54,436 nt of DNA from Deltaproteobacteria bacterium (GTDB taxonomy: Bacteria > Desulfobacterota > Binatia > UBA9968): positions 1 through 54,436 of the forward strand of contig JACPAM010000112.1 in the NCBI GenBank assembly GCA_016180805.1, read 5' to 3'. A program made the position numbers and the translations under genes. The notes under the pieces are model-generated. The model was not told the origin of the DNA. It did not search any database and was given only the letters and a program-made list of their open reading frames with translations. This document shows, piece after piece, positions 1 through 54,436 of the stretch. The stretch's first letter is position 1; every line of letters begins with the position of its first letter.

Positions 1-1
1 C

Positions 2-565
2 CCATCGGCCCTGGAGGCGGCGCGCTCGTTGGGGGCAAACATAGCGCCTTCGTCGAAGGCGGTCGCACAAGCATCCACCATCATCGACGTCGTGGTGCGC
101 ACCGACCAGGAGGTGATGGATTGCACGATGGGTAAGGATGGTATTCTGGATGGAGCCGCAGCCGGCACCCTGGTGCTGCTCCACAGCACGATCCTTCCGG
201 ACACCACCAAGAAGGTGGCCGAAGCCGCTCGCCAACGGAATGTCCACGTGATCGATGCATGCATGACTTCGGTGCCGAGGGTTGTGCGCCAGGGAGGGCT
301 GACCTTTCTCGTTGGCGGACCCGCGGAGCTGGTAGAGCGAGCGAGACCGCACCTCCTCAACATGGCGAAAGAGGTGATGCATATGGGACCTCTGGGAGCC
401 GGGAATATGGCGAAGCTGATCAAGAACTTGGTCATGGCGTCGGAGGCGCTCATCGTCCACTCGGGCGGCGATTGGGCGTTGAAATTCCGATCACGGAGCA
501 ACTCGCGGCCGCGGGGCTGCGTTTGGTCGGGTCGAAAGGCTGAAAGCGTCGCTGACCGCATTTAA
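2..565 (+). pseudogene. beta-hydroxyacid (3-hydroxyisobutyrate/6-phosphogluconate-like) dehydrogenase, 5' partial and internally deleted
   Basis: The frame is open to the window edge. GTLVLLHSTILP, VIDACMTSVPRVVRQGGLTFLVGGP and GPLGAGNMAKLIKN fit this family. After SEALIVH the match stops, and the family C-terminus (RRLGVEIPITEQLAAAGL) continues in another frame. This indicates an internal deletion plus frameshift. Confidence 0.55.
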
Positions 566-841
566 ACGGGCTCAGGCAAACCAGACTTTAAATGAGATAA
601 CCTCTGAAACTATTGAAGAAAACAACGACAACTATCACTTTGATTTCCTCTTAGTTCTTCTGCTTGCTTAGAGACCGTTTCGTAGTAAAAGCGACCTATT
701 TTTTTCTCGCCTTGTGCTTATTGCCTTTTGGCTTCGTCAAAAAAGCGCTTGTCAGCGAACCGCTCCTTCGCATAAAATCGTTGGAAAATTAGGGGAATAG
801 TAGACCGACCTGGTCGTAGATTGCGGCCACAAGGAACCTTC

Positions 842-904
842 ATGGCAAAGGTTAAGAAGAGCGATCAGAAAAAGACGAGCAACGGCGCTAACGTCGGCTA
901 CGAC
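842..904 (+). pseudogene. hsdM: type I R-M methylase hsdM 5' stub (about 21 codons)
   Basis: MAKVKKSDQKKTSNGANVGYD resembles the usual HsdM N-terminus (..ANLGFE..). The homology ends abruptly just before a palindromic repeat. Confidence 0.3.
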
Positions 905-975
905 TTAAGTACATCTCCTTTATTGATTTTGACCCGGTACACCGCAACATCGAGCGGCGAACGGGCCAAAATCAA

Positions 976-1031
976 CCCTCACCCGCCGCGTCGTGTTACC
1001 CTCTCCCACTGGGAGAGGGCCAGGGTGAGGG
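976..1031. repeat. nested palindromic REP-like element
   Basis: ccctcaccc (976-984) pairs with gggtgaggg (1023-1031). Inside it is a perfect hairpin, ccctctccc act gggagaggg (999-1019). Only one copy is present in the window. Confidence 0.5.
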
Positions 1032-1035
1032 ATCG

Positions 1036-1728
1036 GTCGACGAACTCGACCGATTGTTCCCCGACCGTTTCGAGGACTCCGAGCTTGGCGAGATTCCTGC
1101 GGGGTAGGAGGCAGTCGCATTGCCTGAGGCAATCGAGGTCAACCCTCCACGTTCACTGAAGAAAGGCCAAGTCGCGCCCTATCTTGATATGGCAAATATG
1201 CCTACCCGAGGCCACTCCCCTGACGTGCTGGTCGAGCGTCCCTTTGGGTCCGGAATGCGCTTCATCAACGGCGATACCTTGGTGGCCCGAATCACACCAT
1301 GTCTTGAGAACGGAAAGACCACCTTCGTCGATTTCCTGGAAAAGGGTCAGATCGGTTGGGGATCGACTGAATACATCGTGCTTCGACCAAAGCCACCAAT
1401 CCCGGAAGAGTTTGCGTACTGCTTGGCGCGCAGCGACGAATTCCGGGAGTTCGCGATTCAGAGTATGACAGGGACCAGCGGCCGGCAACGGGTGCCACCG
1501 GAGGCTCTGTCGCATTTCCTAACCAGCCTTCCGGCCAAAGATGTGGCGGAGCTGTTTGAGCGGCTCGTGAAACCGTTGTTCGCTCGGAGTCATGCTGTCA
1601 TGGACGAATCCCGCACTCTCGCTTCCCTGCGCGACGCGCTGTTGCCGAAGCTGATTTCGGGCGAGATTCGGGTGAAAAAAGAGAAAGAGCGGTCTCTGTC
1701 GGAGGCTCGGTATGGCGTTCCGGGTTGA
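1036..1728 (+). pseudogene. hsdS: type I R-M specificity subunit HsdS remnant (one target-recognition domain plus C-terminal conserved helix)
   Basis: Reads VDELDRLFPDRFEDSELGEIPAG, then an in-frame TAG (1105-1107) where Trp is expected. It continues through FINGDTLVARITPCLENGKT and GSTEYIVLRP, ending LRDALLPKLISGEIRV. The first TRD is missing. Confidence 0.7.
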
Positions 1729-2944
1729 TGCTCTTTTCTGGCAGCACGACCTGGCCTCAATGCTGAGACAGCTCGAAGAGAAGTTGTTTCAACAAATCGA
1801 TGCAATTGAGCGAAGCCAGCTTCTCAGTACCAGCGTGGAGGATTGGTCTGACTATTTTGAGCAGCAATTCAAAATTGACGGACCTCAGTTAAAGAAGGAT
1901 CAAATACAGGTGGATCAAGACGAGATCAACATCGATGTCAGCCAGGACCCTACTCGTGTCATCTCTGACAGAACCCAACCATTCTATATTAGGGGAACAC
2001 GGATTGTATTTTTAGTCCCATTTGACGGAGATCAGGAACTGTTCAAATACAGACCGTCCACCCATACGTTGAGTCCTCCTTTCGGAACAGCCAATGACGG
2101 TGTTCTGGTCCTAAGCTATACGCGAACCGATCATGATGCAGAGGCCGTCAAGGCAGCCTTTGAAAAAGACATCTCGGAAATCGAAAAGTACCTAGTATGG
2201 ATTGCGCAAGATATAAAACCGTTTAACGATTCGCTCCGAGCCAAGATTCGGGACCGGATCGAAGCTCGTCGAGATAAAGTTCTTAAAGATCAGGGCTCGG
2301 CGGCTGCCCTGGGTTTCCCACTCAGGCGACGACAGGACGCCCCAGAGACATATGTTGCTCCAACAGTTCGAAGAAAAGCAAAGTTACGTCCGCCATCTGC
2401 CTCGGCAACTCCATTCGTTCCCGAGCCGACCTTGGATCTGCAAGAGTACGAGCACATTCTGTCTGTAATTTCTAATATGGTCCGCGTCATGGAGAGAAGC
2501 CCTAATGCCTTCCGGGGAATGGAGGAAGAAGATGTAAGGCAACATTTTCTAGTTCAACTTAACGGGCAGTATGAAGGCCAGGCCACAGGGGAAACCTTCA
2601 ATTTTGAGGGGAAGACCGACATTCTGATTCGCGTTAATGGGAAGAATATTTTTATAGCCGAGTGTATGTTCTGGCGCGGACCGGAATCCTTGAAGAAAAA
2701 GATAGATCAACTGCTCGGATATACGTCGTGGCGGGATACCAAAGTTGCGATACTGATATTTAACAGAGAGAAGAATTTTTCCGCTGTGGTGAACAAAATT
2801 CCACAGGTAGTCGAGTCTCACCCCAACTTCAAGCGTCGGCTCCCTTACACGTCAGAAACAGGATTTCGCTTTGTTCTCCATCATAGGGACGATAAAAACC
2901 GCGAGTTGATGTTAACCGTTCTTGCGTTTGAGGTCCCAGCGTGA
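1712..2944 (+). CDS. orphan 410-aa protein with a PD-(D/E)xK-like C-terminal segment; candidate R-M-linked defence cargo
   Basis: Long ORF that is clearly more A/T-rich than its surroundings. Its start overlaps the hsdS end, and its stop overlaps the GTG of an hsdR start (GTGA). The C-terminus reads GKTDILIRVNGKNIFIAECMFWRG. Confidence 0.6.
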   Translation: MAFRVDALFWQHDLASMLRQLEEKLFQQIDAIERSQLLSTSVEDWSDYFEQQFKIDGPQLKKDQIQVDQDEINIDVSQDPTRVISDRTQPFYIRGTRIVFLVPFDGDQELFKYRPSTHTLSPPFGTANDGVLVLSYTRTDHDAEAVKAAFEKDISEIEKYLVWIAQDIKPFNDSLRAKIRDRIEARRDKVLKDQGSAAALGFPLRRRQDAPETYVAPTVRRKAKLRPPSASATPFVPEPTLDLQEYEHILSVISNMVRVMERSPNAFRGMEEEDVRQHFLVQLNGQYEGQATGETFNFEGKTDILIRVNGKNIFIAECMFWRGPESLKKKIDQLLGYTSWRDTKVAILIFNREKNFSAVVNKIPQVVESHPNFKRRLPYTSETGFRFVLHHRDDKNRELMLTVLAFEVPA

Positions 2945-3132
2945 GCAACCGGTTCGCCGAATCCGTCGTCGAAGATGCCGCGCTCGCTTGGCTGGAGAGC
3001 GTCGGCTACGGGGTCAAGCACCTGCCTGCGCCGCAAAATGACACGACGCGGCAGGCAGGCGGACCGGAGATGGTGCCGGGAGAACTTCTGACAGAACGAA
3101 CGGACTACGGCGAAGTGGTTCCGGGGGACTGA
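2941..3132 (+). pseudogene. hsdR: type I restriction enzyme HsdR N-terminal fragment (copy 1)
   Basis: [25 protein letters not shown] ... LTERTDYGEVV is a typical HsdR N-terminus. It is truncated after about 63 codons. Confidence 0.55.
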
Positions 3133-3144
3133 GGGCGGCAGTTA

Positions 3145-3270
3145 GTGCAAAAAATGCAACAAGTCAACGGAAAGGCAATGTGCAAAAAATGCATATTGCT
3201 TCTTCGAGCGGACGGACCACGGTCGGGGGTGTTGCCCGGATCGTGGATGCGAACTGTTGCAAAAAATGCC
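3145..3270. promoter_or_regulatory. three copies of the motif TGCAAAAAATGC upstream of the RhuM/Fic gene
   Basis: gtgcaaaaaatgca occurs at 3145-3158 and 3180-3193, and ttgcaaaaaatgcc at 3257-3270. They lie in an otherwise non-coding stretch. Confidence 0.35.
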
Positions 3271-3467
3271 AGTTCAGGTGGGCAAACTTGGGTCGGGGAA
3301 CTGTTTCCGAAAAGGAAATAGTTCGAGTTGCTGGTGGTTGAAGCGTGAAAAGGCGATCAACAATCGAGGATTACTCGGTGGTTCAAAGGGAGGCCAAGTC
3401 ACGCGTGGCTCGACGTAAAAGGAAAAGGCCGAGGAATCTCCGCTCTAGGCAGAAACCTCCAGTGGCC

Positions 3468-4318
3468 ATGACTCAAAGCTCGATAAACGGTGGCGGGGAA
3501 GTCGTCCTTTACGAGGCTCCTGACGGTCAAATCCGTCTCGATGTCCGATTGGAGCAGGAAAGCGTTTGGCTGACCCAAGCGCAGATGGCGGAGCTCTTCG
3601 GACGTGAGCGGTCGGTCATCACCAAGCACTTACGAAGTGTGTTTCGGGAAGGCGAACTGGAGCCTAGCTCAGTATGTGCAAAATTTGCACATACTGCCGA
3701 GGACGGCAAAACCTACCAGGTCGAGCACTACAATCTCGATCTCGTCATATCCGTGGGCTATCGCGTAAAGTCGAAGCGCGGCACCCAGTTCCGTATCTGG
3801 GCGACCCGGACGCTGAAAGATCACTTGCTCCGCGGCTACACGCTAAACGAAAAGCGGCTCCGCGAGAAGGGCCTTGGGGAGATCGAGCAAGCGGTGGGCC
3901 TACTAACTCGAACACTCACCCACCACGCGCTCGTCACCGATGAGGGTCGGGCAGTGCTGGAGGTCGTGCAGCAATACACCCGTGCTTGGCGGCTGCTGTT
4001 TGAATACGATGAAGGGGCGCTATTGTACAGACCTTTGACGGCAAGCCGTTGTATCCTAGCGTCCAGGCTCGGGCCGCTCACCTGCTTTACTTCGTCATCA
4101 AAGATCACCCGTTCGCCGACGGCAACAAGCGCATCGGCACGTTGCTGTTCCTGGAATATTTGCGGCGCAATCGTCTTCTCGTCCGACCCGATGGCACACC
4201 GCGGCTCGCGGACAATGCGATGGTCGCGCTAGCGCTTCTAGTGGCTGAAAGCGAGGCCGCTCAAAAGGACCTTATGATCCGGCTCATACTTAATCTCCTG
4301 GAAGATGGCAGCGCATGA
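3468..4318 (+). pseudogene. RhuM-family N-terminal domain fused to a Fic/DOC domain; frameshifted, probably internally deleted
   Basis: The N-terminal part reads VVLYEAPDGQIRLDVRLEQESVWLTQAQMAELFGRERSVITKHL ... FRIWATRTLKDHL (RhuM-like). The frame breaks near 4020-4045. The second frame carries YPSVQARAAHLLYFVIKDHPFADGNKRIG (Fic motif HPFxxGNKR). Confidence 0.65.
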
Positions 4319-4380
4319 GCGGGCACGGCTTCACCGAATCCGTCGTCGAAGGCGCGCCCTTCGCCTGGTCTTGGATGGGT
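4315..4380 (+). pseudogene. hsdR: HsdR N-terminal fragment (copy 2)
   Basis: The ATG overlaps the Fic stop (ATGA). It reads [18 protein letters not shown], and the nucleotide core ttcaccgaatccgtcgtcgaag is shared with copies 1 and 3. Confidence 0.4.
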
Positions 4381-4497
4381 TTGAGACAGGTTCCGGGAAC
4401 GAAGTACGAGTACCTTCAATCGCGGTGGAGGTCGAGACTGACTTTTTTAGCAGGCGATTCCGCAACAAGCAGCTAAAGGCCGATCGACCGAGGAACA

Positions 4498-4853
4498 TGA
4501 CAACTTTCACCGAATCCGTCGTCGAAGATGCCGCGCTCGCCTGGCTGCAGGGTCTCCGCTATGCGGTCAAGTCCGAGGAGGAACTGGCCTTTTACGATGC
4601 GCTTGAGACCAACGACAGCGCGGTTAAGGTGCTGGGGGATGAAACGCTACGCACCATCGCGCGGGAAGTAGCGGCTTCCGTCCGCAACAACGTCACCATT
4701 GACTGGACCCTACGTGAAAACGTTCGCGCCCAGCTCCGCGTGATCGTAAAGCGAATCCTTCGCAAGTACGGCTACCCTCCAGATAAACAGGAGAAGGCGA
4801 CACTGACAGTTTTGGAGCAGGTGGAGTTGCTGGGATGGGAAGTAGCTGCTTAA
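4498..4853 (+). pseudogene. hsdR: HsdR deletion derivative: N-terminal about 20 aa joined to the C-terminal about 95 aa
   Basis: [20 protein letters not shown] is followed directly by [25 protein letters not shown] ... [32 protein letters not shown], the conserved HsdR C-terminal domain. The helicase/nuclease core is absent. Confidence 0.6.
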
Positions 4854-4980
4854 TAAAGAGACTAACGCTCTAATGAACGCGTTGACGGGAAGGAGCGAAG
4901 GGGTTGTCGGCAGCCCGCCTGACCATTCAACCCGAGATACCTGCCCATTGCTTGACAAGATCACGGGGCTGGCAGAGGGT

Positions 4981-5009
4981 TTGACAACCTGGTAGGCTTT
5001 TCATAAGGT
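4981..5009 (+). promoter_or_regulatory. sigma70-like promoter for the 5018 module
   Basis: TTGACA (4981-4986), a 17-nt spacer, then TAAGGT (5004-5009). The ATG at 5018 would sit at or next to the transcription start, giving a near-leaderless mRNA. Confidence 0.3.
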
Positions 5010-5017
5010 TAAAACCG

Positions 5018-5254
5018 ATGCTGGAGAAGGAGTTCAAATACTTCAAAGACCACCAGGAAGAGCTGGTTAAAAAGCACGAGGGGAAGTACCTTGTCATCGT
5101 GGGCGAAGAAGTTGTAGGGGTCTATGACGCCGAGATCGATGCCTACGTAGAGGCGAAGAAACGTTACAAACCCGGAACTTTCCTTATCCAGCATTGCTTA
5201 CCCGGAGAGAGCGCCTATACCCAGACCTTCTACTCTAGGGTCATTTTCGGTTAA
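5018..5254 (+). CDS. small 78-aa partner protein of the retropepsin-like protease (module 1)
   Basis: Shares the pattern GK[YF]hhI..xxhVGhYD...A with the small ORFs at 49847 and 50939. It lies 12 nt upstream of the protease gene. Confidence 0.6.
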   Translation: MLEKEFKYFKDHQEELVKKHEGKYLVIVGEEVVGVYDAEIDAYVEAKKRYKPGTFLIQHCLPGESAYTQTFYSRVIFG

Positions 5255-5266
5255 CACCCTCCTCCC

Positions 5267-5839
5267 GTGAAATTGCAAAGGAACCCTGTCCATGGCTTTA
5301 CCTCCAAGGCCAACGGGCTGGTGAGGGAGTTAAAAAACGACATTTTTGTCAGCGAGGCCTACAAGCCCGAGGCAGGCGTCCCTCCACCGCCCCGGGAAAA
5401 ATTCGTTTGCCTATGGGATACCGGCGCTACCAATACCGTTATTACGAAAAAGGTAGTCGACGGCCTGAACCTCAAACCGAGCGGCCGTACCGTTGTCCGG
5501 ACAGTAGGGCAGGGAAGCGACTTCAATGAATACGAGGTGAACACCTACCTGGTGAATCTTTTTCTCCCCAATAACGTTGTCGTCGCTGCCGTGCCTGTTT
5601 CGGAAGGAGGGATCGCCGGAGGGGACATCTTGATCGGCATGGACATTATTGCCATGGGCGACTTTGCCATCACCAACTGTGATGGGCGGTCATGTTGGAC
5701 CTTTCGGATCCCCTCAGTAGAAGAGATCGATTTTGTTCAGGAGATCCAGGAGCACAATAGGAAATATCGCCATCTTCTAGTTTCCCCGGAAGAAAAGCAG
5801 AAACTTAGGAACAAAGAGAAAAGGGAGAGGCGGCGTTAA
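5267..5839 (+). CDS. retropepsin-like (clan AA) aspartic protease, module 1
   Basis: CLWDTGATNTVI (DTGA catalytic motif) and DILIGMDII (hydrophobic-Gly motif). The C-terminal tail is Lys/Arg/Glu-rich. Confidence 0.7.
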   Translation: MKLQRNPVHGFTSKANGLVRELKNDIFVSEAYKPEAGVPPPPREKFVCLWDTGATNTVITKKVVDGLNLKPSGRTVVRTVGQGSDFNEYEVNTYLVNLFLPNNVVVAAVPVSEGGIAGGDILIGMDIIAMGDFAITNCDGRSCWTFRIPSVEEIDFVQEIQEHNRKYRHLLVSPEEKQKLRNKEKRERRR

Positions 5840-5840
5840 G

Positions 5841-5960
5841 GATGGGGAGAACATCAAGAAAGTCGCTGAAGAGGCAGGTATTTCCGTGGTCACCCTCGAG
5901 CGCCATTACGGCCGCTGGATGGATCCCAAAAGTGAAACCTCAAGTCAAACCTTTTTTGCC
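5841..5960 (+). pseudogene. tyrosine-recombinase (integrase) C-terminal stub
   Basis: GENIKKVAEEAGISVVTLERHYGRWMDP resembles the last helix and catalytic-Tyr segment of phage-type integrases. It lies directly beside the 3' end of tRNA-Glu. Confidence 0.4.
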
Positions 5961-6000
5961 GAAAAACAAAAACCATCACGATCTCGCCCGGTTAGGCTAA

Positions 6001-6075
6001 CGTCCCCGACGGGATTTGAACCCGTGTTGCCGGCGTGAAAGGCCGGTGTCCTGGGCCAGGCTAGACGACGGGGAC
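6001..6075 (-). tRNA. tRNA-Glu (anticodon TTC)
   Basis: GTCCCCGTCGTCTAGCCTGGCCCAGGACACCGGCCTTTCACGCCGGCAACACGGGTTCAAATCCCGTCGGGGACG folds as a cloverleaf. The anticodon loop is CTTTCAC. Confidence 0.95.
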
Positions 6076-6079
6076 ATGA

Positions 6080-6152
6080 TGAGCCGTGCTGGACTCGAAC
6101 CAGCGACCCTCTGCTTAAAAGGCAGATGCTCTACCGCCTGAGCTAACGGCTC
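6080..6152 (-). tRNA. tRNA-Lys (anticodon TTT)
   Basis: GAGCCGTTAGCTCAGGCGGTAGAGCATCTGCCTTTTAAGCAGAGGGTCGCTGGTTCGAGTCCAGCACGGCTCA. The anticodon loop is CTTTTAA. Confidence 0.95.
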
Positions 6153-6176
6153 GCTGCGAGCGGACTAAACTTCCTA

Positions 6177-6205
6177 CTAATAACGGGATTGGCTCTCTAA
6201 GTCAA
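6177..6205 (-). promoter_or_regulatory. sigma70-like promoter for the tRNA-Lys/tRNA-Glu pair
   Basis: On the minus strand: TTGACT, a 17-nt spacer, then TATTAG, about 25 nt upstream of tRNA-Lys. Confidence 0.4.
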
Positions 6206-6306
6206 CGAACGGCATCGGCAAACCCGCTCCGGGAGAAGGCGAGGGAGGGAAATCCCACACCTTATCGTCGTAGCAATACGTGGGCCAACAAGAACTCGCA
6301 CAGTCC

Positions 6307-6335
6307 TTGCAATCATTGCGGGAACCGACTAATAA
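6307..6335 (+). promoter_or_regulatory. sigma70-like promoter for tRNA-Arg
   Basis: TTGCAA (6307-6312), a 17-nt spacer, then TAATAA (6330-6335). The tRNA starts at 6347. Confidence 0.4.
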
Positions 6336-6346
6336 CAGGGAACGAG

Positions 6347-6419
6347 GCCCCCGTAGCTCAGAGGATAGAGCACAGGATTCCTAATCCTGGGGTCGTGAGT
6401 TCGAATCTCGCCGGGGGCA
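6347..6419 (+). tRNA. tRNA-Arg (anticodon CCT)
   Basis: GCCCCCGTAGCTCAGAGGATAGAGCACAGGATTCCTAATCCTGGGGTCGTGAGTTCGAATCTCGCCGGGGGCA. The anticodon loop is TTCCTAA. Confidence 0.95.
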
Positions 6420-6434
6420 TTCCCTTCGGGATTG

Positions 6435-6474
6435 CAAATTGCAGATCTCAAATTGCAAATCTGAAATTTGAGAT
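6435..6474. repeat. tandem 14-bp direct repeat plus inverted repeat between tRNA-Arg and the next gene
   Basis: caaattgcagatct (6435-6448) is followed by caaattgcaaatct (6449-6462). agatctcaaatt pairs with aaatttgagat. Confidence 0.4.
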
Positions 6475-6493
6475 TATAAAAGAGATCCAGGAG

Positions 6494-7192
6494 ATGGTGC
6501 GACGCAAGCACTCCAAGGATCATCCGATCATTGAAATGATCGAAAGAGGGCAGTTGAGCCGTGATCAGCTCAAGGGATTCGTTGGGCAGTTTTATCTTTT
6601 TTTCCCCAAGCCTTTTCCCAAGCCCATCGCAGCCATGTTGGCTCGTTGCCCCGATGATCCTGACCTGGAGCGAATGTGGATCGACAATGTGGTCGAAGAG
6701 GGTACGGGGGAAATCACCGGGACCGACAGCCATAAGGGACTTTACATCCGCTTCGCTGAGGCATGTGGTTACACGAAAAAGGAGCTGGACCGAGTACAAC
6801 CGCTTCCGGAAACCCAAGCGTTCCTCGATTGGCGCGAGCTTCTTTGCTATCAGCGCTCATGGTTGGAGCTTTACGCCAGTCAGGGGTTTTGCCTGGAAGG
6901 AACTGCGAGCGAGCGAATGACGAGGATCGTCAATGGCTTGACCCAACACTACGGCTTCGATCGCAACTCCGAAGAGATTCGCTACTGGACGCTTCATATG
7001 GGAGTCGATGAGGAGCATATGAAGGTCGGTCCGCTGGCAGTGGAGCGGTATGCGGTGACCGATGAGCAGCAGGATTTAGTCCGGCGCGCCGTGCACAAGA
7101 CGCTCGATCAGTTCTGGCTCGCCTACGACGGCATCAAGCGCGCGTTCGTGGATAAAGATCCGCTTTATGCCCGGTGGCGAAACGGCCGGTAG
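6494..7192 (+). CDS. haem-oxygenase-like (TenA/PqqC-type, possibly di-iron) redox enzyme family protein
   Basis: MVRRKHSKDHPIIEMIERGQLSRDQLKGFVGQFY ... VVEEGTGEITGTDSHKGLYIRFAEA ... LEGTASERM ... HMGVDEEHMKVG shows family-typical helices with E/H ligand-like positions. The start was placed at the first ATG after the tRNA. Confidence 0.7.
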   Translation: MVRRKHSKDHPIIEMIERGQLSRDQLKGFVGQFYLFFPKPFPKPIAAMLARCPDDPDLERMWIDNVVEEGTGEITGTDSHKGLYIRFAEACGYTKKELDRVQPLPETQAFLDWRELLCYQRSWLELYASQGFCLEGTASERMTRIVNGLTQHYGFDRNSEEIRYWTLHMGVDEEHMKVGPLAVERYAVTDEQQDLVRRAVHKTLDQFWLAYDGIKRAFVDKDPLYARWRNGR

Positions 7193-7208
7193 GGAGGAGG
7201 AAATTTGC

Positions 7209-7865
7209 ATGGAAATGGTCGACCTCTCGCGCGTGATCTATAACGGAATGCCGAAAATCCCGATCCTTCCCGAGGTCCAGGTAGGACGGTGCTTCAGTCT
7301 GGATAAGGGAGCGCCGCTCAACGTCACGCAGATATCGCTGGCCTGCCATGCCGGGACGCACGTCGACGCGCCGATCCATATCGTCCCGAACGGTAAATCG
7401 ATCGAGGAGCTTTCGCTGGACGCCTTCGTCGGTCCCGGAGCGGTGATCCCGGTGAAAAAGAAGGGTGGGGAGGAGGTTACGGCGAAGGATTTGCAGGGCT
7501 CGGGCGTCGCGGTGAACCGCGGCGATATTTTGATGCTGTGCACGGGCTGGGACGAAAAATTCGACTCCCCCGACTACAACCTGCATCCCTATCTCTCCGT
7601 GGATGCGGCCGAGTGGATGGTCGAGAAAGAAATCAAGCTTTTCGGCATCGACTGCATTACGGTCGATCTTCCCACGCCGCTTCGGCCGAAGGGGTTCGAT
7701 TTCCCCGTCCACCGAAAACTCCTTGGGAATGGAGTCCTTATAGCCGAGAACGTGGCCAATCTCGGGCGGATCGTGGGGAAGAAGACCAGGATCATGGCCT
7801 TTCCTCTCCGGGTCAAGGGAAGCGATGCCGGGCATGCCCGAATCGTCGCGGAGATTCTCAACTAG
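7209..7865 (+). CDS. putative cyclase / kynurenine-formamidase-like metal hydrolase
   Basis: ISLACHAGTHVDAPIH and GDILMLCTGWDEKF ... LFGIDCITVD match the cyclase family. Confidence 0.8.
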   Translation: MEMVDLSRVIYNGMPKIPILPEVQVGRCFSLDKGAPLNVTQISLACHAGTHVDAPIHIVPNGKSIEELSLDAFVGPGAVIPVKKKGGEEVTAKDLQGSGVAVNRGDILMLCTGWDEKFDSPDYNLHPYLSVDAAEWMVEKEIKLFGIDCITVDLPTPLRPKGFDFPVHRKLLGNGVLIAENVANLGRIVGKKTRIMAFPLRVKGSDAGHARIVAEILN

Positions 7866-7874
7866 GGGATTGCC

Positions 7875-8843
7875 ATGGCGCTTACGAAACCGATCAAAGG
7901 AATCATTGGAGCCTGTCTCACGCCGTTCGGTGAGGATGAGCGGGTCAACTACGAGGCCCTCAAGCGGGAGATCGATTTCATCGTCGCCGACTGCGACGCG
8001 ATCTCTATCGCGGCTGTGGAAGCCGCCGAGTACACGATGCTCTCGCGCGACGAGCGCAAGGAGCTTCTGCGGATCGCCACGGAGATGGTCGACAAGCGTG
8101 TTCCCGTCATCCTGGGCGCCTCCAGCCCATCGTCCCGGGAGGTCGTCGAGCTTGCCGAGTACGGCGCAAAAGTGGGCGGGGACCTGGTCCAGGTACTGAT
8201 GCCGCTTCGCCCTTGGGGTGGGCAGCCGACGATTGCCGAACTCATGGAGTTTTTCACTCAGGTGGCCTCCGCAAGCCCGTTGCCGCTGGTGGCTTACCAC
8301 AACCCGGGGCCGGGCGCGGACCCGCCACAAGACGCCTTCGTCAAGATCAGCGAAATCGGCAACGTGCGCTATTTCAAGGAAAGCTCCCGTGACATCACGA
8401 AGATATCGAGGCTCATCGAACAGATCGATATGGCAGGGAAGGGTCACTATTTTACGACCATGCAGCCGCTTTTGGCGACCCTGGTTATGGGCGGGTCCGG
8501 TGCGACCATGCCGCCCCCGGGAACTCGGATCGGTGCCCAGGTCGTCAAGGCCTTTCGCGAAGGCGATTTGAACCGGGCGCGCTACTGGCAGCGCTGCTTC
8601 GCCTTGTTTCCGGGCAAGTGGGCGGCCTATGGCCTGCCGCCGGTGATGAAATCGGCCCTGAAGCATTTTGGCGTGGACATCGGCGAGCCCTCACGGCCCT
8701 ATGCCCCTGTGAGCCCGCGGGACCATGCTCAGATCGGCCAATTCCTCCGCCAGATCGGAATGATCGGCGAGAGAGGGCCGACCGAAGAGTCCTTCAAGGA
8801 GGCTGCCATCGCACTGGCTCAGGAAGATACATTTCTCCGCTAG
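7875..8843 (+). CDS. dihydrodipicolinate synthase / N-acetylneuraminate lyase family aldolase
   Basis: GIIGACLTPFGEDERVNYEALKREIDF, LSRDERKELLRIATEMVDKRVPVILG and VAYHNPG ... RYFKESS match the family. Confidence 0.85.
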   Translation: MALTKPIKGIIGACLTPFGEDERVNYEALKREIDFIVADCDAISIAAVEAAEYTMLSRDERKELLRIATEMVDKRVPVILGASSPSSREVVELAEYGAKVGGDLVQVLMPLRPWGGQPTIAELMEFFTQVASASPLPLVAYHNPGPGADPPQDAFVKISEIGNVRYFKESSRDITKISRLIEQIDMAGKGHYFTTMQPLLATLVMGGSGATMPPPGTRIGAQVVKAFREGDLNRARYWQRCFALFPGKWAAYGLPPVMKSALKHFGVDIGEPSRPYAPVSPRDHAQIGQFLRQIGMIGERGPTEESFKEAAIALAQEDTFLR

Positions 8844-8917
8844 GAAAAAAGCCTTCGCCACCATTCTAGAAAAGGACAAAGGCATCCCCCGACAGCGCCA
8901 CGGAGTCGAAAAGGACC

Positions 8918-9196
8918 ATGCTTAAGTTTGTTTTTTTTCTGCTTTTCCTCGTCGTTGTCGCCTCCTTCATTGCGCCGATCAGGCGCTGGGCCCTTGAGGA
9001 GCTAAAGGCGTTTTCGGATTCCCTCGCCGTCCTCTTTCTCCGCATCACCTCACAATTTGAGAGCGAACTGACCGAAGACGGGCGAGCCGAGCAGAAGCGG
9101 TGGCGGGAGCAGCAGTTGCGGAATCTTCGCGGGCTCGCGCTTCGCTCAGAGCAAAAGCGGCGAGGTCAGAGCAAGGAGCCAGGCGAGCGTTCCTGA
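8918..9196 (+). CDS. hypothetical small protein with an N-terminal transmembrane helix
   Basis: MLKFVFFLLFLVVVASFIAPI is followed by a charged coiled segment. There is no family assignment. Confidence 0.3.
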   Translation: MLKFVFFLLFLVVVASFIAPIRRWALEELKAFSDSLAVLFLRITSQFESELTEDGRAEQKRWREQQLRNLRGLALRSEQKRRGQSKEPGERS

Positions 9197-9216
9197 ACTC
9201 CAAGGGGTTTTCCAGG

Positions 9217-10373
9217 ATGTACGTGTCAAACGGACGCAAGCAGATCGTCATATTAGGAGGCGGGAGCGGAGGCATCGTCGCGGCGACCAAGCTGGGGCGT
9301 GAGCTGGGAAGTAAGCATGACGTCACGTTGGTCGACCGGCGGGAAGACCATATCTACATGCCGGCCTTTCTCTTTCTGATGGTCGGGCAGCGAAAGCCCG
9401 GTGACATTACGCGCAAGCTCAAGCGGCTCGAGAAGCGAAATGTCAAGTTCATTCAAGCGGACGTGCTGGGAATCGACCCGGACCGGCAGGAAGTCACGCT
9501 GAGCGCGGGGAAATCCCCTATGATTACCTCATCGTGTCGCTCGGTCTGCAGACCAGGCCGGAAATGATCCCGGGTTTCACCGAAGGGGCTCACCATGCCT
9601 GGGAGTTGGATGCGGCGCTGCGCTTTCACAGCGCGCTCGGGTCTTTCAGTGGCGGGCGCATTCTAGTTGGGGTCCCGCTCGGTCCGTATCGCTGTCCACC
9701 GGCACCCTATGAAGTCCAATGGATGCTCGACAGTTATTTTAAGCGGCGGGGCATGCGGGAGCGGGTGAGCATCGAATTTTTCACTCGCGATCCTGAGCCG
9801 GCGGGAGAAGCTCATGATCCGGTAGTCTGGATGGATGCGCAAAGCAAGCAGAGAAACATCAGCCAGCACTATGAATTTATCGTGCATTCCATTGATCCTA
9901 AAAGGAAAATTGTTATCGGGCTTTACGGATACACGTTGTCCTATGATCTTCTGTTTATGGTTCCACCGCATCGGCCGGCCCAGGTCCTCTACGATTGCGG
10001 GCTCGCCGACCAAGAGACCGGTATCCGGGTCGATTACGACACGATGGAGACCAAATGGCAAAATGTCTATGCCATCGGTGATTGCGCCGACATGCCGGCT
10101 TCCAAGGCTGGAGTTGTGGCTCACCAGGAGGGCGATGTCCTAGCTCACAACCTCAAGGTTCGGATCACGGGTCACGGCGTGCCCACGCAGTTAAGGCTAC
10201 ACACGATATGACTGCTCAACTACGGCGCAGGACGCGCCGCGGCCAACAGAACGGTGTACCCGCGGGGTTGGCCCCCGTTCGGGACAGGGGAGGCTCGGTC
10301 GTGGGGCCCCTCAAGACTCATCTATTGGGCCAAGGTGGGCTTTGAAAAGTGGTGGTTGTGGCGCTATTTTTGA
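9217..10373 (+). pseudogene. sulfide:quinone oxidoreductase-like flavoprotein, interrupted by a 1-nt frameshift and by an in-frame TGA at the catalytic Cys position (pseudogene or selenoprotein)
   Basis: KQIVILGGGSGGIVAA (FAD fold), PYRCPPAPYEV and YAIGDC. The frame changes at the G run at 9507-9510 (SAG / EIPYDYLIVSLG). A TGA sits at 10209-10211, and the frame continues to LIYWAKVGFEKWWLWRYF, the family C-terminus. Confidence 0.65.
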
Positions 10374-10383
10374 GTTTCTGAGT

Positions 10384-10677
10384 ATGGCTAAAAAGGTACC
10401 ATCAGGGAAGAAGAATTCGGTCCTCAGCGCGGAGAATGTGTGCGGCTACTGCCTGTTTTTCCAGCCCGAACCGCCAGGGAGGCGGCCTTTACGCGGAAAC
10501 TGCACCCACCACAAAGAATGGATAGAGAACGCCTCGCTGACTACGTGCAGCGACATGAGCAGCCGCCATCTCAAGGAACAAGGAATCTACCAGCTCGTGC
10601 CCAGCAGCGACAACGGTTGCATCTACATCCGCCGCACCAAAAAGATCCGCACACGGCTTTTCCTGGTGAAAAAGTGA
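10384..10677 (+). CDS. hypothetical Cys/His-rich small protein
   Basis: MAKKVPSGKK ... CGYCLFF ... GNCTHHKEW ... TTCSD. No family was recognised and no clear RBS is present. Confidence 0.3.
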   Translation: MAKKVPSGKKNSVLSAENVCGYCLFFQPEPPGRRPLRGNCTHHKEWIENASLTTCSDMSSRHLKEQGIYQLVPSSDNGCIYIRRTKKIRTRLFLVKK

Positions 10678-10740
10678 GAAGTAAGCAGTGAGCCGTGGGA
10701 AATGGGGAGGGGAGTAGGGATGGGCTGTGGGGGGGTTGCG

Positions 10741-10779
10741 TATATTATGTCAGCTTTCAAAGAAAGTTGACATAATATA
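10741..10779. terminator. A/T-rich long hairpin between convergent genes (bidirectional terminator candidate)
   Basis: tatattatgtcagctttc aaa gaaagttgacataatata forms an 18-bp stem with one mismatch. Confidence 0.5.
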
Positions 10780-10804
10780 TCTTATCGGACGTTTCCTCTA
10801 CGCC

Positions 10805-11500
10805 TCACTTTTGCTTCTCAGCCATTTCTGCCTTAGCTTCCAGCTCGCGTATCCGAAGGGAAATTTCTCCGCTCCTCTCGGCGCCCGGGAAACTCGTCAG
10901 ATAGTTCCGGTAGGCCTGGAGCGCTGCCTTTAAGTCGCCCGCCTGAGCGCTCGTCCGGGCCTCAGCGAGAATCGCTTGCTCCTTAAATGGCCCGGAAGCT
11001 TGCCCGGCAGCGAGGTAGTTTTTGGCGGCTTCTTTGAGGTTACCCGCTTTCTCATGGGCGTGACCGAGGGAAAGAAGCGCGAGCTGATGGAGATAGTCGG
11101 GTTTTGTTGCCCGGCCGGCCAGCCGCTCGAAGGCGGAGGCGGCATTTTTGGTGTCGCCGAGGGCTAGGTGGCTATTTCCCAAATAAAGGAGCGCGAGCCT
11201 TCTGTAGATCGATGGGCCCGACTCGCTGAGGTCGGTGAGCGGCGCCATAGCGTCGCGGTATTTCTGTTCGTGGAAAAGGTTCAGCGCCCGCGCGTACTCT
11301 TGGGCGGCAAGGCGGTTTCGTCGCGACTGGTAAAGGTCCCATGCGCCGTAAAATAAAAGAGCGCCGACGAGCACTCCTAAAGCGATCAGGGAAGCGCTGC
11401 GGTGGTGGCGGACAAGGTTGAGGAGTTGACCTGTGAAGGTGACAAATTGGTCGGGGCGGCGCAGGTCTTTGCGCGTGATTCTTTTGGGCGAATGCGCCAT
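10805..11500 (-). CDS. membrane-anchored tetratricopeptide-repeat protein (YfgM-like architecture)
   Basis: An N-terminal TM helix (SLIALGVLVGALLFYGAW) is followed by TPR-like repeats (ALLYLGNSHLALGDTKNAASAFERL ...). Confidence 0.75.
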   Translation of the reverse strand: MAHSPKRITRKDLRRPDQFVTFTGQLLNLVRHHRSASLIALGVLVGALLFYGAWDLYQSRRNRLAAQEYARALNLFHEQKYRDAMAPLTDLSESGPSIYRRLALLYLGNSHLALGDTKNAASAFERLAGRATKPDYLHQLALLSLGHAHEKAGNLKEAAKNYLAAGQASGPFKEQAILAEARTSAQAGDLKAALQAYRNYLTSFPGAERSGEISLRIRELEAKAEMAEKQK

Positions 11501-11567
11501 CCGGGTGGGAAGAGTTCTGAGGGGTTCAGAGATGCAATGAGAATCTACAGTGGCGGCCTAGATCCCT

Positions 11568-12095
11568 TTACATCTTGTACTTAAAGTCTTCAGGGGTCAT
11601 CTTCTCCAGGATTTCAGCCCATTTTTCCTTCGACACGTTGGAGACGTTAGCGACCCCGCCTTCTTTTCCTTCCTCACTTTGCTGGAGAATACTCGATGCC
11701 TCGAGCACGGCCTTGGCCACATAGATGGGACTTTTCGTTCTTAGGGCCAGGGCGATGGCATCGCTGGGACGCGAATCGATAACCAGCTCGCGGTCGCCGA
11801 TGCGGAGGTAGATTAAGGCGTAGTACGTGTTCTCTTTCAGCTCGGTAATCTGCACGGATTCCACCGTTCCGGCCACCTGCGCCAAAATATTCCTGAGCAG
11901 ATCGTGGGTCATCGGACGGGCCATCTTGATCCCCTCGAGTTCCGTGGCCATAGCCGTGGCTTCCAATAGACCGATCCAGATCGGCAGGTTGAGTTTGTTG
12001 TCGCTGTCTTTCAGGATCACTATCGGCGTCTTCGTGACTGGATCGAGCGTGAGCCCGCCCACGGTCATCAGGATGGAATCCTCTTTTTTCGTCAT
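11568..12095 (-). CDS. bifunctional nuclease (BFN/DUF151) family protein
   Basis: PIVILKDSDNKLNLPIWIGLLEATAMA ... MTHDLL ... IDSRPSDAIALALR. The start overlaps the miaB stop (ATGA). Confidence 0.85.
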   Translation of the reverse strand: MTKKEDSILMTVGGLTLDPVTKTPIVILKDSDNKLNLPIWIGLLEATAMATELEGIKMARPMTHDLLRNILAQVAGTVESVQITELKENTYYALIYLRIGDRELVIDSRPSDAIALALRTKSPIYVAKAVLEASSILQQSEEGKEGGVANVSNVSKEKWAEILEKMTPEDFKYKM

Positions 12096-13456
12096 GCTAT
12101 CCCCCCTGCTTCAAGTGTACTCGCCATGGCACTGACCTTCAGCAACTCCCCGAGCAGCGAATTCGCCGAGGCCCCGGTGATCCTCACTCGGGTCAGTGAA
12201 CCCGAAAGCATTGTCGGCCCCATCACGTTGACAATTTTGTTGGTCCTGGTCCGCCCGGTAATCTGGCCTCGCCTGAGCTTGGAAGGTCCCTCGACCAGAA
12301 TCTCCTCTACGGTGCCGACCGATTGCCTGTTCTTTCGGAGCGAGATTTCATTCTGGAGTCGCTGGACCTGAGCCAACCTCTCCTTCTTTACCTCCTGTGG
12401 AACATCATCACGATAGAGCTTGACTGCCGCGGTATGCGGGCGCGGCGAATACACGAACGAATAAATCTCATCATACTCTACCTGGTGCAGAATTGCCAGG
12501 GTCTCGGCAAACTCCGCTTCGGTTTCCCCCGCAAAGCCTGCGATGATGTCGGTGCTCAGGGCGATGTTCGGGCACCGCTCGCGCAGCCGGTAAATCTTCT
12601 CCAGATACGCTTCGCGGGTGTAGCCGCGCCGCATTCGGTGAAGCACGCTGTCGGACCCGGATTGTACCGGCAGATGCAGATGCTCGCAGAGTTTTTCCAG
12701 CGTGGCATAGGCTTCGATCAGCTCCGGGGAGAGGTCCTGCGGATGCGAGGTCGTGAACCGAATTCTCTCCAGACCCTCGATGCCATTTATCCTAGTTAAG
12801 AGTTCGGGAAACGTCAACTCCCCGCTGCCCGCCTTGCCGTAGGAATTCACGTTTTGCCCAAGCAGCATGACCTCTTTGACCCCGGACCGCGTAAGCTCGC
12901 GGATTTCCCGAATGATGTTCCTGCTCGGCCGGCTAAGCTCCCGCCCGCGCACGTACGGAACGATGCAAAAGCTACAGACGTTGTTGCAGCCCTGCATGAT
13001 CGTGACGAACGCCCTCGGCCCGTGGACCTGAGGCTTTCCCCCGGGGTCTTCCATGTACGAGGGCTCGCGATAGAATGCCAGTTCGATCGGGCGGGCACCC
13101 AGGGTTTCGACCTGCTCGACCATCTCGGGGAGTTTATGGATGTTGTGGGTGCCGAAGACGAGATCGAGATGCGGGACCCGCCTGAGCAGCAACTCGCCCT
13201 CCTGCTGCGCCACGCACCCGCCGGCACCGATGATCAAACCGCGCTTCTCTTCCTTGAGATCGCGCCAGCGTCCCAGAGCGCTGTAGACTTTCTGCTCCGC
13301 CTTGTCGCGCACGCTGCAGGTATTGAGGAGGATCAGGTCGGCATGCTCCGGGCTGTCCGTTGGCTGATAGTCCAAGCGGCCGAGGACCTGGACGATGCGC
13401 TCCGAATCGTGTTGATTCATCTGGCAGCCATAGGTTTGGATGTAGAGCTTCTTCAT
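12092..13456 (-). CDS. miaB: tRNA-i6A37 methylthiotransferase MiaB
   Basis: MKKLYIQTYGCQMNQHDSE ..., the radical-SAM motif QGCNNVCSFCIVP, and a TRAM C-terminus. The start was chosen at MKKLY (ATG 13456), which overlaps the upstream stop (ATGA). Confidence 0.95.
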   Translation of the reverse strand: MKKLYIQTYGCQMNQHDSERIVQVLGRLDYQPTDSPEHADLILLNTCSVRDKAEQKVYSALGRWRDLKEEKRGLIIGAGGCVAQQEGELLLRRVPHLDLVFGTHNIHKLPEMVEQVETLGARPIELAFYREPSYMEDPGGKPQVHGPRAFVTIMQGCNNVCSFCIVPYVRGRELSRPSRNIIREIRELTRSGVKEVMLLGQNVNSYGKAGSGELTFPELLTRINGIEGLERIRFTTSHPQDLSPELIEAYATLEKLCEHLHLPVQSGSDSVLHRMRRGYTREAYLEKIYRLRERCPNIALSTDIIAGFAGETEAEFAETLAILHQVEYDEIYSFVYSPRPHTAAVKLYRDDVPQEVKKERLAQVQRLQNEISLRKNRQSVGTVEEILVEGPSKLRRGQITGRTRTNKIVNVMGPTMLSGSLTRVRITGASANSLLGELLKVSAMASTLEAGGIA

Positions 13457-14856
13457 GGCACGATGCGTTCGATCACCCTGTGGAGCTGGCTCAGGTTCCC
13501 GCATTCTTCCACCACATCGCAATGAGGCGCGTAGCGGGGCATCTCGCTGTCGCCGAACCCCCACTTCCAACGGCTCTCCGGATTGAGCCAGATCAGCCGC
13601 TTGGCCTTGCGCTGAATTTCCTTCAACACCCAGTCATGGGGATGGTTATAGTTGTTGCGGCCGTCGCCGATGATCATCACGGTGGTTTTTCCGCTGACCG
13701 CGGAGCAATGCTCCCGGTAAAAGAGCTCAAAGGCGCGGCCGAAGTTGGAACGGGAATAGACATTGATGACCTCGCCCTTGAGGGCCAGCTCCACCGCCTG
13801 CTGAAGGTCGTTGTCTTCAAAGAGCCGGGTAACCTCCCCGATATCACTGACGAAGACAAAGCTGCGGACCTTGCTGTACAGATCTTGCACGGAATAAACG
13901 AATTGCAGCATAAACCGGGAGGCGTTCAGGACCGAGTCCGAGATGTCGCACAGGATGATAATCTCGGGCTTTTCCTTCTTTCTGCGGTCGAGCTGGAGGC
14001 GGAACGGCACGCCGCCGTACTGAAGGTTCTTGCGCAGGGTCTCCTGGAGGTCGAATCGGCCCCTGCGGGCCTTTCTGCGCCTGAGCGTCAACAGGTTTTT
14101 GAATCTTTGGGCCAGGCGGGTGACGGCGTCGTTCATTCGCCGTATGTCCTCTTCGGTGTAGTAAGCGAAGTTTTTGTGCGCGAGATATTCCGGTCGCTCC
14201 CGCTCCGGGGCAACAACGCTGCGTTTCTTGAGCTCCTGGCGGAGCAGATCCCGAACCATTCGGGAGAGATCCTGGAGCCGATGCTCTACGTAGCGGGAAA
14301 GGCGGTCCCGTTTATCCCCGTCACCCGGCTCCGCCAGCGCCATCTCCCGAAAGCTCCCGAGTTCTTCCTCCACAGTGGTCAGCGCCAACCGGCCCGCGAG
14401 CCGTAAATAGAGCGCGACCCCGATTTGGCCTCCCGCCTGCCCCAGTTCTTCTTGCGCGATCGCCTGGCGGATCAGCCGCTCCGCCTGAGCCAGGTCGCCG
14501 GCCAGCAGCGCCCGGGCGAGCGGCGAGAGGTTTTGCCGGCGCTCGAGCAGGCGCCGGACTTCCTCGAGGAGGTGCTGGTACTGCTGGGGCGTCAGGCTCA
14601 GCCGGTCCATCAGATCACGCTCCGATTGTCTGAGAGAGGCGCCAAGACCCAGAAAAAAGAGATCAAACAGCTCCTCGAAGGTCCGGATATCCGAGGCCCG
14701 CTTGACCAGCGTTGCCCGCAGCCCGTCGCGAAACATGGAGGGATCCTCAATGCCGACGATTCCCAGGGCTTGGATCGCGTCGATATTTTCCGACAAGGAT
14801 ACGCGGGCGCCCTGTCGCCGAAGCAAATGGGTGAACTCTACGATGCGTTCGTCCAT
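13453..14856 (-). CDS. VWA-domain protein, CoxE-like
   Basis: MDERIVEFTHLLRRQGARVSLSENIDA ... IIILCDISDSV ... TVMIIGDGRNNY (MIDAS-like) matches the CoxE-type N-terminus. Confidence 0.85.
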   Translation of the reverse strand: MDERIVEFTHLLRRQGARVSLSENIDAIQALGIVGIEDPSMFRDGLRATLVKRASDIRTFEELFDLFFLGLGASLRQSERDLMDRLSLTPQQYQHLLEEVRRLLERRQNLSPLARALLAGDLAQAERLIRQAIAQEELGQAGGQIGVALYLRLAGRLALTTVEEELGSFREMALAEPGDGDKRDRLSRYVEHRLQDLSRMVRDLLRQELKKRSVVAPERERPEYLAHKNFAYYTEEDIRRMNDAVTRLAQRFKNLLTLRRRKARRGRFDLQETLRKNLQYGGVPFRLQLDRRKKEKPEIIILCDISDSVLNASRFMLQFVYSVQDLYSKVRSFVFVSDIGEVTRLFEDNDLQQAVELALKGEVINVYSRSNFGRAFELFYREHCSAVSGKTTVMIIGDGRNNYNHPHDWVLKEIQRKAKRLIWLNPESRWKWGFGDSEMPRYAPHCDVVEECGNLSQLHRVIERIVP

Positions 14857-14861
14857 GGCGC

Positions 14862-15824
14862 TCAGTGCAGGAGGTCTTTATCGCTGGTCACGACGGCGGT
14901 CTGTATCTTAGCTTTGCGCTCGGCCAGATAGTCTTTCATTTCTTTTTGCGCCTTGCGGATGTCGCCTTCGTATTTCAGCAGCGTCGCCAGCGTTTCCTCG
15001 ACCAGCTGCTGGTCCAGCCGCTCGATCTGGAGCAGGGTCAGGGCTCTCACCCAATCAAGAGTTTCGCTGATGCTGGGCTTCTTTTTGAGATCCAGCTTGC
15101 GCAGCCGGTGGAGCAAATGAACGACCTCGTCCGCCAGCTTCTCCCCGACTCCGGGAACTTTGAGCTTGAGGATCTCCAGCTCGCGGTCCGGATCGGGATA
15201 GTCCAGATAGAGGTGCAGACAGCGCCGCTTCAGAGCGTCGGACATTTCCCGGCTATTGTTGCTCGTAAGGATCACGAAGGGGCGGTGCGTTGCCCCGAGC
15301 GTCCCGATTTCGGGCACGCTAACTTGAAAATCGCTCAACACCTCGAGCAGGAAAGCTTCAAACTCGGTATCGGACTTGTCGACTTCGTCGATCAGAAGGA
15401 CCGTAGGCTCGGGGGACAAAATGGCGCGGAGCAATGGCCGGGGGAGTAAAAATTTTTGCGAAAAAAACACGTCGTCCTCGTTCGCGATACGCTCCACTGC
15501 GTGCTGCAGGCTCTGCGCTCCCTCGAGAACTTCGCCAATTTTGTCTTTGAGAATCTGCGTGTAGAGAAGCTGTTTGGCATATTCCCACTCGTACAGCGCT
15601 TTGGCCTCATCCAACCCTTCGTAGCACTGCAAACGAATGAGCTCTAAATGGAGAGCGGAAGCCAAGACCTTACCCAGCTCCGTCTTTCCCACCCCCGCGG
15701 GACCCTCCACGAGAACCGGCTTGCGCATCGCGCAGGCAAGGTATACCACCGTGGCTACGTGCTTGGTGCAAAGGTATTTTTGCTCGGCGAGCCGTTTGAT
15801 GACATCTTCGACTGAGGAAAACAT
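14862..15824 (-). CDS. MoxR-family AAA+ ATPase (CoxD-like)
   Basis: VLVEGPAGVGKTELGKVLA (Walker A), VLLIDEVDK (Walker B) and RRCLHLYLDYP. Confidence 0.9.
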   Translation of the reverse strand: MFSSVEDVIKRLAEQKYLCTKHVATVVYLACAMRKPVLVEGPAGVGKTELGKVLASALHLELIRLQCYEGLDEAKALYEWEYAKQLLYTQILKDKIGEVLEGAQSLQHAVERIANEDDVFFSQKFLLPRPLLRAILSPEPTVLLIDEVDKSDTEFEAFLLEVLSDFQVSVPEIGTLGATHRPFVILTSNNSREMSDALKRRCLHLYLDYPDPDRELEILKLKVPGVGEKLADEVVHLLHRLRKLDLKKKPSISETLDWVRALTLLQIERLDQQLVEETLATLLKYEGDIRKAQKEMKDYLAERKAKIQTAVVTSDKDLLH

Positions 15825-15919
15825 ATACCCCTCGTAAAAAGTATAAAAATACCATAAAAATTCCGGGCGAACAAACCGCCTCCATTGCGCCCCGCCGTGG
15901 GTTACGGTAAACGGTTACC

Positions 15920-16720
15920 ATGTGCACCCTGTCCCTGTATTTTCGGGAGTTTGCCGATTACCCGTTGGCCGTGGCGGCCAACCGGGACGAATACTATGCG
16001 CGCCCATCCGCCGCGCCTCAGATTCTCTCCGAGCGCCCCTTGATTTTCGGCGGCAGGGACCTTCAGGCGGGAGGCACGTGGCTGGGAGTCAATGAGCACG
16101 GCCTTTTGGTAGGAATCTTGAATCGCCGGTTGGATGGGGCAAAGGATCGATCCGATAAAAGATCGAGGGGACTGCTGTGCCGCGAAATGCTCAACGCCCT
16201 GGATCCGAGCCAAGCGGTCGCAATCCTTCGTGGCGAGCGGGCCTCCGCTTATCTGCCCTTTAATCTCCTTATCGCCAACGCTGAGAACGCCTATGTCGGA
16301 TACAACGAAGCGGACAGCATCGAAGTTGTCCCTTTGGATCATGGCCTTCACGTACTGAGCAACACCTCCGTATTCGATCCCCGCTCTGAAAAAATGGATA
16401 CGGCCTACGGGCTTTTCCTGGCGGCCGCGGAAAGGGCACGGGAAGATCCGGATCTATTCTTCCGCGAAAGAGCGTCGCCGAACCGTGCGGGAAGCCCCCC
16501 GTGTGTGACTACCTTTGGGCAAGCGCTGGCTAGCCACCGACTGCATGGGGCCGGCGGAGATCCCCGTGGCGCGATCTGTGTCCATGCGGACCACTACGGC
16601 ACCGTGTCCTCCAGCATCATCGTTCTCGCGGGCGCGGAAAAGCGCTTCGACTACTACCATGCTCCAGGGGCCCCGTGCCGGTCGTCATTCGGGAAGTGCG
16701 CTTCTCTGGATGTCCGATGA
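15920..16720 (+). CDS. NRDE-family (TANGO2-like) protein
   Basis: MCTLSLYF ... LAVAANRDEYYARPS ... GGTWLGVNEHGLLVGILN. Confidence 0.85.
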   Translation: MCTLSLYFREFADYPLAVAANRDEYYARPSAAPQILSERPLIFGGRDLQAGGTWLGVNEHGLLVGILNRRLDGAKDRSDKRSRGLLCREMLNALDPSQAVAILRGERASAYLPFNLLIANAENAYVGYNEADSIEVVPLDHGLHVLSNTSVFDPRSEKMDTAYGLFLAAAERAREDPDLFFRERASPNRAGSPPCVTTFGQALASHRLHGAGGDPRGAICVHADHYGTVSSSIIVLAGAEKRFDYYHAPGAPCRSSFGKCASLDVR

Positions 16721-17436
16721 GACCGGCCAGCCCGGTTGAGAACGCCACCTCGGTAATCTTATTTCGGCCCGTCAAGGACGGCAGCTTCGAGGTCGTCCTC
16801 GGCCGGCCGGCCCCGGGTGAAGGAGCCATAGGCGGCGCTTACACCTTTCCGCGACGGGTGATTACGAAGGAGGACTTTGCAGAGGGTACCCTGCGGCGGA
16901 GTTGGGGGGTGTCCCGAGACGAGGCACAGAAAATTCTCGGCGCGGAGCTGCGGCCTGCCCTTGCCCTGGGCCACTGGGTGGCGGGTGTGAGAGCCCTCTT
17001 TGAAGGGCTGGGTTTTTTTCTCTGCGTTACCGAGAGTGGGAACCCCTCGCCATGGGAGGAGCGAAGGGCAAACCTGCTGGCAAGACGGGAGGAGCTGGTT
17101 CGAGGAGAAATAAGTTTTCGCTCGATGTTGGAGACCGAGGGGCTTTTTTGTGATCTAAGTCCATTACGTTATTTTTCGCATTGGTTGGAGACCATGGATA
17201 CTTCGACTCCCGCTCACGTGCGCTATTTTCTGGCCCGGCTTCCGCCCCATCAAGACCTTCTAGAGGTTGTCCGATCCTTCGGAGATTGTCGATGGATCAG
17301 CCCGGACCGCGCTCTTGCGGAGCATCAACGGAGCGGGCTTCCGCTTACGTTTTCCGCTTTCGCCTCGCTCAGAGCGCTCGCTGATTTCGACTCATGGCAA
17401 AGCCTTTGTGCCGAATACGGGGTCAATCTTACCTAG
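16717..17436 (+). CDS. hypothetical protein
   Basis: The ATG at 16717 overlaps the upstream stop (ATGA). Codon usage looks coding, but no family was recognised. Confidence 0.5.
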   Translation: MRPASPVENATSVILFRPVKDGSFEVVLGRPAPGEGAIGGAYTFPRRVITKEDFAEGTLRRSWGVSRDEAQKILGAELRPALALGHWVAGVRALFEGLGFFLCVTESGNPSPWEERRANLLARREELVRGEISFRSMLETEGLFCDLSPLRYFSHWLETMDTSTPAHVRYFLARLPPHQDLLEVVRSFGDCRWISPDRALAEHQRSGLPLTFSAFASLRALADFDSWQSLCAEYGVNLT

Positions 17437-17449
17437 AAATGGATCATCT

Positions 17450-17680
17450 TCACGGCTTTCGCTTCAGGATCTCTTCGAGCTGTTTTCGCTCCTCTTCGTA
17501 AATCTGCTCCCCCCCGGGGCGTTGATCGGTTCCCGGGGCGGTCTTCACTCCTTCGGGCCACAACAGCTCCCTGAGGTTCGGCCACAACAGCCAGAGCAGA
17601 AAAGCGAGCAACCAAACGATGAAGACGGCGGCGATGGATAGTCCGATAAGGGCAAACCAACCTCTTTTTCTGCGCTTCAT
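17450..17680 (-). CDS. small membrane protein
   Basis: MKRRKRGWFALIGLSIAAVFIVWLLAFLLWLLW is followed by a charged tail. Confidence 0.4.
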   Translation of the reverse strand: MKRRKRGWFALIGLSIAAVFIVWLLAFLLWLLWPNLRELLWPEGVKTAPGTDQRPGGEQIYEEERKQLEEILKRKP

Positions 17681-17716
17681 TAACGGCGCCTGGGAGGAGA
17701 CTAGGAGGACGGATGT

Positions 17717-18667
17717 TCAGTATTCGGGTTTGAAATCGAAAAAGTGGGTTGCGTTGATGACGCGGATCGTCCGGGTCTTGGAGCGCATGACGATCGACTG
17801 GGTTGTCGCCCCGCCGGCGAAGAAATGCACACCCCGTAGATAATCGCCGTCGGTCACTCCCGTCGCGGCGAACATGACCTCGCCTCCGGCGAGCTCTTCG
17901 ATGCCGAACTTTTTGTCGATATCCCTGATTCCCATCGCCTGGGCGCGGTCGATCTCCTCGTGGTTTCTTGGCTTCAGACGCCCCTGCATGTCGCCCCCGA
18001 CGCAACGCAGCGCGGCCGCTGCCAGCACGCCCTCCGGAGCCCCGCCGATGCCCAGCAGGATATCGATTCCGGTCTCCGGCTTGGTGGTCGCGATCGCCGC
18101 GGACACATCCCCGTCGCTGATCAGCTTGATCCGCGCCCCGGCCTGCCGGACTTCCTTGATTAGCGCTTCATGGCGCGGGCGGTAGAGGATGATCACGGTC
18201 AGATCTTCAATGTGTGTCCCCTTGGCCTCGGCAAGCGCCATGAGGTTTTCCGTCGGGCTTTTGTCCAGGTCAACGACCCCCTTCCCCGAAGGACCCACGG
18301 CAATCTTGTCCATGTACGTGTCCGGGCTGTGGAGAAAATTGCCGCGCTCGCCGATAGCGATGACGGACAAGGCATTGGGGGCCCCGTTGGCACAGATCGT
18401 GGTTCCTTCCAAGGGATCCAGCGCGATATCCACCTCAGGCCCGCCGCACCCTACCCTCTCCCCGATGTAGAGCATCGGAGCCTCGTCCCTCTCCCCTTCC
18501 CCGATGACCACGGTGCCGCTGATCGGGACGGCATTGAACGCCTTGCGCATCGCATCGACCGCCGCCTGATCCGCGGCTCGCTCATCTCCCCTCCCCATAA
18601 AGCGTGCGCTCGACAAGGCCGCCGCCTCCGTGATGCGGACAACTTCCAAAGCTAGGTTTCGATCCAC
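17717..18667 (-). CDS. glpX: class II fructose-1,6-bisphosphatase GlpX
   Basis: DRNLALEVVRITEAAALSSARFMGRGD ... DIALDPLEGT ... GGAPEGV. A GTG start at 18667 follows AGGAGGG. The long upstream extension in the ORF track is not homologous. Confidence 0.9.
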   Translation of the reverse strand: MDRNLALEVVRITEAAALSSARFMGRGDERAADQAAVDAMRKAFNAVPISGTVVIGEGERDEAPMLYIGERVGCGGPEVDIALDPLEGTTICANGAPNALSVIAIGERGNFLHSPDTYMDKIAVGPSGKGVVDLDKSPTENLMALAEAKGTHIEDLTVIILYRPRHEALIKEVRQAGARIKLISDGDVSAAIATTKPETGIDILLGIGGAPEGVLAAAALRCVGGDMQGRLKPRNHEEIDRAQAMGIRDIDKKFGIEELAGGEVMFAATGVTDGDYLRGVHFFAGGATTQSIVMRSKTRTIRVINATHFFDFKPEY

Positions 18668-19872
18668 GGTTTCGTCCCTCCTATCAGGGCATCTATCAGG
18701 GTATGCGCCTGATTGACAACAATCCCGGTTTTTTTTGCGTCGCGTTCGTTGTAGCGAAGCGGTTTCGCGGTATTTCTCTGGCGTGAAGAAAAGAGCACGA
18801 AGGGCACCGCGTCGGCAACATGGGTTTTGACCGCAATCGGGGTCGGATGGTCGGGCATGAGGAGCAATCTCCATCCCTCCCACCGATCCATGCCGCGCAG
18901 GATCGTTCCCACGACTTTTTCGTCGACATCCTCTATGGCCCTGATCTTTTTCGCCGCGTCCCCCATGTGTCCGGCTTCGTCGGGAGCCTCGACGTGGATA
19001 AAGACGAGATCTTTTTCATCGAGCGCGCGCACGCCGTACTCTCCCTTTCCCCGATAGTTCGTATCGAAGTAACCGGTGATCCCCGGAACCTCAATCCGCT
19101 CCAGCCCGGCATAGACGCCCAGCCCGTTGATGATATCCACGGCGGAGATGACGGCCCCGCTGATGCCGAACCGCTCCTTGAGCGTCGGCAGCTTTGGAGC
19201 CTTGCCCTGGCCCCAGAGCCAGATCGAGGTGGCTTTTTTCTCGCCTCTTTCACAGCGCTTGCGATTTACCGGGTGATGGGTGAGGAGCTCCTTAGATCGC
19301 TGCATCAGCCGGAGAAGCGTCTCAGCGCCCGGACCCTCCGGCAAATAGCCGTCGACTCGACGATCGGTGATATCGTGCGGCGGCGTGGTTGCCATTTTTT
19401 CCTCTCCGCCGCGCCAGACCATCAGATGGCGGTAACTGACGCCCGGATGGAACTCGATACCATCGCCGCCGAGCTTTTGGTTGAGATCGTGGACGATTTC
19501 TGCGGCTTCCGCGCTGGAGATGTGCCCCGCAGTGAAATCTTCCATCACCACCCCGCTTCCTTCCTCACGCAGCGTGACGAGGTTGCAGCGAAACGCGATA
19601 TCCCTGTCGCCCAACGCGACGCCCATGCTTGCCGCCTCCAGCGGGGAGCGGCCCGTATGGTAAAGCGCCGGGTCGTAGCCGAGAATGCTCATGTTGCCGA
19701 CATCGCTTCCGGGCGGGAACCCGGGAGGGATCGTGTGCGCCAGTCCGAAGGTTCCGCGTGCGGCGAGCCAATCCATGTTGGGCGTGGCCGACGCCTCGAG
19801 TGGGGTTTTCCCGCCGAGCTCCTCCACGGGATAGTCGGCCATCCCGTCCCCTTGCACGATGACGTACTTCAT
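18652..19872 (-). CDS. cofactor-independent phosphoglycerate mutase family protein (archaeal ApgM type); proposed homoserine kinase by context
   Basis: MKYVIVQGDGMADYPVEELGGKTPLE ... PGSDVGNMSILGYDP ... FIHVEAPDEAGH. It is embedded between thrC and glpX. Confidence 0.85.
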   Translation of the reverse strand: MKYVIVQGDGMADYPVEELGGKTPLEASATPNMDWLAARGTFGLAHTIPPGFPPGSDVGNMSILGYDPALYHTGRSPLEAASMGVALGDRDIAFRCNLVTLREEGSGVVMEDFTAGHISSAEAAEIVHDLNQKLGGDGIEFHPGVSYRHLMVWRGGEEKMATTPPHDITDRRVDGYLPEGPGAETLLRLMQRSKELLTHHPVNRKRCERGEKKATSIWLWGQGKAPKLPTLKERFGISGAVISAVDIINGLGVYAGLERIEVPGITGYFDTNYRGKGEYGVRALDEKDLVFIHVEAPDEAGHMGDAAKKIRAIEDVDEKVVGTILRGMDRWEGWRLLLMPDHPTPIAVKTHVADAVPFVLFSSRQRNTAKPLRYNERDAKKTGIVVNQAHTLIDALIGGTKPWIET

Positions 19873-21008
19873 TTCTTCTCGGCTTGCCTGAGAATCGCGG
19901 CGAGGGATTCGATCTCAGGCGCGATTCGTATCGGTTGGCCCGATTGGTCAATGGCCGTGTCCGGGTCTTTCAAACCATGCCCGGTAAGCGTACAAACCAC
20001 CACGTCGCCCTTGCGGAAAAGGCCTTCCCGGTTTTTCTTGATCACCCCGGCCACCGAAACGGCCGAGGCGGGCTCGGCTAAGATCCCTTCAGCGGTCGCC
20101 AACAGTTTATAGGCGTCGAGGATCTCCTCGTCGCTGACCGCTTCGATCGCGCCCTTGGATTCGTCGCGCGCGGTGAGCGCCCCCTGCCAGCTTGCCGGAT
20201 TACCGATGCGGATGGCGCTCGCGATCGTCTCCGGCTGTTCCACGACCCTGCCCAGGACGATCGGCGCGGCGCCGGCAGCCTGAAAACCCATCATGCGAGG
20301 CAGCGCAGGAATTCTGCCGAGCAGCGAGTACTCCTTGTACCCTTTCCAGTAGGCCGTGATGTTGCCAGCGTTGCCCACCGGCAGAAAGTGATAATACGGC
20401 GCCTCGCCCAAAACGTCACAGACCTCGAAGGCAGCCGTCTTCTGGCCTTCGATCCGATAAGGATTGAGCGAGTTGACGAGCGTGATGGGAAAATGGCGGG
20501 TGGCCTCCTGCACCAGCTTCAAGGCGGTGTCGAAGTTTCCTTCGATCTCGATGACCCTGGCGCCGTGGATCATCGCCTGGCTGAGCTTGCCCCGGGAAAT
20601 TCTCCCCTGCGGTATCAGGACATAGGCGTCAAGCCCGGCCCGAGCGGCGTAGGCAGCCGCGGAAGCGGACGTGTTCCCCGTTGACGCGCAGATGACGGCC
20701 TTACTCCCCTCCTCCACCGCCTTGCTCATCGCTACGGTCATCCCCCGGTCCTTGAAAGAGCAGGTCGGGTTGAGCCCTTCGAGTTTGAGATAGAGCTCGA
20801 TGTCGGAATTGACCATGCGCTGGAGGTTCCGGCACCGAACCAGGGGTGTGTTGCCTTCATGCAGGGTGACGATGCTCTCTTCCCGCTTTACCGGCAGGAG
20901 GTCCCAATAGTGTCGAATCAGCCCGGGCCACGCGTGAAGAGGGAGCCGGTCGGTAGCTTCGGCGGAGCTTAAGGTTTTCGGCCCTTTCGTTTTCACCCGG
21001 TACCCCAT
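19869..21008 (-). CDS. thrC: threonine synthase ThrC
   Basis: LHEGNTPLV ... NPTCSFKDRGMTVAMS (PLP lysine) ... STGNTSASAAAY. The start was placed at ATG 21008, and the upstream 150 codons of the ORF overlap hom. Confidence 0.9.
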   Translation of the reverse strand: MGYRVKTKGPKTLSSAEATDRLPLHAWPGLIRHYWDLLPVKREESIVTLHEGNTPLVRCRNLQRMVNSDIELYLKLEGLNPTCSFKDRGMTVAMSKAVEEGSKAVICASTGNTSASAAAYAARAGLDAYVLIPQGRISRGKLSQAMIHGARVIEIEGNFDTALKLVQEATRHFPITLVNSLNPYRIEGQKTAAFEVCDVLGEAPYYHFLPVGNAGNITAYWKGYKEYSLLGRIPALPRMMGFQAAGAAPIVLGRVVEQPETIASAIRIGNPASWQGALTARDESKGAIEAVSDEEILDAYKLLATAEGILAEPASAVSVAGVIKKNREGLFRKGDVVVCTLTGHGLKDPDTAIDQSGQPIRIAPEIESLAAILRQAEKK

Positions 21009-22414
21009 ATGGGAAGCCACACGGGCTCCACAAGGATGTAGTCTTTGCGGCGGATGGCCGCCAAAGCGGCTGTCATCTGTCCCACTGTGGCGCGCTCCAG
21101 CGTGATCACAAACGGCAGGATCTCTCGCGGTTTCACATCGAGGCGATAGCTCCGATGGAGATTTTCCAACTCCTCCTGGCTGTGGCCGAGCTGCCAGATC
21201 TCCGAGACGTTGATACCCGCTTGCCCGAAAGCCTGGCAGATGTCGGCGACGATCCCCACCCGGTCTTTGACCACGAAACGGACGTAAAAACAAGCGCTGA
21301 TTCGCGCTTGCGACTGTACCGCAAGCGTTCCTGGCGCCACGAGACTGGGGAACCCCGCTCCATGTTCTCTCGCTCCGCGCGCGAGCTCCCACACATCGCC
21401 CATGACGGCCACGGCGGTCGGCCCGCCTCCAGCGCCGGGGCCGACAAAGGCATAGTTCCAACCGCGAATTTCACTTTTGTCCTCTCGGTCGCCGGCCGCG
21501 CTTTTTTGGCCTTTGAACAAGATCGCGTTGGTCGCGCCGTCGATCGCGGCGAGAAAGTGGTCATGGGGTACGAGCGCCGGCGCGACGAGAGCCTCGACTG
21601 TACTTCCGTCGCTGCGGGCCACGGCGAGCGGCTTGATCGTCGAGCGTCCCTTGCGGGAGGCGTACAGAAAATCCACCGGATGAATCTCTTCTATGCCCTT
21701 GCGCCATACACCGCCCGGACTCATGTGGAGGCCAAACGTGACCCCGGCCAGAAGCATGAGCTTGGCCTCGGCGTCGAGCCCGCTTACGTCGGACTTCGGG
21801 TTGGTCTCGGCGTATCCTCGCTCCTGCGCCTCCCGAAGCGCCTGGGCGTAGGACTTCCCATATTTGTCCATCTCGGAAAGGATGTAATTGCTCGTCCCGT
21901 TGATGATGCCGTAGATCGCCTCGGGGGTCTCGGCGGCGAAGCTCTGCGTAAGGGCGCGGATGATCGGGATGCCGCCGCCCACGCAAGCCTCAAACCTGAT
22001 CTCTTGACCCGAGCGCGCCGCGGCCTCCCAGATCTCTTGGCCAAATCTCGCCAAAACCGCCTTGTCCGAGGTGACCACCGACTTGCCGTTGCCGAGCGCG
22101 CGAATGATGTAGCCCTTGAAGGTAGCTAAGTCCCGCTCGTCCTCGGAGCCGAGCGCCTCAATGATGATGTCGGCCTCGGGATGATCGATGACCTCGGTTG
22201 GGTTTGTGGTAAACAACTCACGGTGAGTCGTATACCATTTTTTCTTCTTCGGATGACCGGTGTCCGGGCGGCGCGTGTAGATCTTGGCGATTTTCAGCCT
22301 GAGACCTGGCTCTTTTCTGTTACCGGCGGCGAAGACGAGATCCTGAATCGCTTCACCAACGGTTCCCGAGCCCAGCAGCCCGAGCCCGACTATGAAATCT
22401 TTTGCCTTTGCCAC
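20993..22414 (-). CDS. hom: homoserine dehydrogenase
   Basis: VGLGLLGSGTVG ... VVTSDKAVLA ... FEACVGGGIPII ... GIINGTSNYILS. The C-terminus is an ACT-like domain. Confidence 0.92.
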   Translation of the reverse strand: MAKAKDFIVGLGLLGSGTVGEAIQDLVFAAGNRKEPGLRLKIAKIYTRRPDTGHPKKKKWYTTHRELFTTNPTEVIDHPEADIIIEALGSEDERDLATFKGYIIRALGNGKSVVTSDKAVLARFGQEIWEAAARSGQEIRFEACVGGGIPIIRALTQSFAAETPEAIYGIINGTSNYILSEMDKYGKSYAQALREAQERGYAETNPKSDVSGLDAEAKLMLLAGVTFGLHMSPGGVWRKGIEEIHPVDFLYASRKGRSTIKPLAVARSDGSTVEALVAPALVPHDHFLAAIDGATNAILFKGQKSAAGDREDKSEIRGWNYAFVGPGAGGGPTAVAVMGDVWELARGAREHGAGFPSLVAPGTLAVQSQARISACFYVRFVVKDRVGIVADICQAFGQAGINVSEIWQLGHSQEELENLHRSYRLDVKPREILPFVITLERATVGQMTAALAAIRRKDYILVEPVWLPIWGTG

Positions 22415-22455
22415 GCTGTCCCCACAAAAGCCAGAATGATCAGAGTGTTTTTCGA

Positions 22456-23634
22456 TCAGTCTAAAAGCCTGCCCAGGGCCCGGCGGATGGTCCGTACAGC
22501 CTGCCGCGTGCGGTGCTCATTTTCGATGAGGGCAAAGCGAACGAAGGGATCTCCGTACTGGCCGAATCCGATACCAGGGGAGACAGCCACTTTTGCTTCC
22601 TTCAAGAGGAATTTGGAGAATTCCACCGAGCCCATCTGCTTGCACGGCTCGGGGATTTCTGCCCAAACGAACATCGTCCCCTTGGGCTTTTTGATCTGCC
22701 AGCCGATCCGGGCTAAGCCATCCACCAATGTGTCCCGGCGTTTGCGGTAGGTTTCGCGTATGACCTCGACGCATTCTTGCGGGCCATTCAATGCATGGAT
22801 GGCCGCGATCTGGACCGGCTGAAAGATTCCATAGTCGAGATAGCTCTTGAGCCTGGCCAGCGCATGCACCAGCTCCCGGTTGCCGACGCCGAAGCCTACC
22901 CTCCACCCGGGCATGTTGTAGCTTTTCGATAGCGAGAAGAACTCGATCCCGAGGTCTTTGGCTCCGGGCACTTGCAAGAGGCTCGGCGGCTCGTATCCGT
23001 CGAACGTGATATCCGCGTAAGCCAGGTCGTGAATGATCAAAAGCTCGTGCTCCTGGGCGAAGCGGACCACCCGCCGCAAGAAGTCCAAATCCACCACTTC
23101 CGTAGTGGGGTTATGGGGGAAGCTGATGATGAGCAGCTTGGGCTTGGGCCAGGTCTGCTTGATCGCTTCCTCCAGATGGGCGAGAAAACCCTCGCTCGAC
23201 AGCATGGGAACACTGCGCAGGTCGCCGCCGGCAAGGATCACGGAGTACTGGTGGATCGGGTACGTGGGACTCGGGCAAAATACGACATCTCCCGGGTCTA
23301 CAATGGCCCAGACCAGATGCCCCAATCCCTCCTTGGCTCCGATGGTGACGATGGCTTCGGTCTCGGGATCGATGTCGACTCCAAAACGCCTTCTGTACCA
23401 ATCCGCGATAGCAACCCGGAGCTTATAGATGCCGCGCGAAACGGAGTAGCGGTGGTTGTGGGGCTTTTTCACCGCCTCGATGAGCTTGGCGACGACATGG
23501 GGCGGACTGGGGTTGTCCGGATTGCCCATGCCGAAGTCCACGATATCCTCCCCTTTCCGCCTCGCCTCCAGCTTTAAGCTGTCGATGATGTTGAACACAT
23601 AAGGCGGGAGCCTCTTAATACGTTGAAATTCCAC
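22456..23634 (-). CDS. class I/II PLP-dependent aminotransferase (AlaC/AspC-like)
   Basis: [33 protein letters not shown] ... YSVSRGI ... [18 protein letters not shown] start follows AAGAGGTG. Confidence 0.9.
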
Positions 23635-23679
23635 GCTATTGCACCTCTTATTTAGCTTTCGGCGCCTAGCTGTCAGCGG

Positions 23680-23794
23680 AAAAAAAGCGATAGGCGGGAG
23701 GCTGGAGTTCCGGATCTACTGCCTGTTGCCTACTGCCTAGTGCCTGAAGCCTAAGTGCCCAATATTTTATAAGCTATCCGCTTTTTCTGTGCAA
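23680..23794 (-). promoter_or_regulatory. promoter plus leader with six heptad NAG repeats and a U7 tract, upstream of the aminotransferase-hom-thrC operon
   Basis: On the minus strand: TTGCAC, a 17-nt spacer, then TATAAA. Next comes GCACUUAG GCUUCAG GCACUAG GCAGUAG GCAACAG GCAGUAG (23716-23757). Then GCCUAUCGC UUUUUUU (23680-23695). Confidence 0.45.
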
Positions 23795-23870
23795 ACGATG
23801 GGCCAGTAACGAGGACTGAGCGCTGAGGGACGAGTGCAGATTTTCCTGTACTCGGAGCCATTGCTCAGTA

Positions 23871-26048
23871 CTAGCCGATCGCTCCGAGCTCCAAGCGGTC
23901 ATCCCAGCGGTGGAGCAAGACTTGCCCCATGGCGCGGGATTCGGGCCGGGACAAGTTCGAATCATCGGCCAGCCACGCCGTCGCCTCGCTGCGCGCTTCC
24001 AGGAGCAGGTGGGCATCCCGGGCAACATCGGCCAAACGAAAGTCGGGCAGACCGGACTGGCGCGTGCCCAAAAGCTCCCCCGGGCCGCGAATCTCAAGGT
24101 CCGCTTCGGCAATTTTAAAGCCGTCATGCTCCTTCTCCATGACCCGCAGCCGCGACCGGGCCTCCCGGCTACCAGCCTCATAGTGCACGAGAAGGCATTG
24201 CGCGGGCGCCTGGCCCCTACCGACCCGCCCGCGCAGTTGATGGAGCTGGGAAAGCCCGAAGCGCTCCGCGTGCTCGATGACCATCACCGTGGCATTGGAG
24301 ATATCGATTCCCACCTCGATGACCGTCGTGGCTACGAGAATCTGCAGGGCCCCTTCTTTGAAGCGGCGCATGACAGCGTCGCGCTCCTCCGCGCTCATGC
24401 GGCCGTGGATCAAGCCGACTTGAAACTCTCTAAAGACGCCGAGCCGGAGCTCCTCTGCCATCCGAGTAGCATCGTGGAGGTTGAGTCGTTCGGACGCCTC
24501 GACGAGAGGATAGACGATATAGGCCTGATGTCCCTTTTGGATCTCCGTACGAACGCGCTCGTAGACTGCTGGCCGTTCCCTCTCGCCGCAGAGTTTCGTC
24601 TCGACCGGGGTCCGGCCCGGCGGCATCTCGTCGAGGAAGGAGATCTCCAGGTCACCGAAAAGCACCATGGCGAGGCTTCTCGGGATCGGGGTTGCGCTCA
24701 TAAGGAGGATGTCGGGCTGCGGCAGCGTCGGCGCCGCGGCGGAGTGCCAATGCACCAGCCGCTGGAGCGCCCTGCGCTGAACGACGCCAAAGCGGTGCTG
24801 CTCATCGATGATACCGAGGCCCATGCGTGGAACCCAAACGCCTTCCTGGATCAGTGCGTGCGTTCCGACAATGAACGATGTCATGCCTGTCCGGATTCCT
24901 TCCGTAACTTCTTTCTTGGTTGCTTCCGGAAGCGAGCCGGTGAGAAGCGCGGCGGGAATCTTGAGGGCCCCGGCAAAACCCTTGAGGTTGCGGAAGTGCT
25001 GCTCCGCCAATAGCTCGGTGGGCGCCATCCACAGGGCTTGGAATCCGCTCTCGATCGCTCTCAGCGCGGCGAGCCACGCCACGATCGTCTTTCCCGATCC
25101 GACATCCCCTTGGACGAGCCGCTGCATGGGGCACGGCGACGCCATGTCCCGGTAGATTTCGCCGACCACGCGCTCTTGCGCTCCCGTCAGCGTAAACGGC
25201 AGCAGCCCGCGCATCTGGCGGGTCAGTTGCGCCTCGGCCGACGAGAACGCAATGCCTTCCAGGGCGGCCCGGTGTTTTCGCCTGAGTCCGAGTCCGAGCT
25301 GCAGATAGAAAAACTCGTCGAAGACAATGGCGCGGTGCGCAGGCGAGGAAAAGCGGTTGAGGGAGGCGAGATCCGCGGCCTTGTCGGGCTGATGCACTTG
25401 CTTCATCGCCTGATTCAGATCCATGAGCCCTTGGCGGCGCGTAAGGCTTTCGGGTAAAAAGCTCGGCAAGGAGGGTGCGTAATCGGCTAAGGCTTGAGCC
25501 AGCCAGCGGCGCATGGTCCTGAGCGGAAGTCCTCCCGGTCTTAGGTAAACCGGCAGGATCTTCTCTGTGTCTGTCTCTTCCCCAGCCTCGATGGGCTCGA
25601 AGTCCGGGTGGACGATGCGCTTTTGTCCCCCCAAGCCCCACTCGACTCGACCGTGGACAAGCAAAGCCTGCCCGCGGCTGAGCGTGTTCGCCATGTAGGG
25701 CGGGACATTGTACCACACCAAGCCGAGCATTCCCGTCCCATCGGACAGGGTCCCGAGCAAAATGTGGCGTCTCTTTCGCGGGATGAACTTTTTCTGCACG
25801 AAAACGAGCGTTCCCGCAAAGCTCTCATCCTCGCCCACGGATGCCAGGTGAATTTTTTTAACTCGGCGGCGGTCCTCGTAGCGGAAGGGCAGATGATAGA
25901 GGAGATTTTCGACGGTCTTAAGTCCCAGCGTCTCCAGTAGGGCCGCTCTCTTCGGCCCTACACCTTTGAGGAAGCGCAGCGGCGTAGAGAGAGCTTTCAG
26001 GCACTCCTTGGGCGGAGCGCATGCGCTTACATACGCATGGTTAGCCAT
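23871..26048 (-). CDS. recG: ATP-dependent DNA helicase RecG
   Basis: LRFLKGVGPKRAALLETLGLKTVENLLYHLPFRYEDRR, GDVGSGKT, and DEQHRFGV. Confidence 0.95.
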   Translation of the reverse strand: MANHAYVSACAPPKECLKALSTPLRFLKGVGPKRAALLETLGLKTVENLLYHLPFRYEDRRRVKKIHLASVGEDESFAGTLVFVQKKFIPRKRRHILLGTLSDGTGMLGLVWYNVPPYMANTLSRGQALLVHGRVEWGLGGQKRIVHPDFEPIEAGEETDTEKILPVYLRPGGLPLRTMRRWLAQALADYAPSLPSFLPESLTRRQGLMDLNQAMKQVHQPDKAADLASLNRFSSPAHRAIVFDEFFYLQLGLGLRRKHRAALEGIAFSSAEAQLTRQMRGLLPFTLTGAQERVVGEIYRDMASPCPMQRLVQGDVGSGKTIVAWLAALRAIESGFQALWMAPTELLAEQHFRNLKGFAGALKIPAALLTGSLPEATKKEVTEGIRTGMTSFIVGTHALIQEGVWVPRMGLGIIDEQHRFGVVQRRALQRLVHWHSAAAPTLPQPDILLMSATPIPRSLAMVLFGDLEISFLDEMPPGRTPVETKLCGERERPAVYERVRTEIQKGHQAYIVYPLVEASERLNLHDATRMAEELRLGVFREFQVGLIHGRMSAEERDAVMRRFKEGALQILVATTVIEVGIDISNATVMVIEHAERFGLSQLHQLRGRVGRGQAPAQCLLVHYEAGSREARSRLRVMEKEHDGFKIAEADLEIRGPGELLGTRQSGLPDFRLADVARDAHLLLEARSEATAWLADDSNLSRPESRAMGQVLLHRWDDRLELGAIG

Positions 26049-26077
26049 GATTCGCTGGCTGCGGCTGGCGATCGGTC

Positions 26078-30310
<4,233 letters not shown>

Positions 30311-30316
30311 TAGCTC

Positions 30317-32287
30317 TCAGCTATCAGCCTCCGAATTGGAGCTGAGGGCTGAGCGCTGATTGCTATCATCAGCGTTTATGATCGAGTAAACCACGACTTT
30401 GTCGCGCTCATTTTGTTCCACCTCGCGGAGCTTTACCCGCACCCGCTCTCGGTCTGCGCTGGGGATGTGCTTGCCCACATAATCCGGTTTGACCGGCAGC
30501 TCCCGGAGCCCGCGATCGATGAGAACGGCCAAACGCACCGAACGGGGCCTGGCGGACTGAAAAATAAGACTGAGCGCGGCGCGCACGGTCCTGCCGGTAT
30601 GGATTACGTCGTCCACCAAAATGACCTCCCGATCGTGCAAATCAGGGGCGGGGAGTTTCGGGTCTTCGGGTAAGACCATTTCCGGCTGGCCGCCGGATCC
30701 ATACATCTCGATCTCCCTCGTCTCGAACCTTCTCTGCCATTGTTTTTCTAACTCACGGGCAATTCGGCGCGCCAAAAAAGCACCCTTGGTTCGAATCCCC
30801 ACGATGACCAAGCTGTCACGGTCCTCGGTCTCGCGCCCGATCGATTCGCTTATCCGCTTCACCGCCGCCCGGAGCTCGGCTTCATCCATGAGATTTCGTT
30901 GCGGGCCGGTCCGGTAGGGTTCGTAACCGAGTTCCTCGGCCTGCTTGATGGTGTCGAAAACGATCAGATCGCCCTCCCGAAGCCACCCGTCCACAATCTC
31001 CTTCAGACCCCTATCGTACGGGCAATATCGTTTCGATCGAACGTGTCCGACCAGTTGGACCTTGAAGCGATGGTCGCAGTAAAAGCATCTGAGGTTAAGC
31101 GTCTCACTGGAGCCGGGAGGAAGCACCTCAAACCGCAGGTCGGTCGATGTAGGTTCGGTTCGCGTTACGCAGTTGGCGTTGGCGCACGCCGAGATTGCGC
31201 CCTCCGGTCCCCGGTAGACTGTCAGATACTTTTTGGCGGGGTGCGAGGAAGCAGAGTCATTCATGAGAAAGCTTAGCAATGCCATCCGGACGGGGACACC
31301 GTAAGCCGCCTGTTTGAAGTAAATACCCCGGCGGTCCTTGTCGACGGCCGGCGATAACTCGTCCACCCGCGGCAAAGGATGCATGACGACCGCGTCTTTG
31401 AACCGTTTTTCCTTCAAAAACCGGTCCCCGATGCGCGGGTAGCTCGCCTCTCCTTCCGCTACGGGCTCGCGCAGCCGCTCCTTCTGCTTGCGCGTCACAT
31501 AAAAGGCATCGAACTTGAGCCCGGGCGCCATTTTGCTGAGATCGTCTTGCAACTCTTCGTCGACCCTGGTGAAAAGGGCTAGTTGGTGGGGCCGGTTCGG
31601 CGTGAGATAGATGGCGTCGGGTTGCTCGACCACCGCCTGGAGGTCCCGCGAGACGAGGGGCAATGGGCTGTAATGGTGCTCGTTTTGCAGCTTCTCGATC
31701 ACATACTCGGGAAGCTCCATGCCGTTAGCAGCCAAAGTCACGACGTGGACGCCAAAACGGGCCAAGGCGTAAACGAGCGAATGAACGGTCCGACCATGCT
31801 TGAGGTCGCCGCAAATGACCACGGTGAGTCCCTTGAGGTTGCCCTTTTCCTTTTTGAGGGTGTACAGGTCGCAAAGAGTCTGGGTGGGGTGCTCATGACT
31901 CCCATCTCCGGCATTGACCACTGGCACATCGGCAAATTCCGCCATCGCCTGCACCGCCCCATCCCAGTAATGGCGGATCACGAGCACGTCCGCATAGCTG
32001 GAGACCACTCTGGCGGTGTCCGCGATGCTTTCCCCCTTCGCCGCCGAAGACGACCGCATATCCGGGCAGCTGATGGCGGAGCCTCCGAGTCGCTGCATGG
32101 CAGATTCGAAGGAGAGCCGGGTGCGCGTGCTTGGCTCGTAGAAGAGCGTGGCCATGATCTTGCCCGCGCAGCTCTTGGCATGGGAAGCGATAGGGTTCAG
32201 ATCGACCATGGCATCGGCCAACTGGAAGATCTCTTCGATCTCGCGATCGGTCAGATCCGCAATCGAGACCAGATCCCTTTTTCTCAT
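30317..32287 (-). CDS. pyrB: aspartate carbamoyltransferase catalytic chain fused to a PyrI-type zinc domain and a PyrR-like phosphoribosyltransferase domain
   Basis: The PyrB part has EPSTRTRLSFE, HEHPTQTL and MHPLPRVDEL. The PyrI zinc domain reads ACANANCVTRTEP ... LRCFYCDHRF. The PyrR-like part reads IVGIRTKGAFLARRIA ... VILVDDVIHTGRTVRAAL ... LIDRGLRELPVKPDYVGKHIP. Confidence 0.85.
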   Translation of the reverse strand: MRKRDLVSIADLTDREIEEIFQLADAMVDLNPIASHAKSCAGKIMATLFYEPSTRTRLSFESAMQRLGGSAISCPDMRSSSAAKGESIADTARVVSSYADVLVIRHYWDGAVQAMAEFADVPVVNAGDGSHEHPTQTLCDLYTLKKEKGNLKGLTVVICGDLKHGRTVHSLVYALARFGVHVVTLAANGMELPEYVIEKLQNEHHYSPLPLVSRDLQAVVEQPDAIYLTPNRPHQLALFTRVDEELQDDLSKMAPGLKFDAFYVTRKQKERLREPVAEGEASYPRIGDRFLKEKRFKDAVVMHPLPRVDELSPAVDKDRRGIYFKQAAYGVPVRMALLSFLMNDSASSHPAKKYLTVYRGPEGAISACANANCVTRTEPTSTDLRFEVLPPGSSETLNLRCFYCDHRFKVQLVGHVRSKRYCPYDRGLKEIVDGWLREGDLIVFDTIKQAEELGYEPYRTGPQRNLMDEAELRAAVKRISESIGRETEDRDSLVIVGIRTKGAFLARRIARELEKQWQRRFETREIEMYGSGGQPEMVLPEDPKLPAPDLHDREVILVDDVIHTGRTVRAALSLIFQSARPRSVRLAVLIDRGLRELPVKPDYVGKHIPSADRERVRVKLREVEQNERDKVVVYSIINADDSNQRSALSSNSEADS

Positions 32288-32820
32288 CGCCAGCTCTTTA
32301 CCGTGATCTGATCGATTCCGTCCGATTCTCGGAGCCGGACATTGACCCTTTCGGAATTGGCTACCTGGACGTTCTTTCCCACGATATCCGCTCGGATAGG
32401 CAATTCGCGCTCGCCGCGGTCAACCAAAATGGCGACGAGGATCCGTTTCGGGTTTCCCAAGTGGCTGATCAAGTCCAGGGCTGCCCTGATGGTGCGACCG
32501 GTGTAAATCACGTCATCGACGACGACGACCGTTTTGTCATCCACGGAAACCGGGACTTCCGTGGCGGCCTTTTTCGAAAGCTCAGCGCTTCGGCTCCGGT
32601 CATCCCGATAAGCGGAAACATCGATGTCGCCGACAGGTGGAGCCGCGCCGGTAATGCCTTCAATCTTAGCTGCGATTCGCCGGACGAGATGCGCGCCGCG
32701 AGTGCGGATTCCCAAAAGGGTCAGGTCTTTTGTCCCACCGTTTTTCTCGACGATCTCGTGGGCTAACCGGCTGATGGTCCGGCTGACTTCGTCAGCCTCG
32801 AATAAAACCCGTCTCGTCAT
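32284..32820 (-). CDS. pyrR: bifunctional pyr operon regulator / uracil phosphoribosyltransferase PyrR
   Basis: LLGIRTRGAHLVRRIA ... DVSAYRDD ... VVVVDDVIYTGRTIRAALD ... LVDRGERELPIRADIVGKNV. The ATG is at 32820, and the stop overlaps the pyrB start (ATGA). Confidence 0.92.
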   Translation of the reverse strand: MTRRVLFEADEVSRTISRLAHEIVEKNGGTKDLTLLGIRTRGAHLVRRIAAKIEGITGAAPPVGDIDVSAYRDDRSRSAELSKKAATEVPVSVDDKTVVVVDDVIYTGRTIRAALDLISHLGNPKRILVAILVDRGERELPIRADIVGKNVQVANSERVNVRLRESDGIDQITVKSWR

Positions 32821-32824
32821 CGCC

Positions 32825-32860
32825 AAAAAAAAGACCCCTACGGCGTTACCGCAGGGGTCT
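32825..32860 (-). terminator. intrinsic terminator of the pyr attenuator
   Basis: On the minus strand: AGACCCCUGCGG UAACG CCGUAGGGGUCU followed by UUUUUUUU, ending 4 nt before the pyrR ATG. Confidence 0.7.
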
Positions 32861-32896
32861 TTGCCATGAGATTGCTCGTTTTTCTTTGTTCACAGC

Positions 32897-32932
32897 ATCC
32901 TTCCCAATCTCACCGGATTGGATTAAAGGCTA
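32897..32932 (-). promoter_or_regulatory. PyrR-binding-loop-like hairpin (anti-antiterminator candidate)
   Basis: On the minus strand: GCCUUUAAUCCAAUCCGGUGAGAUUGGGAAGG. It has a lower stem CCUU/AAGG, an internal UAAU, and an upper stem CCAAUC/GAUUGG. The 5' half matches the conserved CCUUUAA..CCA of PyrR sites. The terminal loop differs from the Bacillus consensus. Confidence 0.5.
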
Positions 32933-32992
32933 CTAGTTTTTTATATGGTTGAAACGGGCGGAAGTCAAGCGCTGCTTGGCTCTCCGACCCAA

Positions 32993-35014
32993 TCACTCGG
33001 CCGCGGTCGACACGGTAACGTATTTCTCGGCCTCGCTGCGCCACCATTCGCGCAGGAGCAGAGGTGTTGCGACGCTCGCGCCCACTATATTGACGACCCA
33101 TCCCACCAGCGCATCGCCTTGGAGCGGGATGAGAAGCCCGAGCGCCGAGAGGCCGAGAGCAAGCCGTATGGACAACCCGAGGGGCCGCACCCAGTAACCA
33201 ACCAGGGCCATGCCGAGGATCCAGGTGCCTGCGATCGCTGTGGTCAGAGACAAGGCGATCTCCCAAAGTTGCCCCTTCATCAAGAGCGCAGGAGAATACA
33301 CAAAGAGGAAAGGCACCACATACGCGAGGGCGGCTAAGCGGGTCCCCGCCCATCCCGTTCGCATGGGTGAGGCCCCGATAATGGAGGCCGCCGTGAAACT
33401 CGCAAAAGCGATCGGAGGCGTGATCACCGCAATCACGCCGAAGTAAAAGATAAAAAAATGAGCTGCCATCGGCAGAATACCGAACTGGACAAGCGCAGGG
33501 GCGACCAAAATCGCTAACAGCACGTAGACTGCCGAAGTCGGCAGGCCCATGCCAAGGATCATGCTGACGACCGCAGTGGACAGAAGCAGAACAAAGGCAT
33601 TACCTTTCCCAACCTCTAACAGAGCCGCGGAGAGCTTGAATCCAAGGCCAGTTACAGCCGCGACGCCGATGATGATCCCAGCGGCCGCGAGCAGAACGCC
33701 GAGATCGAGCATGGCACGCCCGGTAGCGGGCAGCGCTCGTAACAGACGAAGCGGCGCCGCGCGATTTTCTTTTCTGACAAAGCCAGCCGCTACCGCAGTA
33801 AAGGCGGCGACAGCCCCCGACTTACCCGCAGACAGTGGAATCAGAAACATAGCATAGACGAGGACAGCCAAAGGCAGGATAAAGGATAAGGTCTCTTTGA
33901 GTACAGGAGCAACCGGGGGGAGCTGATCCCGGGTGAGCCCGCGCAGGCCTATTTTGGCGGCTTCAAGATCGACCTGGACGAACAGCGCAATATAGTAAAG
34001 CAGCGCCGGGATTATCGCCGCGATGACCACTTCCCGATATGGCACGGCCAAGAACTCGGCCATAATGAAGGATGCGACCCCCATAACCGGAGGCATGATT
34101 TGCCCTCCTGTGGAGGCTACCGCTTCGATCGCGGCTGCTACGTGCGGCTTGTAGCCGATGGATTTCATCATGGGTATGGTAATCGCCCCGTCTACGGCGA
34201 CGTTGGCGACTGGGCTTCCGGAAATGGTCCCAAAAAGGCTTGAGGCAAGGATGGCAACTTTCGCCGGGCCGCCGCGGAAGCGCCCCAATGCGGCGGTTGC
34301 GAACGAGGTCAAGAGTAGACCCCCTCCGGTCCCCATGAGAATAGTGCCGAAAAGGATGAAGGGTAAAACGATGGAGGCGCCGGCGCTGAGTGGAATCCCG
34401 AGCAAGAAGTCAGAGCTCAGGTACAGGCTGTTGAGCAAGCTTTCCCATGAAGTACCCCGCCCGCCCAGCAGTCCGGGGATCAAATCCGTGAACCGGGCGT
34501 ACAACAGAAAAAGCAACAAGAGCCCGACGAGGAACCAACCTGCCACGCGCCTTAGAGCCTCCAGAATCAGGAAAACCGTGAGGAGGGCAAGCGGCATGCG
34601 CTCCCATGTGATGTAGCCTAGCTTCACCAGGGGCGCGGGATCGGAATAGAAGATCATCAGGTAAATGCCCGAGACGAGACCGGCCCCAGCCAAGCAGAGG
34701 TCATACCATGGTATCCTATCCCTTGCAGCGTTATCGCTAGCCGGCACAGCTAGAAACGTCCCGGAAAGGATAAGAGCTAGGAAGAGTCCTAGATACTGCT
34801 CGGTCAGAATCGCTTTGTGGACATAAGCGGGTACGTCCAGGACATACAAAAGCCCGCTTATTGGGATAGCGCTCAGGACCGTCGCTTCCAGCAGAGCTAA
34901 AGGCCCCTTTAAAGTTCGGAAGCGAGTCGTTTCAATTTCCAAAGGCAGATCCTTATTTTCCGCTTTCGCGGAGCAGTCGCTCCTGCTTCTGATCCAAATC
35001 ACGCGGCCACACAC
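32993..35014 (-). CDS. TRAP transporter fused permease (TAXI-type large membrane component)
   Basis: Polytopic membrane protein with many hydrophobic helices, lying downstream of two TAXI binding-protein genes. The real start may be TTG at 34942 (preceded by AAGGA) rather than ATG at 35014. Confidence 0.85.
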   Translation of the reverse strand: MCGRVIWIRSRSDCSAKAENKDLPLEIETTRFRTLKGPLALLEATVLSAIPISGLLYVLDVPAYVHKAILTEQYLGLFLALILSGTFLAVPASDNAARDRIPWYDLCLAGAGLVSGIYLMIFYSDPAPLVKLGYITWERMPLALLTVFLILEALRRVAGWFLVGLLLLFLLYARFTDLIPGLLGGRGTSWESLLNSLYLSSDFLLGIPLSAGASIVLPFILFGTILMGTGGGLLLTSFATAALGRFRGGPAKVAILASSLFGTISGSPVANVAVDGAITIPMMKSIGYKPHVAAAIEAVASTGGQIMPPVMGVASFIMAEFLAVPYREVVIAAIIPALLYYIALFVQVDLEAAKIGLRGLTRDQLPPVAPVLKETLSFILPLAVLVYAMFLIPLSAGKSGAVAAFTAVAAGFVRKENRAAPLRLLRALPATGRAMLDLGVLLAAAGIIIGVAAVTGLGFKLSAALLEVGKGNAFVLLLSTAVVSMILGMGLPTSAVYVLLAILVAPALVQFGILPMAAHFFIFYFGVIAVITPPIAFASFTAASIIGASPMRTGWAGTRLAALAYVVPFLFVYSPALLMKGQLWEIALSLTTAIAGTWILGMALVGYWVRPLGLSIRLALGLSALGLLIPLQGDALVGWVVNIVGASVATPLLLREWWRSEAEKYVTVSTAAE

Positions 35015-36044
35015 CGGCCTCTTTGTAAAACCGCACTGCCCCGGGGTGGTAGGGAATGCCGGGATCAGGGTCGACCATCGTTTCGGACTGCCATTCTTTC
35101 AGCGTAACGTGGATGGGCCACAGCTCCTTGTAACGCTCCCACAGAGTCCGTGCGATTTGGTAAGCGGCGGCCTCACTCAAAGCCTCCGCATGGCCAACCA
35201 GATAGTTGTAGTAACCCATGAACACGGTATCCTCTTTAAGAATACCGTAGCCGCCTTTCACGACGGTAAACTCACACGCTGGGATAACTCGTCGACACCT
35301 CTCCACGGCCTCTTTGCCCTTTGGTAGCGGCAGGTATCTCGCCCCCACAGCGGCCGCTGTTTCAACCGTGGCAGCGGTGGCCGGGGTTCCGGCAAAGATA
35401 GAGTCAACCCGTCCTTCCCTAAATGCCTCCTGTCCGCCCACGAAGCTCGCAACTGGAACCGGTGTCGTATCAGATGGAGTGAGACCAACTGTAGCCAACG
35501 TCGCTTCGATGTTCTTGTTGATGATGAAGTTGCCGCCGTGACCGCTGGCTACTCGCTTCCCTTTTAGGTCGGAAATGCTTTTGATTGGCGAGTCTTGCCG
35601 AACGATCAGCCCAATCCAGAGAGGAACCCCGCGTTGCACGAGTCGGATTTTTTGCGCCCGCTGCGGGTAACCGGCCTCCTTCACGCCGTGGAAAGCCCAA
35701 TTGGCGTCAGGAGCCGATACTAGACCCATCTCGATTTCGCCGCGGCTGAAGGTGGGCATCCACGCGTTGGGTCCGACCATGGGTTTGGCCAAAACCTTCA
35801 TCTGGCTGGAATCCGTCAGCACTTTTGCCACCGCCGTGCCTTGCGTGTAATAAACCGTGCCCACCGAATGCGTGGCGATGGCTAATTCCCGTGGCAAGGC
35901 CGGGGATTTTGCCGCCGCAGCTAGCCTTTGAGGTGAGCGCTCCGGCGATGAAGCGGGACCGCCAACGGCTGCTTGCACGAAGACAAGGCTGGTAAGCCAT
36001 AATGCTAAAGCAATCAACTCTTGGAATGTGCGAAGCTTGGGCAT
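34953..36044 (-). CDS. TAXI-family TRAP transporter solute-binding protein, copy 1
   Basis: It has a signal peptide, then GTVYYTQGTAVAKVL ... GLVSAPDANWAF ... GRVDSIFAGTPATAA. It is a close paralogue of the next gene. Confidence 0.88.
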   Translation of the reverse strand: MPKLRTFQELIALALWLTSLVFVQAAVGGPASSPERSPQRLAAAAKSPALPRELAIATHSVGTVYYTQGTAVAKVLTDSSQMKVLAKPMVGPNAWMPTFSRGEIEMGLVSAPDANWAFHGVKEAGYPQRAQKIRLVQRGVPLWIGLIVRQDSPIKSISDLKGKRVASGHGGNFIINKNIEATLATVGLTPSDTTPVPVASFVGGQEAFREGRVDSIFAGTPATAATVETAAAVGARYLPLPKGKEAVERCRRVIPACEFTVVKGGYGILKEDTVFMGYYNYLVGHAEALSEAAAYQIARTLWERYKELWPIHVTLKEWQSETMVDPDPGIPYHPGAVRFYKEAGVWPRDLDQKQERLLRESGK

Positions 36045-36077
36045 GTTCGGCCCCCTTTCGGAATGGTTGACCTATCC

Positions 36078-37169
36078 TTATTTTCCGCTTTCACGGAGCA
36101 GTCGCTCCTGCTTCTGATCCAAATCACGCGGCCACACGCCCGCCTCCTTGTAAAACCTCATCGCTCCGGGGTGGTAGGGAACCCCAGGGTTGGAGTCAAT
36201 CATTGTTTCGGGCTGCCATTCCTTCAATGTGACATGGATGGGCCACAACTCTTTGTAACGCTCCCACAGAGTCCGAGCGATCTGATATGCGGCGGCCTCG
36301 CTCAAAGCTTCCGCATGGCCCACGACGTAGGTGTAATAGCCCATGAGCAAAGTGTCCTCTTTAAGAATTCCGTAGCCGGCTTTCATCACCGTGAACTCAC
36401 AGCCCGGGACTACTCGTCGACACCTTTCTACCGCCTCTTGGGTTTTTGGCAAGGGAAGGTATCGCGCCCCCACAGCGGCCGCTGTTTCGATCGTGGCAGC
36501 GGTGGCCGGGGTTCCGGCAAAGATAGAGTCAACCCTTCCTTCCCTAAATGCTTCCTGTCCTCCCACAAAGCTCGCCACAGGAACCGGGATCGTATCAGCG
36601 GGAGTGAGACCTGCGGTGGCCAGAATGCCCTCGGTAATCTTGGTGATGATAAAGTTTCCGCCGTAACCGGAGGACACCCGTTTCCCCTTCAAGTCAGCGA
36701 TACTTTTGATCGGCGAATCCTGCCGAACGATCATCCCATTCCATATAGGCACGCCGCGCTGGATGAGCCGTATCTTAGTGGAGCGCTGCGGGTAACCCGC
36801 CTCCTTCACCCCGTGAAAAGCCCAACTGCCGTCCGGTGCCGAGAGAACACCCAGCTCGATTTCACCGCGGCTAAAGGTCGGCATCCACGCGTTGGGTCCG
36901 ACCATGGGTTTGGCCAGGACCTTCACTTGGCCGAAATCCGTGAGTACTTTTGCGACTGCAGTGGCGTGAGTGTAGTAGATCGTGCCCACCGAATGCGTGG
37001 CGATGCCTAATTCTCGTGGCAAGGCCGGCGATTTTGCCGCCGCAGCTAGCCGTTGAGGCGAGCGCTCCGGCGATGAAGCGGGACCGCCAACAGCTGCCTG
37101 CACGAAGACAAGGCTGATAAGCCACACTGCTACAACAACCGACTTCTGGAATACAGGAAACTTACGCAT
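36078..37169 (-). CDS. TAXI-family TRAP transporter solute-binding protein, copy 2
   Basis: Same length (363 aa) as copy 1. The N-terminal mature region and the C-terminal 60 aa are near-identical. Confidence 0.88.
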   Translation of the reverse strand: MRKFPVFQKSVVVAVWLISLVFVQAAVGGPASSPERSPQRLAAAAKSPALPRELGIATHSVGTIYYTHATAVAKVLTDFGQVKVLAKPMVGPNAWMPTFSRGEIELGVLSAPDGSWAFHGVKEAGYPQRSTKIRLIQRGVPIWNGMIVRQDSPIKSIADLKGKRVSSGYGGNFIITKITEGILATAGLTPADTIPVPVASFVGGQEAFREGRVDSIFAGTPATAATIETAAAVGARYLPLPKTQEAVERCRRVVPGCEFTVMKAGYGILKEDTLLMGYYTYVVGHAEALSEAAAYQIARTLWERYKELWPIHVTLKEWQPETMIDSNPGVPYHPGAMRFYKEAGVWPRDLDQKQERLLRESGK

Positions 37170-37320
37170 GTCGGGCCCCCTTTCGGAAGTGGTTGACCTA
37201 TGCTGGACGGCGCCAATTCTAGTGGCAAGACGGTCACGCTGTCAATCAACGGTTGAGTGGCGTGGTTTTCGCTGCCGCTCCAAGCGCCTCATAGGTGTTA
37301 GGCAGGTGTGCAATGTCCGA

Positions 37321-38139
37321 TCACGTGCGGATGGCGAGCACGTCCAGATACTCCGACTCGACCCTGGTGGTGCCATCGGTCGCTCGATTGTGGTCCGACC
37401 AGAGGCGTTCCAAGTCCCGCCGGTACGCCCCCTGCTTGTCAGCGTCGAGTGCGTCGAACGCCCGCTGCGTCGGCCCGTAATACTGGCGCCAGAATTCGAC
37501 GACTTCGGGCGCGGCGAAAGGAAAGTTGAACGTCATGAACCGCCGCTGAAATCGAAGCTCCGCAAGCTTTTTGCCGAAGCGCTGCTCGACGGTCGCCTCG
37601 TCGCCCCAAAGCACCGGCGGTGCCATTCCAGCGGGTGGCGGCACATAGGCAGACGTGGTCTTGAATATCTGTCCGATGAATCCTCCCGGGACCCAGTTTG
37701 CCATTGCGATGAGTCCGCCCGGCCTGCAGACGCGGGTCAACTCTTCCGCTGCCTTCCAAGGCCGCGGCGCAAACATGGCGCCGAACATCGTAACGACGAC
37801 GTCGAATGCGTCATCGGGATAGGACATCTCCTCGGCGTCACCCTCGTCGAACTGGATGGTCAGCCCTTCTGCCCTGGCGTGCGCACGCCCGGCATCGAGC
37901 AGATTCGGGGCAATGTCGACGCCGGTGACCGTGGCGCCCGCTCGCGCCGCCGGCAGTGCCAGGTTTCCAGTGCCGCACGCTACATCGAGCACGCGCATGC
38001 CTGGCCGTAGATCGAGACGCGCGATAAACTCTGCGGCGCCGCGCTCATAGGACTTGGCGATCTGGTCAAAGTCACCCGCCATCCATGTCGCTCGCAGCTT
38101 CGATTTCAACAGCGCCAGATCTGGTTTTGGTTGCTCCAT
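37321..38139 (-). CDS. class I SAM-dependent methyltransferase
   Basis: VLDVACGTGNLALPAA (motif I) ... FDVVVTMFGAMF ... RVCRPGGLIAMANW. Confidence 0.88.
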   Translation of the reverse strand: MEQPKPDLALLKSKLRATWMAGDFDQIAKSYERGAAEFIARLDLRPGMRVLDVACGTGNLALPAARAGATVTGVDIAPNLLDAGRAHARAEGLTIQFDEGDAEEMSYPDDAFDVVVTMFGAMFAPRPWKAAEELTRVCRPGGLIAMANWVPGGFIGQIFKTTSAYVPPPAGMAPPVLWGDEATVEQRFGKKLAELRFQRRFMTFNFPFAAPEVVEFWRQYYGPTQRAFDALDADKQGAYRRDLERLWSDHNRATDGTTRVESEYLDVLAIRT

Positions 38140-38412
38140 AGGTTACCTCCTTGGTTGTCGTACGGAATGAACTGCCTATCTATTAAGGGAGCCGCCGGGG
38201 GCGTGCGGCTTCCGGCGGCCTAGCCCGGACGGCTCTTCACCCTCTCTTAAAGCACATTCATGGCTAATATCCCTCATTTACGAAAAATTTGCCAAACATT
38301 TTCTCACCCAAAAATATTCCGATTCTGGCACTCATTCCCCTATTGGCCCGCAGCCTATTTCCGCGTGAGCAGTTCTACCCGCTATAGAAGGGCGGCTGCG
38401 TCGATAAGAAAC

Positions 38413-39165
38413 TCACGGCATCACCATTCCGCCGTTGACGTGCAGGGTTTGCCCGGTCATATATCCGCTGTCGTCGCCGGCCAGAAATGCCACGCCTTCG
38501 GCGATCTCGGCAGGCTCGGCCGCTCTCCCCATCGGGATCTCCCGTCCCTTCGCTGCCCACGTTTCCGCATCATACTGCCCCATGACCCGCTGGGTGGCCG
38601 TTCGGCCCGGCGCAATGACGTTGGCGCGCACTCCGTAGGGAGCCAGCTCGGCGGCGATGGACTTCGTAAAGGCGATGATTCCGGCCTTTGCGGCCGAATA
38701 GGCCGTGCGTGTCGCGCTTCCCGTGACACCATAATTTGACGCCGTGTTGATGATGGAGCCCGACCTCTGCGTTTTCATGATGGGGAAGACGGCTTGGCAG
38801 CAGAGAAACGTGCTTTTGAGGTTGGCATCGATCACTTCCCGCCATTCCTTTAAGGGAAAATCCTGAATGAGTTTTGCATGGAGCGTGCCACCGGCAAGGT
38901 TAACGAGGACGTCGATGCGGCGAAACTCGGCCCTGACGCGTTCGAAGGCGCCGTGGACTTGAGGCTTTTTGGTCACATCGACCAAAAGAAAGGCGCCTTG
39001 GCCTTCCTGGAGACCGAGCCTTGCCAGGACCTCGCGACCCAGGCTTTCGTCCCTGTCCAGGATGACCGGAACGAAGCCGCCCTGAGCGAGCCGCGATACT
39101 ACGGCGGCCCCGATCCCTCCGGCGCCTCCCGAGACGACGGCGATTTTTTTCTCCGATGTTTCCAT
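38413..39165 (-). CDS. SDR-family oxidoreductase
   Basis: KIAVVSGGAGGIGAAV (TGxxxGIG), NLAG, and YSAAKAG (YxxxK). The start was placed at METSEKK (ATG 39165). Confidence 0.9.
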   Translation of the reverse strand: METSEKKIAVVSGGAGGIGAAVVSRLAQGGFVPVILDRDESLGREVLARLGLQEGQGAFLLVDVTKKPQVHGAFERVRAEFRRIDVLVNLAGGTLHAKLIQDFPLKEWREVIDANLKSTFLCCQAVFPIMKTQRSGSIINTASNYGVTGSATRTAYSAAKAGIIAFTKSIAAELAPYGVRANVIAPGRTATQRVMGQYDAETWAAKGREIPMGRAAEPAEIAEGVAFLAGDDSGYMTGQTLHVNGGMVMP

Positions 39166-39173
39166 ATTTCCCC

Positions 39174-39923
39174 TCACCACATGATGGCGCCGCCGTTGAC
39201 GATGACCATCTGACCCGTGACAAACCTGGCCGCGTCGCTGGCGAGAAAGATAGCCGGTCCCACGAGGTCCTCCGTTTGTCCGATGCGACCGAGAGGGATC
39301 TTCGCCGCCATCGCATAGAGTTCTTCTTCCGTTCGATGTCCGCGGGGCTGAGCCGTGTCCGTCACTCCCGGGCAGATCGCATTGACCGTGACGCCATACG
39401 GCGCGACCTCCAGGGCCAGCGCCTTGGTAAAGCCGATGATTCCCGCTTTGGACGCCGCATAATGAGCCCCCTCGACCGCCCCTTGCAGTGCTCGCCCCGA
39501 AGCGATGTTGATGATCCTTCCGGCGCGTTGTTTCAGGAAGGCCGGCACCACCGCTTTCGAGCACAGAAAAGTGCCGGTCAGGTTTGTTCCGATAACGCGA
39601 TCCCAGAGCTCTTCCGCCATCTCCTCGATCGGAGAGACCGGGTAAATGCCCGCGTTATTAACCAGAATGTCGACCCGCCCGAACTCTTTTATGCTTTGTT
39701 CGACCATGGCGTTGACGGAGTCTTCCCGTGAGACATCGGTGGGAATCGCGGATGCTTTTCCTCCCAGCCCTTCGACGTCGCTTTTTACCTGTAACCCGTT
39801 GGCTTCGCCTATTTCGGCGATCACTACGGCCGCTCCCTCCCGGGCCATTCCCAAGGCGATCGCCTTTCCTATCCCTTGTCCCGAACCCGTGATGATGGCT
39901 ACGCGCCCTTCAAGCCGCTTCAT
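39174..39923 (-). CDS. SDR-family oxidoreductase (FabG-like)
   Basis: VAIITGSGQGIGKAIA, NNAG, and YAASKAG. Confidence 0.9.
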   Translation of the reverse strand: MKRLEGRVAIITGSGQGIGKAIALGMAREGAAVVIAEIGEANGLQVKSDVEGLGGKASAIPTDVSREDSVNAMVEQSIKEFGRVDILVNNAGIYPVSPIEEMAEELWDRVIGTNLTGTFLCSKAVVPAFLKQRAGRIINIASGRALQGAVEGAHYAASKAGIIGFTKALALEVAPYGVTVNAICPGVTDTAQPRGHRTEEELYAMAAKIPLGRIGQTEDLVGPAIFLASDAARFVTGQMVIVNGGAIMW

Positions 39924-41936
39924 CGATCCTCCCTGCGCGTCATGCCGCTTGCGCCAACAGATTTTAGCGCCTCAAGCACCTTTTCTGCCGTCACCGGCAG
40001 GGACTTGATCCGCACTCCGACGGCGTCGTGGACGGCGTTCGCGATGGCTGCCGCGGTCGGCATGATCGCGGTCTCCCCTATGCTCCTGGCGGACTTTCAC
40101 CTCTCCGGTCTCGGGGTCCACTTCCACTTCGGCGACTTGCGTGACCGTGGACGATTCAGGGCCATCGGCCATGTTGCTGTAGTGTCCCTCAGCGACAATG
40201 GGCGCTCCCTTGGCCCGAACGATCTCACCAAAGGAAAGTTTCTTTTCTGCCCTGCCGTGGGTCACCCCGCCCTCACGGAGGATAAGCTGATCGGGCGGAG
40301 CCTCCATGAGCACGCTTGCGACCTTAAGAATCTCTTCCTTCGCTTTCTTCGCGGCTTCGTAAGCCGCACTTCCGTGCACCCGCGTACTGCTACTGCCTCG
40401 CACGCCTGTATCCATCACTACCTTAGAAGTATCGAGCGCCTGCACTCGAACCGAATCGAGGGGAATTTTTAGCTCCTCGGCCACGATCTGCTGCATGATC
40501 GTATACGCCCCCGGCCCGACATCCATGACGGCAGCCGAAAGCGTGACGCTTCCGTCTTTATCGATCCCTACGTAAGCGTAGGATTCACCGCCCTTGGAGA
40601 CCCACTGGGCGACGGCTACACCGCGGCCCACGTTCTTGGGCTTGGGACGCTTATACCCGGAGACTTCCAGTGCTTTATCCAGGGTCTCTTCGATCTTCAC
40701 GTGGGAAATTATATGCCCCAAAGGAGAATCGTCACCGTCATGCATGAAGTTGAGCCTACGGAATTCGGTCGGATCCATCCCGAGCTCCTTGGCGACGAGA
40801 TCCATCTGGCCTTCGTTGGCGAAAACGCCCTGGGTGAAGCCAGGCGACCGCATGTAACCGCAGGGCGTCTTGTTCGTATAGACATAATCCTCTTGGACAA
40901 GCACGTGGGGAATTCTATAAGGGCCCACGGACTCGTGCGCGCCCACGAGAAACCCTTGTGGCCGATAAGATCCGTAGGCGCCGCTGTCGAAGGCGAACCG
41001 GATGTGCTGGGCTACCATCTTGCCGTTCTTGTTTACCCCGCTCCGGATCGTGATCACTGCGGCATGGCGCGGATTGCCAGCGATGAATTCCTCGCTGTAG
41101 TCCACTACCATCTTTACCGGGCAGCCGCTTTTTTTGGACAGGACGTAACATAAGGCGATATCGTTGCTGTCGCCCTTGCCGCCAAAATCACCGCCAACGT
41201 AACAGGGATGGACAACGAGTTTAGCAGGAGGCACCTTGAGCGCGGCGCCGATCTGCGCGCGCAGGGCGAAGGGACTCTTGGTTGAAGCCCAGATTTGTGC
41301 GCCTCCCCCTTCGTTGACCTTCACGAGAAAAGCGTGCGGCTCGATATAACCCTGGTGGGCCATGGAGGTGCGGAAGGTGTTCTCAATGATCCGATCCGAT
41401 TGCCTGAAGCCTTCTTCCACGTTGCCTTTCTTCCATTCAAGATGCACAAAGACATTGCTCGGTTCTCTAATCTCGTGCAGCAGGCCGGTGTAACTGGCTA
41501 GCTCCGGGTGTAGAATCGGCGCCGATGGCTTCAGCGCTTCCAGGAGATCCGCGACAGGCTCCAATTCTTCGTATTCAACCTCGATCAATTCAAGCGCCTG
41601 CTCCGCAATCTCTTCACTCTCCGCGGCCACCGCCGCCACCTTTTCGCCGATGAAGCGCACAACATCGTCGGCCACAATCGGCATGTCGATGATTTTTTTC
41701 CCGATCCTGGAGCCTCTCACGTCCTGGCCGGTAATCACCGCCTTGACCCCAGAGAGCTCCTCGGCTTTGCGGGTATCGATTCGCTTAATGCGACCGTGGG
41801 GAATAGGGCTCCGCAAAGCTTTCACCCAGAGCAGTCCGGGGAGTAGCTTATCCGCGGCGTAAGCTGCCCGCCCGGAGACCTTTTCCTCTCCTTCAACCCT
41901 CGGAGCGGGCATTCCCAACACGTGGCTTTCCTTCAT
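39920..41936 (-). pseudogene. xanthine dehydrogenase/aldehyde oxidase family molybdopterin-binding subunit with internal deletion and frameshift near the 3' end
   Basis: The N-terminal 600 aa are typical (RVEGEEKVSGRAAYAADK ... VGGDFGGKG ... YMRSPGF). After DPETGEVKV the frame degenerates into an Arg-rich tail. The true C-terminus (SIGETAIMPTAAAIANAVHDAVGVRIKSLPVTAEKV) is in another frame and ends in an ATGA overlap with the SDR gene. About 90 aa between the two parts are missing. Confidence 0.7.
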
Positions 41937-42279
41937 CGCTTCACCTCTAAAAGTGAGTGTTTGTTGTGAAAAGTCGAAGGCAACATCTAAACAAAAGGCA
42001 AGCGGCTGTCAAGTATCGGTAGGCTCTGCAGGGTCTCCTCGGCGGGAAGGTTCGTTCAGGGACCTGCCTCTCGCGCCGAAAGCAATAGGCCAGTGGTTTC
42101 TTTCCGCCGTTCAGTCTCGGTGCTTTCGGCTTGTTCGGCAGGCCCCCTCACTCATAGGAGATCGGCTTCGCAGAGACTTCCAGCGCCTCCGAGCCCATCT
42201 TCGCTCCGGGACCGGGAGTCCCTTGCCGGAGCCGAGAGCGCACTTCCCGAGGGAGCTTAGTCCATGGTCCGCCGGTCGT

Positions 42280-45200
42280 TTAATCTTCGGCGACGATACG
42301 CGGCTGCTGCCTGCTTAAAACTTCCCCGAGCTGGCCGATATCCACCGGTACTCCGTCCTTGTAGGCGATCACCTGATTCGAATATGGTGAGAGGCGTGCT
42401 CCCGGCGTGAGGATGCCGACGAGATTTAACGGATCGGCCGCAGAGACGATCACTGGGGTTGAATCGGCGGCGGAGCGGCGGACCTGGCGAAGCTTATCCA
42501 CCGCCTCCGCCAGCGCGTATTGCTCGCCGACGAACCCGCTGACGAAGCGCCCGCCGCGAATCTCGCCCCGGGCTTCGAGCCGCCGGTAAACCTCCATTAA
42601 GGCTCGCCACCGGGGAAGACGCGTTTCGCGCGCTAAAAGCTCGCGCATGACCACGCCGTAGCGCCTGAGAAGCTGGCGCGCTAAAAATTCCGTGGCGCTC
42701 CCTTGTTTCGCCGGTGCGTTGCAGAGCGTTTCTGGACGCCATAGCGACCAACGTCCAAGCGGCATCAGGCGCTCCGGCCCGCGCCCTCCGGAAATTAGCC
42801 GCAAACGTCTTCTTTTCCCTCGCCGTTTGATGTCCGGCGTGAGCAAGACGCGGAGCCCCGCGATTCCGTCGCCGGTAACCACCCCGCGGGCGACAAGCTC
42901 CCAGAGCGCCTCCTCCGCCTGGCTGTTCAACAATCCGGTGGCGCGCGCGATCTCGGTCAAAAACGACGCGCCGCGCTCTTCCAGGTAGCGCGCCACGTCC
43001 CGCGCGGCGGTTGAGAGATCGGGCAATTTTTCCCAGGTTAGCCTTTCCGACTCGGAAAAATAATCGAGATCTTCCCGCAGCACAAAGGCGATCGGTGCGA
43101 CCCTGGTCGGAAGTCTCATCCGGTGAGCCTTTGGCTGCGATCCGCTCGCTGTCTCATCTGCGGCTTTCAGGGCGCTGTCCGAACGGAGCCTGCCCCAGGC
43201 AACGGCACCGCCGAGGCAGAGCTCCTCCAGGTGTGACGGATCATAGTCGGCGATCCGGGAGGGAAGAACATGTTCCTCCCAGGCGGTTGCGGGAAGCTCC
43301 AACCCTTGGAGCTGGCCGATCACTGCCAGAATCCCCTCCCGTCCCCGCAGCCGCGCTGAGGGTGGGACATGCTGCCAGGCGAGGAGAAACCGGATAAAGT
43401 CAGCCGGGGTTACCGGCTGGATTTCCCGCCTAAGCTGCCCCAGGGTCAAGCGATGGATCCGGGCAAGAAGCACCCGCTCGCACCACTCGACTCCCCCTTC
43501 GCGGGTTTGTCCGGGCGTGAACTGGCCGCGTAGCACGACTCCGGAGGCTTCGAGGGAGAAGAGCGCCCGCTCGACCTGTCCTTCAGAGAGCCCGAGACTA
43601 TGCGCAAGATGAGATGCGGTAGCAGGCCCCGTAACTTCCAGCCACCCTTGGATCACCCGGCGTGTGGCCTCTTCTTCGGTTATGGCGCCGCCATCTTTTT
43701 CAAGCACAAAGGTGATCCGGGGCTCAAAAACCGCCTCCGGGAAGATTGCCCGCGCCCAATGAAGCCTTTCAGCGGCAACGTAAGCGCGTCTCTCCTCTCC
43801 ACCGGTAGGCGACCGCCATCGCATGACGGTCGCCCTCCCTGCCCCGATCAGCTCCCCAGCCATCGATGACCACTGTTCGTCCAGCGCCGGGAGAATACCC
43901 ACGCTCAGCAGGAAGTCATGGAGCTCATCGGCGTCCCGGATGTCCGGCTTGGCCTGGCTTCGGACTTCATCGATCGCCTCCGGGCTCAAGGCCCCGACAC
44001 CGAGCGCAAGCTCGGGATCGATGCGCCTGAGCGAGACGGCTCTTGCCCTCCTCTCTTCCAGCGGAGCGTCATCGAGGAAGGCGTAAGGGTTGGCATTTAA
44101 AATCTCGTGGGCCATGGGCGAGGGCGCAGGGGTGTCCACGGCGATCAGGCGGATATTTGCGCGCTCGATTTTTCGCAGGAGGGCTTTGAGGCCATCCAGG
44201 TCCATCGCTTCATGCAGGCAGTCCTTTATGGTTTCGTTGACGAGCGTGTGGTCTGGCAGCTCCACGGGACCTGAACGGTTGTCCTGGCACATGACCTGCT
44301 CGGGAAAAACCGCGGCGAGAAGCTCTTCCGCGCGGATCCGCTGAATGGCCATGGGCACCTTCTTTCCGCCGCTCTGGCGCACAAGCGCCAGTGCCCGAGT
44401 GGCGTTCCAGCGCCACCGGTTCGTGAACATCGGGGAGGCCAGCGCGGCCTGGATCAGATCCCTCTCCACGACGGAGGAGCCGACAAAGGAAAAAACATCT
44501 TCCAACGGGAAAGAATGCTGCTCGGCCAAGGAAATCACCACGCCATCATCCGTGGCGGCGGCCTGGAGTTCCCGGTCGAAGCTCACGCAGAAGCGTTTTC
44601 TCAGAGCCAATCCCCAGGCCCGGTTGATCCTGCCACCGGCTGGGGAGTGCAAAACCAGTTGCATCCCGCCGGCCTCATCGAAAAAGCGTTCGGCAACCAG
44701 TGTTTCCATCGTGGGAACGCAGCCTAAGACCGCTCGGGTATCCCGAATGTAGGCGACGACCTGTTCGGCTCCTTCTGGCGGGCAACCGGTCTCAGTCGCA
44801 AACCAGTGGATCGCGGCAGAAGATTCATCCAGGCGAGATTCGATCTCTTTTCGCAGCTCGGAGACCGCCGCCGAAAGCTCCCACGTCCGAGCGGGCGCCT
44901 CCCCCAACCAGAAAGGAATGTTCGGCGGGAGCCCCTGAGCGTCCTCCACCCAGACTCTGCCGGCCGAGACCCGCCGGATCCGCCAGGAGCGATTGCCTAA
45001 AAGAAATATGTCGCCGGCCAGGCTCTCGATCGCAAAATCTTCGTTGACCTTCCCGATAAAAGTCTCGGCGGGTAGTTCGATGACGTCGTAATCCGCCGTG
45101 TCCGGGATCGCCCCGCCGTTGGTAACGGCGATGAGCCTCGCTCCCCGCCGGGCCCTGATCCTTCGGTGGACCAGATCGCGCTGAAGGTAAGCGCCCCTTC

Positions 45201-46647
45201 GCCCGCGCCGCGCCGCGATGCCGTCCGAGAGCATCTCGAGGAGGGCCGCGTACTCTTCTACTAGGAGGTTCCGGTAAGGGTAGGCTTTGCGAATCAGGGA
45301 AAAGAGATCCTCCTCTCGGATTCCGGCGGCCCCTTCACCGAAAAGGGAGAGTTGCTTTTTCGATCGCGGCGTCAGGCTCGCCGCCGTTGCCACGATTTGC
45401 TGGGCGAGAACATCGAGCGGCTTCTCCGGAACGCTCACGGAGTCCAGCTCGCCCCCGCGCGCGGCTCGAATCGCAGCCATGCACTGGAGCAGGTCATCGC
45501 GGGTGAGCGGATAGAGGATGCCTTTGGGAATCGCGCCGAGACCATGGCCGGAGCGCCCGACGCGCTGGAGCAGGATCGCCAGGGTGCGGGGAGATCCGAT
45601 ATGGCAAACCAGATCCACATGTCCGATATCGATGCCGAGCTCGAGGGAGGCCGTTGCGACGACGACCGGAAGCGCTCCCGATTTGAGCTTCTCTTCGACA
45701 TCCAAGCGGGTCGTCCGGGAGAGGCTCCCATGATGGGCGCCGACTTTCCCTTCGCCAACGCGAGAGCTCAGGTGGTGAGAGACCCGTTCCACGAGCCTTC
45801 GGGTATTCACGAAAACGAGCGTCGTGCGGTGCGCCTTGACGCGGGCGGCGATACGGTCATAAATCCCAGCCCAGATCTCATGCCTCGTGATTGGCCCCAG
45901 CTCCAGCTCCGGAAGCTCGATGGAAAGATCGAGGGAGCGACGATGACCGAAGTCCACGATGGCGCAATCGGGCTGTCCATCGGGCAGAAGACCACCTGTG
46001 CCGACCAAGAGACGGGCGATCTCTTGGATCGGTTTTTGCGTCGCGCTGAGGCCGATCCGTTGCAGCCGCCTTCCCGCCAGGGCTTCGAGTCTCTCCAGCG
46101 TAAGCGCCAAATGCGCGCCGCGCTTATTTCCTGCTACCGCATGAATTTCGTCGACAATGACGGTGTGGGCGCGCTTGAGAAAGTCGCGGCTTCGCTCCGC
46201 CGTGAGCAGGATATAGAGGGACTCGGGCGTGGTGATCAGTATATGAGGCGGCCTTCGCACCATGGAGGTGCGCTCTCGTGCGGGCGTATCCCCGGAGCGC
46301 ACCGCCACTCGGATCGGCGGAAGGCTAAGCCGTTCGGCTTCAGCGAGCCTGCGAATCCCGGCGAGCGGCTCTTTCAGATTTTTCTCGATGTCGTTTCCGA
46401 GGGCTTTGAGCGGGGAGACATAAACGACCTGGGTTTCGTCGGGGAGCTTTGCTTCGAGTCCCTGCCGTACGAGGCGGTCGATGGACCACAGGAAAGCGGC
46501 GAGGGTCTTTCCGGAGCCCGTGGGAGCCGAGATCAATGTGGCTCTTCCCCGCGCGATCTCTTGCCATCCCATCTCCTGCGGCGGCGTCGGCGCAGAGAAT
46601 CGCTCCGCAAACCAGCGCCAAACCAGAGGATGAAAGGGAATTTTCAC
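42280..46647 (-). CDS. lhr: Lhr-family large ATP-dependent helicase
   Basis: ISAPTGSGKTLAAF, VIVDEIHA, and a long C-terminal extension. The total of 1455 aa is typical of Lhr. Confidence 0.92.
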   Translation of the reverse strand: MKIPFHPLVWRWFAERFSAPTPPQEMGWQEIARGRATLISAPTGSGKTLAAFLWSIDRLVRQGLEAKLPDETQVVYVSPLKALGNDIEKNLKEPLAGIRRLAEAERLSLPPIRVAVRSGDTPARERTSMVRRPPHILITTPESLYILLTAERSRDFLKRAHTVIVDEIHAVAGNKRGAHLALTLERLEALAGRRLQRIGLSATQKPIQEIARLLVGTGGLLPDGQPDCAIVDFGHRRSLDLSIELPELELGPITRHEIWAGIYDRIAARVKAHRTTLVFVNTRRLVERVSHHLSSRVGEGKVGAHHGSLSRTTRLDVEEKLKSGALPVVVATASLELGIDIGHVDLVCHIGSPRTLAILLQRVGRSGHGLGAIPKGILYPLTRDDLLQCMAAIRAARGGELDSVSVPEKPLDVLAQQIVATAASLTPRSKKQLSLFGEGAAGIREEDLFSLIRKAYPYRNLLVEEYAALLEMLSDGIAARRGRRGAYLQRDLVHRRIRARRGARLIAVTNGGAIPDTADYDVIELPAETFIGKVNEDFAIESLAGDIFLLGNRSWRIRRVSAGRVWVEDAQGLPPNIPFWLGEAPARTWELSAAVSELRKEIESRLDESSAAIHWFATETGCPPEGAEQVVAYIRDTRAVLGCVPTMETLVAERFFDEAGGMQLVLHSPAGGRINRAWGLALRKRFCVSFDRELQAAATDDGVVISLAEQHSFPLEDVFSFVGSSVVERDLIQAALASPMFTNRWRWNATRALALVRQSGGKKVPMAIQRIRAEELLAAVFPEQVMCQDNRSGPVELPDHTLVNETIKDCLHEAMDLDGLKALLRKIERANIRLIAVDTPAPSPMAHEILNANPYAFLDDAPLEERRARAVSLRRIDPELALGVGALSPEAIDEVRSQAKPDIRDADELHDFLLSVGILPALDEQWSSMAGELIGAGRATVMRWRSPTGGEERRAYVAAERLHWARAIFPEAVFEPRITFVLEKDGGAITEEEATRRVIQGWLEVTGPATASHLAHSLGLSEGQVERALFSLEASGVVLRGQFTPGQTREGGVEWCERVLLARIHRLTLGQLRREIQPVTPADFIRFLLAWQHVPPSARLRGREGILAVIGQLQGLELPATAWEEHVLPSRIADYDPSHLEELCLGGAVAWGRLRSDSALKAADETASGSQPKAHRMRLPTRVAPIAFVLREDLDYFSESERLTWEKLPDLSTAARDVARYLEERGASFLTEIARATGLLNSQAEEALWELVARGVVTGDGIAGLRVLLTPDIKRRGKRRRLRLISGGRGPERLMPLGRWSLWRPETLCNAPAKQGSATEFLARQLLRRYGVVMRELLARETRLPRWRALMEVYRRLEARGEIRGGRFVSGFVGEQYALAEAVDKLRQVRRSAADSTPVIVSAADPLNLVGILTPGARLSPYSNQVIAYKDGVPVDIGQLGEVLSRQQPRIVAED

Positions 46648-46817
46648 TAGAAAGATCGTTTACCATAACCCCCTCCCCCTTTTAAATACCTCTTTTGCAT
46701 TTTCACGGGTGATCGGGGTTGCCTTTTATTTTCTCGGGCCTTAATCTGTTGACCGGCGACGGCCTTGCTTCTTTCCGTCGTGCCTTGTAGACTTGGCTTA
46801 CCTGTAATGAGATAGCC

Positions 46818-47018
46818 ATGAAGAGAATCGTGATCACGTTGACCAATGCCGAAGTTTCAGGCGGGAGCAACGCTGAGATGGGGCTCAAGCTTGAGGATAT
46901 CATCCGCCAGAGCTTTCAGTGGTGGCACTCCCAGTTTGGCGAAAAAGATCCTCTTAAGCTTGATCACTGGCAGGTGGAATCGATAGAGGTTCAAGATATC
47001 AAAGCCGCTTCCCGTTAG
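46818..47018 (+). CDS. hypothetical small protein
   Basis: A 66-aa ORF with plausible soluble composition. There is no RBS and no family match. Confidence 0.25.
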   Translation: MKRIVITLTNAEVSGGSNAEMGLKLEDIIRQSFQWWHSQFGEKDPLKLDHWQVESIEVQDIKAASR

Positions 47019-47377
47019 CTTCGATTCCCCACCTCTCCCCAACGCGCCTTGCCCCTTTTGCCTGGCTCTACAACGCCTGCGCCGCTGCCTGCTTTGTTAT
47101 CTCCCCCCTGAGAAGCGCGTGGATAACCTTTGGTCATTACTTTGATCGTCCCGGTGTCATCTTCTATTTCGAAATACTTCACGACCAGAAGCGAGGCCCC
47201 GCCGGTAACGGTCCCGTAGATCGTGATTTCCTTGTTTTCGTAGTTCCGCGGGTGGTCGAGAATATCTTTGACCCTGGTGGCAGTAAGCTTCTTGACTCGC
47301 TCGCTAACTTGCTCGCAGCTTATAGAGAGAAACACGAGATAGATCAGGGGAAGGAAAAGGAGGGATCTTAGTCTCAT
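47015..47377 (-). CDS. putative lipoprotein with an OB-fold-like core
   Basis: A signal peptide ending LSISC is followed by KEITIYGTVTGGASLLVVKYFEIEDDTGTIKV. Confidence 0.45.
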   Translation of the reverse strand: MRLRSLLFLPLIYLVFLSISCEQVSERVKKLTATRVKDILDHPRNYENKEITIYGTVTGGASLLVVKYFEIEDDTGTIKVMTKGYPRASQGGDNKAGSGAGVVEPGKRGKARWGEVGNRS

Positions 47378-47391
47378 GGCGGGCAGCCCGT

Positions 47392-48015
47392 TCAGGCAAA
47401 GAAGGACCGAGCCAGTACCTCAAATCCCACTAGGACACCGGAGCGAACCTTCTCGCGCATCCCAACGCGCTTTCCGGCACCATATTTCCCTCCCACAAGA
47501 TGAAAGACCATCACCTCCCGCCGGTTCGGGTCCACTAGCCAGTACTCCTCTACTCCGTTAGCTTCGTAGATCCTCTTCTTCTCTATGCGATCTCGCCGGG
47601 CAGTAGCAGGAGAGAGGATTTCCACCACCAAGCTTGGCACGACCTTAAGGAATTGGCCCCGCCGCGCCTGGGGACCTCCGGCCCACCGCTCCTGAGAGAT
47701 GAAAGAAGCGTCGGGCTCAAGGGTATCTCCGGATGGAAAATCATACCCCGCGCTGGACCCGAAAACCTTCCCTAGGTTATGCCCTGCCACGAACTCTCCC
47801 AAGATTCGGATTACCCTGGCCTCGACCTCAGCGTGCTCCCAGCCGGCTGGAGGGGTCATAATAATTCTCCCGCTAGTGAGCTCATACCTGTTGATGTCTG
47901 CCATCGGGCGGTTCTGCACCCACTGCTTGAACACCCTCTGGGTAAACGTCTCAGTAGAGATAAACGCGGTTTCAGCGATCTTGAATGCCCCCGATTTCAT
48001 CGCCTTAGGCTCCAA
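47392..48015 (-). CDS. Uma2-family (DUF820) endonuclease
   Basis: YELTSGRIIMTPPAGWEH ... LEPDASFI ... PSLVVEILSPATARRDRIEKKRIYEANGVEEYWLVDP. Confidence 0.85.
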   Translation of the reverse strand: MEPKAMKSGAFKIAETAFISTETFTQRVFKQWVQNRPMADINRYELTSGRIIMTPPAGWEHAEVEARVIRILGEFVAGHNLGKVFGSSAGYDFPSGDTLEPDASFISQERWAGGPQARRGQFLKVVPSLVVEILSPATARRDRIEKKRIYEANGVEEYWLVDPNRREVMVFHLVGGKYGAGKRVGMREKVRSGVLVGFEVLARSFFA

Positions 48016-48096
48016 TCGCCTCGACTTTTAACCAGCGTCGAGGTTCGACCATCGTTTCTTTCATCTTTTAGCACCGGGCCGGTTCTTCCGCAAACC

Positions 48097-48336
48097 TCAA
48101 AACGGCGATATTCCCCCGGCTTCAAGATTGATTTTCTGCGCGACCCGGTAGGCGTCAACGATACCCCAGATCCATAAAATAGGCGTGGTGATAAACCCAA
48201 TGACGATCCACATCATCACCCAGGAAATAAAGTAAGCCACCAGAAAAACCAGTCCCTTTAAGATCTGGCCATTATAAATCTGCCCCGATCCACAGAAAAA
48301 GAACGAAAGAACAGCCGCCAAACCGGGGCTTTTCAT
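48097..48336 (-). CDS. small two-helix membrane protein (CGxGQIYNGQ motif), copy 1
   Basis: MKSPGLAAVLSFFFCGSGQIYNGQILKGLVFLVAYFISWVMMWIVIGFITTPILWIWGIVDAYRV. A paralogue lies at 49114. Confidence 0.6.
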   Translation of the reverse strand: MKSPGLAAVLSFFFCGSGQIYNGQILKGLVFLVAYFISWVMMWIVIGFITTPILWIWGIVDAYRVAQKINLEAGGISPF

Positions 48337-48419
48337 GCTAGCTGAATACTTCAGAAAAAAATCTTGCAATTGGGCTGTCTGGCTTGACCCAGCAAACCGA
48401 GAAGCCGGAGGAGATAGTG

Positions 48420-48587
48420 TCAAAGCCTTCCTAGCATTGCTTTCTCCGCTGCTTGCTGAGCCAGGAAACACTGATCCTCCCGAAAGGCGCCTTCGGCCTT
48501 GGCCTGCTTGGCAAGCGCAAGGTTCCCTTTGGCGCGGGTGAGCCAGTCTAGCGGACTTCCCGGAATGATTTTATCCGGAGGAATGAT
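48420..48587 (-). pseudogene. HEPN-domain toxin stub (partner of the MNT gene)
   Basis: DWLTRAKGNLALAKQAKAEGAFREDQCFLAQQAAEKAMLG matches the first two HEPN helices. There is no ATG, and a stop follows after about 55 codons. Confidence 0.5.
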
Positions 48588-48903
48588 AAAGCTCCCTTCC
48601 TTCCTCTAGCGCGTTCTTTATAATCAAATAAGGATTGGATCCGTGCTCCCGGATATCGCTTTCCGTGACGACAACGATATCCTTGGCAAAACCGACTCCC
48701 CACATGCGGCGATAGATTTCTTGCGCGGTTCTGCGCCGGTGCGTGCCATCCGGCATGACCACTAACAGATCAAGGTCGCTGTGGCGACCCATCTCGCCTC
48801 GGGCGGCCGAACCAAAAAGGATGATGCGAAGAGGGTGAACCGCCTCGACGATCCGCCGAACCAATTCGTCGATGACTTCGGGTTTAGGCTGTATTTCTAG
48901 CAT
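48571..48903 (-). CDS. nucleotidyltransferase-domain protein (MNT-type antitoxin)
   Basis: RIILFGSAARGEMGRHSDLDLLVVM. Confidence 0.85.
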   Translation of the reverse strand: MLEIQPKPEVIDELVRRIVEAVHPLRIILFGSAARGEMGRHSDLDLLVVMPDGTHRRRTAQEIYRRMWGVGFAKDIVVVTESDIREHGSNPYLIIKNALEEGRELYHSSG

Positions 48904-49113
48904 CCTGAGATAAACAATACTCCTTTAGCTGGGGGCTCGCAATCATTCCCCTTCCGGGTCCCTCCCAGTATCCCCGCAATATTTACCCTCCTCTTCCTCT
49001 TCAAACCTCCGTATCATTCTTGTCTCGGACCACAATCCAGCGCTTTGTGCCGATCTCAATGATGGTCGATGCACCTAAAATGCGGAAATACCTCCTGCCT
49101 GAGCATTGATTCT

Positions 49114-49314
49114 CTATGTGACTCGGTAGGCATCAACGATCCCCCAGATCCACATAATCGGAGTAGTGACAAACCCGATGACGATCCACATCATCAGCCA
49201 TGAAATGAAATACGCAACGAGGAGAATAAGGCCCTTTAAGATCTGGCCATTGTAAATTTGACCAAGACCGCAAATAAAAAACGAGAGCACCGCCACCAGC
49301 CCAGGGCTTTTCAT
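49114..49314 (-). CDS. small two-helix membrane protein, copy 2 (C-terminally shorter)
   Basis: MKSPGLVAVLSFFICGLGQIYNGQILKGLILLVAYFISWLMMWIVIGFVTTPIMWIWGIVDAYRVT. Confidence 0.55.
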   Translation of the reverse strand: MKSPGLVAVLSFFICGLGQIYNGQILKGLILLVAYFISWLMMWIVIGFVTTPIMWIWGIVDAYRVT

Positions 49315-49541
49315 AAGGTTGGAGCACGATCGAGTCCTCTGTAAGGAAGATCCGCAGCCGGGTAACCTCTAACTATGGACATCGAGCGACTTGACCCCCC
49401 CGTTATGTGGCGGCGGCACGTCTGTACGATGCCCCCCTGCTTACCGCGGCGGGCCCCCTCTCGAGGGCGCCCGCCCTGGGCATTGTCGTGCAGAACATAA
49501 GGCTGGGATAGATGCCGCGCGTCTCCAGGTCGTTCAGTTCT

Positions 49542-49778
49542 GTCGCGCCGTCCTCGCATTGTCACCCCTTCGATACGGCCCTTCGGGCCTACTCAGGACA
49601 GGCGGTGGATATCCAAGAAGCCACGAGCGAGCCTGCCGGCACGCAGACAGGCCTGGCATCCGCGTTGCCGAATATCGTCTGGTGATCAATCAGTGGCTCT
49701 GCCTTTATGGCCGCGGGGAGATAGACAGCGCTCCGAGGTCATGCCGTGGGTTACGTGAAAAGACCGCCCCTTTAAATT
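49542..49778. repeat. interspersed repeat, copy A (5' part diverged)
   Basis: The run gtcgcgccgtcctcgcatt ... ggcccttcgggcctactcaggaca ... ggcatccgcgttgc ... ccgaggtcatgccgtgggttacgtgaaaagac is shared with copies B and C in the same orientation. Confidence 0.8.
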
Positions 49779-49846
49779 TCCCCTATTTGACGCCGTTCCT
49801 TGGAAGTTGTAGGTTGAGTTAGGATAGCAGAAAGGAGAAAGTCTTT

Positions 49847-50086
49847 ATGCCGCCGATCCTTGATGCTGAGCTGAAGACGTACGAAAAGAACCGCGATCAG
49901 CTGCTTGGGACAGCCGAGGGCAAATTTGTTCTCATACAGAACAGCCAGCTCGTCGGGTTTTACGACTCCAAGATGGACGCTATTGCCATGGGCTACCAGC
50001 AGTTGGGAAACGTTCCTTTCCTTGTCAAGCAAATCGTAAAGGTAGAGGCACCGCAAAACTTCACTTCCAACGTTCTCGGCGTCTGA
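49847..50086 (+). CDS. small 79-aa partner protein (module 2)
   Basis: GKFVLIQNSQLVGFYDSKMDAIAMG aligns with GKYLVIVGEEVVGVYDAEIDAYVEA of the 5018 ORF. It lies 1 nt upstream of the protease frame. Confidence 0.6.
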   Translation: MPPILDAELKTYEKNRDQLLGTAEGKFVLIQNSQLVGFYDSKMDAIAMGYQQLGNVPFLVKQIVKVEAPQNFTSNVLGV

Positions 50087-50087
50087 C

Positions 50088-50500
50088 GTGCCTTCCTTCA
50101 CTTCCCAGGTTCCCAATCTCCAAGCAGTCGGCCCAATCGTTGAGCTTCGCATCGCTGTCGGTGCAGCCGTCGAGTCGGTCCTTCGAAAGGCCGGGAATCC
50201 GGTCCCTGCGCCCATCGCGGCCGTAGCGATGATTGACACGGGCGCGACCGGTAGCGTCATTCGTCAGGGCTTGGCCGCTCAACTTGGCCTCAACGCGGTT
50301 GGCGCCACCCACATCAACACCCCTCTTCCACTAATGTTCCCTGCTACGAATACCTTGTGAGGCTACTGTTCCCAAATAACGTCTTGGTAGAAACGACCGT
50401 ATTGGAAGCGCCTCTTCAGGGTCAACATATCCAGTGCCTAATCGGCCGAGACGTTCTGGCTCACGGGGTCTTCGTTTATCACGCCGTAAAGGCGATAGCA
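50088..50500 (+). pseudogene. retropepsin-like aspartic protease, module 2, frameshifted and 3' truncated
   Basis: AMIDTGATGSVI (DTGA). The frame slips near 50325-50335. The second frame continues YEYLVRLLFPNNVLVETTV ... CLIGRDVLAHGVFVY, parallel to module 1. Homology ends where repeat B starts. Confidence 0.6.
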
Positions 50501-50516
50501 CGCAGGATAAGCGGTC

Positions 50517-50817
50517 GGGAGTCTTTTACGACAGGAGAGCCATCCATACGACCTGCTTGCGCGTACACGCAGGCAAGTAGAAGCGGTGAGTCAGGTCGCG
50601 CCGTCCTCGCATTCTCACCCGTTCGATACGGCCCTTCGGGCCTACTCAGGACAAGCGGTGGATCTCCAAGAAGCCAGGGCGAGCCTGCGGGCACGCAGAC
50701 AGGCCTGGCATCCGCGTTGCGGAATATCGTCTGGTGATCAATCAGTGGCATCTGCCTTTATGGCCGCGGGGAGGTAGACAGCGCTCCGAGGTCATGCCGT
50801 GGGTTACGTGAAAAGAC
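50517..50817. repeat. interspersed repeat, copy B (longest)
   Basis: Shares gggaNtNttttaYgacRggaRagccatccatacga with copy C and the roughly 225-bp core with A and C. It carries a 22-bp insert (cctgcttgcgcgtacacgcagg) that C lacks. Confidence 0.8.
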
Positions 50818-50938
50818 ACCTTTCCCCCGCGAATTGTGCCTGGGGCACGGCTACCGTTTTTAACTGGCGCTTGCTTTCAATCGCGGGCGGCAGATACAAT
50901 AACCGTGATAGAAGGCCGTACCGTAAGAGGATTTCGAG

Positions 50939-51235
50939 ATGGAAGATAAGCAAGTCCCGCTGGTGATGGAAGAGGTGGCTGACCCCGAGGAGCTTGCCAA
51001 AGCGCGGGTGCAACGCGAGCGATTCGATCGTAACGCCGCTTGGTTGCAAGCGCGCGCGTCGGAGGTTTACACGCGCTACCGCGGCAAGTGCATCTGCGTT
51101 GCCGGCGAAGAACTGTTCGTCGCGGACACCCCCGAAGAAGCCCTGGCTTTGGCCACCGCGGCCCATCCCGAAGATGATGGCAGCTTTCTCCGGTACATCC
51201 CCCGCGAAAAACTAGACCGCATCTATGCGAATTGA
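50939..51235 (+). CDS. small 98-aa partner protein (module 3)
   Basis: YRGKCICVAGEELFVADTPEEALALA follows the same pattern as the other two small ORFs. It overlaps the protease start by 11 nt. Confidence 0.6.
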   Translation: MEDKQVPLVMEEVADPEELAKARVQRERFDRNAAWLQARASEVYTRYRGKCICVAGEELFVADTPEEALALATAAHPEDDGSFLRYIPREKLDRIYAN

Positions 51236-51659
51236 CGGCGAGTGGCTTCTGTGCGACGACGGCATCGTGCGGCCTGTGATCCGCGGCGAGATTCTGGCTG
51301 GCAACGGTACCTGGCAGCGGGCGGAATTCCTAGTCGATACCGGCGCGGATCGCACCGTGTTCAGTGCGGCCGTGTTGGCGGCGCTCCGTCTCCAACCCGT
51401 GGTTACTCAAGCTCGCCTCGGCGGTGTAGGGGGTGTGGCCGATTCGGTCGTCGTCGAAACCCAGGTTCGGCTCACTCGTGAGGAGGCTGGCAAGGTCGTG
51501 TTCCGGGGCCAGTATGCCGCTGTCACCGAACTGGAAGCGCTCGACATAAGCGTGCTGGGCCGTGACATCACTGGTTTGTTTGCAGTGATCGTCGATGGGC
51601 CTGGCAGTGTCGTCTGCCTGCTCAGACAGCAACATCAGTACACCATCAAGCAAAGTTGA
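51225..51659 (+). CDS. retropepsin-like (clan AA) aspartic protease, module 3
   Basis: FLVDTGADRTVF (DTGA) and ISVLGRDITGLF (hydrophobic-Gly motif). Confidence 0.7.
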   Translation: MRIDGEWLLCDDGIVRPVIRGEILAGNGTWQRAEFLVDTGADRTVFSAAVLAALRLQPVVTQARLGGVGGVADSVVVETQVRLTREEAGKVVFRGQYAAVTELEALDISVLGRDITGLFAVIVDGPGSVVCLLRQQHQYTIKQS

Positions 51660-51898
51660 AGGTCGCCTTCCACGCCATGCAGCGGGGCGTGACCGCTCCC
51701 CTCTCTCATCCAAGAGACGGAGCTCACCACGTGAACTTTTGGACTTTCGGAATTCCCAAAGCGCGGGAAATCAATCCGCTTGGATTAGCTTCGTCAGGCC
51801 GGACCATAAAGAGCCTTGTATGATGGCCGGAAGCAAGCCGAGGCGTGCTCGGCCTCAGACGACACGGAGTGTTGTTGACCAATGTGGAGGCGGGATCA

Positions 51899-52164
51899 GG
51901 GATGTTTTATGACGGGAAAGCCATCCATACGATAGAAGCGGTGAGTCAGGTCGCGCGGTCTTCGCATTCTTACCCCTTCGATACGGCCCTTCGGGCCTAC
52001 TCAGGACAGGCGGTGGATCTCCACGAAGCCACGAGCGAACCTGGCATCCGCGTTGCGGAATATCGTCTGGTCATCAATCAGTGGCATTCGCCTTTATGGC
52101 CGCGGGGAGATAGACAGCGCTCCGAGGTCATGCCGTGGGTTACGTAAAAAGACTCCTTTAAATT
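51899..52164. repeat. interspersed repeat, copy C
   Basis: Same core as A and B, but it lacks the internal hairpin gcctgcSggcacgcagacaggc. Confidence 0.8.
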
Positions 52165-52349
52165 CGACTGAACATCCGAAAAGTACAATGTCCCTTTTTC
52201 CCTCCTGTGAAAGGTCTGCGCCTCTGGAAAATCCGCCCGTGGAAGCTCGTCACCAACCTCGCCAAGGATTTCGTCATCACCACGTCATTCGCATCCTCAT
52301 TCAAGTCCGCCAGCCGGGCGCAATACGGAATCGGTCCATTTTTATGAAA

Positions 52350-52890
52350 ACCAGGATTTGAATACCCCGTCTTGTAGACGGGGATGAAAAATCCTTCCTG
52401 CCGTAGGCAGGAGTGTTAGGATAGACGCATGGCATTGCGACGAACGAGTCATGCGGTCTACGACACGAAATATCACTTGGTGTGGGCACCGAAGTATCGC
52501 AAATGGATTCTTCGAGGGGATCTTCGAACGACGGTTGAAGAGCTGTTTAGGGAGATAGGTCTGCACCATGAGATTGTGATTGAGACTATGGAGATATCTG
52601 AAGATCACGTCCATTTGTTTGTTTCGTTTCCCCCTCGGTACTCGATAGCGCGGGTAGTAGGGCTTTTCAAGAGTATCAGTGCGAGTGAGGTATTTCGGCG
52701 TCATCCGGAGGTGAAGCGGGAGCTTTGGGGTGGCGAATTGTGGGAGGACGGGTATTTTGTCCGTACGGTGGGGGACAAAGTCACGGCTGAAGTGATTCGG
52801 AAGTATATTGAGTATCATAAGACAGCGGAGAAGGTAGCAAAGCAATTAGAGCTTTTTTGAATCCCCGCCCTGTGGGCGGGGTTCTTCACT
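52350..52890 (+). mobile_element. IS200-type insertion sequence (tnpA only)
   Basis: A Y1/HUH transposase gene is flanked by subterminal hairpins: ccccgtc ttgta gacgggg (52365-52383), cctgcc gta ggcagg (52397-52411) and ccccgccc tgt gggcgggg (52863-52881). The exact ends are not determinable. Confidence 0.65.
52429..52860 (+). CDS. tnpA: IS200/IS605-family transposase TnpA (Y1 HUH)
   Basis: YDTKYHLVWAPKYRKWIL ... EDHVHLFVSFPP (HUH) ... WEDGYFVRTVG. Confidence 0.92.
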   Translation: MALRRTSHAVYDTKYHLVWAPKYRKWILRGDLRTTVEELFREIGLHHEIVIETMEISEDHVHLFVSFPPRYSIARVVGLFKSISASEVFRRHPEVKRELWGGELWEDGYFVRTVGDKVTAEVIRKYIEYHKTAEKVAKQLELF

Positions 52891-52986
52891 CAGAAGAGCC
52901 TGATTGGCCAAACGTGCTGTGAACTGTTTAGACCTGGCGGGATATTCAACGTGAAGGGGGAGCCGGAGAGGGTGTAGGAAAGGATT

Positions 52987-53091
52987 CTAGGATTTACCCC
53001 GCCATTTGAGGCCTTTGTCAAACAGAATGATGATAAGACCGATGAGCGCGATCAGGCCCAGAACAGCAAAGGCTGCAACGAGAGGATTCAT
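52987..53091 (-). CDS. 34-aa hydrophobic peptide
   Basis: MNPLVAAFAVLGLIALIGLIIILFDKGLKWRGKS, with GGAGGTG 6 nt upstream of the ATG. It is shorter than the ORF-track cutoff. Confidence 0.45.
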   Translation of the reverse strand: MNPLVAAFAVLGLIALIGLIIILFDKGLKWRGKS

Positions 53092-53109
53092 GTTCGCACC
53101 TCCATCCCA

Positions 53110-53355
53110 TCAAGGATATAGCCCCAGAGTCCCAGGATGACTCCGATACCGCTTCCCATTAGAAGGCCAGATATAGCCCCAGAGTCCCAGGATGACTCCG
53201 ATACCGCTTCCCATTAGAAGGCCAAGCGCGCTTACGCTTTCAGGTTTGGCAAAAGGCGCGACCACCAGCAGGGTAAAAGCCACCTTTGCCATATCCCAGA
53301 AAAACTTTGCAAGGTTATCCTTCTGCTTATCTGTCCGAATGATGTTCACTGCCAA
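53110..53355 (-). pseudogene. small membrane protein with its C-terminus frameshifted by a 55-bp tandem duplication
   Basis: [62 protein letters not shown] is followed by an out-of-frame tail. Removing one repeat unit restores ...GYILDGMEVRT with its stop overlapping the next ATG (ATGA). Confidence 0.5.
53115..53224. repeat. perfect 55-bp tandem duplication
   Basis: gatatagccccagagtcccaggatgactccgataccgcttcccattagaaggcca occurs at 53115-53169 and again at 53170-53224. Confidence 0.9.
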
Positions 53356-53403
53356 ATTCTACAATTCTTCAGGGATTACATCAAGTAAAGGTTTTTCTTA
53401 ACC

Positions 53404-53774
53404 ATGGAGTATCTCCTCCACATCCTGGGCATCGGCCGGACTTTTCAGGCGAACAGACCCTTTCCTCAAATAACTGTTTTGGAGAATGTGATGCTGGCTT
53501 TGCGGTATCAGAAAGGCGAAAGCCCGTGGGCCGCTCTTCTGGTCTTTTCCCGCAGATGACTGTGGAGATGCTGCGAGTCATCCGAAAACTCCGGGATCAG
53601 GGTAAAACCATTTTCTTCATTGCCCATGCCATGAAAGTCGTGATGGGCATCTCGGAGCGGATCATAGTCCTAAATTATGGGAAAAAGATCGCTGAGGGCT
53701 CGCCAGAGGAGATCCGGAGAAATGAGGCTGTCCTGAAAGCGTATCTAGGTAGGAGGCGAAAACCTGCTCCTTGA
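53404..53774 (+). pseudogene. branched-chain amino-acid ABC transporter ATPase (LivG-like) remnant, followed by the first codons of a LivF-like gene
   Basis: [23 protein letters not shown] is followed by a stop. Then comes [54 protein letters not shown]. Walker A and the ABC signature are missing. [12 protein letters not shown] (about 53770-53810) is a LivF-type start. Confidence 0.6.
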
Positions 53775-53795
53775 GGTACAGGATCTCACGGTCCA

Positions 53796-54035
53796 TTACG
53801 GGGCGGCAGAAATGGAACCAATGCCTTGGACGTTGGCCACTGACGTCTCTTTAAGGAACCTCACGCTTCCAAGCTCGACTTCGTAACGACTGTGTCTATT
53901 CTGAGTGGTTAAAGGAACGTAGGTAATGAGTGCACGCGGCGCTCGCGGATCTTCGCGGGACAAAATGATCACAGGCCGTGTTTTCGCGGCCATGCCGAGA
54001 TCCGCAAGCCAAACTTCACCTTGCTTGGGGCTCAT
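53796..54035 (-). CDS. MazF/PemK-family toxin, C-terminally short
   Basis: PKQGEVWLADLGMAAKTRPVIILSRED ... ITYVPLTTQ. At 79 aa it lacks the usual last strand and helix. Confidence 0.6.
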   Translation of the reverse strand: MSPKQGEVWLADLGMAAKTRPVIILSREDPRAPRALITYVPLTTQNRHSRYEVELGSVRFLKETSVANVQGIGSISAAP

Positions 54036-54228
54036 CTATGATGTCGAGAACCTCTTGCTCGACCGCGCGTGAACGAACTAGGTCACGCGCGTCATGGTCG
54101 GCCAACTCGATGATTTCGGCTACAAGTTTCTCGACTTTCCTAGCCCTTTCACGCGGCCACTGCGTAAGCTTGAGATCCAGCTTCTGGGCAATGTCTGTCA
54201 TGCAAAATACCGTACCCCGAATTGTCAT
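54016..54228 (-). CDS. putative antitoxin of the MazF-like toxin
   Basis: A small acidic ORF overlaps the toxin start by 20 nt. The likely start is ATG 54201 (MTDIAQKLDLKL...). Confidence 0.5.
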   Translation of the reverse strand: MTIRGTVFCMTDIAQKLDLKLTQWPRERARKVEKLVAEIIELADHDARDLVRSRAVEQEVLDIIDEPQAR

Positions 54229-54341
54229 GCCGTAATTTTAGGCGGTGGATTTGGGCAAATCGTCCGCCTATGAGAATGGCAGGAGAGAGGCGTAAAAGTT
54301 CTCGACGCCCTTTCTCCCGCCGTTGCAGTGCCGAGGCCCGT

Positions 54342-54434
54342 TTATTTTACCGCAAGGACAGCGGCTAGCTTGGACACCGTGGAAGGGCTTGTGGTGAATA
54401 ATTCGTTGACGATCTTCTGCACCTCTTCTCCGGT
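54342..54434 (-). CDS. 3' end of an unidentified gene running off the window
   Basis: The open frame reads TGEEVQKIVNELFTTSPSTVSKLAAVLAVK then stop. It is too short to classify. Confidence 0.2.
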   Translation of the reverse strand, partial: TGEEVQKIVNELFTTSPSTVSKLAAVLAVK

Positions 54435-54436
54435 CA

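Follow-up and report, generated by a model that had tools for sequence, protein, structure and literature searches.

A predicted aspartate carbamoyltransferase joined to a PyrI-type zinc domain and a PyrR-like domain in Candidatus Binatia

Aspartate carbamoyltransferase (ATCase) is a classic model of allosteric regulation. The regulatory chain PyrI consists of an N-terminal nucleotide-binding allosteric domain and a zinc domain that docks on the catalytic chain PyrB; the only role of the zinc domain that we know of, from E. coli ATCase, is to anchor the regulatory domain to the catalytic chain. There are also solutions to regulation or assembly that do not involve PyrI: in the Pseudomonas class A enzyme, PyrB is combined with an inactive dihydroorotase (PyrC') and the nucleotide sites are on the catalytic chain, and the plant enzyme responds to UMP, which is bound in the active site. 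To our knowledge, neither of these uses a zinc domain or a phosphoribosyltransferase (PRTase)-fold sensor, and all characterised regulated ATCases are controlled through PyrI, through a pseudo-dihydroorotase partner or by UMP binding in the active site. The stretch of DNA analysed here (54,436 nucleotides; hereafter the window) holds a gene in which a PyrB chain continues in one frame into a PyrI-like zinc domain and a PyrR-like domain, which raises the question of how such an ATCase would be controlled. We consider it probable that the protein is an ATCase with a built-in regulatory module, a PyrR-like allosteric sensor of nucleotides or PRPP tethered through the zinc domain, and that a free-standing PyrR controls transcription. 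The fusion suggests a previously undescribed form of feedback control of pyrimidine synthesis; in the open-access literature text we found nothing relevant to a PyrB-PyrR fusion.

A sequence-only reading of the locus had described a single unbroken frame of 656 codons with three homologous parts. The ORF listing gives exactly this frame (Table 1), all of the quoted motifs are present in it (EPSTRTRLSFE, HEHPTQTL and MHPLPRVDEL in the first part, ACANANCVTRTEP...LRCFYCDHRF in the second, IVGIRTKGAFLARRIA, VILVDDVIHTGRTVRAAL and IEMYGSGG in the third), and Pfam, NCBIfam, PDB and Foldseek searches recover the three parts in the claimed order, with the C-terminal part having a PRTase fold and the Cys4 segment being PyrI-like. 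When read directly, the stop codon of the upstream pyrR and the start codon of the fused gene overlap as ATGA, and the TGA of the fused gene is followed after 6 nt by the ATG of carA. An AF2 model of the full-length protein has a pLDDT of 81.8 and a pTM of 0.75; because the latter is above the ceiling for the largest domain alone (345 of the 656 residues), the model suggests that the domains pack against each other in a defined way.

Table 1. Features of the fused gene and its operon (window coordinates; residues refer to the fused protein)
Feature	Coordinates	Strand	Basis or remark
Fused gene, PyrB-linker-PyrI zinc domain-adaptor-PyrR-like domain	30317..32287	(-)	656 aa + stop, ATG start
ATCase catalytic chain, residues 1-345, PyrI-associated (archaeal/E. 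coli/plant, "ATC II") type	31253..32287	(-)	TIGR00670
Family-specific Asp-domain insertion (LTPxxPHQLALFT...FDAFY), residues ~229-262	31502..31603	(-)	Alignment to E. coli PyrB
Flexible linker, residues 346-365	31193..31252	(-)	Poor conservation
PyrI-type Cys4 zinc domain, residues 366-410	31058..31192	(-)	Pfam PF02748, PDB profile, Foldseek
Beta-alpha-beta-alpha adaptor (YCxYD..W..LxVFDSIKQAEELGYEPY..GPQR), residues 411-462	30902..31057	(-)	Conservation, AF2 fold
PyrR-like type I PRTase domain, residues about 463-635	30383..30901	(-)	phmmer, NF003549, residue table
Free-standing canonical pyrR	32284..32826	(-)	NF003549, 204.7 bits (cut-off 138)
Transcription attenuator of the pyrR leader (PyrR-binding hairpin, then intrinsic terminator)	32825..32933	(-)	Rfam RF00515
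carA-carB, downstream operon partner	26078..30310	(-)	One 1410-codon ORF in the window

More than 180 protein clusters contain the fusion, with full-length proteins drawn from NCBI, JGI, ENA and Logan assemblies, as do 184 species-representative genomes (scanned with a profile built from a four-sequence alignment). The PyrB homologues longer than 600 aa that the sequence-only reading had proposed looking for are 635-701 aa long and have the same domain order. Nearly all carriers are Candidatus Binatia, with an additional clade labelled Methylomirabilis; they are uncultured MAGs throughout and include the closed long-read chromosomes OZ244621.1 and OY970324.1. The fusion is an older trait shared across the phylum, not something special to the source genome, and this spread had escaped the first reading. 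That separate pyrB, pyrI-like and pyrR genes were joined artificially, by a frameshift, an overlooked stop or chimeric assembly, might be suspected from another in-frame junction nearby, where a truncated carA is fused to carB, but the probability of this is negligible: the same architecture recurs in independent clusters of all four sources and in closed chromosomes, and conservation in the family alignment is continuous through both domain junctions. It is this conservation of the architecture across the family, rather than reads, that excludes an artefact. Every member is fused to PyrB, and a free-standing zinc-adaptor-PyrR chain was not found among the homologues. Hits of about 250-330 aa that resembled such a two-gene version (P0122, P0126, P0124, P0133 and P0139) were rejected as truncated calls, because all of them start with MALL or MALI, at a Met that lies inside the C-terminal helix of PyrB (VRMALL). 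In a neighbour-joining tree of PyrR domains, four fused clades group together with a bootstrap of 22/100, and P0155 stands apart on a long branch; because the tree support is weak, a single origin of the fusion rests on the shared, unique zinc-adaptor module. Members of the family are at present annotated merely as "aspartate carbamoyltransferase".

The catalytic part exceeds the cut-offs of both ATCase equivalog models in NCBIfam (TIGR00670, 298.6 bits against 236.95; NF002032, 288.4 bits against 263) and matches Pfam OTCace_N at residues 4-145 (E = 1e-51) and OTCace in two stretches, the last at residues 294-340 (E = 6e-22). The nearest PDB chains are those of M. jannaschii, P. abyssi, Arabidopsis, Sulfolobus and E. 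coli, the plant enzyme 6YPO among them. The AF2 model has the two-domain carbamoyltransferase fold and, compared with PDB ATCase chains by Foldseek, gives target-normalised TM scores of 0.81-0.89 with E values down to 9e-29. Mapped by alignment to E. coli PyrB, the equivalents of S52-T53-R54-T55 (STRT), S80, K84, R105, H134, Q137, R167, R229, Q231 and P266-L267-P268 (PLP) are invariant in a 123-sequence alignment, and the gene is predicted to encode an active ATCase. A PyrB part of the PyrI-associated type with invariant catalytic residues counts in favour of a built-in sensor.

The linker is set apart by its low conservation (mean top-residue frequency 0.47, compared with 0.75-0.90 in the other parts of the protein). 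The domain that follows it matches PyrI_C over residues 366-409 with 29.4 bits, or with 32.8 bits in a scan of the module by itself (cut-off 23.4); in the PDB its family profile finds PyrI chains and nothing else (E = 1.2e-5), and its best 19 Foldseek matches are all PyrI (rmsd 1.5-1.8 Å over 43 columns, probability at least 0.98). C368, C373, C401 and C404, which correspond with equal spacing to the zinc ligands C109, C114, C138 and C141 of E. coli PyrI, are invariant across the family. N370, N372 and E378 correspond to PyrI N111, N113 and E119, and the equivalents of these residues and of Y140 are invariant or near-invariant even between fused clades with identities of just 31-45%. The PyrI N-terminal domain is absent, as had been claimed, and its place is taken by the PRTase domain beyond the zinc domain: PF01948 gives no Pfam match at E ≤ 0.1 in the fused protein, and tblastn alignments of E. 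coli PyrI begin only at residue ~86-109, in the window as in every related locus.

Residues 411-462, by contrast, had been taken as linker and are instead a conserved, confidently folded sub-domain. Conservation of this adaptor (0.78) equals that of the catalytic domain, and, judged from the family alignment, purifying selection has acted on the adaptor and the PyrR-like domain no less strongly than on the catalytic part. Relatives of the adaptor were found neither in Pfam nor among PDB sequences nor by Foldseek, and its profile matches only fragments of the fused family. A derivation from the N-terminal extensions of PyrR homologues of 230-250 aa was considered and rejected, the extensions being unrelated, low-quality sequence.

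The protein thus shares with class B ATCases (PyrB6-PyrI6 of E. coli and archaea) the catalytic subfamily (Foldseek TM about 0.85) and a homologous Cys4 zinc domain, and presumably also the logic by which that zinc domain anchors a nucleotide sensor to the catalytic trimers. It differs in that the catalytic and regulatory parts form one polypeptide in every member, in place of a separate PyrI chain, that the CTP/ATP/UTP-binding domain of PyrI is missing and that a novel adaptor and a PRTase-fold domain are found C-terminal to the zinc domain. The known PyrB-PyrI fusions (NF009916/PRK13376) also have a regulatory element covalently attached C-terminal to PyrB; in these, however, PyrI is complete, and the present protein is a non-member of that family (97.7 bits against a cut-off of 800, with a match only to residues 47-204).

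The C-terminal domain is clearly homologous to PyrR of Bacillus, Thermus and Mycobacterium. It matches PyrR structures in phmmer (E = 1e-34) and Pfam Pribosyltran over residues 469-612 (E = 7.5e-23), and over residues 463-628 it exceeds the cut-off of the PyrR equivalog NF003549 (152.1 bits against 138); with the remaining four NCBIfam PyrR models, the fused protein is below the cut-off. It had been called a diverged paralogue of the free PyrR next door, in agreement with an identity of ~37% to that protein and with its clustering with the fused copies of other clades, not with the free copies. The PRPP loop (D105-D106-V-x-x-T-G-R112-T113 in PyrR) is retained as VILVDDVIHTGRT, and both the window's clade and the P0130 clade have a conserved DDV(I/L)xTGRT. 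Binataceae have DDVINSGWT, with R112W and Y109N in 40/40 sequences, changes that would weaken phosphate binding, such that the ligand sensed there may differ or binding be lost. The uracil-hood strand (RERVRVKL; ERVxVxL across the family; uracil contacts as given in PMC10970046) is kept, as are R138, H140, R141 and K152 in PyrR-like domains in general, the window protein deviating by having Lys for R42 and Leu for H140.

Other PyrR signatures have changed. The YRDD motif (Y72-R73-D74-D75), present in 71-73 of 76 canonical PyrRs and in 60/60 free Binatia PyrRs, reads YGSG in the window protein, as had been pointed out from the segment IEMYGSGG. R73, and often D75 too, is replaced in Binatia and Binataceae fused copies, and (Y/F)RDD is kept in fused copies of the P0130 and P0285 clades and of P0155. 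This pattern fits a catalytic domain that has been drifting into a sensor. According to what Savacool and Switzer reportedly showed in 2002, T18, R19, H22, R27, R141, R146 and K152 take part in RNA binding by PyrR. The basic residues of helix 1 (R15, R19, H22 and R/K27) are not preserved: positions 18, 19, 22 and 27 of the window protein are K, R, E and E, across the fused clades R19 is mostly Q, S or K, H22 is E or D and R27 is D, E or A, and the net charge of the helix is -3.5 in fused copies, compared with 0.0 in canonical and +0.6 in free PyrRs. The domain hence differs from PyrR in helix 1, in YRDD (in Binatia) and in not being free-standing.

A true PyrR and its RNA target are encoded separately beside the fused gene. 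The free PyrR, whose likely true start is the ATG at 32820, keeps R15, R19, H22, R/K27, YRDD and the PRPP loop. Its leader matches the full RF00515 model with 53.6 bits (E = 2.4e-6); at the gathering score of 54, the model reports nothing for the window or for 12 loci, and the sites surface only in E-value mode. The terminator has a 15-bp stem (32830-32862) and a U8 tail, and the fold z-score of the leader is -4.9. The element lies upstream of free pyrR in 5/6 related loci (48.6-53.7 bits), and only one site per operon was found, where free PyrR would act and is the expected binder. This attenuator had gone unnoticed in the first reading, and it makes a division of labour between the two PyrR copies much clearer. 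The gene order pyrR - fused pyrB - (pyrC) - carA - carB - recG holds in 80/80 loci, and the ATGA coupling of adjacent pyrR and fused gene is found in 80/80 Binatia loci and also in the P0130 clade; in the Methylomirabilis-labelled clade, the fusion occurs without an adjacent free pyrR. The reported lack of pyrC between pyrB and carA holds for the window, where pyrC was not found elsewhere either, and for 32/32 loci of its clade; Binataceae and the P0130 clade have pyrC at this position. carA and carB, separate genes in related loci, form a single ORF in the window because carA lacks its C-terminal ~70 aa.

How the parts might work together can be sketched from these data and from the analogy with class B enzymes. 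On its flexible linker of ~20 residues, the zinc domain would dock on the catalytic chain as in E. coli ATCase and carry the adaptor and the PyrR-derived domain in place of the CTP/ATP-binding domain of PyrI. The PyrR-derived domain appears to have lost the ability to bind RNA and, in Binatia, probably its catalytic activity as well. Because the PRPP loop (the 5-phosphoribosyl site) and the uracil hood are kept, its most likely ligand is UMP/UTP, with which PRPP or guanine nucleotides may compete. PyrR itself binds UMP/UTP and, antagonistically, guanine nucleotides (PMC7430163), the kinds of signals that an ATCase sensor would need. Dimers of the PyrR-like domain could, like PyrI dimers, bridge two trimers into a hexamer, and ligand occupancy would then be relayed to the catalytic trimers; we infer the docking, the bridging, the identity of the ligand and the effect on activity. 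Feedback at the gene level would be separate, with the translationally coupled free PyrR acting on the leader attenuator that would control pyrR, fused pyrB and carAB.

Three other accounts of the fusion have to be weighed against a built-in sensor. The C-terminal domain might be a working uracil phosphoribosyltransferase (UPRTase), as PyrR of B. subtilis is (PMC7430163), so that one protein would combine de novo synthesis with salvage, the zinc domain and adaptor being mere connectors. The PyrR/UPRTase equivalog score, the retained PRPP loop and hood strand and the (Y/F)RDD of P0130, P0285 and P0155 all speak for this, and clades with both YRDD and an intact PRPP loop could be catalytic UPRTases. 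As a general account, however, we find it unlikely: R73, and often D75, is missing from the proteins of Binatia and Binataceae, which account for by far the most carriers (the window included), the PRPP loop of Binataceae has R112W, the ATCase and UPRTase reactions have no common intermediate, such that channelling would bring no gain, there would be no need for a zinc domain of the PyrI type whose docking face (the N111/N113/E119 equivalents) is conserved, and the adjoining free PyrR already has all of the catalytic motifs. To much the same degree we doubt that the zinc-adaptor-PyrR-like module serves only to assemble or stabilise trimers, like the inactive dihydroorotase of Pseudomonas, with no regulation by ligands. 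PyrRs are always dimeric or of higher order, zinc domains provide their tether to the trimers, the PRPP loop of Binataceae is degraded, and the operon of the window's clade lacks pyrC, in keeping with such a scaffold; yet DDVIxTGRT, R138, R141, K152 and ERVxVxL are near-invariant in the window's and P0130 clades despite more than 50% divergence, which would be unexpected if the fold alone mattered. Finally, the fused domain might, in the manner of a trigger enzyme, heterodimerise with free PyrR or bind pyr leader RNA. The adjacency and ATGA coupling of the two genes, the dimerisation of PyrR family members and the retention of R141, K152 and R/K146 on the C-terminal RNA-binding surface are compatible with such cross-talk, but the basic patch of helix 1 has become acidic in every fused clade, the Methylomirabilis-labelled clade has no neighbouring free pyrR and the single RF00515 site per operon is positioned for free PyrR, and we hold it to be very improbable.

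If the built-in sensor is correct, allosteric sensor domains would be exchangeable on a conserved docking scaffold (the zinc "plug" of PyrI), and PyrR would have been recruited twice in one operon, for control at the RNA level and at the enzyme level. The fused enzymes would allow direct tests of how a new effector specificity (for UMP/UTP, for PRPP or for guanine nucleotides, in place of CTP/ATP) is coupled to the T/R transition and would provide a template for engineered ligand-controlled carbamoyltransferases, and the family, so far unannotated, is diagnostic for Binatia and relatives. A more speculative variant, to which we give little credence, is that the fused domain, besides sensing in cis, pairs with the co-encoded free PyrR through the conserved dimer interface, such that the ATCase would sequester or release the PyrR that acts on the attenuator, depending on the nucleotide load; enzyme and transcription feedback would then be joined in a single complex, a trigger-enzyme circuit of two PyrR paralogues.

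It should also be noted that an insertion of ~35 aa in the catalytic chain co-occurs with the fusion, a feature missed in the first reading and a further difference from class B ATCases; it lies beside the 240s region. It is a duplicated S9-like strand plus helix that directly precedes the TRxQKER (R229/Q231) segment and the 240s loop, and residues 232-245 within it have low pLDDT in the monomer model, although they are conserved. The insertion is kept in all fused clades and has no counterpart in solved ATCases of 300-335 aa.

The fused gene is a single uninterrupted ORF that carries every motif quoted in the sequence-only reading, and the division into three homologous parts proposed there (ATCase, PyrI-type zinc domain, and PyrR-like domain) was upheld by Pfam, NCBIfam, and PDB-sequence searches. 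The protein scores above the cut-offs of two ATCase equivalogs (TIGR00670, 298.6 bits versus 237; NF002032, 288.4 bits versus 263), and its residues 463–628 score above that of the PyrR equivalog NF003549 (152.1 bits versus 138). The C-terminal part also matches PyrR structures at E ≈ 1e-34 and, together with its Pribosyltran match, proved to be the PyrR-like phosphoribosyltransferase that had been proposed; it scores above the cut-off of one PyrR profile but lacks two of the residue signatures that define PyrR. Both junctions were read directly: the upstream pyrR ends in CGATGA, the ATG of its ATGA being the start of the fused gene (i.e., the overlap claimed earlier), and the TGA of the fused gene is followed by 6 nt and the ATG of carA.

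Positions of the features in the fused protein (residues) and in the window (nucleotides); conservation is the mean top-residue frequency per segment in 119 full-length relatives
Feature	Position	Strand	Evidence or remark
OTCace_N	residues 4–145		Pfam, E 1e-51
OTCace	two stretches, the last 294–340		Pfam, E 6e-22
PyrI_C	residues 366–409		Pfam, 29.4 bits versus gathering score 23.4
Pribosyltran	residues 469–612		Pfam, E 7.5e-23
Catalytic domains	residues 1–345		conservation 0.83–0.90
True linker	residues 346–364		conservation 0.47
Zinc domain	residues 365–410		conservation 0.75
Adaptor (supposed linker)	residues 411–462		conservation 0.78
PyrR-like domain	residues 463–632		conservation 0.78
Fused gene	30317..32287	−	ATG start, 656 codons (ORF listing); product estimated at ∼73 kDa
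Free pyrR	32284..32826	−	204.7 bits to NF003549
pyrR leader	32825–32933	−	Rfam PyrR-binding site, full model, 53.6 bits versus gathering score 54, E 2.4e-6
carA-carB ORF	26078–30310	−	1410 codons, junction near 29330
TRAP permease	32993–35014	−	673 aa, DctM-type, fused
Binding proteins	34953–36044; 36078–37169	−; −	363 aa each
tRNA genes	6001–6075; 6080–6152; 6347–6419	−; −; +	cluster spanning 6001–6419

The check proposed earlier, a database search for long PyrB homologues, was run on 5.8 billion proteins and returned at least 120 clusters of 629–673 aa with 64–86% identity and the same four Pfam domains; they stem from NCBI, JGI, ENA, and Logan, and the named ones are "Candidatus Binatia" or "Deltaproteobacteria" MAGs. 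When the C-terminal half was compared with 50%-identity representatives, few clusters carried the whole module, namely P0121 (55% identity), the Binataceae-type clusters P0125 and P0126 (40%), and two remote fusions of full length, P0130 (35%) and P0155 (31%). With P0130 as the query, two more clades came to light, P0271–P0284 and P0285–P0292, the latter containing a protein labelled Candidatus Methylomirabilis. When a single genome of each GTDB species was scanned for the zinc-plus-adaptor module, it turned up in 184. Of these, 80 were fetched, nearly all from Binatia, Binataceae, or Binatus (some under other MAG labels, for example Deltaproteobacteria or Syntrophobacteraceae); the carriers include Ca. 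Binatus soli and two closed chromosomes, OZ244621.1 and OY970324.1. The fusion is a real, lineage-wide protein and no assembly accident, filed in databases as "aspartate carbamoyltransferase" and occasionally as "PyrR, partial," and no split, two-gene version was found among the searched homologues. Matches of ∼250–330 aa, considered as a free-standing regulatory chain, were rejected as truncated calls, each of them beginning at the Met within the C-terminal helix of PyrB (VRMALL). Eight loci from long-read MAGs (L021, L047, L052, L053, L055, L059, L065, and L076) show apparent frameshifts that interrupt carA, carB, or the PyrB part of the fused gene (the last in L059); sequencing error, not biology, is the probable cause.

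Among PDB sequences, the N-terminal part is nearest to the catalytic chains of M. jannaschii, P. abyssi, Arabidopsis, Sulfolobus, and E. coli (E 9e-76 to 1e-57), i.e., to the plant enzyme and to ATCases with a PyrI partner, and its AlphaFold2 model superposes on solved ATCases with a TM score of about 0.85. Because all catalytic residues are invariant in the family alignment mapped to E. coli PyrB, the enzyme should be active as an ATCase. The same mapping reveals a family-specific insertion of ∼35 aa (LTPxxPHQLALFT...FDAFY) that resembles a duplicated S9 strand plus helix, directly before TRxQKER (aspartate ligands R229 and Q231) and beside the 240s loop; it is found in every fused clade, whereas solved ATCases (300–335 aa long) are without it. 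The insertion is strongly conserved, yet residues 232–245 have low confidence in the AlphaFold2 monomer, a pattern typical of inter-subunit or inter-domain contacts, and for this reason we regard it as a candidate regulatory interface.

The uneven conservation of the segments places the flexible tether in the ∼20 residues preceding the zinc domain. Residues 411–462, by contrast, had been taken for a linker and turn out to be a conserved, structured β-α-β-α element (YCxYD..W..LxVFDSIKQAEELGYEPY..GPQR), which we call the adaptor. The eleven best PDB matches of the four-cysteine segment are PyrI regulatory chains, at single-sequence E values of 0.011–0.24, and a profile built from seven divergent family members reaches E 1.2e-5 against PDB PyrI, aligning with E. 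coli PyrI 107–150 and all four zinc ligands. The zinc-plus-adaptor module modelled alone (pLDDT 75) has PyrI chains as its best 19 Foldseek matches (43 columns, rmsd 1.5–1.8 Å, probability ≥0.98), its other matches being noise, so that sequence and fold agree with the PyrI-like character first ascribed to this segment. The adaptor itself has no match in Pfam, PDB sequences, or PDB folds, and its profile matches nothing beyond fragments of the fused family; sequence comparison detects no PyrI allosteric domain in the window or in any related locus. The structure prediction that had been suggested was run on the monomer, and the full-length AlphaFold2 model (123-sequence alignment) has a pLDDT of 81.8 and a pTM of 0.75, which exceeds what the 345-residue catalytic part alone could give and implies that the C-terminal modules are packed in a defined manner in the predicted structure.

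The residue comparison of the PyrR-like domain, in B. subtilis numbering, covered 76 canonical PyrRs and 60 free ones of Binatia, as well as two sets of fused domains, 72 from the loci and 19 from other clades. The fused domains keep G43, the PRPP loop D105-D106-V-x-x-T/S-G-R112-T113 (the window reads VILVDDVIHTGRT), and D137, R138, G139, H140, R141, and K152. They also retain the ERVxVxL strand, the counterpart of the M. tuberculosis residues V176, H177, V178, and R179, which contact uracil or 5-FU together with R58 and D120 (PMC10970046). No fused clade keeps the basic helix-1 residues: Q, S, K, or D stands at position 19 and D, E, or A at position 27, and position 22 carries E or D in the Binatia and Binataceae domains but K or R in those of the P0130 and P0285 clades. 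The net helix-1 charge is −3.5 ± 1.5 versus 0.0 in canonical and +0.6 in free PyrRs. These basic residues are said to have been assigned to the RNA-binding surface of PyrR by Savacool and Switzer in 2002. The YRDD loop is lost only in the Binatia and Binataceae fused domains, as had been pointed out for the window; it is present in 71–73 of the 76 canonical PyrRs and in all 60 free copies, and is also kept in the fused P0130 clade, the P0285 clade, and P0155. All 40 Binataceae fused sequences (loci L033–L080) read DDVINSGWT instead of DDVxxTGRT (i.e., R112W and Y109N), and such a PRPP loop may sense another ligand than the loop in the window's clade does, or may no longer bind one; the Methylomirabilis-labelled locus L082 of the P0285 clade carries T110R in this loop.

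A neighbor-joining tree unites four fused clades, with weak bootstrap support (22/100), to the exclusion of the co-resident free PyrR and leaves P0155 as a stray long branch, in line with the earlier view of the fused copy as a diverged paralogue of its neighbor; a single origin is better argued from the shared adaptor, which has no known relative outside the family. The most parsimonious scenario is that a working PyrR/UPRTase-like domain was fused once, long ago, that it then ceased to bind RNA, and that catalytic-loop residues were lost later in Binatia, a succession that would amount to drift toward a pure ligand sensor.

The free PyrR retains R15, R19, H22, R/K27, YRDD, and the PRPP loop. 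Its leader, with a fold z-score of −4.9, ends with a 15-bp terminator and U8 just ahead of the start codon and contains a GAGAUUG/CAAUCUC complementarity that could form an antiterminator. The same PyrR element lies upstream of free pyrR in five of six related loci, from both Binatia and Binataceae (48.6–53.7 bits). The listed TTG start of free pyrR falls within the terminator U-tract (32820–32826, minus strand), and the ATG two codons downstream, at 32820, is the more plausible start.

In the fused protein, then, a flexible tether connects an intact ATCase covalently to a zinc domain of PyrI type whose docking face is conserved; the adaptor follows, and after it a PyrR-derived domain that keeps the phosphoribosyl/uracil pocket and not the RNA-binding helix. 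A canonical PyrR with its attenuator lies immediately upstream. On balance we favor, with moderate confidence, an ATCase whose zinc-domain-tethered PyrR-like sensor gives enzyme-level feedback, with the free PyrR giving RNA-level control. The zinc domain would sit on a catalytic chain as it does in the E. coli enzyme, and the PyrR-like domains would dimerize and bridge two trimers, as PyrI dimers do. PyrR binds UMP/UTP and, antagonistically, guanine nucleotides (PMC7430163); in the fusion, UMP/UTP in the phosphoribosyltransferase pocket, possibly against PRPP or guanine nucleotides, would shift ATCase activity, and the two paralogues would provide two layers of pyrimidine feedback, the free copy at the RNA level and the fused copy at the enzyme level.

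A bifunctional ATCase-UPRTase is unlikely, given the lost YRDD and R112W, and in such an enzyme the docking domain would be pointless. The conserved ligand motifs make it just as doubtful that the domain is a structural scaffold only, while the acidic helix 1 and a clade with the fusion and no adjacent pyrR speak still more strongly against cross-talk with the free PyrR or with RNA; we give practically no credence to an artefact. In its manner of working, the feedback-regulated fusion that we favor resembles a class B ATCase; it is, however, not a PyrI, as the allosteric domain is missing and the module is no separate chain, nor does it belong to NF009916, the family of known PyrB-PyrI fusions (97.7 bits versus 800). 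No description of such a fusion was found in the open-access full-text literature. What is new in this proposed zinc-domain-tethered allosteric ATCase is the swapped sensor and the adaptor; a natural sensor-domain swap would surprise ATCase specialists and is directly testable by expression and kinetics.

The order pyrR, fused pyrB, carA, carB, recG is kept in all 80 loci. The P0130 clade and 47 Binataceae-type loci have a pyrC after the fused gene, which the window's clade lacks at this place (32/32 loci), so the earlier remark that none lies between pyrB and carA holds for the whole clade; none was found anywhere in the window. In the Methylomirabilis-labelled clade no pyrR adjoins the fused gene, and the operon of L082 (GCA_036555225.1, "Ca. 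Methylomirabilis sp.") runs fused pyrB, a weak Tricorn_N-like ORF, carA, a TPR protein, carB, and a pyrK-like gene. In the window, carA and carB form one ORF: carA ends after RKVEIT, lacks its last ∼70 aa (SQNHGFAV...HPE, the stretch with the glutaminase-triad His/Glu), and continues in frame into sequence just upstream of the carB start MPKRTD. Both genes are separate and complete in all related loci, and the junction is either a real deletion leaving a glutaminase-dead CPSase or an assembly collapse. Among close relatives, the carA-carB gap ranges from ∼250 nt to ∼1.9 kb (L001, 2830–3600; L004, 4274–5170; L006 and L007), with insertions where it is expanded: one ∼300-aa ORF in L004 and, in L001, what we take by eye to be a putative toxin-antitoxin-type pair of a nucleotidyltransferase-like (GSYAYG..DxD) and a HEPN-like protein. 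Such insertions point to a hotspot, which may explain the deletion in the window. Farther upstream of pyrR, two tandem paralogous NMT1_3/TAXI-type periplasmic binding proteins with near-identical N-terminal regions precede the TRAP permease, whose gene shares ∼60 nt at its 5′ end with that of the first binding protein, and the window also holds a three-tRNA cluster.
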